DNA of 64,000 nt from Tetramitus jugosus (GCA_937625935.1 OW569357.1:1-64000), one strand, 5' to 3'. Counted from the stretch's first letter, positions 1 to 64,000 are shown. The notes: generated from the sequence alone by a model not told the origin. Made by a program: numbers and translations.

Positions 1-10591: not shown

Positions 10592-13500
10592 ATGCATAAA
10601 AAGTTGGTAGGATGGGGCTTGGTGATCATTCTTTTTCATGTTCGATTCCACATGGTTGTTTCACACATGATCTCCTCTCGTGTGTTCGAATGGCAGCGCT
10701 TGACATCCCCACTGTCCCACCCCACAGTTCTCAACTTGGAAGCAGATTTTGGGCAAAGAGTGGCGCAGGTGGCAGCAGGCAGAACACACACTCTTGCCCT
10801 CACAAATAATGGCAACATTTTTGCTTGGGGTGACAATAATGCGGGCCAGTTGGGTGATGGCACATTTGTCAGTCGAAGGATTCCTGTTCAGATCAACACC
10901 AAGGAAATGGGAAGAGTGATACAGATTGCGACAGCAGCGATGCATAGCGCTGCAGTAACACAAAACGGTAGGGTCTACATGTGGGGCTTTAATTCCTTTG
11001 GACAATTGGGTGATGGCACATTTGATAATAAGGCAGTGCCAACCCTTGTGCAGTCCATGACATCTGTTGTTCAAGTTGCAGTTGGCATTGCGCATTCATT
11101 AGCTCTTACAGCTGAAGGTGAGGTTTATACTTGGGGTCGTTTGCTTAGTTCCGGATGGGTTCCATCTTCAAAAGTTCCTGTTCTAGTTGAAGAATTGCTC
11201 AATCAAACGGTTACTGGAGTTACTGCTGGCTTTCGGCACTCTGCTGCAGTTACCAGTGACGGTGTTGTTTATACATGGGGAAGCAGTGATCATGGGCAGC
11301 TTGGTCATGATAATACTTTTCCAAGCATACCTCTTCCAGTCGATACTACCGGTGTACTAAAGGATAAACACATCATCCAAATTTCAGCAGGCAGTGAGTA
11401 CACAGTTGCTTTATCCACTGACGGAAGAGTTTTCTCTTGGGGGAGAAATAGTCGGGGTCAGTTGGGTGATGGTACATTCACCACTCAGATGAGACCAGTT
11501 GCTGTCAATGTGAATGGTGCTCTTCTGGAGAAAATCAATATCACTCAAATTTCAGCAAATGGAGAGAATACGGTGACGTTATCGAGTGATGGCAATGTTT
11601 ATGCCTGGGGGAGCAATAAAAATGGCCAACTTGGATTCGATTTTGGAGAAGCAGAGTCGTCATTTCCTGTGCTCATTCAGACCAATAACTCGATTCATTC
11701 AGTGGTAAGGCAATGCTCTGTCGGAGAAGGACATGCAGTTATTCTGAAGAGCAATGGAGAGGTGTATTCTTGGGGAGACAATCAACTGGGTCAACTGGGT
11801 ATTGGAACAACCATCAATAGTAGAATCCCCGTTCTAGTTCATATGAGTTTATCGTCCAAAGTTATCACTCAAATTATTTCCAGTGGACAGCACTATCTGG
11901 TGGTGACAAATGATGGCATGGTGTATGCTTGGGGACAAAACTCAAGAGGCCAACTTGGAGATGGAAGTAATGTGGCTAAAAGTGCCCCTGTCCCTGTTGA
12001 CATGAGCGGTGCCCTGCAAGGCAAAAAAATTGTTCAGGTGGGTGCAAGTTTATCTGCATCATTTGCCTTGTCAAGTGATGGTAAAGTGTTCGCGTGGGGA
12101 GATAATAATGGGAGACTTGGTGATGGAACAACAAGAAATAGCAACGTTCCTGTTTCTGTTGAAATGGATGGGGCTTTGCGAGGAAAAGTCGTTACACAAA
12201 TAACCATCGGTGAATTACATACTGTAGTTCTAACGAGTGATGGACATTTGTATTCGTGGGGAGCGAATGAAAGAGGCCAGTTGGGAGATGGAACACTGCT
12301 CCGAAGAAGTGTTCCAGTTGCAGTTGATATCAATGGAGTATTGAAAAATAAGACGATCACGCAAGTTGTAGCAGGTTTCGCACATACAGTGGTAGCTACA
12401 AAGGATGGATTGATTTATTCATGGGGTGATAATATGTATATGCAACAAGGAGATGGTACAACCATCAATAGAAATACTCCCGGAGTAGTTGTTATTAATG
12501 CTACATCTCCTATCAAGAGTATTTTTGCTTCTGCTCATCATACCTTTGTCGTGACTCTGGATGGAGTGATTCATTGTTGGGGTAACAAGAAATATGTTCA
12601 ACTAGGCGAGTTGACTGGGAAGGATATTACGCACATTGCCGCTAGTGATACATATATGTTTGCAGTAACAAATGATTTGGAGATGTGGGAGTTCACTAGC
12701 GTTAACTATAATTTTTCTCAACGAGTTAATATTACTGATTCGCAACCAATTCGAAAATTTGCTTCCCTTTTTGCAGATTTCAAATTACATAATGGCTTTC
12801 TAGATATTACTTGTGAGAAAGGATATTATGGAGACATGTGCATGTCATATTCGTGCTACGGTGTGGATTCAAATGATGAGATGGTTTGTTCAGGGAATGG
12901 AGAATGTATCGATGTCGATCAATGCAAATGCAGCAGCCAGTACACAGGTATTAATTGCTCTTTTCCCCTCTGTAATGAGATATCTAGCCTCGATCGTGGG
13001 GCTTGCTCTGGGAATGGAGAGTGTTTATCGCCCAATCTATGTAGATGTAATTCTGGTTACACTGGACACTATTGTTCAACTAACCTCAATCAGCTTGCTC
13101 TGTTAGCTCTTCTCGCAATACCCCTCGTTGTGTTAGTAGGAGTTATTGTGGCTCTTTGTTGGCATGTATTACGGAGAATGAACAGAGACAAACAGATTGA
13201 GTCTGACCTACGTGCCTGTTTGTTGGAGGAGATGAGCGTCTTCGATGTTAGTGATGACGGAAATTTTTTCATTGACATGAAGGATATTAAACTGTTAAGT
13301 CGAATATCTGAAGGTGCTTGTGGTGTTGTATTCAAGGGTGAATGGAAGAGTAATTTGGTGGCTGTGAAGAAGATGAAAGTTGCAGATGATAAGTCATTTC
13401 TAAAGGAAATATCAATACTTCAGAACTTACGACATCCTAACATTCTTTACTTGTATGGATATTCATCAAATGACAATGGAGACAAGTTTCTGATCACTGA

Positions 13501-14240
13501 ATTCGCTTCTCAGGGTAGTTTGGACAAAGTTCTCTACGGCAAGACGCCTCTCAGAGATTTTCAAAAGAAAATGAACATCATAGCTCAAGTGGCTGATTCG
13601 ATGGCTTTTCTTCATAGTAGGAGTCCTCGAATTGTTCACAGAGACCTGAAACCTCAGAACATCTTGTTGGATGATAAGAACCAAGTTAGAATATGTGATT
13701 TTGGATTGAGTAAGGCTGTAGATACAGCGTTCACTATTGGAGTGACCTATGGCACTATTGGTATGTTTTCGATGGAATAACATGATATGAAATTACAATG
13801 TTACTCGATGCTAACCTTGTTTTCTTACGACGTTAGAGTATTGCGCACCAGAATTGCTAACTCACCAAGAACATGACGAAAAATGTGACGTGTATAGTTT
13901 TGGTATCTTGATGCATGAGATGTTTGTTTTGTCATCACCATACTCGATTCAACAAGGTAAATTCTCACTCTTTGCCCTCAGTATGGAGATTGTAAATGGA
14001 CGAAGGCCCCATATCCCGTTTGATCCCTCGAACTTGATGTCAGATCCAAAATCAATCGAACACTTCTTCCGTCAAAGTAATACGACAGTTCATGGCTCAT
14101 CGGTTGACATTCCTTTAGTGGTGAGAGATTACTATGTTTTAGCAACGCGTTGTTGGCATGCAGATCGCGAGAAACGACCTCATTTTGAAGAAGTAACCAT
14201 CGAACTCAACAAAATAACATCAACTATGGCACGAAAGTAA
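10592..14240 (+). CDS. Receptor-like TKL kinase: signal peptide, RCC1 repeats, EGF repeats, TM and kinase (exons 10592-13760, 13837-14240)
   Basis: Contains about 11 RCC1 repeats (WGxNxxGQLGDG), EGF-like CSGNGEC repeats, a TM segment, VAVKK, HRDLKPQN and DFG. Removing intron 13761-13836 (GTATGT...GCTAAC...TAG) restores GTIEYCAPE. Confidence 0.93.
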
Positions 14241-14308
14241 TTATCATTGTAATCATTCAAATGTATCGGAACTCAAAAAGAGATGAAAAATTTGGAATAC
14301 AATTACTA

Positions 14309-15462
14309 CTATTCATTATTATTTATAGGAAAAAGACCTAAGCTCTGAGCTTCTTCTAGAACGGAACGGTAGGCAAACTGATATTGAGATATGGTTTGAA
14401 CCATTCCCTTCCGCAAGCTCTTCAACTTCTTCACTGTGTCCTGAATTTCAAAAACAAATGCTTTCTTCCGGTGCATATCTAGATGATTTCTCATTTGTTC
14501 AGTGAGAATTGCAACGGTGATAAAAGTTCCCGTCCTTCCAATACCAGCACTGCAATGTACAATGACAGGGGCAATCTTATCGCTGGTATTGGACCGAATT
14601 TTGTCACACAACTCACAAAGTAGCCTAAAATTGTAGGTCTTACTAGGTACACCGTGATCTGGCCAACCGATGTACTGAAGATGATCCAGATCCATCACAT
14701 ATTCATCTTTCAAATACAATTGAAAGCGTCGATGAATGATTGTATTATCAGAATTTGGAACTATTTCTTCCTTGACATTTCTAACCTCCAACTGTTGAGA
14801 GGAAAGCTGGTTTTGGAAATGGAATGCCTCATTTTCTTCAGGCCAATACTTAGCACACTTTGGCACCCCAGATTCCAACCGATTACACAGCATGACGATG
14901 AGAGAGGCTTTTTGTTGTAGAACCATGTGCCAGAAATCACCTACCGTTGACTCTTTAGGTCCCTGAGTGGCTATATAGCTGGTTTCAGTGTTGGGAAACA
15001 GGTGACTTGGAACATGATTTGCATTTATGTAATCATGTGAGTTATAGTTGTGTAAGCGCACCCGAGAATGCTCATCTGTTGTTGTATTCAAAAAAAGAAA
15101 CCTTGATTGTCAGTCCCGAAGCAATTTCAACCTCTACGACTATTAACTTACATACTGGCTAAAATATCAGAAAATCGATTGAGATGAACATGATTCAATG
15201 AGGAAACAAAATGAGACTCATCGAACGACTCATCAACACTTGTACATTCTCTCCACTCTGTGACCCAACCAGTGACACCATTGAATGAATTATGTTTGGA
15301 CAAATTTGAAATGTGTGCCCCCAAGTTAGTGATTCGCTGTTCCGATGTTGCTCCCAAATTCATCTTCTCTTCTGGTGCACGTTTTAGGTCAGAGTGAAGA
15401 AGAAAAACAGAAAAAACCCCAATACTCAAGACTATGGCAGACCAAACAAGGAATGGTTTCAT
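14309..15462 (-). CDS. Classical protein tyrosine phosphatase with N-terminal hydrophobic anchor (intron 15155-15076)
   Basis: Motifs NRFSDILA/NEHSRV, DYINAN, YIATQGP, KCAKYWP, WPDHG, VHCSAGIGRTG and the Q-loop QTISQY are all present. Confidence 0.93.
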
Positions 15463-15595
15463 TGTAATTCAGTTACGGTTGTTGTGTTGAGTTGACACAA
15501 AACTGAATTTGAATAAATAAATTTGAGTGGGAAGGTTGCATGAACACGTGGTCTTCGCGCGACATGCAATGGACAATCAATCCTTGAAAATCTCC

Positions 15596-16312
15596 TTAAT
15601 TCTCCTGTGCCTTTTGGACTGACAATTTCTTGGCAATAATCTCATCTTGTACAGAATAAACAGTCTCTATGGGAATTAGTACATCCTCTCCGGCTAATCT
15701 GAGCGCGTTTTGTTCCTTCACAAAATCTGTGATGTCCTCAAACTTTGTCACAGAGTTCAAAAGAGCTTTCACAAACACACCCTTCACTCCAATCTGAATA
15801 GCCTTCGTGCGACCCACTTTGCTACCAGATGGATGATGATATGGATCCCATTGTACTCTAACACGATCTAATGAGTTCTTGGCGGTTGTAGCTTCCTTGG
15901 CCCACTCTTTCGTTGAGCTATAATGCATCCAATTGGGATCAAAGAACTCTGACAAGAATGGATCCGATGTCAAAACACCATGCTTCAAAAGTTCACTCTC
16001 AAAGTCATTCTTGTTCACAAAGAGTGCAAGAATTCGAGCTTGATTCTTGTCTTTTGTGGCCCAAGCAGCTCTGTACATCATCCAAAGGAAATTTGGCTTG
16101 ATCCATGTCATTCGTTTCGTATCGAACTGAGGACACCCTTCAAATGTTTGACTCTGAACAGCATAATTCGCAATCTGTTCATTATACGCCTGATACACCA
16201 CAATGTCATCATCACCTGAATACGCACATGTGATCTGGCAACCAGTGTACAGGGTTTTCTTGGCATCGAGCCAATGGATCTTTGGGAGTTGATCAAATCT
16301 TGGATGACTCAT
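15596..16312 (-). CDS. DUF4291 family protein
   Basis: Motifs VYQAY, RMTWIKPNFLWMMYR, VRVQWDP and AIQIG. The first ATG is at 16312. Confidence 0.82.
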   Translation of the reverse strand: MSHPRFDQLPKIHWLDAKKTLYTGCQITCAYSGDDDIVVYQAYNEQIANYAVQSQTFEGCPQFDTKRMTWIKPNFLWMMYRAAWATKDKNQARILALFVNKNDFESELLKHGVLTSDPFLSEFFDPNWMHYSSTKEWAKEATTAKNSLDRVRVQWDPYHHPSGSKVGRTKAIQIGVKGVFVKALLNSVTKFEDITDFVKEQNALRLAGEDVLIPIETVYSVQDEIIAKKLSVQKAQEN

Positions 16313-16456
16313 CGATAACAGAAAGGTATCTTGTTGTTTGGCTTGTGTGTGGTCGTGGCAACTTTTCAGAAAGGTATCTTGTTGGGTGCCCAAAAGTTTG
16401 GCTCGTTCTCTGCGTTTGAAGTTCTGCAATTTCGAGATCGGACGGCGCAGAAATCT

Positions 16457-16470
16457 CAGGGGGGGGGAGC
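16457..16470 (+). repeat. Left terminal inverted repeat, preceded by the 8-bp TSD at 16449-16456
   Basis: CAGGGGGGGGGAGC is the exact reverse complement of 21303-21316. Confidence 0.93.
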
Positions 16471-16565
16471 GAGTGTGAAATGGAAGTGAAGAAAGTTTCT
16501 TTCATCAAACAAAATAAACATATGTAGAGTAGATCCTTGTCGCAATGTTCACAGGAAGAGATAGA

Positions 16566-19500
16566 TCATTCAACGAGAGGCTTCTTGGAAGACAGCTGAG
16601 AGTTATCTATTTCAATATCTGCATCTACAGCAGTTCTCTTCTTGTTAGTTCTCTTCCTCTTGTTTACAGGCTGTTCTGATTGTTTCTTCTTCTTATTGTA
16701 CTTGCGTGGTGTCTTCAATGATTCATCACCCGCTTCTAGCAGAGCTGCAGATTCGAGCAGTTTGTATCTCAATAGCCCTACTTGGCTGTTGATATTCATA
16801 GATACATTGAATGTCTTCAACCTTTGAATACACTGCTCTTTGATCATGGTCAAAATAATCTCCCTAGTTAACGTATCAGATTGAACATCTGCTGCTCTCT
16901 TCAGTTTTCTTGAAACAGATGTTGGTGGTCGTGCAACTGTAGTTCCACTTATAACCTTCTCTAGTCTATCTTGAAGTACAGATTTGGTTCCTCTCATATC
17001 ACTGTTCTTCGCGAACAAACACAACTGTAGTTCTAGTGTAGTCAGTTTCGTGATGGCAGTAACAGTAAGCTTGTCAACATCGAATGGCAGTTTATGATCT
17101 GGTCTGATCTTGACAGGATTGGTACATCCAATACACTTACATTCTAGTGTACACCCAATTGAGCACTTACAGGATGCAGAGCAACCACTCAAGCATTTGC
17201 ATCCTGAACCTTTGCTTTGCTTAGACAATTTGATAATTGCGTTTCTCACAAGTTCTTCACTTCCATACTTCTGCAGTAGTAATCGTTGCATCATATACGT
17301 GTCATACCTTGCTCCATGCACCTGACTCAAGTCAATTTGCTCATACTCTTTCATTCTATGTTGAAAGATCTCAGACAGCTTCGCAGTCTTGTTAATAATT
17401 CTGCCGTCATCATCATACACTAGCTCATCTCCAATCAATCGTCTTGCATCCAGCCATATCACATCGTACTCTTCCAGATCTTTGACAAGCTCCTTTGCAC
17501 AGCTACCGATCCTCGATTTATCGAAACTAGAGTTGTATGCAACAACAATGCATCTGCAACGCTTGTCAACTGTCACTAATCTATAGAACGCAGAAACACC
17601 ATTCTCTAATAGAGGCTGTCCAATAACATCATCTGGTGTAATACCATGGATAGCAATACTCTGTTCACTCCATGCTTCTGGTTTGATGTGTGGATATGGA
17701 TTGAATCTGCAAGATAGAATATCATTTCCACTCATACCCTCAACACGAGCAGCAATCTCACAAGGACAGCCATCTGGGAACAACTTCAAGTTCACTGTCT
17801 CACAGTCACAATATGCAATAATCAATGGCTTCTTATATTGTGATCCAAACTGTTCCTCAAAGCACTCGTCACACTCATCATTTGTGACATCACTGCTCTG
17901 TTCTATTTGCATGAAGTGGAACACATCCTCCAGATTATCTACGTAAGTCAGCAACTCATCTGATATTGGGAAGATAGCATCACCTGTAGCATTGCATATA
18001 CCTATTTGTTGGATACTCTCTAGAGTATCATTACTATCATGCAGCATGGTTTCCAAATCAATAGCATCCAGTTCTTCATTTTGTTGAGATTCAGATGCAC
18101 TCTGCTTCCTTTCTTCAGATCTACCCAAAAGAATCTGCTGCATGATTGTGGCTTTAATCTGCTTCACAACATTCTCAGAAGCGGTAGTAGTATAGCTGTG
18201 ACACACTACCAAGTGAGACTCCAAGGCTGTTGGATAGTGAAATGAGAGGTGCGTACAGCCATTAGCCTTTTCTGGACAATCGAACCACACCTGCTTATGA
18301 CTTGTGTTGCAATGTGAGCGTATCTTCTTATGACCAGTAGTCTCACCTTGAGCAGCTAGCTTCTCTCTCATCTGTTTCATCACTTCATCTGAATGCTTGA
18401 TCTTCTTCACCTTACTACTATCCTTCTTGTGAAGCTTTGACCGTTCTATGAAGCGAATTACACATGCATTATTAATTAATGAAAATCCACGAACCTCAGT
18501 GATGGTACACATGATACGTTGGTCACTCTCAGATCGTCCACCCAGGGTACTAAGTTCAGAGGCAGTGACATATGGTTGCATACCTCGGATGCAACAGAAC
18601 AGCAATTCCACTGGTAATGTACATAAAACAGATCTGCAGACAATAAACGTAGTTCCAACTCGCTTCAAGTAGAGATGCATAAGATAGAACTGGTAGATGG
18701 TTGTTGTCAAGTGTCTACTGGTTTGAGGTGCAAGCTTAGAATCTGGGTGTGATGTACTGTTGTTCCAATTACAAATATAGCTCATAAGATTATCCTCATT
18801 GACAGTTCCCAAGGGATCTGCCTTTCCATATAGTTGTGTCACGGCTTCATCTTGAGACATGGATTTATCCATGAAGCAATCATACATCCGTCTAATTTGT
18901 CTAAAATACTCAGCAAATTCCTTCCCTATCTCCTTCTCTTGTGCAGTATACTCATCTGGAAGGTTATTCAATGCATCTTGCACTCGTTTTGAAGTTAACT
19001 CCAACACTTGGTTCATCTTCATGATATCTGGTGGATTGAGCCAACTGTCCCGTATGAAACCTAGAGCATCATTCACATTTGGACTCTTCCTGCAGAGATC
19101 TATCAATACATTCATATGCAGCTTGTGCTGACCTGGTTGCAGATGCCTGTTCATTGTTGCATTACGAGTTGCCTTCGTATTGTGACTAAAGTCGAACATG
19201 TGAAACCACGGTGTCCCATACTTTGTCATTGTGTAGTCGTTCATAAACTTCTGGACAGCATCTGATGCAAGATCGCCATCACTGGATGAAGCTATTATCT
19301 CACATACATCCTTCCTATAGAATAGATCAACGAGCAGCTTCAACTTGGAAATAACAAACTTTGTTCCATTGGTCCTGTTAGGCTTAACCCAATGCCCAGT
19401 ACGAACAGTTACCATACCATCCAAACTCTGTAACATGAATTGAAGAACTTCATTGCCCAGATCATCATCCAGCTTCACCTTATCCTTCTGTACGTACTCC

Positions 19501-20897
19501 TCTGGAGTTAATGCTACACTCCCACCCAGAACGAGATCCAATCCTTCATTGTACTTGTATCTTGGAATAACAATGATTCCATCGTACGATATCAAGAAGT
19601 GATGACAGTTAGATGCTTTTGTCTGAACTTCAATTGCAGTTAAAATCTCGGCGATACGGTCATCATTAGGAGCGCCGTAGCTTCCAACATCTTCCACCTT
19701 ATCCAGAGTATCATTGCTAGGGACTATCAAGTTGTGCTCAAGACCAAGATCTGGTCTATTTACTCCTCTGAGAATATCAATTGCTTTTGCGCCCGCAGCG
19801 TGTCTGAAGTACTTCCAAAATTGCTTGATCTCATCACTGTATCTGAATAGATACGGTTCCTGCTTGATGAAGTTATCCAGTTGATTATCTATGAATCTGA
19901 AAAAGAACCCATGTGTTTCTGACTGACTCAATGCTTGACACATCTTGAGAAATAGAGACTTCTTCTGTTCGAGTAAGTGCGGATTAATATGACTAGCATC
20001 AACATTGTCTGTGAACATAGCATCTAGCTGCACTTGCTGCTTCCTAATCAATTCATTGGCAGTGTAATAGCATAACTGCAATTGTTTGATCTTTGCTTCC
20101 TGCAATGCCAGTGTATTTGTTGATGCAGCGTTTCGCCGCTGAACACTTCCAGATTCAACAGCACTAGCAGCTCGTTGTCCTCTCTGGTCAACGATCTTTT
20201 TGCAACTACTGCATGAGGGACATCTCTGTTGTTTGCCAGTAATAGTCTTGGTACAAATAATTGATCGATAGAATTCTGAGTTATCAACTTGTGTTGCAAT
20301 GATTCCAGTGACAGTCAACAGTACGTTCAGTATAGAGCAATACTTAATAGCATCACTGCGTGGTATGAACCCGGGACAGGCAAAATCTCTCTCTGGCACT
20401 GTAACAGTGGATTCAATTACTGCGGGTGCTCGTGTAGTGTGTATTGCTACCATATTTGTACATCGTAAATTTTCACTAACGAGAGCTTTCAATCCACGTA
20501 ATCCATTACTACCGACAGCATAGACATAGTATGACGTACCATCAAGATGGAACTTATATTTGTGACCAAGCAAATTGAACTTCTCAATAGCTGTTCGTAG
20601 ATGTGAAGTGTTCCATGAAGGCTTTTTAATTGACTCTTCATACTTGGGTCTAAATGAATTCCATTCCACATAGCCACGCTGTTCTACCTCAAGGATCACT
20701 TGATCTAAAAACTGCTTCAAATAATCATACTGTGGAGCTATAGTAGACTCTGCAATTGTAGTAGTAACTGGAGTCATTGTGAAATGTGATGTAGTACTGT
20801 CCCTCTTGTAGCATGCGTGACGTGACGCAGATGTAAAATTCTTAGCATTAATATATTGTTGGCATTTGTCACAGTATCTCTGTAGAGTGAATTGCAT
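16566..20897 (-). CDS. P-element-like DDE transposase fused to C2H2, DEDDh exonuclease, CXC and SAP domains (about 1,443 aa)
   Basis: P-type transposase motifs: ISYDG, LQFMLQSL, SSSDG, FDFSHNTKATRN, LNPPDIMKM and PVELLFCCIR. Exonuclease motifs: CDCET, IHGIT, AYNSSFD and HGARYD. CXC: GCKCLSGC..CKC..C...CKC..CTN. SAP: LTTLELQ...RGTKSVLQDRL. The likely start is accATG at 20897; the frame is open to 21176. Confidence 0.88.
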   Translation of the reverse strand: MQFTLQRYCDKCQQYINAKNFTSASRHACYKRDSTTSHFTMTPVTTTIAESTIAPQYDYLKQFLDQVILEVEQRGYVEWNSFRPKYEESIKKPSWNTSHLRTAIEKFNLLGHKYKFHLDGTSYYVYAVGSNGLRGLKALVSENLRCTNMVAIHTTRAPAVIESTVTVPERDFACPGFIPRSDAIKYCSILNVLLTVTGIIATQVDNSEFYRSIICTKTITGKQQRCPSCSSCKKIVDQRGQRAASAVESGSVQRRNAASTNTLALQEAKIKQLQLCYYTANELIRKQQVQLDAMFTDNVDASHINPHLLEQKKSLFLKMCQALSQSETHGFFFRFIDNQLDNFIKQEPYLFRYSDEIKQFWKYFRHAAGAKAIDILRGVNRPDLGLEHNLIVPSNDTLDKVEDVGSYGAPNDDRIAEILTAIEVQTKASNCHHFLISYDGIIVIPRYKYNEGLDLVLGGSVALTPEEYVQKDKVKLDDDLGNEVLQFMLQSLDGMVTVRTGHWVKPNRTNGTKFVISKLKLLVDLFYRKDVCEIIASSSDGDLASDAVQKFMNDYTMTKYGTPWFHMFDFSHNTKATRNATMNRHLQPGQHKLHMNVLIDLCRKSPNVNDALGFIRDSWLNPPDIMKMNQVLELTSKRVQDALNNLPDEYTAQEKEIGKEFAEYFRQIRRMYDCFMDKSMSQDEAVTQLYGKADPLGTVNEDNLMSYICNWNNSTSHPDSKLAPQTSRHLTTTIYQFYLMHLYLKRVGTTFIVCRSVLCTLPVELLFCCIRGMQPYVTASELSTLGGRSESDQRIMCTITEVRGFSLINNACVIRFIERSKLHKKDSSKVKKIKHSDEVMKQMREKLAAQGETTGHKKIRSHCNTSHKQVWFDCPEKANGCTHLSFHYPTALESHLVVCHSYTTTASENVVKQIKATIMQQILLGRSEERKQSASESQQNEELDAIDLETMLHDSNDTLESIQQIGICNATGDAIFPISDELLTYVDNLEDVFHFMQIEQSSDVTNDECDECFEEQFGSQYKKPLIIAYCDCETVNLKLFPDGCPCEIAARVEGMSGNDILSCRFNPYPHIKPEAWSEQSIAIHGITPDDVIGQPLLENGVSAFYRLVTVDKRCRCIVVAYNSSFDKSRIGSCAKELVKDLEEYDVIWLDARRLIGDELVYDDDGRIINKTAKLSEIFQHRMKEYEQIDLSQVHGARYDTYMMQRLLLQKYGSEELVRNAIIKLSKQSKGSGCKCLSGCSASCKCSIGCTLECKCIGCTNPVKIRPDHKLPFDVDKLTVTAITKLTTLELQLCLFAKNSDMRGTKSVLQDRLEKVISGTTVARPPTSVSRKLKRAADVQSDTLTREIILTMIKEQCIQRLKTFNVSMNINSQVGLLRYKLLESAALLEAGDESLKTPRKYNKKKKQSEQPVNKRKRTNKKRTAVDADIEIDNSQLSSKKPLVE

Positions 20898-21302
20898 GGT
20901 GCTCTCTCGATTCTTCACTATTGTTTCGCAACTCTTACAAACACTTCTTGAGATGCAGAAGTCATTCTCACTGTGATTCAAGAAGATGTTTGGACACCGA
21001 TACATCCCAATCGAACCGTTTTGTCTCGTAAGTTTGTGTACTGAGAACCAACGCCAAGTTCGATTCTTTGTTTGTTGGTTCCACTCCCCCGAAGTCGGCC
21101 CAACTTTCAAAAATAGCACAAGACTTGGCCAAGATTCGATACAGTACAACAACATGGCACGGATGACTCGCAACACAAGGAATACACCTTACGATCAATC
21201 AATATTTGTTTATTGGATGATGAAACTGTTCGTGTGGTGCAATCAATGTTATATCTGCTGTCTTCACTTCTCATTTCGAAACTGGGCCTAGAATCATTTG
21301 TT

Positions 21303-21316
21303 GCTCCCCCCCCCTG
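21303..21316 (-). repeat. Right terminal inverted repeat, followed by the 8-bp TSD at 21317-21324
   Basis: GCTCCCCCCCCCTG followed by AGAAATCT. Confidence 0.93.
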
Positions 21317-21412
21317 AGAAATCTCAATTCACCAAAATCATTGAACAAGAATTTTTTTTCCACACAGAAAAAGAAGCATCAAACACACAGAAAACACAAA
21401 ACATTCATCACC

Positions 21413-22072
21413 ATGGCCAAAGTAAGAAAATTAAAGCATCATGAACAAAAGCTTTTGAAAAAGGTTGACTTTTTGACATGGAAATCCGACGGTGTCAATG
21501 AAAACTACAGAGAACACATGCTCAAAGTCATTGCCAAATATAAACTCAACGGAGAAAAGGAGTTTTTTGAGTAAGTGTGTTTTGCAAACTTTTACAACCA
21601 AAAACAACAACAACATCTCACTCACACACACACGTACACACACGATAGTTATCAGAGAATTGCCAATCAAGTCAATGAAACCATAAAGTCCATTCGTGAA
21701 ATGGACGACAAGGAACACTTGGAATTCAAAAAACAACAATTTGAACAATTGTCCAACAAGTTGTACGAGATGGGAGTGTTGGACGCATTGAACGAACTAG
21801 AGAAGAGACCTAGAATCAATGTCGAGCGATTCTGCAGAAGAAGATTGAGTTATATGGTCAAGGTTTCTCACATGGCTGAAACAGTCACATTTGCATCAGA
21901 GTATATTAAGCATGGTCATATTCGAATTGGTCCTGAGATTGTAAAGGATTCTGCGTTTATTGTGTCCAGAGGTCTCGAAGATTTCATCACATGGTCCAAC
22001 ACATCTAGGATTAAGCACACGGTTAAGAAGTTTAATGAAGAGTATGATGATTATGAGATGTTGAATGCTTGA
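21413..22072 (+). CDS. IMP3: U3 snoRNP protein IMP3 (S4 domain); intron 21571-21648
   Basis: MAKVRKLKHHEQKLLKKVDFLTWK, FCRRRL, HGHIRIGP and EDFITW. GT-AG splicing joins the two frames. Confidence 0.95.
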
Positions 22073-22409
22073 GAGTGCGAGAGTGAGTGTGCGCTTGAGA
22101 GGGTGATGGATGCACCAAAAGTACTTTTGGAAATGTGTTTTCCGAAGAAGGCTCGTCCGTGTTGTTTGATGTGTGTCTGTCTATATGGATGATTGATTGA
22201 AGGAAACATGTTGTAGCCGACTTGACGTGGTCATCAACAAACATAAGTCTACGGTATCATCACCATGTTGGCCTACATTGGTGCTTAAGCAGTAAAACAC
22301 TGTTCACGAAAACAACAATGACACAAAATCCACGCATAATAAACGAATAATAAAAAGATACCACAACGACACGCATACGATTCTACATTCACTGGTTGGT
22401 TGTGTTTAC

Positions 22410-25139
22410 TTAGCCTTCGTTGTAACCGACCTTCCACTGAATAATGGAACGATCGGCACTGCAACTAAACACGTCTTCTCCATCTTCTGACCAACAAACA
22501 CCATTCACCATCATATCGTGTCCCTGTTTTTGGAGTGTCTCCACGCATTTGCCACTCAAGTCATAAATCTTGACTTGACGCTTGTTGGTTGCGACACAGA
22601 ACCGAGAATGATAGGAACTGATGGCCAGACGATTGACACCAGAGTGCACACTAAAACTCTTCAAAGAATGCTTCTCAGACAATTTTCTCATGTCCCAAAT
22701 CTTACAACTGCCGTCCTGCGTAGCCGTAATGATCATGCGATCATTTGAATTGAATATCGCGCACGTATCCATATGAACAGAGTGTTCTTTGACATGCGAG
22801 AACTGGTGAGTAAATTGATGGGATACGGAATCCCATATCTTACACATTCCATTATTACAAGCAGTAATGATCCAAGGATTATTGTTGGCTGACTGCAAGT
22901 CCGTTATTTGTACATCGTAATCATATCTGTCATTTCCTGGATGATAGTAGTTGTCCGATGATGAAGACGAGCAGTGAACAGAGTCATGATGGGTCACTCG
23001 AGAGATTAATTTTCCTGTCGTCACATCCCACAGTCGCAGAGAGCGATCCCAACCACCACTCACCACACTGTATTCACTGTTCGTTCTTCCTTGATGATAT
23101 TGAGCCGCTATGACCACAGTGTTGTCATGATCCAACGTCAGTAAAGGTGTGGACTTACTAGGAATACCATCATTCTCCTGTGATAAATGCGTCATGTACT
23201 CTGATGTTGACAACAAGTCTTGTGTGGCAACGTCATCTGATCTTTCGTCATCTTCCCTCTCGTTCATTGGATTACGATTGGCCCCACGTGACTCCTCTTC
23301 ATCAAAGTTTGTTCCTAAATCAAATGTCATACTCGAGTAATAATGATGATGATGAGTCTGCTTTGGTTGGTTCTCGTTGTTGTTTCGCCCCTGATCTAAC
23401 ACTGATCTCGGTGTTGTTAAAATAGTAATACCTGGCTCGTCATCATTATATTGGTCATTGTCATGATCCTTTCGACCATCATCACCAGAAATTGACTTTG
23501 CAACATTGTCCAAATGAATCAAGGTTGTTGATCCTGCGAGTCCATTGTGTCCAGAAACACCAACAGAACCATTGCCAACGACACTTCCTAGGTGAGTCGA
23601 AGGAGCAATGGAATCCTTGCCACCGCCACTCATACTTGCACCGAGTGCATTTACATTACTCGTGGTCAATCCTACTCCACTATTCACTGCACTGCTCTGA
23701 GCAATCATATTGCTGCCACCACTACCGCCATTATTCACACTATTTATGTTAGTGTTGTTGTTGTTACTGGGAGCAGCAGGGCAATCCCATTTCCACAACT
23801 GAACAGTACCATCACCCGACGCGGAACAAGCCAGTGGAGTATTGGGATGGAAGCATATGGTGTTCACTGCTCCTCGATGACCTCTGTAGACAAACTCTGG
23901 ACGCTGTACAACGTTGCCATACACCTCTTGCTGTTGTGGCATCATTCCACTATTCAATCCTCCATTATAATAATAATTGCTCATTTGTTGATTGTTTGTT
24001 GAGAACAAACAGATTGTGGAATCCATGGAACATGAGGCGATCCAAGGACTCTTCTTCAACAGAGAGTTTCCATAGCTCGGAACAAGCGCCACATTGTTCA
24101 CAATGTCATGATGATAGTAGAATCGACGAACAATGGAACGATTGGACCAATTGTAGGCCATTTCGTGCTGAGGCATTGGAAGTGAAATGTTCTTGGTTTG
24201 GGCAATGAGACTCTTGACTCTCTGATATGGATGAGACAATTTTTTGGATAGCTTGTCAATGTTGGATTTTCCTCCTGGTGGTGGTGTTTGTGACGCTGCT
24301 GCCAAAGCAGAAGAAGTACCTGTTGTTGTTGTTGTATTTGCGCCACCTGCAGTGTTAGTGGTAGCAGTGGTAGTGGCGTTCGCAGTGATACTAGTGTTTG
24401 AATGATGATTGGCATGATTGGATGATGGAAATGCGATGGCTGATGAGGAACTGACAGTAGTTGGTGAACTTGCTGAACTCAACTTTCTCTTCATTTCATT
24501 CTTCAAAAATGCGAGATGAGGAGAAGACAGTGTCAATGATGGAGGTGGAGCTGACGATAATGATGATGACTGATGACTGTTGTTATTTGCACTCGTTTGT
24601 GCGGTTGTAGTAGTATTAGTGGTAATATTCGCATTGTGATTGTTCAAATAGGGAGATGATGGATAAATGAGTGGAGGTGACAAATGATGCGGCACATGTT
24701 TTCCGCCCTGTTCACCAAACAATATTCTCTCATATTCCTCTACTCTGACCTTCAATGTTTGATTCTCGTGCTGGACTGATTGATATTCTCTCTGTAGTTC
24801 TGCATAGAGAGCACTCAGTCGATGATAGCTATTCGTGGGAGAATACATGTTTTGAGTCGTGCTAGAATTGGTAGTGGTGATGGGTGATGGTGGTGATGCT
24901 GTTAGCTTTGGAGTGCCACTACCACCACTACCACCATTTTGGGTGGTAGTCATACTGTGATGCGGATGGTTGCTATTGTTGTTGTTGTTGTTGGTTGAGA
25001 TGGCTAGTGGAACAGAAGAGGCATGTTGTTGTTGGTGGTGGTGGTGGTGGTGATGATGATTGTTGTGATATGGTAAATCATAGTAAAAATCACCTTCGTC
25101 ATCACTACGAATCTGAAATGAATCATGTGGGTCTTCCAT
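22410..25139 (-). CDS. WD40-repeat protein, WDR37-like, with low-complexity insertions
   Basis: An N-terminal coiled coil (LYAELQREYQSVQHENQTLK) is followed by multiple GH...WD repeats, which is the WDR37-like layout. Confidence 0.85.
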   Translation of the reverse strand: MEDPHDSFQIRSDDEGDFYYDLPYHNNHHHHHHHHQQQHASSVPLAISTNNNNNNSNHPHHSMTTTQNGGSGGSGTPKLTASPPSPITTTNSSTTQNMYSPTNSYHRLSALYAELQREYQSVQHENQTLKVRVEEYERILFGEQGGKHVPHHLSPPLIYPSSPYLNNHNANITTNTTTTAQTSANNNSHQSSSLSSAPPPSLTLSSPHLAFLKNEMKRKLSSASSPTTVSSSSAIAFPSSNHANHHSNTSITANATTTATTNTAGGANTTTTTGTSSALAAASQTPPPGGKSNIDKLSKKLSHPYQRVKSLIAQTKNISLPMPQHEMAYNWSNRSIVRRFYYHHDIVNNVALVPSYGNSLLKKSPWIASCSMDSTICLFSTNNQQMSNYYYNGGLNSGMMPQQQEVYGNVVQRPEFVYRGHRGAVNTICFHPNTPLACSASGDGTVQLWKWDCPAAPSNNNNTNINSVNNGGSGGSNMIAQSSAVNSGVGLTTSNVNALGASMSGGGKDSIAPSTHLGSVVGNGSVGVSGHNGLAGSTTLIHLDNVAKSISGDDGRKDHDNDQYNDDEPGITILTTPRSVLDQGRNNNENQPKQTHHHHYYSSMTFDLGTNFDEEESRGANRNPMNEREDDERSDDVATQDLLSTSEYMTHLSQENDGIPSKSTPLLTLDHDNTVVIAAQYHQGRTNSEYSVVSGGWDRSLRLWDVTTGKLISRVTHHDSVHCSSSSSDNYYHPGNDRYDYDVQITDLQSANNNPWIITACNNGMCKIWDSVSHQFTHQFSHVKEHSVHMDTCAIFNSNDRMIITATQDGSCKIWDMRKLSEKHSLKSFSVHSGVNRLAISSYHSRFCVATNKRQVKIYDLSGKCVETLQKQGHDMMVNGVCWSEDGEDVFSCSADRSIIQWKVGYNEG

Positions 25140-25268
25140 TGTTTGTTGTGCTGTGTTTCTCTTTTTTTTAGTTGCTTGACGACGGAGATTTTGATGGTTC
25201 GTCTCCGAAGTTTTTTTTGGGTATAAAATGCAACCCAAGCGTTTCTTTCGTTTTATGAATACAAAATG

Positions 25269-28200
25269 CTAGGTTGGCTTGTAAGGTGCAAGCTTTTGGA
25301 GGACAGAGTTGCTACGGGATCGAACCGGCACAGAAATATTTTTGGTTCTCTTATTCCTCAAAGTGTTGGCTCGTTGAGCAGCCTCGAGAGCTGCATGCAA
25401 CTCGTCAATCTTTGACTGTAACTCCTCTCTCTTCTTCTTGAAATCGTCTCTCTCATTCTGCTTGAATGCTTGTTGAGTTCTTAGGGATTCAATCTCTGTT
25501 GTAAGTTCGGCAATTCTTCCTCTTTGTAAGGCAATCTTGTCTGTCAGGGCTTTCAACTTCCTTCGATAATTACTATTCTCCTTTCTCGAGTGGTTTGCTT
25601 CATCTTCAAGTTTGTTCCTCTCATGAGTAATCTTGCGTAAACTACTCCTCAACTCCATCACTTCGTTTGCTAAGTTTCTGTTTGACTTTGGTGCTATTCC
25701 GGAAATTTCACCTGATAGTTGCTGTCTGAACTCCTCTCTCTGAACGGTTGTGTTTTCCAACTCTAGTTGGAGCTGGATGATATACTCTTCAAGTTTTCTT
25801 GTTTCTAACTGATGATCCTGAACAGTAGCAGCGAACTTGTCCTTTTCTGCTTGGATGGTTCCCTTTTGATAATGGATATCCTTGTTGAGAGCATCAACCT
25901 TTGCAGAGAGGTCTTCTATTGTACTTTGATGCTGGTTGATGAGTTCCTTGTGTGTTTGGACCAGTGTTTCTTGCTCTTCCATTGATCTGGTTGATTTTTC
26001 CATGGCATCCCTAGCGTCAATTCTTTCCTTCTCTACAGTGAGGCGCAATGATTTGATGGTTTCTTCTTTCTGCCTCTCGATACTATCAGCATTCTCTCTC
26101 ACATCTCGCATCCCAGAGCTATACAGCTGCATTAAATAAGATTCCAATTCGACCTCTAAATCAGATGTTTTACCAGATCTTTCCAACCTCTCTTTCTCTA
26201 AATGAGTTTTGAGAGAGGCAATCTCTTCGTCCTTTTTTGCCAGTTCCCTCTTCAAGTCGTCTGCACGATTCTTCAAGTCAGTTTCTGTTTTGTCTGCTAT
26301 GATAATCTTCGCTTTTAAAGAGTTTATGTCTCCCTTCAACTGATTCTGCTTAACTGTTGCTAGAGCTTTCAGGTTTTCAGAATGGCGAAGTTCATCTTTA
26401 CACTTCAGAAGCTCTTGCTTGACAGCATTCACTTCTCTTTTGGCATGATTATTCAAAACAGATAGTTCGGAATCAGCATCAATTGTAGCAATCTTTTCCT
26501 CCTCTAAATTATTTTCTAACATGAAAATTCGATCTTTTAAGGTGGAAATTAGTTCTTTTTGCACTTGATTCTCTGATCTAAGCTTTTCAATCTCTGCCAT
26601 CACCTTTCCTCTTGCTACTGGCTCTGAAACTCGTTTGGTCAGTTCGTCAATAGTCTCATCAGAATCAAGATTAATGTTCAACACCTGTCTAGCTTTTCGT
26701 TCCTCTTGTAATTCTAATTCTATTACTTCCATCTCCTTAAGGACATCCTCCAACTCTCTCTCAAGTTCTTCCTTCTCTAGGAGAATATGTTTGGTATCAA
26801 AAAGAGATTTTGAGTCTGTGTCCTTCTGTTTAGATAGAAGTTGTTCGTTTTCGTCCAATAAAGCTTCAATTTCCTCTTCAATAATCAATTTTTCTTCCTC
26901 TGCATCTTTCAATTTCTCGGCCAAAATATCGTTCTCTTCTAGGGCAGCCTCTAACTCCTCTTCAAGGACTGTCCGTTCATCTGCAAACTCTGCCTTTAAC
27001 TCTTCGATTCTGAGCTGTAGTTCAGCATAAGCAGTTTCGTTAAATTCATCTTCACTCGTCTCGCTCTTAAGATCAACTTCACTATTCTCGTGGTCCATAT
27101 CTGTGCTCTGACTCTTCTTAATCAAATCATCAGGCAGTAGCTTTCCTTCTCTCAGTAACTCTATTTGCTCGATAAGAGCACTATTCTTCAATCTCAGCTG
27201 ATTCAATTGGTGCTGTAGTTTCTCTACCAACATCTGAAGCTCTTTGGCGCTCTTTGTAGCATTTACCTTGACGGCACATTTGATCGACTTTGCTCGCTGC
27301 CCAAATTTCAAGGTCGAAATTGTTTCCTCTATATTGAATGAGTGAGGAGAGCAAGCACAAATAATGGTGGTCTTTGAGTTTCCTCCGAGAGACTCTTGTA
27401 ATATACGCGTAAGTTTTGAATCTCGAAACGGAATGTGCTTCTTCTTCTCAACTAATGCATTGATACATAACCCCAATGCTGACAATGATTGATTAATCTT
27501 CTTTGCCTCTTCCAGAGTTTGTCCTGTCGCTCCTGTTTTTCCAACTTTCTCTGATCCAGCTAGATCTACAAGATTCAACCTTCCGTTCTTTGTTGTTCCA
27601 TCTGGAGAAGTCGAATTGACTTTAATGACAAATACGGAGTGAGATCTAGAACTTTGGGCATTCATTTGAGTATAACTGACAACTCTATTATTTGTTCCCA
27701 GTTCGAGGAGATCGTAAATCTCTTGCTCGCTTCCAACGTACTATAAATATTGTCGATGTCAAAGTTATATTCATAACAAGAGGCATCATAACACAAGCTT
27801 ACCTCCTCAGTTAAATCTCCCACATAAATACCATTCTGTGGAGACTCCCTTATTTGTAAATTCTTCTTGGTGGTATCGAACAAGTCCTGAATGGTTTCGT
27901 TGTAGATCTCCAAGTATGAACATGATATTCGAAACTCTGTACCCTTTTCCTGGGGTGTGTTTTCAATCATGTCGAAAATGGCCCTCGAAGCTCTTGGTAT
28001 CAGACCATAATCATCTTCTCTATCCAATGAACCCATCATCGACCTACCATTCGTGAGTTGAACAGAAAGTATTAACATGTCTTCTCCACCAACAAATCTT
28101 CATAACAAATGATATACGCACCAACTCTTACCTGCACCCGTTTGTCCATAGGCAAAGATAGTTCCATTGTAACCCTTCAATACGTCATCCACAACATCCT

Positions 28201-28429
28201 TACATGAATTCTCATAGAAAAACTCTTGGCTTGTGTGAGGAGGGAAAACACAATCATAAGAGTACTTGAGATCAGCATTGGAAGTGAGAACTGGATTATT
28301 GGACTCAATCTCCAGTGACATGCTATCCACATATTTGATATTGACACTGTATGGCACGACTTCACTCTTCTCTCTTGAGTTTATAGGTCTAAATCGGACA
28401 CAAACCCTGACATTTTGAGATTTTCCCAT
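25269..28429 (-). CDS. Kinesin with N-terminal motor and long coiled coil (introns 28121-28044, 27802-27741)
   Basis: VRFRP, AYGQTGAGKS, SYLEIYNE, NAQSSRSH, DLAGSE and HIPFRDSKLTRILQESLGGN. Splicing restores the frame. Confidence 0.95.
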
Positions 28430-28821
28430 TGTGAAACAAAAATTTTCAACAGCTATTCGCTTCTCACTGTTCTTTGTGTTTTCGAAATAAACCGTAGTCA
28501 AGCTATTCACCGCTGCAGAATTGCCAAAGGCTCAAATACCAAAAATTGAAACACACTTTCGATGATGTCCTGTGACTTTTTCAAAAGCAGGAACTGATGA
28601 CAAGAAATAGCGTTTCCTGCTGCGATCCAATGTTACAGTGATAAAAAGAGAAATCTTGTTGAATTTGTTGATCAGACAAACTACTGATGGTTGCTTGCCT
28701 CCAAAAGATTTCAACTCCCTCGAGCACACATGTTGAATGCTGAGAATGATGCTGGTGGAGATAACCTGGGAGTTGTGAATGTTGGAGATTACTTCAATAC
28801 CGAAAGCAACGAAGCTATTAA

Positions 28822-29080
28822 AATATGTCTCATTCCAGCTCGCGCCTCCAACAGCAACATTCCATCTCGGTGCTTTTCCTTGGCAGATCTGGCCCAGTGC
28901 TTTCAGATGCGGAACAACCGTCGGTAAATTACGTTTTTTTTTAGTGAACGCGAGGTGGGGTTCGAGCAATGTCACACAGGCAGGCCACTTCGTAGCTGAG
29001 GGTCCATGGCCACTCATCGCAGGCCCGAGGGTGCTTTGCCTGCAGGACCGTTTGTGTGGGAACCCCAACCCACGCTTCCA
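28822..29080 (-). ncRNA. Candidate structured non-coding RNA (two long hairpins joined by an A-rich hinge)
   Basis: A GC-rich island in AT-rich intergenic DNA. Nested stems span 29075-28950 and 28924-28848, and G-U pairs favour the minus strand. The family was not identified. Confidence 0.45.
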
Positions 29081-29651
29081 TCAACTCGAAGCAAAACCTC
29101 TGATAAGAATCAACAGCAAAACCTATAAAGATGAACACGACATAATATTTGAACGAATTATATGTGTAAATTCTAGTAGTCGACTGTGTTGTATGATCAT
29201 CCAACCTTGGTGATGTTTGAGAAGCCAAAAGAACTTCAACTGATTTGTTGAGGCCACACTTTTTTTTCACAAACACAGAAGAGACGTACACCACCCCTGT
29301 CAACACACCCAACAACCAACGGTTTTTAGCTCATCTCTCTCAAAAAGAAGACATTGTGATTGTCGCGCAATATCATTTGATCAAATCACAATATCATCAT
29401 ACCGCAGCACAATAGTAATATATTCATCATCATCACAAAAAAAACCTCTTCACACATTATTGACAAATCGTGATCGAACAAAAGCTCTCTTAACATTATC
29501 TGAAACAACAACAACAGTTCATTAGCTTCACACAAGTCGCACCGCATCATCAAACCTCACACACACAAAAACACGAAATAATAATTTCTTCCAACAAATC
29601 TCTCACAGAAAAAACGCGACACACATTTTCCACACATACAAAAAAAAAGAT

Positions 29652-32600
29652 ATGAAGCAAGAGACGAGTGCGGCAGCAGCGACCACAACCTCAACATCAA
29701 AAAAGAGAAAGAGACCATCTTCCTCAAAAAAAGACCCAAATGCTCCCAAGTACCCAAGAACAGGCTACAACAGATATTGTGACAGTGAAAGACAAAATAT
29801 CAAGGATGAATTGAACACGAATGACTCGACAGTCATTGAGAGAGAATTGGGCAAAAGATGGAAAGAATTGGATGTTGATAAAAAGGAAGAATACAATGAA
29901 TCCTTTCGCAAAGACAAGGACATTTATAAGCAACAACTGAAGGAGTACAATGAAAAATTAGAGGCTGCTGCTGCTCAACAAGCTGCTGCTGCAAATCAAT
30001 TGAGTGATGATGAATCTGTCAACAAGAAACAAAAGACACCACTGTCTGCTCTCACCATTACCAACAATCAACATTCACACAATGATATGATTCATTCTCC
30101 ATATGGTAGCTCAACGACTCAGCAGAGTCCTCATCCTCACCATCATCATCAACAAGCAGCACACGAGTTTACCATTCATCACACGCAGCATCATCACCAA
30201 CAAGTGCATCATCCACAACAACAGACACAACAACACTCTCATCATGGATACTCTAGTGCAATGCAACAGCCACAACAACCACATCACCATTATGCTGATC
30301 ATCAACATCACCAAGCTCCTCATCACAATCATCATCATCATCATCCACAGCAGCAGCAGCAGCAGCAACAACAACAAGCATCACAACAGTATCACTATCA
30401 CCATCCAGATCAACATCAAAACCTACCATCCATGTCTCATCAGATGCATCATCACCATCATCACATTCCATCATCACAACAACCTCAACAACTCTATCCG
30501 CAGCATCATCATGCCAATCAACCCTCTCAACAACAGTCGCAGCAACAACAACAACAGCAGCACATTCAACAATTGCCTCCCATTCAACAACAAATCCAGT
30601 CTCCACATCCACAAGGCACTCCATCATTCCATCAATCATCATACATGCAATATCCATTGATGTCTCAGCAGCAACAGTTACCACCCATGCATCATCACCT
30701 CTATTCACAACAGAGTCATGGTCACTATCAACAACAACAACCACAACAACAACAATTGCAACAACAATTACCACCAATGCAACCACAACAGCAATCTGTA
30801 TCTCCATCGTCACCTCTTTCTGCCACTACAGCGCCACCCGCAAGTGCTACCAAAACAACAGGAAAAGAAAAGAAGAAGAAGCAATTGAGAGATCCAAATG
30901 CACCTGCAAAACCATTGAGTGGATATCAACAATTTTGCAAAGAAAAGCACTCTGAGATTCAAAAAATCAATCCAGACATGAAATCAAGAGATGTGATGAA
31001 GGAGTTGGGTCGGTTGTGGAAGAGTCTTGGCGACGATGAAAAGAGCACCTATAATGATGCGTACGCAGAACGAAAAATGAATTATGACGCTGAAATGAAA
31101 AAGTACAAATCGAATATGGCTGCCGCTGCTGCTGCTGCCACCGCAGCAAATGGAGCCTCCTCAGCTGCTACAAGTGCACAGGAAACAAGCACGTCTTCGG
31201 TCGATGACGATGAAGAACCATCTTCCGTCTCTGCGAATATGCACTATGACAATCTGTTGTCGAACATGATTGGTCAATCAAACTCGGACCACTCCTCTGC
31301 TCGAACAGCGAGTCATGGTGCTGTTGGATCGAGTCATCATCATCCATCCAATCACATTACCAAAGCAGATTTGGAACCAATTGATCGTGATCAACTCTTA
31401 ACTTTTTGGCGAGTTGTGCTCTGTCAGACCGACTCGGACAAGTTTAGAGCCTTCCGTGACAGTGTGAGATGCTTCTTGTTGGAAGTTCAGCCCGAGGATG
31501 ATCAATTTGCTGCGTACAACAAAACATTGTACGACACTGAGAAGTTTGCGTGCTATGATGATCATCATTCTCTTGTCAGATATGTGGAAGGTATTCGATC
31601 ACTAGCACCCAACACTATTTGTCCAATGCCAGCAGGTAATATCTTTAGAGATGCGCAGGCACTCATCCAAAGACAAAAGGCCAGATGGGAGTCGTTTGCC
31701 GGAGGAAGGGCATGGTTGGATGAATATGACTGTGGTAGTTTTAATGATTCTGATGGCAGTGAGGAAGACGATGATGCAAACGTGGCTGAACGAAAATCGT
31801 GGAAAGACTATGGAATGGATTTGCATCGATTGGAGATTGGTTCCTTTGCACCAGCAAAGAACTACAGAGGACAATTTAGACTTAAAATCGATAGCAACAA
31901 TCGATTGATGTACATTTATCTTCACAACTATGTGTGCAATCCAAACAAGTACATGAACATGAAGAATCCTGTGACTCAACTCTATGCCCACTTTAATGAC
32001 TTTAAGGTTTCCAGACGAGTGAGAATGAGCCTATCAATAGACAATATCTGTGGCGTACACACACATATTGACGCAAGCTCCAAGAAGGGAGTATTGATTC
32101 TCAAGGTGAATGATATTCCACGATTCGAAACACAACGGATATGTGCAGTGCCTCCTGAGCGTAATCATTGGAGACCTCGAACTGATTTTACTCTGAATGA
32201 ACAAGCGTCCAGGCATCAATACTACTATATCCTAGCCGATGAAGAGTCTCTTCAGTACACGATTGCCTTGCTGTTGAGCCTTTCGTCATCATTCCAGAAC
32301 TTGTACACTAGGAAACAATCTATTGGCACACCGGAGCAAATTGTTGAAAACTTTTATGCAACGAGACCAGCATGGGAAGTGAAGCACCAGATGCCGCGCC
32401 ATGCATCAAAACCACCCGTCCTGCCCATGCCTATACCCAATTCCTCAGCCGAGTTTGAAGGTGGAGTGGACACTTGTGGATATGACTCGGAAACGGATCA
32501 ACCAGAGTTCCCACGGGGAGAAGAGTTTGCCTTCAAGACTGCCAGCAGTGGATATGATCATCACTTTCTGTTGAGTCACTTGATGCCGCCGGACATGATC

Positions 32601-32660
32601 AACCGAGGTCCCAGCAACGCACACCCCATGCCCGAAGGTTGGACTTTTGAATTCGAATGA
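29652..32660 (+). CDS. Double HMG-box protein with polyQ/H region and C-terminal PH-like domain
   Basis: Two HMG boxes (KDPNAPKYPRTGY...LGKRWKEL and RDPNAPAKPLSGY...LGRLWKSL). The C-terminal motif W..RTDFT..EQAS is also present. Confidence 0.9.
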   Translation: MKQETSAAAATTTSTSKKRKRPSSSKKDPNAPKYPRTGYNRYCDSERQNIKDELNTNDSTVIERELGKRWKELDVDKKEEYNESFRKDKDIYKQQLKEYNEKLEAAAAQQAAAANQLSDDESVNKKQKTPLSALTITNNQHSHNDMIHSPYGSSTTQQSPHPHHHHQQAAHEFTIHHTQHHHQQVHHPQQQTQQHSHHGYSSAMQQPQQPHHHYADHQHHQAPHHNHHHHHPQQQQQQQQQQASQQYHYHHPDQHQNLPSMSHQMHHHHHHIPSSQQPQQLYPQHHHANQPSQQQSQQQQQQQHIQQLPPIQQQIQSPHPQGTPSFHQSSYMQYPLMSQQQQLPPMHHHLYSQQSHGHYQQQQPQQQQLQQQLPPMQPQQQSVSPSSPLSATTAPPASATKTTGKEKKKKQLRDPNAPAKPLSGYQQFCKEKHSEIQKINPDMKSRDVMKELGRLWKSLGDDEKSTYNDAYAERKMNYDAEMKKYKSNMAAAAAAATAANGASSAATSAQETSTSSVDDDEEPSSVSANMHYDNLLSNMIGQSNSDHSSARTASHGAVGSSHHHPSNHITKADLEPIDRDQLLTFWRVVLCQTDSDKFRAFRDSVRCFLLEVQPEDDQFAAYNKTLYDTEKFACYDDHHSLVRYVEGIRSLAPNTICPMPAGNIFRDAQALIQRQKARWESFAGGRAWLDEYDCGSFNDSDGSEEDDDANVAERKSWKDYGMDLHRLEIGSFAPAKNYRGQFRLKIDSNNRLMYIYLHNYVCNPNKYMNMKNPVTQLYAHFNDFKVSRRVRMSLSIDNICGVHTHIDASSKKGVLILKVNDIPRFETQRICAVPPERNHWRPRTDFTLNEQASRHQYYYILADEESLQYTIALLLSLSSSFQNLYTRKQSIGTPEQIVENFYATRPAWEVKHQMPRHASKPPVLPMPIPNSSAEFEGGVDTCGYDSETDQPEFPRGEEFAFKTASSGYDHHFLLSHLMPPDMINRGPSNAHPMPEGWTFEFE

Positions 32661-32764
32661 AAGCACGTTCAAGGAGCTCACCCAATAAAAACATCGCAAA
32701 AAAATTTTCCTGAAAAAAAGAGACCTGAACTCGTTCGTGATTGATAGCGTCTTAACTCAAGAGA

Positions 32765-35700
32765 ATGACCCCATCCTCAACCAAGCAACTTGGTGTCACT
32801 CTTCTCGCCATCCTGTTATTGTTGTTGGCAACAATGATGCACTCTTCTCCGATTCTCCATCTCAAATCCCTCCATGTTGCTTCACAAGGAACATCGAAAT
32901 CGACCACAAAGTTCTCTCAACTGCAGCAACAGCAACAGCAACCACATCGCACATTGCCCAATGTGATAAATCATCTTTTGTCTCAGAGACAGTTGATGCA
33001 CAACAACAATCTGGTCGTTGTTGAAAATGATGGTGATGCTGATGCTGGTCATCAAGTGAAACAACTGATGCAAAAATGGAAGCAACCAAAAGCTTTTATC
33101 GTTTCTTTCCAATCTGACACTGTTTTCAGTCAAGAGTTCCTCTCCATGTTTCAGTCTGTTTCTCAAGGTGTTGAACTGCGTGACTACTTGCCACAGCACT
33201 CTTTTGTCGTTCAAGCTTCAGATTATCAAATGAGTTTGATTGCACATTTGGATCAGTTGGAGCAAATTGCGGAATATACACCAGAGCTCAAGATTTGTCC
33301 AACAATTAGTGAAAAATCAAGTGATGAACCTGAGAATGGTCATGATGATGATGCTGAATCGAGTTCAACAATGGCACAGTGGCTCGAAGCTTCTCTACAG
33401 GGCAACTGGGAGAAGGCCAATGTTCTCAAGGATCAAGTGTTGAATGCCAACAAGAATCAACCAATGAATCGTCGCTCAAAGCTTCAAAAGCAAGACAAGA
33501 AGCAACCTGAATGGGACACCCTCATTCTCAAGCTATTCCAATCCAATAAGAATTCAGCTGATGTGAATTCAGACAGTGTGATGATGAGCAAATTTAGATC
33601 ATTGTTGGATGAACAAAAAGTCAAATATGCATCGTTTGCAAAGACGAGTCGTTCTACTGTGATTTTGGTCGTGAAAAGTGATCAATCATTTGTTGCTGCA
33701 CGTTTATTGAGTCAGTACCCTGAAATTCAATGGATTGAGAAGGACCTTGAAGAGGAAGTACAACCTGACATGAAACATGTGCCATGGGTCATGCAATCAG
33801 GAAAGAAGGATTCAGTTCCACTTACAAATGTTGGACTAACAGGAAAGGGACAAGTGATTGGTGTGTCTGACACTGGACTCGACACCAATAGTTGTTATTT
33901 TTATGATGCTGATCATCCAGTTCCATTCTATGAGGATTATAATGAACGTATACCTCACAAGACTAGTCCTCACAGATCAATAGAGATGTACTATGCATTT
34001 TTAGACAAATTAGATGCCGTGAACGGACATGGAACACATGTTTGTAGTATTGCCTCTGGCTCTTATCGCTCCTCTGTCTCTGCAAACAGTTCTCTCATGC
34101 AACAATACAATGGGGTTGCACCAGAATCAAAGATTGCCTTTTTCGATGTTGGATGTCACAATCCAAAAGGATGTAACTGTACAACCAATACACCAGAGGG
34201 TGTGTGTCCATGCAAGCCAGATGCGCCATGCCCATATGAAAAGTTGAATCTCCCAACTGACTTGCGATCTGGTTATTTCTCAAAGGCGTACGAAGCTGGT
34301 GCGCGAATTCATTCAAGTTCTCTCGGTGGAACGATTGGTTTTCCGTACAATGATAAATCAATTGCAATTGATGAATTCATGTACGAGAATGATGACTTTT
34401 TAGTCGTATGGTCCGCTGGAAACTCTGGAGCAGAGGGAGGGTTTATGACGCTCACTGGTTCGTATAAACAGGCAAAGAACAATATTGTAGTTGGTGCAAG
34501 TACTAGTCCTAACGATAGTTGGAAGGACAAGTATGATATTTATGAGGATTATGCCGCTCTGCTGTACAATAGTAAATTGGAGCTCTTCTCACTGTTGCAA
34601 TGTGGTTGCAATCCTGGCACACATGACCTTTGCATGAGTATTGCTGCCATGGAAGGTGATTGTTGCTCTTTGATGAGCAATTGTAAATTGGATATCTCAC
34701 TTCAATCAAAGGTATTTCCCAATTTACCTGTTGACTGCTGTAAGAAATGCAATCTACAGCAATTGAAGGGATCTATCACTCACCTTAAATATGATTACCA
34801 ATCGACTGCTGGGTTGAGTAGTCTTGGCCCAGCAATGGACGGTAGATTGAAGCCTGATGTGGTGGCACCTGGATACTATATCAATGCTGCTCGAAGTCAT
34901 GGAGCCAACACAACTCTTTCGTGTCCTGTTGCCAACTCTCCTGATCCAAACTTCCATCTGGTTTATAAGGCTGGAACATCGATGGCCACTCCTGTAATTG
35001 CAGGTACGGCCGCACTCGTTCGTCAATATTTCGAAGAAGGTCGATATACACTCAACAAAGTGGGTGTCTCAATCAATCCGTCTGCTGCATTGGTCAAGGC
35101 ATGCATTATTGCTTCAGCCCGCCCACTGACTGACTATGCCCAGAACAAGCAAAAAATATTGAACTTGGTTCCATCTGTGCGTAGAATGTACGAAGGGTTC
35201 GGACTTCCCAGTTTGATTAATGTGCTGCCATTGAATCAAGATCTGAACATGTTCTTCAAGGACAGACAACCAATCGCACAGGGATTTGAGCACGTGTATA
35301 CATTCAAATATACACCACAAAAATTGCATGACTTCACAGCTACGCTGGTGTGGACTGACAAACCTGGATCTAGCTTCTCGTCAGTTGCACTCGTCAATGA
35401 CTTGGATTTGTTTGTGGAGTTCCTGGATGCAGAATCAGGGAAAAAGGTGTCCATATGGGGCAACAGTTGGGACGACTCATCCAATAGACCGGATCATCTC
35501 AACAATGTTGAGAAGATTCACTTTGACAAATCTTTGGCAACTTCTCACCTGACAATCAAGGTCATAGGTCACTTGGTGCCCTCAGGCAGTCAGAACTACT
35601 CTCTTGTTGTCACTGGAAGTTACTTTAGTGCAGAAGAAGCTGTCAACTCACTAACAGAAAGAGAATACAACAAGAACACTCCTACACCTGGTCCTGACCC

Positions 35701-35902
35701 ATCGAAACCAAAAGAAACAACGATTCCTATCTGGGTGGTTGTCGTCATGTTGTCCATCATTGCCTTGCTCGTCATTCTCACTGTTGCTCTCGCTATTGTA
35801 ACAATCAGGACTGTTACAAAAGGTAGTCCCAGGTATGCGCGAATGGGAGCCGCCACGGAAATGAAGGAGAAGTTCATTGACGAAACGCAGTACTACCAGT
35901 GA
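32765..35902 (+). CDS. Membrane-anchored subtilisin (S8, Kp43/Tag-protease-like)
   Basis: Signal peptide, catalytic VSDTG / HGTHV / GTSMA, oxyanion AGNSG, TLVWTD..NDLDL..NNVE beta-domain and a C-terminal TM segment. Confidence 0.93.
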   Translation: MTPSSTKQLGVTLLAILLLLLATMMHSSPILHLKSLHVASQGTSKSTTKFSQLQQQQQQPHRTLPNVINHLLSQRQLMHNNNLVVVENDGDADAGHQVKQLMQKWKQPKAFIVSFQSDTVFSQEFLSMFQSVSQGVELRDYLPQHSFVVQASDYQMSLIAHLDQLEQIAEYTPELKICPTISEKSSDEPENGHDDDAESSSTMAQWLEASLQGNWEKANVLKDQVLNANKNQPMNRRSKLQKQDKKQPEWDTLILKLFQSNKNSADVNSDSVMMSKFRSLLDEQKVKYASFAKTSRSTVILVVKSDQSFVAARLLSQYPEIQWIEKDLEEEVQPDMKHVPWVMQSGKKDSVPLTNVGLTGKGQVIGVSDTGLDTNSCYFYDADHPVPFYEDYNERIPHKTSPHRSIEMYYAFLDKLDAVNGHGTHVCSIASGSYRSSVSANSSLMQQYNGVAPESKIAFFDVGCHNPKGCNCTTNTPEGVCPCKPDAPCPYEKLNLPTDLRSGYFSKAYEAGARIHSSSLGGTIGFPYNDKSIAIDEFMYENDDFLVVWSAGNSGAEGGFMTLTGSYKQAKNNIVVGASTSPNDSWKDKYDIYEDYAALLYNSKLELFSLLQCGCNPGTHDLCMSIAAMEGDCCSLMSNCKLDISLQSKVFPNLPVDCCKKCNLQQLKGSITHLKYDYQSTAGLSSLGPAMDGRLKPDVVAPGYYINAARSHGANTTLSCPVANSPDPNFHLVYKAGTSMATPVIAGTAALVRQYFEEGRYTLNKVGVSINPSAALVKACIIASARPLTDYAQNKQKILNLVPSVRRMYEGFGLPSLINVLPLNQDLNMFFKDRQPIAQGFEHVYTFKYTPQKLHDFTATLVWTDKPGSSFSSVALVNDLDLFVEFLDAESGKKVSIWGNSWDDSSNRPDHLNNVEKIHFDKSLATSHLTIKVIGHLVPSGSQNYSLVVTGSYFSAEEAVNSLTEREYNKNTPTPGPDPSKPKETTIPIWVVVVMLSIIALLVILTVALAIVTIRTVTKGSPRYARMGAATEMKEKFIDETQYYQ

Positions 35903-36263
35903 AGAGATTTTTTTCAGCGCTTTCGTTACGAACGGACTTACTATAAATAAATTATTCTCCTGTCATGACCTGATTGGGTTTTGCTGCGATGAGATTCAGT
36001 GAACTTGCTTGTTCACCGCTGAGCGCGAAAATTGGGGGCTCAGTTGAATCTGTTCTGCTTGCAAGTACCTCCTTTGCCCTCATTCAGCAATGACTCCAGA
36101 AGGCACCTGTCCATTGACCCTTCCAACAACAAGCTGAAGCTTTTCTAGATTTTTTTTGACAAGCAACATCAACACGCACCTCATTAAAACTACTACACAC
36201 AAAAGAGACCAAGTTCTCTCTCATCAGACAACAACCGTAATCAACCCAAACGAATTTTAAGAC

Positions 36264-39200
36264 ATGTCCTATGTTGAAGCACCAGAGGACAGTGTTGTGA
36301 GCCTACCACCAAGAGCAAGCTTTGACAATGGTGGTAGCAGCCGTGGAAGAACAAGCGTAGAAATTCCTCGTCTCTACGCTGAAGCCAGACAATCCATTGA
36401 TATTGTTCAGAGGGATCGTGCCATTCAAGATGCGACTCACAAGCCCAACAAGACTTTGGTCAAGAAGGCAAAGAAGAAGGCCATTGAGATTGAAGAACAT
36501 AAGCTCAGTACGGCTCAAGTCGTAGCCATGTACACGAGCAATTTTAATGAAGACACTCCACAAAAGAGTGCTGTATGTATACACCATTATCTATTTGATT
36601 TTTCTTAAAAAACAATCATTTTGGCATGTGAACAATGAGCGTCGACCATTGATTCCTATTTTGTCATGTTGGTCGTTGGCAAAGTGAACCAGAAGCAGTT
36701 ATCGAATCAAACAAGCTTACACTTTTTTTTTTGGCGCCATTGTGTAAATTACAATCATCATGACGATGTTTGTGTTGTTTGTTGTTGTTTGTTGTAGGGA
36801 TTGAACTCTGTGGATGCAGAAGAGAGATTGAAGATTAATGGTCTCAATGAATTGACACCACCAAAATCAAGACCTGCCATTCTCAAGTTCTTGGATCAAT
36901 TCACTGGTCTTTTTGCCATTTTGTTGATTGTCGCTTCCATTTTGTGTTTTGTGACGGTTGCTGTGGATCACAAGGAAAATTTCGATAACATTTTCTTGGC
37001 CATCATTCTGCTCATTGTCGTGTTTGTCAACGGTACCATTACTTTTATCGAAGAACGAAAGGGTGAGAAAGTATTGGAGGGATTTGCTGGTATGGGAGCA
37101 TCGTACTGCACAGTGTACAGAGATGGAGAGTTGAGAACGTTGGATGTGAAGCATTTGGTCGTGGGAGATATTGTGCAAGTCAAGGGTGGTGATAAGCTGC
37201 CTGCCGATGTGAGAGTATTGACTGCGAATGGACTCAAGGTTGACAATAGTTCACTGACTGGAGAACAGGAGCCTCAAAAGAGAGGTGTCGAATGCACTCA
37301 CAACAATCCATTGGAAACTCAAAATCTCATGTTCTTTGGTACGCTGTTGATTGAAGGAGAGGGTATTGGTGTTGTGATTCGAACCGGTAACAACACTGTC
37401 ATTGGTCAGATTGCAAATCTTGCAAATACGACTGGAAAATTGGAAACTCCTCTGAAGAAGGAAATCAATTCCTTTGTGAGAAAGATTGGTGCGATTGCTG
37501 TGATTACTGCCATCATTTTCTTCTGTATTGGTTTCGCTGTTGGTAACTCGTTTGGTACGAACTTTGTTTTTGCGATTGGTATTATTGTAGCCAATGTGCC
37601 TCAAGGTTTGATTGCTACTGTGACAGTCGTGTTGACCATCTCTGCCAAGAGACTCGGTCGTAAGCAGGTCATTGTGAAAACTCTGGAGTCCGTGGAAACA
37701 CTTGGTTCCACAACGATTATTGCTTCCGATAAGACTGGTACTCTGACTCAAAACAGAATGACAGTTGTTGATTTGTGGTATGATGGAAGAATGGCATCTG
37801 TACCTTATGACAGATGGATGAAAGAGAAGCCAACTGATGTCAAGTTGGATCCGTTGAGTGATGAGAAGTCCTTGAACACTTTCAAATTACTTCAGAGATG
37901 TATTTCTCTGTGTAATCGTGCTGTTTTCAATCCAGAACCAGAGAACTTGCAAAAGCCAATTTTGGATCGTAAGTGCCTGGGTGATGCTTCCGAAGAAGCT
38001 CTCTTCAAATATTTCTCAACTAGACCTGATGTGGTCACTGTTGACGCTATTCGAACAAATTATCCAAAGGTGTTCGAAATTCCATTTAACTCCAAGAACA
38101 AGTGGCAATTGTCTATTCATACCAACTTGTCCAATACGGATGAAAATGCTGCTAGACTCCTGTTGATCAAGGGTGCTCCTGAGCGTGTCTTTGCCAAGTG
38201 CAGCAAAGTAATGGTTGACGGTAAGATTATTCCAATAGATGAAGACTGGCAACAGTACTTTAAGGACGCATACGAATATTTGGCCTCCAAGGGAGAAAGA
38301 GTGTTAGGATTCGCTCAATTGGTCCTTGATCCTACTCAATATCCTGCCTCCATGGACAAGAATTACAACGATGTGAATATTCCACAGGGAGAGTATGTCT
38401 TCATTGGTTTGACTGGTTTGATGGATCCACCCAAGGTTGGTGTCCTAGAAGCCATCTCCAAATGTAAGCAAGCAGGTATTCAAGTTATTATGGTTACTGG
38501 TGATCATCCTATCACTGCAAAGGCTATCGCAAAGCAAGTTGGTATTATCGAGGGTAAGACCGTTGAAGATATTGCTGAGGAAGAAGATTGCAGACCAGAA
38601 GATGTTGATCCAAAGAGAGCGGATGCCGTTGTTTTACATGGTGAGAAGATTGATGCTTTGACTGATAAGGACTGGAAAATGGTTCTGTCCAAGAAGCAAA
38701 TTGTTTTCTCAAGAACTTCTCCTCAACAAAAGTTGCAAATTGTCGAAAGATGTCAAGCTGCTGGCCATATTGTCGCCGTGACAGGTGATGGTGTGAACGA
38801 CAGTCCTGCATTGAAGAAGGCAGATTTGGGTATCTCTATGAATATTACTGGATCCGATGTCAGTAAGGAAGCAGCTGCTATCATCTTGATGGATGATAAC
38901 TTTGCATCTATTGTGAACGGTATTGAAGAAGGCAGATTGATTTTTGATAACCTGAAAAAGTCTATTGCCTATACTCTGACTCATGCCCTTCCTGAGATTA
39001 TTCCTTTCTTGGCCAACATTATTCTCTCAATTCCATTGCCTGTGAGTTCCATTTTGATTATTTGGATCGATTTGGGTACAGAGTTTGTTGCTGCCATTTC
39101 ATTGGCTTATGAAAGTGCTGAGGCAAACATCATGGCCAGACCTCCCAGAAGCAAAGAAGACTCCATGGTTTCATTCGGACTCTTGTCATTCTCCTATCTA

Positions 39201-39698
39201 CAAATGGGTGTGATTGAGACAATGGCTTGCTTCTTCTCGTACTTTGTTGTGATGAATCACTTTGGCATTTCACCAAAAATGCTGCCTGGACTGTCAAAGA
39301 AGTACTTTAAGGAGCATGCACCTCTTCTAAAGGTTGGAAATCATATTTACACGAGTAAGGATCAGGCATGGATTCTGGCAAATGCACAATCAGCCTATTT
39401 CCTCGGTATTGTCATGGTTCAATGGATGAACGTTTACTGTTGCAAGACGAGAATCAACTCACTGTTGTCTCAAGGTATTTTCAGAAACTGGGTGGTTCAG
39501 TTCGGTCTCGTCTACGCTGCTGCCATCTGTTGTATCATTTTCTATGTTCCAGGTCTCAACAATGTCGTTCTTCAGTCTGCACCAATCTCTTGGAGATTCT
39601 GGTTGCCACCACTGCCATTCATGCTCGTGTGCTTTGTTTATGACGAAGTTCGAAAACTGTTGCTCAGAAGAGCTGGTTGGAAGTTCTTGTTGTATTGA
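36264..39698 (+). CDS. P-type ATPase, type IIC (Na/K-, H/K-ATPase alpha-like); intron 36573-36797
   Basis: NGLNELTPP, KVDNSSLTGE, DKTGTLT, FNSKNKW, KGAPE, MVTGDH, GDGVND and IFDNLKKSIAYTL. Confidence 0.95.
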
Positions 39699-39821
39699 AC
39701 GCGCACACACACGTCATACAATCAACAAACAACAAGAAGAAATGAAATAAAACGAGCTTGTTGTTGATCACTCAAAATATTCACAACTCAAAATTGCACT
39801 TTACATCCGGAATCATTTTTT

Positions 39822-40115
39822 TTATTTGAGTTTGTTTGCTGCCAGCTGATCTTTCCTCGTGGCGTCATGCAATATATCAACGTCGATATCTTGTACCGGG
39901 AGTTGAATATAACGCACAGTAGAACCACGAATGAAACAGTTTTTCATGCAACCCAAGTAAGGGTGCTTTTCTGGTTCAGTCACTTTGACAGAGTTTAGTT
40001 TAATGTTCAAGTATTGATCAACAGAGTGGAGAGTTCCTCTCAACGACACATCATTCTTCAACTCGACAACAACTTCCTTATCGACCAGTGTTTTGAAGAA
40101 ACTATAGAACAGCAT
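39822..40115 (-). CDS. LSM2: U6 snRNA-associated Sm-like protein LSm2
   Basis: MLFYSFFKTL...VELKND...GTLHSVDQYLNIKL...NCFIRGS.VRY...DATR. Confidence 0.97.
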   Translation of the reverse strand: MLFYSFFKTLVDKEVVVELKNDVSLRGTLHSVDQYLNIKLNSVKVTEPEKHPYLGCMKNCFIRGSTVRYIQLPVQDIDVDILHDATRKDQLAANKLK

Positions 40116-40335
40116 TGTGATTACAGAGTTTTTGCTTTGCCGTTTGGCGCCAAATCACGAATGATTGAACTTCAACCAAAAAATGCCGACTTCATTCTCA
40201 AATACACCGAACTTGTGATGGACATGTTCAGCTCAAGTTCAACACGAGAGAAATATAAAAAGAAAAGCCATTCCCAGATTTTGTTATAACATAACACATA
40301 CGACATACTCCACAAACACTAACAAGTACATAACA

Positions 40336-42153
40336 ATGGATCATCTCTTTGCCAACATTACCCAAAGAAGGGTTACGATCATTGAAAACAGACAAAACAG
40401 CAGTGATGCGGCTGATGATCATTCTCAGATGTTTATTGTCGCGGGAGATGAAGATTCTTCATCTGTTAACACTCCTCATACTGTCATTCTGAGAGATAAC
40501 AAAAATTGTAAAATACTCCTTCCAAGGCATCGCAAGTTCTCGCGTGTTCAAGTTCTCAACTGTCAGAACTGCCAGATTGTAATCGACGGTCCAATCATGA
40601 CAGCCACTCTGGAGATTATTGACTGTGAGAGTAATGAGATTCATATCAATGGAACCAATGCGGATATTGGTATCGTTACGTTGGACAATGCTCGACTCAA
40701 CAAGTTAGTGTTGGGACATGATCAGAGCCCTCCACTGGCCATTCAATTCTTGAGTTGCTTCCAGTCATTTGACAACTCTGTTCAAGTAAGATTGTTCAAC
40801 GATCAGATGTTCCATTTGAGAACAAGGAACGATGTGTTGGAAGCAGAGAGCACTCAAGATGCTGAGAATGGAGAAAATAGCTACGTCTCACAAACATCGA
40901 TCCAATACATTTCTCGCTTCTTTAACCATGGAGAACTGAGAACGGAGAGAGCTGTGAGAGAGGGATGTGGTTACGTCACCACTGACCGAGAGAAGAAGAT
41001 CAACGAAGAGAAACAGCGAAGATTAGAGGAAGGAATGGAACGATTGATTGCACAGAGCCTTGGTTTCAGTAATCACAACAGCAGCAAACCAAAGACTGCA
41101 CCTCGAATTCAACCAAAGCCTCGACCTACCACCACTGGTCAACTGTTGGCCACATCATCCTCTCGTCGCAGTGACCATGGTTCCTTGTTGCAACAAGTTT
41201 CAGGTTTTAATCGTCAAAATTTGAAGCCAACAGAGACCGTTGTGACTCAAGTCACAGATTTGGGTCTAGATGATCAACCTGTAATGATCGAGAAGTCTGA
41301 TGCACCAAAGGAGATTTTCGATTCAGAAGAGTTGGTGAGAGAATGTGCCAAATCTGTCGCTCAAAAGTTGAAGCAAGCACAGCATGCTTGTGTGTACACG
41401 GGAGCTGGCATTTCAACCTCTGCTCGCATTCCAGATTACAGAGGGCCACAGGGAATTTGGACATTGAGAGATCAAGGTCGTTTGCATGAGGCCAAAACAA
41501 TCGACATTGAACAAGCATATCCAACTTATAGTCACTATGCATTGACATTGTTGTTGCAGAAGGGGTACATCAAGCGTATCATTTCGACCAATGTGGATGG
41601 TCTTCATCGAAGATCTGGTTGTGGTCAAGAGAATCTCTCAGAGCTCCATGGTAATAGTTACAGAGAAGTGTGTGCCACTTGTAGAAAGGAATATTTGCGA
41701 GGCTATGATGTGTGTAAAACCGTGTCTGATTACATGAGCCACGTCACTGGCAGAGTATGCAGCTGTGGAGGTCAATTGAAGGACACAATTATCCACTTTA
41801 CCGAGTCATTGTCAGATAATGAGTTGAATCCTGCCATCGAACATGCTCGAAAGTCTGACATGTCTTTGGTGCTTGGTACATCGATGCAAGTGAGACCAGC
41901 CTGTGCACTCCCAACATTGAACCCAAAATCTCAACTGGTGATTGTTAACTTGATGACAACTCCATATGATAGCAAAGCTGAGTTAGTTGTCCATGCGAAA
42001 ACAGATTCCTTCATGGAGCTTGTTATGAGGGAGTTGGGATTTCATGACGAAGTTGATATGTCTTATGACGAACTGCAGGTTGTGAGATCTAATGAACCTT
42101 CTCAAATAATTGACACGGATCCTAATAAGACATCCTGGTTGTACCAGAAGTAA
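40336..42153 (+). CDS. Class IV (SIRT6/7-like) sirtuin with N-terminal CAP_C/TBCC-like beta-helix and WH2-like motif
   Basis: GAGISTSARIPDYRGPQGIWT, NVDGLH, ELHGN, CxxC..CxC and LGTS. The N-terminus has NCKI..NCQNCQI..TLEIIDC, and the linker has LLQQVSGFNRQNLKPTET. Confidence 0.88.
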   Translation: MDHLFANITQRRVTIIENRQNSSDAADDHSQMFIVAGDEDSSSVNTPHTVILRDNKNCKILLPRHRKFSRVQVLNCQNCQIVIDGPIMTATLEIIDCESNEIHINGTNADIGIVTLDNARLNKLVLGHDQSPPLAIQFLSCFQSFDNSVQVRLFNDQMFHLRTRNDVLEAESTQDAENGENSYVSQTSIQYISRFFNHGELRTERAVREGCGYVTTDREKKINEEKQRRLEEGMERLIAQSLGFSNHNSSKPKTAPRIQPKPRPTTTGQLLATSSSRRSDHGSLLQQVSGFNRQNLKPTETVVTQVTDLGLDDQPVMIEKSDAPKEIFDSEELVRECAKSVAQKLKQAQHACVYTGAGISTSARIPDYRGPQGIWTLRDQGRLHEAKTIDIEQAYPTYSHYALTLLLQKGYIKRIISTNVDGLHRRSGCGQENLSELHGNSYREVCATCRKEYLRGYDVCKTVSDYMSHVTGRVCSCGGQLKDTIIHFTESLSDNELNPAIEHARKSDMSLVLGTSMQVRPACALPTLNPKSQLVIVNLMTTPYDSKAELVVHAKTDSFMELVMRELGFHDEVDMSYDELQVVRSNEPSQIIDTDPNKTSWLYQK

Positions 42154-42195
42154 AGCCAATATGTACAAATACACGAAACCTTTTATCAATGATCA

Positions 42196-44925
42196 CTATT
42201 CTGCAAAAACAACTTCCAGGTTCGTCTTATTTCTAATTGCTCTGAATCCTCCAAACACTGCACAGACGTACGGTATCCGTTCCATTATCAACAATTTTTC
42301 TATTCGCTTACAGAATGGACTGTACTCATCGGATTCGTCAATCAATACGATCGGTAGACCCACCTTATATTTAAGCTTTGAGAAGAACAGCTCTTCGTTG
42401 AAAAGGTCCATTTCATTGTGCTGTTCTGCGTTCTCAGGAAGCTTGTCTCTGCTGATCGTTAATTCTTGATCTGCAAATAAGAAAATTGACGTTCCAATGT
42501 GCAAATGGCACTTTTTGTACATATTGAGTGGTCTGATGTCCAGCACTACCGCAAGCTTTGCATATGTTTTCTCAAAATCCTGAGCACATATTCTTGCTGT
42601 GATGTATGATCTGTACTCAGATATCGTAATTTTTTCTTCTTTGCGAGCCAGGTGAGTTTGAGAGTTATCTGAAACAAAAGGCATTTCAATGAAACTCTTG
42701 GGTGTCTTCTCAGATATGGTTCTTGCTTCACTCACGGCCTTCCTGATATCCAAGTTTTGCAAATTTTGAAATTGGACCATTGCAGTGTTAAAATCGCAGT
42801 GAAGAAGCTCTGATTTGAGTTGCCGAATCATGGCAACGGCAATAAATAATATCATTTCCGGAGAACTGACAAGTATTACATCCCACAACAGCAATATTTT
42901 TTCCATTGGCAAAACGTGGGCATAACACGTAAGCAACCAAGAAATGGCATATAATTCAGGATCGAAGCCCAAAAGTTCCAAGTGTCCTCCAATCTCAGAG
43001 TCTATCCAATTAACTAATTTTCCTAGGATTGTAAGATCGCGTTGCATTCTACCTTCATGTCCCATATGAACAAAATAACCATCCAAAAACTTGTTGATAA
43101 ACAGATCGAGACAAAATATGGATCTGGCCAGATTGGTAGAATTGTCAACTTGGATGGAGTTTTTAGTTTGAAACACTCCATTCAACACAACAAATACAGC
43201 ACATATGGAATCAATACCCTGCCAATAAACACCACCTTTGAGAAGATTACTCTTGTACTTGTCGAGATGAATACGCACCCAATTATGAAGCACCAGTGAA
43301 ACCGCATCCTTGGCTGCCTGTGTTTTCATTAAGTGATGATACTGATGACACCGAATGATATCAACTTCAATTTGCTTCTCGAGGACTTGGTCTCTGTCAG
43401 CAGTTTTCATCTCCTCTTGAAGTCGTTCCCACTCTTTGACCATAATGTTGAGTGCAGGGCAATCTAGCAAACAGCTCCATATTTCAGCTCGCAAAGTAGG
43501 TGGTATGTTCTCTTTGGCTAACTTGAATATTTCAATTTTGCTTGCAGGATAGTTCATAATGTGCTGACGGAAAACACGAATCTTAGCAACTTGATAGTTC
43601 AGTGTATTCTCCTGTGTGTTCGGAAACAATTTACGAATGTAATCTGGTTGTTCAGCAGCACTCCTGCGAGTCAAACCTCGAAGAGTCTTCAAGTTCGAAT
43701 ATCGAGTTATTTCCTCTTTCGGTTGGATAGTTTCAACAGAGCTCGTTGATTTTTGTAATAAGTTACTCGGTATTAACACCTGTTTCATGTGTACGGCAGG
43801 AAAGTATATTTCTTTGCTTTGTAAATCACTGATGGATGCCATACTAAACACATTCGGTTCAATCATGAAAAATTTCTTCGCAAACAAACAAAACTCTTCT
43901 CGGTTACTAATAAATTGTCTCATGGCAGATAAATCTTCATGCTTTCTCTGTTTTAGATTCGGAGGGTTCATACTCTCATCAGATTCTACACATTTTAGAT
44001 GTGGCACTCGAACATACTTGAAATCTAAATAGGCGGAGCGAATCGGCGCTACTGTATCAAAAAACGAAAACGATTCATACACGATCCTCGAGTCCGTAAT
44101 TTCAAACTGTACACACGCTGTTAATATCTCAATAATTGATGGATCCAATCTTTGAATTCGAGTGAGCTGTTGCGATGAATACTGCGGTGTTTGGCCTTGA
44201 TTGTCGACATTGGGCACAAATATCAGAGGTTTCGGACCACATATATACTGCAGCAAAATCTTACCCATCACAGCAAAGTCAGACGCAGGACAAACAGAGT
44301 CATGTCCATGCATTTGACGAATCATGTTACAATAATGCAAAAAGGCAAAATCACCAATCTTCAAGTTCGTATTGGTCTCCGTGTCCAAATAAATATTTTT
44401 TGCACTGAAAAGCTTTCCCAAATAAATTCCATGCATATGAAGCACATGCAGCGCATTCAACGCTTGCGAACACACTTGATACACACGCGCATCACTCACA
44501 CGCTTCCCAGTCTTTCTCCAATGAATCATTTCATCATAAAATGTTGATTTTTGCTGTGCAGTGCACAAATAGTGCACATTAATGTCGTTTTGTGAGGGAA
44601 TGAGACCTACACAGGGACACAAGCTCTCATGTCTCAAATCCTTGAAGCATTCATTCCATTTTTTCTCAAACAGTTCCTTGTGTTGTGTCAGCTGAATGCA
44701 CCGTATGCTCAGACACGTGTTGGATAGCTTTGGTCTCTTTGTAGTCGACGATGCAACTTGTTGTTGAGGTGATAGGGAACCTCCAACAGCAGTGGTAGGA
44801 GTATTTGGAGTCGAGGGTTTCTGAGACAAGGGATCAGAAGTAGTAGTACTACTGCTGCTTGGACTGTTGACAACAGATAGAACAGATGGTGTTCTCTTTC
44901 GGCCACTTGTGGATGCTGTGATCAT
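42196..44925 (-). CDS. TBCK: TBC domain-containing kinase-like protein (pseudokinase-TBC-rhodanese)
   Basis: A degenerate kinase fold without HRD, TBC fingers IEVDIIRCHQY and YWQGIDS, and a rhodanese-like VLDIRP...GGF region. Confidence 0.88.
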   Translation of the reverse strand: MITASTSGRKRTPSVLSVVNSPSSSSTTTSDPLSQKPSTPNTPTTAVGGSLSPQQQVASSTTKRPKLSNTCLSIRCIQLTQHKELFEKKWNECFKDLRHESLCPCVGLIPSQNDINVHYLCTAQQKSTFYDEMIHWRKTGKRVSDARVYQVCSQALNALHVLHMHGIYLGKLFSAKNIYLDTETNTNLKIGDFAFLHYCNMIRQMHGHDSVCPASDFAVMGKILLQYICGPKPLIFVPNVDNQGQTPQYSSQQLTRIQRLDPSIIEILTACVQFEITDSRIVYESFSFFDTVAPIRSAYLDFKYVRVPHLKCVESDESMNPPNLKQRKHEDLSAMRQFISNREEFCLFAKKFFMIEPNVFSMASISDLQSKEIYFPAVHMKQVLIPSNLLQKSTSSVETIQPKEEITRYSNLKTLRGLTRRSAAEQPDYIRKLFPNTQENTLNYQVAKIRVFRQHIMNYPASKIEIFKLAKENIPPTLRAEIWSCLLDCPALNIMVKEWERLQEEMKTADRDQVLEKQIEVDIIRCHQYHHLMKTQAAKDAVSLVLHNWVRIHLDKYKSNLLKGGVYWQGIDSICAVFVVLNGVFQTKNSIQVDNSTNLARSIFCLDLFINKFLDGYFVHMGHEGRMQRDLTILGKLVNWIDSEIGGHLELLGFDPELYAISWLLTCYAHVLPMEKILLLWDVILVSSPEMILFIAVAMIRQLKSELLHCDFNTAMVQFQNLQNLDIRKAVSEARTISEKTPKSFIEMPFVSDNSQTHLARKEEKITISEYRSYITARICAQDFEKTYAKLAVVLDIRPLNMYKKCHLHIGTSIFLFADQELTISRDKLPENAEQHNEMDLFNEELFFSKLKYKVGLPIVLIDESDEYSPFCKRIEKLLIMERIPYVCAVFGGFRAIRNKTNLEVVFAE

Positions 44926-45392
44926 GTTCGTATGTCATGCACCAACGTCGAGCCCACAAGGTGTTGTTGTTTGTTCGCTGTCTGTTTTTTCTTTTTGATT
45001 TTTTTTTGAGGGCCCACATTGAAACGTGGCGCCAAGTAGAAATTACGTTCAAGTCAATAGTAAGAGTGGTTCATCGGTTAATAACATCGAAAAGTGTCTC
45101 GTATCACGCTATACCGTGTTTGCCCATCGATAATCGGCAAGGTGAATGAATGGTACGCAGATACAGAGTATAGCCATATTGAAATCTCAAACTACAAAGC
45201 TGTCTACCAATTCGAACGGTCTGCCATGTAGTGCAAGTTTCAGAAATTCTTGGAATTTGTTTTCTTTTGTCCGAACAGAGGGGTATCGAATACAATTGCC
45301 GCCCAAACTCCAGCGAAAATGTGTATTACGGTTGAATTGTTTTGTGATCTATCGTATTCAGAAAACAAAGGAAATTTCTCAAACTGTGAAAG

Positions 45393-47832
45393 ATGTCAAT
45401 AGCATATGAAAACGTCAAGGATACCATTGTGTCTTCAGCAGAGAAGCTACTCAAGGAACAAGTATCTTCTAACGCCTTGTCTAGCGTGGTGGTATGTGCA
45501 TGATACAAAAACAAAATCTCATTCTTATCAATCATTTACTAACTATCATCACTTCCTCATCACTAGGACAACAAATTGAAGCACTATGAGAAAAAGAAGC
45601 TCCATCTGGATTCCAAAGCTAAGCAGCTTTGTGAGTCCATTGATAGAGAAAAGATCAATGTTTGTCGATTGTGGGACCAAATCAAAGACTTGAGCAGAAA
45701 ATCCAGTTTCATTAGCACAAGGCACTCTGTGCTCAAGAGTCAGACACAGAAGCTATCAGAAAGAGAGAATATTGACTTTGAAACCTTTGAGGTGTTAAAA
45801 ACGGAAAGAGCTCAGTTGTATCATAGATTTAAGGAAACTTATGAGCAATACAATATTCTCCAAAGTCAAATCTTAGAGTTTGAACACAAGAAATTACTCT
45901 GTATGATAGATATTGTTTCATTCAGTTCTAGATAGATATCCGTACTGCTTACACATTCATATCTGCTCATAGCTAAATCGAACCAAAGCTCTACAAAAGA
46001 AGAGCTGGAAGAGAAGAGATCCTTTCGAGCTCAATTATCTCAAGAACTGCAAAGTCTCGCTGACCTCTTAACAACAAACAGAGCAGAGATCAAGACTATC
46101 GAGGAAGATATGGATCGAGTCCAAGCGGCAAAAAGAATCCAAGAAGGTGACAAGAGACTGATTGAAGAGGAACTTGAAACAAAGGTGAAAGTGCTTGAAG
46201 TTGAAGGTGAGAGATTGGCAAGTTCTGCCCAGAATTGTACAATGGAAAGGAAAGAAGTTGCTCTTACCGATCAAAGAACAGTAAGTATTGTGAGAACAGT
46301 GAATATGAAACCTGATTTCTAATCATGTCGATTTTGGTTTCCTTTTATGCCCAGAAACACTCAATCGAAGATCTAGTGAAGCGAATGAAGTCTTCATTTC
46401 TCGAGATAACTGAGAGTCTTGCAGCTAAACTGGAATGCACAACAACGGACTATTCGAAGTTGGAGGAACAGAAAACCCTGATTGAGAACGAAAAAGATGA
46501 AATAATGTAAGTAACAGAACTACTTTAGTGAAAACAAATTGCAACATTAACATTGTCCATAGGATCAAGTATACAACTGTCACAAAGAGCTTAGAAGAGG
46601 AAACTGAAAATATTCAAAGAGAAAGTGCTCTCCAGATTCAGATGAAAGAAGAGATCCAAATAGCAAACTCCGCTCTCGACGGACTCAGAGGTCAAATTAA
46701 AGAGTTAGCACAACAGAAGGAAATTGAAAATTCAACAAACAAGAACTTAAGAGAGTCTAATGAATCGAATCTTGAAGCAGCAAAGTTGTTGATAAACCCA
46801 TTGAGAGAGGCTACTTCGAACCGAAAATTAGAAATTGAAAAGTTAAAGGATCATCTTAGCAGAGAAACCAAAGAAGTAGAACAGCTAAAGCGTCAAGAAG
46901 TGACAACACAAGAGAATATTCAAGAGTTGGAACTAATCGTAGGTGCAAAGAGGAAAGCTTTAACTGTCAATGACATCAAGGCTAGCTATCCCGAAGACCT
47001 GGAGATTGAGCAGATAGAACAACTCATACGGGAGTGTCACTCGCTCACCGAGAACGCTAAGTTAGAGATCATGAATCTTCAACAAGAATGCGCGGCTATC
47101 AACGAAAGTAATGGAAAAGAAATAGAAGTTATGGAGTTAAAGCGGATGAAAAATCTTGAGGTGCTAAAAGAACAATACGAAAAGAAAAGGCAAACAGATA
47201 TCTCCATTATACGCTCGGATTATTATTCTTCTATAGAGGAAGCTCGATTGAAATGTTCTCAAGCCATCGAAAAAGATCGATTGGAATCCGAACAGTACAT
47301 TCAATCGCTCGAAACAAAGTTCGAAAGTTTAAAGAAACAACAACTCATGGCTGAAGAATTAAACCAAGAAAAGAACATCAAAGCCATTGATGTTGAACCA
47401 ATCCCAAAAGGCAGTGATTCCCAGTTGTTTGACGAAGATTGGCTCGAAGACGAGGATCTATTCTCCTCGCTTCCAGGAAGTTCCCAACTATCAGTAAAAC
47501 CTAGAGGAGCTCAACCTAAAACTACTCCACCCAAACCGCCAAAGACTCCAACCAAGGCTCCAATTGCTTCTCGAAAGACCAAAATCCGAAAAGATACAAC
47601 ACCCGACAATACACCAATAGATACGAAAAAGAAAAGCCGAGATTCGAAGAAAGCATCAACAAACAAACGAGAATCAAAAATGGAGAAGAAGGTTACCTCA
47701 TCGGACTCTAAGACGACGAAAAGAACAAATCAAAGCAATAAGAAACAGTCCACCAAGCCAAAGAAGCCCCGCCAAGTGTCAAACATCGAATCGTCCGACG
47801 ATGATTTATCCGTCTTCGATTTCACCGAGTGA
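45393..47832 (+). CDS. Five-exon long coiled-coil protein with basic, TP-rich tail (about 720 aa)
   Basis: Exons 45393-45491, 45567-45900, 45973-46280, 46355-46506 and 46563-47832. Four GT-AG introns keep the frame. Confidence 0.8.
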
Positions 47833-47955
47833 ACTATTAAGGGAAACATGCGCAACCTTTTTGAATTTGCGTATTGAGCTTTTCGCAGAAGCTCAATAAG
47901 CGACAAACGAAAGAGAACAAACAACAAACAACAAAAAAAACAAACAAACACACAA

Positions 47956-48504
47956 ATGGGTTCCTACATTAGTCAGTTATTCACTGAAGAAATTTCCTCG
48001 ACCACAATCACGACCGTCGATGTGGATACAACCAATCGTAAACGGCCTAGCATTACTCTGAACGCAACCACCACATCGATACTACACCCCAGTAATCCTG
48101 TTCGGCGAACGAGTTGCACCATTGAATTATCCATTAACGAACAGGGAACATGTGATTCCATACAAATCACGCAACAACAACAACAGCAACAACCTGAGAC
48201 ACTTGGAGAAACAAACACATTGCCACCACTAGGAGATACCTCATTGAACACGTTTACCTATGTGAGTCGAAGGAAGCCCATTGAAGTCTTTTCTGACCAG
48301 ACAATGGAAGAGTTGCGCACCTACCTCGCACAATACCAATTCCCAATCAAGGACGACTTCAATAACACCACGTGCAGCAGCAGTGACTCTGATGCTCTAA
48401 GCTCTCGTAGTAGTGTCAGCAGCTTGAGTGACCTGTACACGAATCCAACGACACAAGAATATGACTTGGAAATGTTCTGTGGCACACAACAAAACTACTG
48501 CTAG
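47956..48504 (+). CDS. Hypothetical protein (MGS N-terminus, possibly myristoylated)
   Basis: A 182-aa ORF preceded by an A/C-rich 5' UTR like other genes in the window. Confidence 0.6.
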   Translation: MGSYISQLFTEEISSTTITTVDVDTTNRKRPSITLNATTTSILHPSNPVRRTSCTIELSINEQGTCDSIQITQQQQQQQPETLGETNTLPPLGDTSLNTFTYVSRRKPIEVFSDQTMEELRTYLAQYQFPIKDDFNNTTCSSSDSDALSSRSSVSSLSDLYTNPTTQEYDLEMFCGTQQNYC

Positions 48505-48657
48505 AACAAACAACTGAACAATGCTGAGTGAGGTGTATACAATGTTCCCGCGTGCATACACCAAAGCTCAAGACTCTCCTCCAACTAGGCCCTTCAATAT
48601 TGAAATGACAATTTTTGCGTAAATAAAAACAACTAGACGAAACACTATATCTTTACT

Positions 48658-49728
48658 CTACTCGTCAATATTGTTATTCAGGGTGTACTTGAATACACCC
48701 CTGAATACCTCAACTGCAGGTCCCTTCAAATACACGTTGGTGAACGCTTGACTCGCAGAGTCATAATCAAATTCGACAGTCAAGGTACCACCCAACGTAT
48801 GAATTTCGATTGTAAACTTACTCTTGTTTGAATTCACTTCACTTTCGTGTTGCTTGGTGGTCTTTAGCTTGAGTACATGGGCAATAGCACTGGCGATAGC
48901 TCCCGTACCACAAGAATAGGTCTCATCTTCCACACCTCTCTCATAAGTTCTCACAAAGATGGAATCATCAGACTGGACTTGAATAAAATTCACATTTGTT
49001 CCATTCTGGTGCGCATACTGCTCACTGTATCGGATACCAGAACCAATTTGCTTCACATCTACCTTGTAAATGGCAGCTTCCTTGATATCTTTGCTGTTCT
49101 TGTTCGTATTGTCGTCAGAAGGAAGGAAAATACAGTGGTGAGGTGAGCCAGTGTTCAAATACATGACATCTTGCTCCAGTTGCTCCACACTCGTCACATC
49201 ATTCATCTTCAATGACACGAGGTCAATATTTGCTTGATACCCATTGACTTGCACCGACGCTTCATGCACGCCATCAACAGCCGTAAACTGATACCATCGC
49301 GCTCTTTCCTCCCCGCTTCCATCCTCTTCACTTTCATTATTATCCGACTGTAATGGCTTTCGGAACAATCCAAGAGATTTTGCGAAATGAACACAGCAAC
49401 GGCCTCCATTACCACACATGCTTGACTGATTGCCATCAGAATTGTAATAAACCATGTGAAAATTGTTCAAATTCTCAACAACTTGCTTCTCCTTGTTGTC
49501 TTGTTGTTCCGTAGCTTCATCAATGGCTAATGATGATGATGATGGCTGCTGCACAAGAATCAGTCCATCTGCCCCGATTCCAAACCTTCGATGACACATG
49601 AGAGCTACAAGCTTTGTGTTCATCGTGTCAAACGAGTAGCTTTGGTCATCTATCATGATAAAGTCATTTCCTGTTCCATGGTACTTTGTAAAGTGAACCT
49701 CTTTCTCGTCTGTTGGTGTGACTGTCAT
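48658..49728 (-). CDS. dapF: Diaminopimelate epimerase
   Basis: KYHGTGNDF, GIGADGL, MCGNGGRC, TGSPH, GTNVNF and RTYERGVEDETYSCGTG, with both catalytic Cys present. An alternative ATG lies at 49800. Confidence 0.95.
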   Translation of the reverse strand: MTVTPTDEKEVHFTKYHGTGNDFIMIDDQSYSFDTMNTKLVALMCHRRFGIGADGLILVQQPSSSSLAIDEATEQQDNKEKQVVENLNNFHMVYYNSDGNQSSMCGNGGRCCVHFAKSLGLFRKPLQSDNNESEEDGSGEERARWYQFTAVDGVHEASVQVNGYQANIDLVSLKMNDVTSVEQLEQDVMYLNTGSPHHCIFLPSDDNTNKNSKDIKEAAIYKVDVKQIGSGIRYSEQYAHQNGTNVNFIQVQSDDSIFVRTYERGVEDETYSCGTGAIASAIAHVLKLKTTKQHESEVNSNKSKFTIEIHTLGGTLTVEFDYDSASQAFTNVYLKGPAVEVFRGVFKYTLNNNIDE

Positions 49729-50080
49729 TTCTTCACACAGAGTCAGTTGGTTCTTGTTTGTGTGGATGTTGTTCACAAAGGTCAACGGACAAAGTGTCAT
49801 TCATGAACGGAGTAACTCTCGATAAGGTATTTGACTTTCATAAAAATACCAATCGAAGAAGTGGTTGACTATTTTTTGTTTCACACATGTGCAGCAAGAC
49901 AACTCCCTTAGATCTCAAACTCGAATTCCCATTCAATTTAAATTCGGGAGGAATAATATGCAAAATCATAAAAAGTTTTGGGAGCAACAATACAATCATA
50001 CAAGGTTTTGTTTTGCAAAGTACTTATTTGACAATATACCATTGATAACACATAGACGATAAAACTATTTCATAATAGAT

Positions 50081-51592
50081 ATGATACTCGAAGGATTCCT
50101 AGTTCCAATACTGTTGATCTTGTTGACTAATGGAGCGGCTGTCCTGTTGTTTCACAGGTACGGTCCCATTGGAAACAAACTGAGTTTGCTCGCTCATCAA
50201 TACACAACGAAAATTCAAAGCTTGGAGACTCGAGTGGAGCAACTGGCGGAAGACAAAGAAAAATTGGAGAAGAAACTTCGAGAGAAACAGACTCATATCT
50301 TTCAAAGTGCAGCCAATGACGAACTGTACCGAGAGGAAACAATGAAGAATGAAAAGAAGTTGATACTTGAACTCAAGAGTTACAAGAGCAAGTGTTGTAC
50401 GTTGGAGCAAGAGTTGAACCTTTCTCTCAAGAAACTGGACCATTATCGATCGGATCTTGAGCGAGTCAACCAGGAACAAATTGATCGGGATAATTCGTTG
50501 AAGATGAAAGACAACGAGATCGGACAATTGAAAGAACAATTACAACTCCTGGAGAAACAAACTGAAAAACGAGTGGAAATATCAGAGAAAAATTGGGAGC
50601 TTGTAAACAAGGTCAACTCACAATTACAAAGCAAGATACAACTGTATGAGAAGAAGATTCAGACAAATCATCAACTTCAGTCACAAGTCAATGCTTTGCG
50701 CAGTGAATGTGAAAAGTTACACAAGGATCATGAGAATGGAAGTTCCTCTTGGAAGAAACAAACAGAAACTAAACTAACGCAACTCATCTCCGAGAGAGAC
50801 AAATACGCCTCTCAACTCCAAGCATTGGAGACGGAACGAAATCGCTCCGTCCAGTACTTTGAAGGCCTCATGAAAAAAGTGAAACAAGAAGAAGAGAACA
50901 AGTGGTCTCCTATCGTTCAGCAAAAAACGGAAGAAATACAGAAGCTAACGAGTATGCTCCATAAGAACAGAAGAGATAGTGATGGATTCCTCTATGAAGA
51001 AAGAACGTCATGGGAGAAACAAAAACAAGAGTATGAAAACAAATTGAGCTCGATGAATCAGTTACAACGGTTGTTGGAGCAGAAAGATCAAGAAGTGGAA
51101 GCTCTAAAGACCAATCTTATAACGGACAGGAATCAATCTGCATCGAACATTGAATACCTCAATAATCAACTTCAAACGAGGATGGACGAGATTGTACAAT
51201 TGAACCAGCAAATCGAACTCTTAAAAAGATCCCTTGCTAGTGAGAGACAAAAGGTTCAGCAGATGGAGTCACAAATGCCTAAAGTCTTTGGAAATCATTC
51301 TCCCCCATCGACGAGGTCTCAGACCCCGATGGGACAATCCTTTATTAGTCCACCACCCTCTCCATCTCCCTCCAATTTTTCCAGTGTCAGTAGCAGTGCC
51401 GACGAAGTGAATCACCGAGCTGAAACTCCAAAGGACTCAACATATTCAGTGGGAACTTCACAATCAGGATATGCAAACTCTCAAAAGATTCCGAGAGAGT
51501 ATGACACAAGTGTGACAAACCCTTCCTTCTTCCCTCCTTCCTACCGGGTACTTCCCAATGGTCAGGGATATCGTTACACAACAAACTGGTGA
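50081..51592 (+). CDS. N-terminally anchored coiled-coil protein
   Basis: Hydrophobic residues 2-25, about 370 aa of heptad-rich sequence and an S/P-rich tail. Confidence 0.8.
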   Translation: MILEGFLVPILLILLTNGAAVLLFHRYGPIGNKLSLLAHQYTTKIQSLETRVEQLAEDKEKLEKKLREKQTHIFQSAANDELYREETMKNEKKLILELKSYKSKCCTLEQELNLSLKKLDHYRSDLERVNQEQIDRDNSLKMKDNEIGQLKEQLQLLEKQTEKRVEISEKNWELVNKVNSQLQSKIQLYEKKIQTNHQLQSQVNALRSECEKLHKDHENGSSSWKKQTETKLTQLISERDKYASQLQALETERNRSVQYFEGLMKKVKQEEENKWSPIVQQKTEEIQKLTSMLHKNRRDSDGFLYEERTSWEKQKQEYENKLSSMNQLQRLLEQKDQEVEALKTNLITDRNQSASNIEYLNNQLQTRMDEIVQLNQQIELLKRSLASERQKVQQMESQMPKVFGNHSPPSTRSQTPMGQSFISPPPSPSPSNFSSVSSSADEVNHRAETPKDSTYSVGTSQSGYANSQKIPREYDTSVTNPSFFPPSYRVLPNGQGYRYTTNW

Positions 51593-51684
51593 GGAACATC
51601 GCATATGAATTGTACAGAACAAAGTAAAAAACATGGATCAAACTATTTTAAAAGCTTCGAAATTTCCATTGTCCTAAGCGAAAG

Positions 51685-53271
51685 TTAGAACAACCTATAC
51701 TTCTTTCGTCTATTCATTGAAAAGATTGGTTCATACTCAACAACATGATCACTAGTCATTCTTCCACTCGAAGTACCCTTCCTTCCATGTTGGGATTCCC
51801 TTATCCCATCGTCCATCAATAGATGAGTCCTCTTCTTTGCTCGTTTCACTTCCTCTTCCTCAATATCAGTTGTCCACAAATCATTGTCTGAACCATCTAA
51901 TGTAAAAGAAGAGCAACAATCATCTGTAGACGCGAGAGCAGAGTTGTTCCATTGACTATCGATTTGTTTCTGCAAGTACCGTTCCAGATGATTTGTCACA
52001 GAAGTTTCCTCGTCACTGTGAGATGCACCGTCTGAGCAAGAATCAGAGAGAGTTGTTTTCAGCTCTTCGTTTTCATCATCATCATCAATCACAACGACAA
52101 TAGCAGATTCTATTTCTTGATTAACTCTTGGAGTTTCAGATGGAGTTGTTGAAGAGTCACGATGGTTGGTATTAGTACTCTGATGATTTTCCGAACTTGA
52201 ATCTTTAGGACATGGTGCAGTAGTGGATGATGATGATTGTATAGCATGGCACTGTGACATTTGTATCATTTGATCCAATTTTGTTACTTGAACTTGAATA
52301 GATTCCATCCAATTCTTCTGACATGATTCAACAGACATCCTCCACTGTTCAATCATGTTAGTTTCTTCTTCTCTACTTCTGCGTCTCTTCTCTTCTACTT
52401 CTTTTTATTGTTCTTTAGCTTCTTTTTCATCTCTCTGTTGTTTTTCAAATTGTTGAATCGTCGTATTGAGTAACGAACTCAATTGATTCAACTGTTCGCT
52501 CAGTGATTGGATCAACAGCGATTGATCTTGGAGTATAGTCCTAGTTTGTTCAAATTGGTTCACCATTTCGAGCTTTATCTCACTTAATTGTTCATTTGAA
52601 CTTGTTTGTTGACTCACAATAGAATTCAACACTTTTTCAAAGTGTTCCAACCTGAATACAATCAACTGTTTGTTTTTCATTTCCTCTTGTTGATTTTCTA
52701 TACTCTTTTGACTACTATTACTGTTGTCGATGGTGCTGCTCGTTCTTTGAACATGATGATTGTTGTTGTTATGCTTCAATTGCGATGATAATGTCTGCTG
52801 TTGAGAGCTACTATTATTTTGACTGTTTTGATACAATTTGGTCTGTTTCAAAAATGAGTGAAAAGAGCTTGGTGATGATGATGATGCATGAGGAACACGA
52901 GATGACAACAGAGGAGATGACTGAGAAGATTGAGAGGATCTATTGTTGTTGTTGTATCCCATGTTATTGCTGCTAGAGGTCATAGCTCTGGTGGGATCCA
53001 TGGAGAAGAGCTCTGATAGGTTGGCAACATTTCTACGTGGGAAAAGAGATGATGATTGTTGAGAAGAGCTTTGTTGAGAGGAAGATGATTTTTGAGAAGA
53101 GCTTTGATTGTTGGTGTTGTTGTATGATAGTCTACTATTGTGGTTGACGGTTGATAGGGAGTGGAAGGGAAAATGGCTGCTTCTGTTGTTGTGGGATTGA
53201 GAGCTTTGTTGTTGTTGTTGGCTGTTGGAGAGCTGAGAGAATTGAGCTTCGAATTGTGAATCAAAACTCAT
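51685..53271 (-). CDS. S/Q-rich coiled-coil protein interrupted by one in-frame TAA (52407-52405)
   Basis: ORFs 53271-52405 and 52356-51685 are in the same frame. The junction reads EKEAKEQ*KEVEEKRRRSREEETNMIEQW. Confidence 0.65.
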
Positions 53272-53737
53272 TTCTTGTTTCTCTTGGCTTTTTATCGATA
53301 TCTATCGTAATACAAAAAAACAGTTTTTGGTAAAAGAGCAGTTTTTTTGTATGTAAGTCATCCAGTTTTTGGCGCGTTGAGTCGGAGATATTTACGTTGT
53401 AACAATTCACTGTAAATTGGCCGCTGATGAGGTACTGTCATCAGCTTGTCATAATATCACCTTTCACCTTTTTTTGATTGCCCCCATGCGTAGTCGGCCA
53501 ACAAACTGTGAAGGTCACAAAGAGGAGCAGCATTCCACACAACCCAACAACATCTTGGTTTTTTTGCTTGTCATTCTTGCTGTCAGCTTAGAGAGAGAGC
53601 AGATTTTTTTTCGAATCCCAAACACCCAAAAAACCAGCAAAAACACCACAACAACAAAACACACACGTTATCTCATCTTACAACAACAATTTCATTGAAT
53701 ATTATTACTATCCCTTGAGAAAAATAATACTACTACT

Positions 53738-56700
53738 ATGCTTCTCCCGTGGATTGATGAAATTGGGTTAGTTCCCTCTGATATCGACAAGAACATTCTC
53801 AAAAATTTTCCTCTGAGTGTGAAAAGAGTCGTTGTGTCATCCATTGTTCGCTACTTTCATTCACAGTATCAACATGCCATCTCTCAGTTGAATACCCAGA
53901 ATCATGTCGAATGGGTCATGGAAGTCATTGGTCAGAGCTTTCAGTTGCCTATTGAGGATCATGAGGTGATTGGAATGGCCATTGATATTTATCACAAGTG
54001 GATTTTTAATGAGGCTGATAGACCTGCACCTGTTCAATCCAATTTGCAGTATTTTATTCAGGTATGTCATGTGTTTTATAGCATGCTTTATTATTATTGT
54101 TGGTTGTTGTTGTTGGTTGTTCTTGTTGTTCTTGTTGTTCTTGATATGAAAGAAGCAATGTTTTTTTTTTCAAATCTTCATGATAGCTTATGCTAACACA
54201 CTACATATATCACCATTCATCACACCATGATGTAATCCACTCTACACACACACACAGCAAATCTTTAAACACTTTTCCAACATTTTCCAAAACAGACAAT
54301 CATCAAAGACCAACAAGGACACAAACAACTCCAGCAGCAGCTCTGGCACAGGCAACAACAATAGCAACACACCTGCTCAAACCAAACCCGCCGTACTCAA
54401 AGAACACATCTTCCTCTGTAACAGAGTACTCGATATTTTCTTACAAATGGGAGTGCACGGTGACATGATTGATGAAACGAGTTGGAATCATTTGCTCAAG
54501 ATTCTCATTGGTATCACTGATGCTACGATACGAAGTGTGAACGGATTGGGTGAACTCGTCTATGGTCTGTTGAAGGTGCTATTCGAGTTGTGGTTGTGTT
54601 CGTTGAGTGACGATAAGACCATGTGGGATCACTTGCAAAAGCATTGCATCAGTTGGTGCAAGCACATGGCTACCATCAAACAGTGGAACAGTGTGTGTTT
54701 GGCTTTGACGAAACGAGTGGTTAATTTGTTGTATGGTGCAAGCGAGGGCACTTCTGTCGTGAGAATTGAGTGGAAGGGATTGAATCCAACGAATAACCCG
54801 AGTGCCAATGTGGGAAATCCAACCACTGAGCTCGATTTGCCTGATGAGTACGTGTATTACTCATGGCACATGATGTTATGTAAGTCAAGTCGCTTTTTTT
54901 TTCCTTCACATGTGTGTTGCTTTTTGATCATGTGCTCACACGACATGCAACGTTCATTGAATAGATGTGTTGGGAAATCCAAATCACTTGTTGGATCCAG
55001 AGGTTCACTTGGTTGCCTTCCAAGGTATTCAAAACATTACCAGACACATTGCTTATATTGGTGCAGATCCTCCTCTCAAGAAGATGAAACAAATCAGAGA
55101 AGATTGGAGATTGTGCTATGCACCTGATGGTAACACTATTTTGGACTTTTTCGGACCATGGTTGTTTGAAGCCGCTACTCGTGATGCTCCAGCATTCAAC
55201 GAAGGTAGAGCTGTTGCATTTGCCGCCTTGTGTAGAATATATTGTAGAAAGGGTGGAAGGCCAATGAGTCACCGTAACTTGTCTCTCTTCTATCATGCGC
55301 TACAAATCGGTTTGAAAGACAGTGATATCATTATTTTGAGTGCTATTTTATTGAATTGTTGTAATATATTCAGTTATGAGTTGGAGGGATCTCACATTTT
55401 GATTCCAATTTGTATGGAAACTTGCGAAAAGATTTTGTGCGAGGTATGTTGTTGTTTTTTTGATTGGCATGTAGATGATGTCTCATGTGCAGATTGTTCT
55501 TAATTAACTGTTCTTAATTACTTATCACTTTTTTTTTATTGTTCAATAGGATGGAAAATACCCAGAGTTGCTCAGAAGCGCATGTATCACGTTGGTCAGC
55601 TCCCTGATTTGTTTGCCAAACTATTATGCCGGAAACGCCACAAGCGAACAGAACACAATTTACTTGGAACTCAAGTATCAGGTTCAAACTGTGTTCCAAA
55701 AGGCATTGAAGAAGGAAAAGTCCACCAGAAACTTGCAACAATTGCTCTGGAGTACTAGTGTGTTGATATATGAAGAGATTTACAAGAATGCTGAGGTAGC
55801 ACCTGTTTTTGTCATGGTATTGTTGGATTTGTTGAAAGACAATGCAGCAAAGGCCTTGCGAGAATATGAGGCTGAAGTGTTTGTGACCATTTATGAGGTA
55901 TTCTCTTCGTTGACACCATTGTATCAACAAATTGAGTCATCTGATCCAGATTTCGCACGTCGTATCGTCGATCAATTGGCTTTACAAATTCCAATTCAAG
56001 CAAGCTTGCTCTCAAATAATCAAACAAAGGCCAAGATTGTCGAAGAATCATTGTATTGCATATGTGATTTGATCATGGTTGGTAACGAGCGTATTTTCGG
56101 TAATAAGGAAACTATTACTAAGGTTATTGCTGCAATTGAAGCTGCTTTGAATATTGAACGAAAGATATCTCCTAGCGAGGATACGACCAATATTAAGCTT
56201 GCTGGTGAGTTTGTGTTGAGTCACATGTTGAACCATGCCGGTCACTATCCACCATGTTCAGATTCTACCTCAGCTCAAATTACTTCCTCTGTTAAGGAGA
56301 GTGATGAGGTCTATGATATGAAGTCGCCAGAGGAGAGCGAATATGTTCGATTCTTCGTGTTTGCCGACTTGTTTGTGTTCAGTATTATCGAACAACCAGA
56401 TGAGAAGGATGGCCCTGGTGTCACAATTCTAGTGCGTGATCTCACTGGTAAATACTGTTGGGATGCAAGATTGTTATTCGGTGAAGATCCAGCTCCTTAC
56501 TCTCAACTCTCTGAACTTGGTCGCTTCACCGGCAGTTCCTCAACTGGACTCACAGGACATGTTGAAGAACATGAAAACAATCAAATTCTCATGAAGTTCT
56601 CCAATCCTCCTGAAGTCAGAGAAAGAGACGATGTGGATCTGTTTGAACAATTGATGACTTTGCAAGAGTCTACAGAAACCTCATACTTTGAATCATATCG

Positions 56701-57676
56701 TTCAACTTTCAACGAGTTAGATATCAGTGCTAAGCCACCTGCACTGAAATACAAGTACTCAAGTGAGAATAAGGCTAGTATGTCTCGTTTGCTTCTATCT
56801 CAAATGGGATTCTTGAGTCTCGCAAGTCAAAAGAACTTTGTTCAATTGCATTCCAATATGAAGTTGATGAGAAGTTTGGTTACTTTGGATAAGACTCAAC
56901 CTAGGGACACTCACAAGATTGCTCTTGTCTATGTCGCCAATGGACAGGATGATCAAGTGGAACTGTTCTACAACGAAGATGCTTCCGATCGCTTTAGAAA
57001 CTTCGTGAGAAGCATGACTTGGGAAGTACCACTCAGAAGCCATGACAGTTTTATGGGAGGTTTGGATAAGAATGGATCAACCGGTGAGGCTGGACCATAC
57101 TTCTCTGACTACCGGACTGAAGTCATGTTCCATGTTCCTACCATGATGCCAACGAGTCAAAAGGAACCTCAACAAATTCATAAGAAACGTCACGTTGGTA
57201 ATGACCACGTCAATGTTATCTGGACAGAACACAGCAGAGACTACTTCAAGGGTACTATTATCAGTCAATTCAATTTCATTCATATTGTCATTTATCCAAT
57301 GCAGAGTGGTTTGTACCGAGTTGATGTCCATGTCAAGGAGAAGAATACTCCAATCTTCGGTCCAGTTTGCCATGGTATGATCTTGAGTGAGAGAATTCTT
57401 GGAGATTTGATCCGTTTGACCTCAGTCAACGGTAACAGAATCGTCAGAGGCATGAGTACTGGTTACACGAAGCCTTACATTGCCAGAAAGAAGTTGATCA
57501 ATGAACTTGTCGAAAGATATAAGAGTGACTTGGATACTGATTGGTACTATGGCAGCTTGTTTGTCAACAAGGCCATCTCCAATGACGTTGTGAACAATAG
57601 TGGTGCAGGTGCTCCAAAGAAAGGAAGAGCAAAGAAGGAAACTACTACCACAACAACTCCAAACAAAACCAAGTAG
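53738..57676 (+). CDS. RalGAP-like Rap/Ran-GAP domain protein (introns 54062-54257, 54880-54964, 55444-55549)
   Basis: The N-terminus is RALGAPB-like (VEWVMEVIG..F.LP....I..AIDIY.KW; YAPDGNTIL..FG.WLFEA). The C-terminal GAP domain has THKIALVYV, GGLD, EVMFHV.T.MP and KRHVGND. Confidence 0.88.
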
Positions 57677-57818
57677 TGATCCCAAATCATTGTATACTAC
57701 CAACAACAAATAAACATGAGATAATTATTGCAATCGTGTTTAGAGCCCTCCAACTCGCTCTCCTTCAACTCCGCTATCGAGACGATCAAATTTACACTAA
57801 TTCGCAAGAAGCAGAAGA

Positions 57819-59315
57819 ATGAAGCATCGCATTCACCAATCAGTTGATCTTCATGTTCACATGAACCATGCATCATCAAGCGTTGGAAGTGATTCTTCTT
57901 CCATTGATGTTTCATCATCTCCTCATCCCAGGAGAAATTCGTGGAGAGAAAGAACTTGTGATTGGTTCTCCATCATCCTGTGGTGTTCTGTGGTCCTGTT
58001 GGTCCTGGTTAATATTGGATATTTTGTCAAGATTGTGAATCGAACAAAAGCTTCAATGTCTGTTGTCAAACGGCAAGAAGATAGAGTTCATACCTTGCCT
58101 CGATCAGAGAAGGGTGCAACCAATCCTCTTGCTTCCTTTTTCCCCTACTACATGAACAATCGACATGAGAAGATGACTGTTTATATGAATACGTTCGACA
58201 GAGATAAGTTGCTCAAGATTTGTTTGGAGCACTATGCGAAGCTAACAAGCATTGTCGATCGAGTCATTGTGTCGTGGAACAATATCCACCGACCTCCACC
58301 TGATCCCAAAGAGTACAACCTACCGTTGGATATCGTATTCATCAGGGAAACAGAGGATTCTTTGAACAACAGATTTAAGGCACATGACGATTTAATTAGG
58401 ACTGATGCAGTATTGGCAGTGGATGATGACATTATTATTGCTGCCGAGGACTTAGATTTTGCACTGCGAATGTGGAGATGGTTCCCTGATCAAATCGTTG
58501 GATTTACGGGCTATGCAAGAACTTTTTCTTTCAATACTACGATGAAGGAATGTAGACCCAATACGAAACACAAGGATTACCATTATGGAAACTTTTGTAA
58601 TATCGGATCAAAGAGACGGTTTGTGAACTATGACCCTCTAGACTACATGCTCGTACTGGACAGTGCGGTTATATTTCACAGAAAGTATCTAAAGTTATAC
58701 TCTATTGAGACAGATAATATCGTCAAAAAACATGTGACTGTAACTAGAAACTGTGAAGATATTTCCTTACCATATATCATTGCTCTGCACAGCAAATTGC
58801 CAGCAATCATGATCGATAATTACAAGGATTTGAATCACATGCAGTATCACAATGATCCTGGCAAGCACGTAGGAATAAGTCAAACATCTTCTCATTACGA
58901 TCTTAGAACAAGGTGTTTAAATTTGTATGCTGAGAGAATGTTTAAGAACAGAATGCCTCTGTTTCGAACAACCTTTAAGGTGTCAAGAGTCATGTACTCC
59001 GATGTCAAGTTCAATCCCAGTGCAGCCACCATGCCAATAATGAGAGTGAACAATGAATTCTTGTACAATCCTATTCCCGCTCTTGATCCATCAGTACTTC
59101 AGAACAAGGAAGAATTCACTGAAGAGGAACTCGGAAGAAAAAGGAAGGAAGAAATCATGTACCCACCAAGAGATCGAGAAGAAGTAGCCCAAGCAGAAAC
59201 CAAGAAGTGGAAGGATATATTGGACAAAGATGACTTTTCCAAGATCCGTTCAAAAGAAGCGGAGGGCATCCAAGAGAGGCGCAAAAAGATGAGAAAAGCT
59301 CTTCATTTGGAATGA
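57819..59315 (+). CDS. GT64 family glycosyltransferase (exostosin C-terminal/EXTL2-like), type II membrane
   Basis: TM segment near the N-terminus, then VSWNN, DSLNNRF, IRTDAVLAVDDD, FPDQIVGF, NCEDI and H...R..CLN. Confidence 0.9.
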   Translation: MKHRIHQSVDLHVHMNHASSSVGSDSSSIDVSSSPHPRRNSWRERTCDWFSIILWCSVVLLVLVNIGYFVKIVNRTKASMSVVKRQEDRVHTLPRSEKGATNPLASFFPYYMNNRHEKMTVYMNTFDRDKLLKICLEHYAKLTSIVDRVIVSWNNIHRPPPDPKEYNLPLDIVFIRETEDSLNNRFKAHDDLIRTDAVLAVDDDIIIAAEDLDFALRMWRWFPDQIVGFTGYARTFSFNTTMKECRPNTKHKDYHYGNFCNIGSKRRFVNYDPLDYMLVLDSAVIFHRKYLKLYSIETDNIVKKHVTVTRNCEDISLPYIIALHSKLPAIMIDNYKDLNHMQYHNDPGKHVGISQTSSHYDLRTRCLNLYAERMFKNRMPLFRTTFKVSRVMYSDVKFNPSAATMPIMRVNNEFLYNPIPALDPSVLQNKEEFTEEELGRKRKEEIMYPPRDREEVAQAETKKWKDILDKDDFSKIRSKEAEGIQERRKKMRKALHLE

Positions 59316-59475
59316 GTCATGCTCGGACTTTTCGGAATTTTCCGTTTATCTGTAGATGCATCACAAGTAGATCTACTACTCCTCCAACTGGAACACGAGA
59401 ATCAATTAATGTGTTCCCTCAAAAGCTTAAGACACCAACAAAACGCAAAGAACCTAACAAACAATTTTGAAGAAG

Positions 59476-60624
59476 ATGTCATATCATGGATTCAGAGAGA
59501 TCACATTGTACAGTGTTTACTGTATCTCTAGTGTGTGCATGGTCATATTCAATAAATCTACCATGATTTCCTTTGGTAATCCTCAGTTATTGCTTCTTGC
59601 CCAAATGAGCTGTTCTGTGTTGCTTACTCTGGGTGCCACAAGAATACTAAAGGTCATTCAGGGTCAAGGCAAGCTCGAAAAACGGAGTTACTACACTCAA
59701 ACAGTACCATTGTGTTCACAAAGCAGTAGAGACTCTCTCACTTCCTCTCAAGTGAGATTGAGGAATTTTGAAGAACCTGGGTGTGTGAGCACTTCACAGA
59801 GTCAAGATAGTGATCATGTTATCATCGAGTTGAAGAGTAGCAAAGATCTGAATGTAGCGAAAGCTACATCTTCAGATCTAACCAATTCCACACTCTCCAT
59901 TTTAGAAGAGTACTTTAGAATGAAGACGTGGAAGTGGGATCACCTCTTATTGTGCCTACCAATCTCGCTAACATTTATGGCCATGTTGATTACTAGCTTG
60001 AAAGCATTGGAGAGAGTTACAGTACCAACGGTCGTTGTCTCTAGAAACATGTCGACTCTCATCATCTCCGGATTGGACTACTTCTTCTTTAAACGGAAGA
60101 TTTCAAGTCGCAAAACTCTCTCATTGATCGTGATTTTGGTAGGTGCAATTATATATGGTTATGGAGATATTCACGCAGATACGATGGGCAATGTATGGAT
60201 CGCTGTCAATACTGTGTTCGTCATTTTAAATTCCCTTCTCGAGAAATATGTGGTTGTGACCATTGACCAAACTCCTGTCGGTGTGTCATGCTACCAAAAC
60301 TTGATATCAGCAATATTCTTGACAATCTACCTATTATTCACGGCAGGTGGCTCCAGTACAGAAGACACTCCTGAACAGGTCATCTCGCTCTTTGAAAAGG
60401 TCATGTTCCTTGGAAGTTGCTTATTTGGATTCACTATTAGTATTTCCTACTTCACCCTACAGAAGTTTGCCTCACCCACTAGCATATCAGTTGCAGGAAA
60501 TATGAACAAGTTCCTGTCCGTTCTCGTGGGAGCCATCGTGTTCCACCAGGCACTCACCTATTCTGCCGTATCAGGATTAGTCATTTGCATACTGGGAGGA
60601 CTGTTGTATTCCATCACAGATTAA
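59476..60624 (+). CDS. Nucleotide-sugar transporter (SLC35/GONST, GDP-sugar type)
   Basis: About 10 TM segments, with YCISS..MVIFNK and SPTSISVAGNMNK (GxxNK motif). Confidence 0.88.
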   Translation: MSYHGFREITLYSVYCISSVCMVIFNKSTMISFGNPQLLLLAQMSCSVLLTLGATRILKVIQGQGKLEKRSYYTQTVPLCSQSSRDSLTSSQVRLRNFEEPGCVSTSQSQDSDHVIIELKSSKDLNVAKATSSDLTNSTLSILEEYFRMKTWKWDHLLLCLPISLTFMAMLITSLKALERVTVPTVVVSRNMSTLIISGLDYFFFKRKISSRKTLSLIVILVGAIIYGYGDIHADTMGNVWIAVNTVFVILNSLLEKYVVVTIDQTPVGVSCYQNLISAIFLTIYLLFTAGGSSTEDTPEQVISLFEKVMFLGSCLFGFTISISYFTLQKFASPTSISVAGNMNKFLSVLVGAIVFHQALTYSAVSGLVICILGGLLYSITD

Positions 60625-60654
60625 TGAGTGAGACTTTTTTATTTCTTCAACTCT

Positions 60655-61173
60655 TCAGAGATACATGAGTGAATAGACAAGTGAGCCAAGCCATATGGCA
60701 AGTGGCCCTACGACCAACAAATAAACGCGGTACCAATGAGGTTCCACTTGATTCCTTCTCTTGGACTGATGCTTATAGTCCAAGTAGTAACCAAAACCCA
60801 TGACCAATATCAACAATGCCAAATAGAAGCTCGAAGGCACAATCGAAACAAAGTTTCGTGCCTGATAGGGATCAAACAAGCTAGATACGAAGGATCCAAC
60901 AGCAGCAAACACTGCACTGCACAGCATATTCGCGGCTAGATAGGAATTTGGCAACGGTTTCAGTTTCTTTGCTTGTAATCTCTTCTTTTTTTTGTCCTTT
61001 AGTTTCGCATCGGCTTTGTCCCCTGTGTTGCTCTCTTGTTGTTCAGCAGCAGCATCGATCTGATCGCGCAATTCCTTTGGTGTGATTTTGACCACAGTAA
61101 CAGCAATTCCAGCAGCCATGGTCATGTAGCCAATAAAGATGGCAAACAGGCATTTGGCCAAGTCGGTCATCAT
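60655..61173 (-). CDS. Small membrane protein with about 4 TM segments
   Basis: Four hydrophobic segments in a 172-aa ORF. Confidence 0.7.
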   Translation of the reverse strand: MMTDLAKCLFAIFIGYMTMAAGIAVTVVKITPKELRDQIDAAAEQQESNTGDKADAKLKDKKKKRLQAKKLKPLPNSYLAANMLCSAVFAAVGSFVSSLFDPYQARNFVSIVPSSFYLALLILVMGFGYYLDYKHQSKRRNQVEPHWYRVYLLVVGPLAIWLGSLVYSLMYL

Positions 61174-61538
61174 TTTTGTTATTGTGAATTGTGTTCAAAC
61201 TTCAAAGTTTTTCTCATGACGGACAAAAAGATCTTTGGTTCACAGCACCAATGACAGAACTGGTGAAGTTTCGTTTAATTGAACGGTGCATTGGTTCATT
61301 TGACTGGCATTCAGACACTCGATATGGAGATTCTTCAAATCAAACAGTTATCTGCTCTCAGTGATTCTTGTACCTGTCATAAATAGGGCGTGTACATTGG
61401 TCACATTATCTCCACAAACTCACCCGGTATAATTGGTAGCGAGACTATCGTTTACGATAATTCTGGCGGGAATGACTTGATGAGATACCAAACGAGAGTG
61501 ACACGGCCGAACTGTAAATTACAAGGCAATATCCTGTG

Positions 61539-62342
61539 TTACCGCTGATTGTGATTCATTGCTTCTCCGGACTCTACTCCATTCGACAGACTCTGCTCTT
61601 CCTTCTTACGTGTGAAGAAAAGGAAACAACCTACAGAGACCAAAAACGCTGGAAGGAGGACCAAAACAACAGAAGCAACAATAATGCTTGCATATTTCAC
61701 CCTTTTGTCTCTCTTGCTTTGTTCTCCTTGTACTCCTGATGTACTGTTCGTAACTCTGAGTTGACCTACACCAGAACGCCCACCTCCACAACATAGATCT
61801 CCCTCTGAACAAAGTTTGTTGCCACAAGATGAAGCTGGATCGGAATGAATTTGATCTTCTTTTACAAGCGAACACAAAGTACTCGCGTTCATCCTTGTCA
61901 ATCGGTTTCCAGTTGATATTTGAACAGGAACACTACTGTTCAATGCTGTTCCATCTCCAACTCGACAGTTAGAATTAAAACCCCAAGAATACATGGAACC
62001 ATTGGAATCTATTGCAAGAGAGTGATAGTCACCTGCACGGATCAATACAATTGTCTTTCCAGCAATCGCACCTCCCGATATTAAAACAGGAACGTTTCTG
62101 TTCATTGTTGTTCCATCTCCAAGCTGACCACGTGAATTGTTACCCCAAGAGTACAATGCACCGTCTGAATCGACTACGAGACAATGATCCACACCAGCAC
62201 TCACCATTGAGACATGTTTTCCGAGAAGAGAGATCACTGGATTCAATCGATTGAACGTAGCTGAGCACTGGTGTACTTTCAATCGACAAAAACAATGGAC
62301 AATAAGGTACTGAAAGACTGCGAGTGCTAGAGCAAGTTTCAT
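61539..62342 (-). CDS. Short type I membrane protein with two RCC1 repeats
   Basis: Signal peptide MKLALALAV, two YSWGxN..G..GDGT repeats, a small Cys cluster, a TM segment and a short tail. Confidence 0.72.
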   Translation of the reverse strand: MKLALALAVFQYLIVHCFCRLKVHQCSATFNRLNPVISLLGKHVSMVSAGVDHCLVVDSDGALYSWGNNSRGQLGDGTTMNRNVPVLISGGAIAGKTIVLIRAGDYHSLAIDSNGSMYSWGFNSNCRVGDGTALNSSVPVQISTGNRLTRMNASTLCSLVKEDQIHSDPASSCGNKLCSEGDLCCGGGRSGVGQLRVTNSTSGVQGEQSKRDKRVKYASIIVASVVLVLLPAFLVSVGCFLFFTRKKEEQSLSNGVESGEAMNHNQR

Positions 62343-62582
62343 TAATAGTAATTTGGTATGTATGTAAGGTGTTGTGGCAAAAATTCTGAACGAAAGCAAG
62401 GATTACCATCTAAACTTTTGACATTGGGTAACATTTTCATCGCAAGGGGATTCCTTTTTCGTAATATGGTATGTTTTACGTCGGTGACGGGACATCACAT
62501 TTCATGAAAATGACACACGGGTTTTCATGAAACCCGAATAGAGAGAAGGATTTGGCTTACGTTACTGTTTCGCAACCAAACT

Positions 62583-64000
62583 CTATTTGGATGAGAGGGC
62601 AATGATAGATCGCAACCCATTCTGTTTCCTATTTTCGTGAACAATCTGTGCAGCGTCTCCACTGACTGTCAAGACTGCGTAGGCATGTCTTCGGGTCGTA
62701 TTGTCGCTGCACACGTGGAATCTTAAATCATAATTTAACAGGCAGTTCATACCTAGTGCCTTCGCATGAGCCCTAATCACTGCGTTCGCCTCCATGACTA
62801 ACTCTTGCTGGAAAGCACCAAAGAATTGTGTGTTGTCAGACTCCCTGACAAAGTGTTGGGTAATTTTACCAACAACTCGAATGATACGAGCACCTGCCAC
62901 ATAGGACAGTGGAGTCATTGTCACATAAATGTTGTTCAGCCATTGTGTGTCTTCATCGACTTCGGTACTCTGTGAGATCGCTTTCATGGGGTTATCCACT
63001 ACTGCTTCTTCCATTGGGAACATTAAATCTTGTTCATTGATTGATACAACTTGAACTTTTGGTTGCTGAAATTTTTTTTCAATAAATGTTGGTACGGGCA
63101 TAAATACTTGATTGGGAAGCAGCACTGGATACACACTTTGCAGTGGTATTTTAGGTTGATGTTCAACGTTCAACATGGCCATTGCCTGGAATGTAATCAT
63201 TAATTCTGCCTCATCCGAAAACTGAACATCCGTCGTGATACCATTGACCGACACAGAGTACACGTTACGACTACTGTTGACAAACAATAACAGCTTAAAG
63301 GCAATCGAGCTGTACAAATCGTTGAATACAGCAGATATAAATTGTTGCTCATTCTTCTCTGTTGCTACAATCTTTGATAGATCATATCGCTTTTGCATAA
63401 AGATATTGTGCAGATTTGTGGCTTGGGTGCTGTTGAATCCTTCTGGTGTCGATGTTGACCTCAGATTTGAGAAGGTCACACCTCCAGGCAATACTGGATC
63501 AATAAGAGCAACCATCTTATCCTCATCTGTAACATCATCGATCTCTATCACATCTCCAGTTTCATTCATGAAATCAGTGGTAGCGAATTTATAATCCAAT
63601 TCGTCGTTGTCATCCAGAGAATCACTGTCGTCATCATCCGTGAGAACAGATGAATGTAAAAACTGAGATATCTGTTGTTGCATATCTTGTTTATAGGCAG
63701 CATTCATCTCTGCGAGTTGAACTCGTGCAAGTTGAATCTTTGCTGAATTCTTATTAACTGTAATGTTGAGAGGTGTGGGTTCAGGCAGACAACCCAGATG
63801 AACACCAGTACCTGTAACAGTGGCAACAATATATGAATCATCAACTGCAATATCATATGTTACGTTGAATACTGCATTTACATGATAAATGCGCATCTTG
63901 TGCAGCATTTGCTTGTGTAGATCGTACTCGATGAACGGCAACATTGTGCTGACAACCTTGGCATTACTTTCACCAACTTTGCGACTCTTCGTTCTGCATA
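62583..64000 (-). CDS. C2CD5-like protein, C-terminal part (5' end lies beyond the window)
   Basis: STMLPFIEYDLHKQMLHKM...NAVF and the YbjQ-like end TQHFVRES...EANAVIRAH..ALG.N.LL.Y...V.GDA. The frame is open to the window edge. Confidence 0.78.
   Translation of the reverse strand, partial: CRTKSRKVGESNAKVVSTMLPFIEYDLHKQMLHKMRIYHVNAVFNVTYDIAVDDSYIVATVTGTGVHLGCLPEPTPLNITVNKNSAKIQLARVQLAEMNAAYKQDMQQQISQFLHSSVLTDDDDSDSLDDNDELDYKFATTDFMNETGDVIEIDDVTDEDKMVALIDPVLPGGVTFSNLRSTSTPEGFNSTQATNLHNIFMQKRYDLSKIVATEKNEQQFISAVFNDLYSSIAFKLLLFVNSSRNVYSVSVNGITTDVQFSDEAELMITFQAMAMLNVEHQPKIPLQSVYPVLLPNQVFMPVPTFIEKKFQQPKVQVVSINEQDLMFPMEEAVVDNPMKAISQSTEVDEDTQWLNNIYVTMTPLSYVAGARIIRVVGKITQHFVRESDNTQFFGAFQQELVMEANAVIRAHAKALGMNCLLNYDLRFHVCSDNTTRRHAYAVLTVSGDAAQIVHENRKQNGLRSIIALSSK

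Follow-up and report, generated by a model that had tools for sequence, protein, structure and literature searches.

A recently mobile P-superfamily transposon from a THAP-less protist lineage encodes a transposase joined to a predicted 3'-5' DNA exonuclease

The element and its insertion

The window, a 64,000-nucleotide stretch of Tetramitus jugosus DNA, opens with a telomeric (CCAAAC)n array (1-711), and at ~880-1130 it contains a short tandem repeat made of GGCGGAGCTCATGAGCTCC palindromes. Further inward lies the transposon considered here (Table 1), which sits between two divergent genes: a DUF4291 gene starts 144 bp away and, on the other side, an S4-domain, IMP3-like gene starts 96 bp away. 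In the latter (21413-22072), a joint in run X1 confirms a 78-nt GT-AG intron (21571-21648).

Table 1. Features of the transposon and its flanks, in window coordinates
Feature	Position	Strand	Residues and remarks
TSD, left copy, AGAAATCT	16449..16456	+	Empty site with single copy in another strain
Transposon	16457-21316		4860 bp; perfect 14-bp TIRs, directly adjoining 8-bp TSD
TIR, ORF-3' end	16457..16470	+	CA-G9-AGC, 14 bp, perfect
Subterminal motif AAGTGAAGA	16484..16492	+	Position 28 from end; candidate transposase binding site, short spacing
Single intronless frame, stop-free	16566..21176	-	1536 codons counted from GTG (21176)
Basic low-complexity tail	16569..16736	-	1481-1536; putatively NLS-like, from sequence
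Second helical SAP-like module	16737..16880	-	1433-1480; conserved LTR..M.K..L..G.L.Y; helices pLDDT >90
SAP domain	16941..17084	-	1365-1412
CXC module, TCR/LIN54-like	17115..17201	-	1326-1354; nine Cys
DEDDh (DnaQ-like) 3'-5' exonuclease	17262..17831	-	1116-1305
Acidic linker	17832..18101	-	1026-1115; poorly conserved
C2H2-type zinc finger	18198..18278	-	967-993; C967, C974, H988, H993
P-type transposase core	18477..19859	-	440-900; HTH, split RNase H, helical insertion domain
Putative zinc module, C-P-G ... S-x2-C ... C-x2-C	20202..20378	-	267-325; common to distant clade members
N-terminal Cys/His cluster, not THAP	20802..21002	-	59-125; family-specific
Subterminal motif AAGTGAAGA	21261..21269	-	Position 48 from end; candidate binding site, long spacing
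TIR, ORF-5' end	21303..21316	-	14 bp, perfect
TSD, right copy, AGAAATCT	21317..21324	+	Empty site in another strain

The perfect TIRs and exact TSD of the original prediction are both present. A groundwater metagenome contig joins 16448 directly to 21317, skipping 4868 bases, that is, the element plus one TSD copy. Because this empty site in the groundwater strain carries a single copy, the 8-bp TSD is proven; by a crude estimate, an exact 8-bp repeat would arise by chance alone with a probability of ~3e-5. The exact empty site may represent the pre-insertion state. In two runs of the source organism, the element end at 21316 is joined to a different flank, which maps to an empty site on another contig (C7); there is thus a second insertion, outside the assembled haplotype and known from its 21316-end junction alone. 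With an empty site elsewhere and a second insertion in the source organism, the element is recently mobile, as had been anticipated. In run X2, loose ends join element-end sequence to flanks resembling 8089-8116 or C35:10019-10046, which belong to a duplicated subtelomeric stretch; they may stem from a third insertion or from an artefact of assembly. Beside the insertion, immediately upstream of the DUF4291 start, an 18-bp direct repeat with 48-bp spacing occupies 16319-16384, where the sequence of the groundwater strain differs and is shorter.

The original prediction also called for a search for other copies and MITEs. In the genome assembly (26.35 Mb, 56 contigs) the former exist at low copy number: a second full-length element on contig C36 (~50% whole-protein identity, the same architecture, GCAATTTG as its exact 8-bp TSD) plus decayed relics on C26, C18, C19, C38 and C42. 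Neither MITEs nor a second perfect TIR pair were found there, the short-pattern count being at control level. Three further full-length relatives come from metagenomes; two of them have CA(A/G)G-run ends, and in one of those the TSD copies agree at 7/8 positions. TIRs and TSDs were also sought, and not found, on several short metagenomic contigs. At the ORF-5' end of the C36 element (L014:3176-3190), the outermost 3 nt (TAG or CAG) are missing although the TSD is exact on both sides; in a metagenomic copy from its family, the corresponding end reads TA-G8. The loss is due either to over-trimming before the element integrated or to a microdeletion afterwards.

The TIRs characteristically start with CA (CAG9AGC here; CAAG6, CAGGGAGG and CACGGG in relatives), with TA at one end in two families. 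Inside them, in every element with readable ends, the motif AAGTGARGA lies 48-49 bases from the ORF-5' end (three diverged elements) and 26-28 from the ORF-3' end (four diverged elements), and so ~21 bp further inward at the former. The binding sites of Drosophila P likewise have unequal spacing, 9/21 bp (PMC7776569), and the arrangement here recalls those transposase binding sites.

The reading frame and its modules

The protein is encoded in one stop-free frame, uninterrupted and intronless as predicted. Its start candidates are the first ATG (M8, 21155) and M58 (21005), which aligns with the starts of relatives; the first 57 codons show no conservation, and translation likely begins at M58 or M8. 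Run X1, which has no library record, behaves like RNA, because the GT-AG intron of the neighbouring gene is spliced out and the spacer at 21317-21389 is absent. One X1 contig spans 16076-21316 with zero differences and zero splice joints, which fits an unspliced transcript, although a contig cannot prove a single molecule.

Every motif lies where the original prediction had located it, and the assignments differ in strength. The C2H2 finger is invariant in the family and across 15 distant clade members. One or two SAP motifs had been proposed: the first is a SAP domain by Pfam (3/5 family members, best E 8e-5) and by its top PDB match, the SAP of ERI1 (E 0.003), and the second, which has no Pfam match of its own, can be called SAP-like at most. 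Similarly, the CXC cluster holds in position and cysteine pattern, its nine Cys and N-P being invariant in five elements, with a weak match to LIN54 (E 0.005) and low model confidence. The N-terminal Cys/His cluster has no Pfam match, and ESM Atlas returned none for residues 50-400. In agreement with the predicted lack of a THAP domain, Pfam found none in residues 8-392; among the sequences compared, THAP occurs only in canonical P rows. Its absence keeps the element out of the THAP-type (Drosophila/THAP9) P subgroup.

The identity of the core was settled only by broader profiles and a fold search. Single-protein Pfam and PDB sequence searches gave a weak RNase_T match and left the core unmatched, a five-member core profile found no PDB match for it, and word-indexed homolog searches, limited by sensitivity, returned few relatives. 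A core profile search found 135. Among 60 long relatives, Pfam assigned the P RNase H family, PF21787, to 41, the P GTP-binding insertion to 9 and THAP to 3; hAT, MULE and Kolobok families were assigned to none (0/60), and the query likewise has no hAT family. Because the profile of all 54 rows included canonical P sequences, the search was repeated without them, and the sole significant PDB match was 6P5A (E 7.8e-9), which, like 6PE2, is a structure of the Drosophila P element transposase. In that alignment D532 (19583), D633 (19280), D662xxH665 (19193-19184) and E857 (18608) fall on the Drosophila catalytic positions. The predicted model (pLDDT 90.8) leads to the same structure by Foldseek (E 1.2e-13, TM 0.71 by target), versus E 7.9e-3 and TM 0.25 for Hermes. 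The core thus belongs to the P superfamily, as had been proposed. A hAT assignment fails on the Hermes values and on Pfam; Kolobok fails on the absence of 4-bp TTAA TSDs and RR...YY termini, and also on fold and Pfam; and MULE, Transib and Dada fail on fold, Pfam and end structure.

With the P superfamily (Drosophila P, Galileo, THAP9) the element shares CA...TG ends, an 8-bp TSD, an HTH with a split RNase H bearing the D-D-DxxH-E order, a helical insertion domain, internal motifs unequally spaced at the two ends and insertion near gene 5' ends. It departs from Drosophila P in lacking THAP and introns, in its 14-bp G-run TIRs (31 bp in P), in its A+T-centred targets, in an end asymmetry of ~21 rather than 12 bp, and in the added C-terminal C2H2-DEDDh-CXC-SAP extension. 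The GTP pocket also differs in part. In the HMM alignment, three of the eight equivalents are identical (K720 for K400, S729 for S409, D766 for D444), two are similar (M721 for V401, Y765 for F443) and three are changed (F707 for K385, M769 for N447, L854 for D528). The D528 position is not Asp in most of the clade, whereas canonical P rows keep Asp.

The other enzymatic domain, predicted as a DnaQ-type exonuclease with all its catalytic residues, is confirmed by profile, by fold and by five residues in place: D1124 and E1126 (Exo I, D-x-E), D1219 (Exo II), and H1287 and D1292 (Exo III, H-x4-D), at 17807-17303. Pfam RNase_T is found in 5/5 family members. A clade profile matches the PolC exonuclease at E 8e-31 versus 5e-7 for ERI1, the nearest solved domains being those of PolC, DinG, ExoX and DnaQ; fold matches include ExoI, ExoX, epsilon and RNase T, with TREX/Plex9 also among them. 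Across five elements, identity is 62% in the exonuclease versus 63% in the core, and pN is 0.24 versus 0.26, with pS saturated at ~0.75. Judged by these sequences, constraint on the exonuclease equals that on the transposase core, and the domain appears intact and selected. The D-E-D-H-D set is kept in 20/24 complete clade domains, and 3 have DEEHD. Taken as a whole, the element is almost certainly a P-superfamily transposon that is autonomous and recently mobile, from a protist lineage without THAP, and its single protein unites the transposase with a predicted 3'-5' DNA exonuclease.

Distribution of the fusion among protists

Among the long sequences compared, 28 have a DEDDh domain after the core, and 26 of these had sufficient core for use in trees. 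Its named hosts are Naegleria gruberi (D2VUG4), N. lovaniensis, Soliformovum irregulare and Protostelium nocturnum, and it occurs in metagenomes too. The fusion is encoded as one ORF in 5/5 family members and as single ORFs in Trinity transcriptome assemblies of the two amoebozoans, S. irregulare and P. nocturnum. The trees were built quickly, have long branches and use few outgroup sequences, and neither fragments nor rows lacking a detected exonuclease entered them. In the core tree, a branch with SH-aLRT 100% separates every exonuclease-bearing core from eight canonical P cores, and the exonuclease tree, broadly congruent, gives the same subgroups as the core tree. A fuller tree places 20 rows without a detected exonuclease inside the clade; many are truncated, some right where the domain begins, and genuine losses are possible. 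The divergent P lineage of the original prediction is P-type and THAP-less as supposed, but its exonuclease is not peculiar to this element: fusion of core and DEDDh domain marks a deep, widespread protist P clade with long co-inheritance of the two domains.

The remaining C-terminal modules are distributed more narrowly. CXC-SAP is specific to the family, with a CXC also following the exonuclease in the N. gruberi protein; SAP is absent from most of the clade, and the protein often stops ~25-50 residues past the exonuclease. Two proteins, P0143 (Soliformovum, 2481 aa) and P0026, have two separate DEDDh-like stretches each. Another subclade is represented in the T. jugosus assembly by a distant P-C2H2-DEDDh element on contig C41 (L046:1559-6493). 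Its ends are TA-G6 and CA-G6, it lacks a TSD, and its frame breaks just after the PS..TL motif (365 + 842 codons).

In N. gruberi, the copy is flanked by an exact 8-bp TSD, and its TIR measures 14 bp or more. A 3.4-kb member is present in N. lovaniensis in nine copies or more; six are identical over the compared 3388 bp, and 6/9 have exact 8-bp TSDs. This 3411-bp element (L079-L087) has 144-bp inner inverted repeats, and its ends differ by an 11-bp insert after a 16-bp TIR. The ORF of two copies runs the opposite way with respect to the long and short ends, and another copy lacks a TSD and carries a long end on both sides; these forms suggest recombination between the inner repeats. Of the called neighbours of the N. 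lovaniensis copies, 13/15 point their 5' end toward the element (p 0.004, naive binomial). Like the copy in the window, the C36 copy lies between divergent genes, and TSD centres are A+T-rich. Insertions thus favour gene 5' regions, where divergent spacers may just offer larger targets.

What the exonuclease might do

Several known systems join related parts. KolobokD, reported from animals, is likewise a C/DxxH-group DDE transposon that encodes a DEDDh exonuclease, for which a role at the 3' ends of DNA intermediates has been suggested (PMC9587614); it differs in its RR...YY ends and 4-bp TTAA TSDs, as opposed to the CA...TG ends, 8-bp TSD and P core here. Dada of Laccaria and Ectocarpus, which targets small-RNA genes, has a DnaQ-like exonuclease within its DxxH-group transposase protein (PMC3706591), but there it is a DEDDy domain between the second D and DxxH, in contrast to the C-terminal DEDDh domain here. 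Because DEDD exonucleases are already known in these sister superfamilies, the present fusion is less surprising than it would otherwise be. In the literature searched, whose scope left out Repbase, Dfam and most subscription journals, we found no description of a P transposase with a DEDDh domain, and the Plex9 paper (PMC10123124) draws no link to transposases.

In Drosophila P, cleavage leaves 17-nt 3' single strands (PMC7776569). By analogy, the present protein would bind the asymmetric AAGTGARGA sites via its zinc, CXC and SAP modules in place of THAP, pair the ends, and cut exactly at the 3' terminus and, on the opposite strand, inside the TIR; staggered cleavage within a 14-bp TIR is an assumption of this scheme. 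After such a cut, the ends of the broken host chromosome would keep 3' single-stranded tails derived from the TIRs, and strand transfer, staggered by 8 bp, would take place near gene 5' ends. The tethered exonuclease would remove the tails at the donor break, as well as stray 3' tails of aborted intermediates, letting the break close cleanly or pass to repair and limiting damage in short promoter regions. Since the transferred 3' ends must stay intact, the donor-side tail would be its natural substrate. We give roughly even chances to this reading, in which the exonuclease trims the 3' tails that P-type cleavage leaves at the donor site. It is supported by the nearest solved relatives of the domain, which are DNA exonucleases and rank far ahead of ERI1, and by the lack of a TIR-TIR footprint pattern in the assembly, a weak blank given the few excisions expected and the single haplotype. 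The shared constraint, the retained catalytic set, the congruent trees and the N. lovaniensis insertions near gene 5' ends also support it. Against it, RNase T-like folds match as well, DEDDh enzymes are able to act on RNA, and canonical P elements transpose without an exonuclease domain.

The affinity for RNA-degrading enzymes raises the alternative that the DEDDh-SAP part acts as ERI1 does, degrading small RNAs or their 3' overhangs and shielding the element from host silencing. ERI1 is itself a SAP plus DEDDh enzyme, its SAP is the best PDB match, and RNase T is among the fold matches; yet the domain order here is the reverse of that in ERI1, the catalytic domain is far closer to PolC, DnaQ and ExoX, and most clade members have no SAP, and we regard an anti-silencing RNase as rather doubtful. 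Trimming could instead act on the element itself, if released ends carried extra 3' flank that the exonuclease cut back to the terminal TG-3' before strand transfer, and such trimming might take the place of GTP-dependent end positioning. CRISPR Cas1-Cas2/DEDDh, in which an integrase is physically joined to a DnaQ-like exonuclease and Cas2-DEDDh trims prespacers (PMC10284694), is a precedent by analogy only, the integrase fold and system being unrelated. The change at the D528 position would fit, as would the shortened C36 end with its exact TSD, the outcome expected of over-trimming. However, DDE chemistry normally creates the 3'-OH precisely at the end, the equivalents of K400, S409 and D444 are retained, C36 is a single event that could be a later microdeletion, and nearly all other ends are exact. 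We consider this reading unlikely, and just as unlikely its broader form, a eukaryotic trimmer-transposase in which a P lineage without THAP and part of the GTP site matures its ends with a fused exonuclease. If true, the latter would amount to a different, possibly GTP-independent path through P-type transposition.

A nuclease that degrades excised elements or single-stranded DNA intermediates, thereby damping transposition or DNA-damage signalling instead of influencing repair at the donor, has been proposed for KolobokD (PMC9587614) and would agree with the low copy number in this genome and with TREX/Plex9 among the fold matches. A selfish element profits little from destroying its own intermediates, however, and the N. 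lovaniensis copies have multiplied with the domain intact, which makes a clean-up role here quite improbable. Finally, the activity is a prediction and contigs cannot prove a single transcript, which leaves room for a passenger or purely structural domain, or a separately expressed product. Retention of the catalytic residues across a deep clade and constraint equal to that of the core speak against a passenger, as do the single ORFs of family members and amoebozoans and the absence of a splice joint in X1 against a separate product; we would be very surprised by either. Donor-tail trimming remains the reading that we prefer.

To our knowledge, P elements are the only transposons that require GTP and leave 17-nt 3' tails, and nearly all that we know of them stems from Drosophila P and THAP9. 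The clade described here offers intronless, recently active, THAP-less P transposases with their own predicted end-trimming enzyme and an altered GTP pocket. It therefore bears on whether GTP dependence and long overhangs are traits of all P elements or of one branch, and on the role of accessory DEDD nucleases in transposons, which for KolobokD and Dada has merely been guessed. That three related superfamilies have each gained such a nuclease suggests a common end-processing problem.
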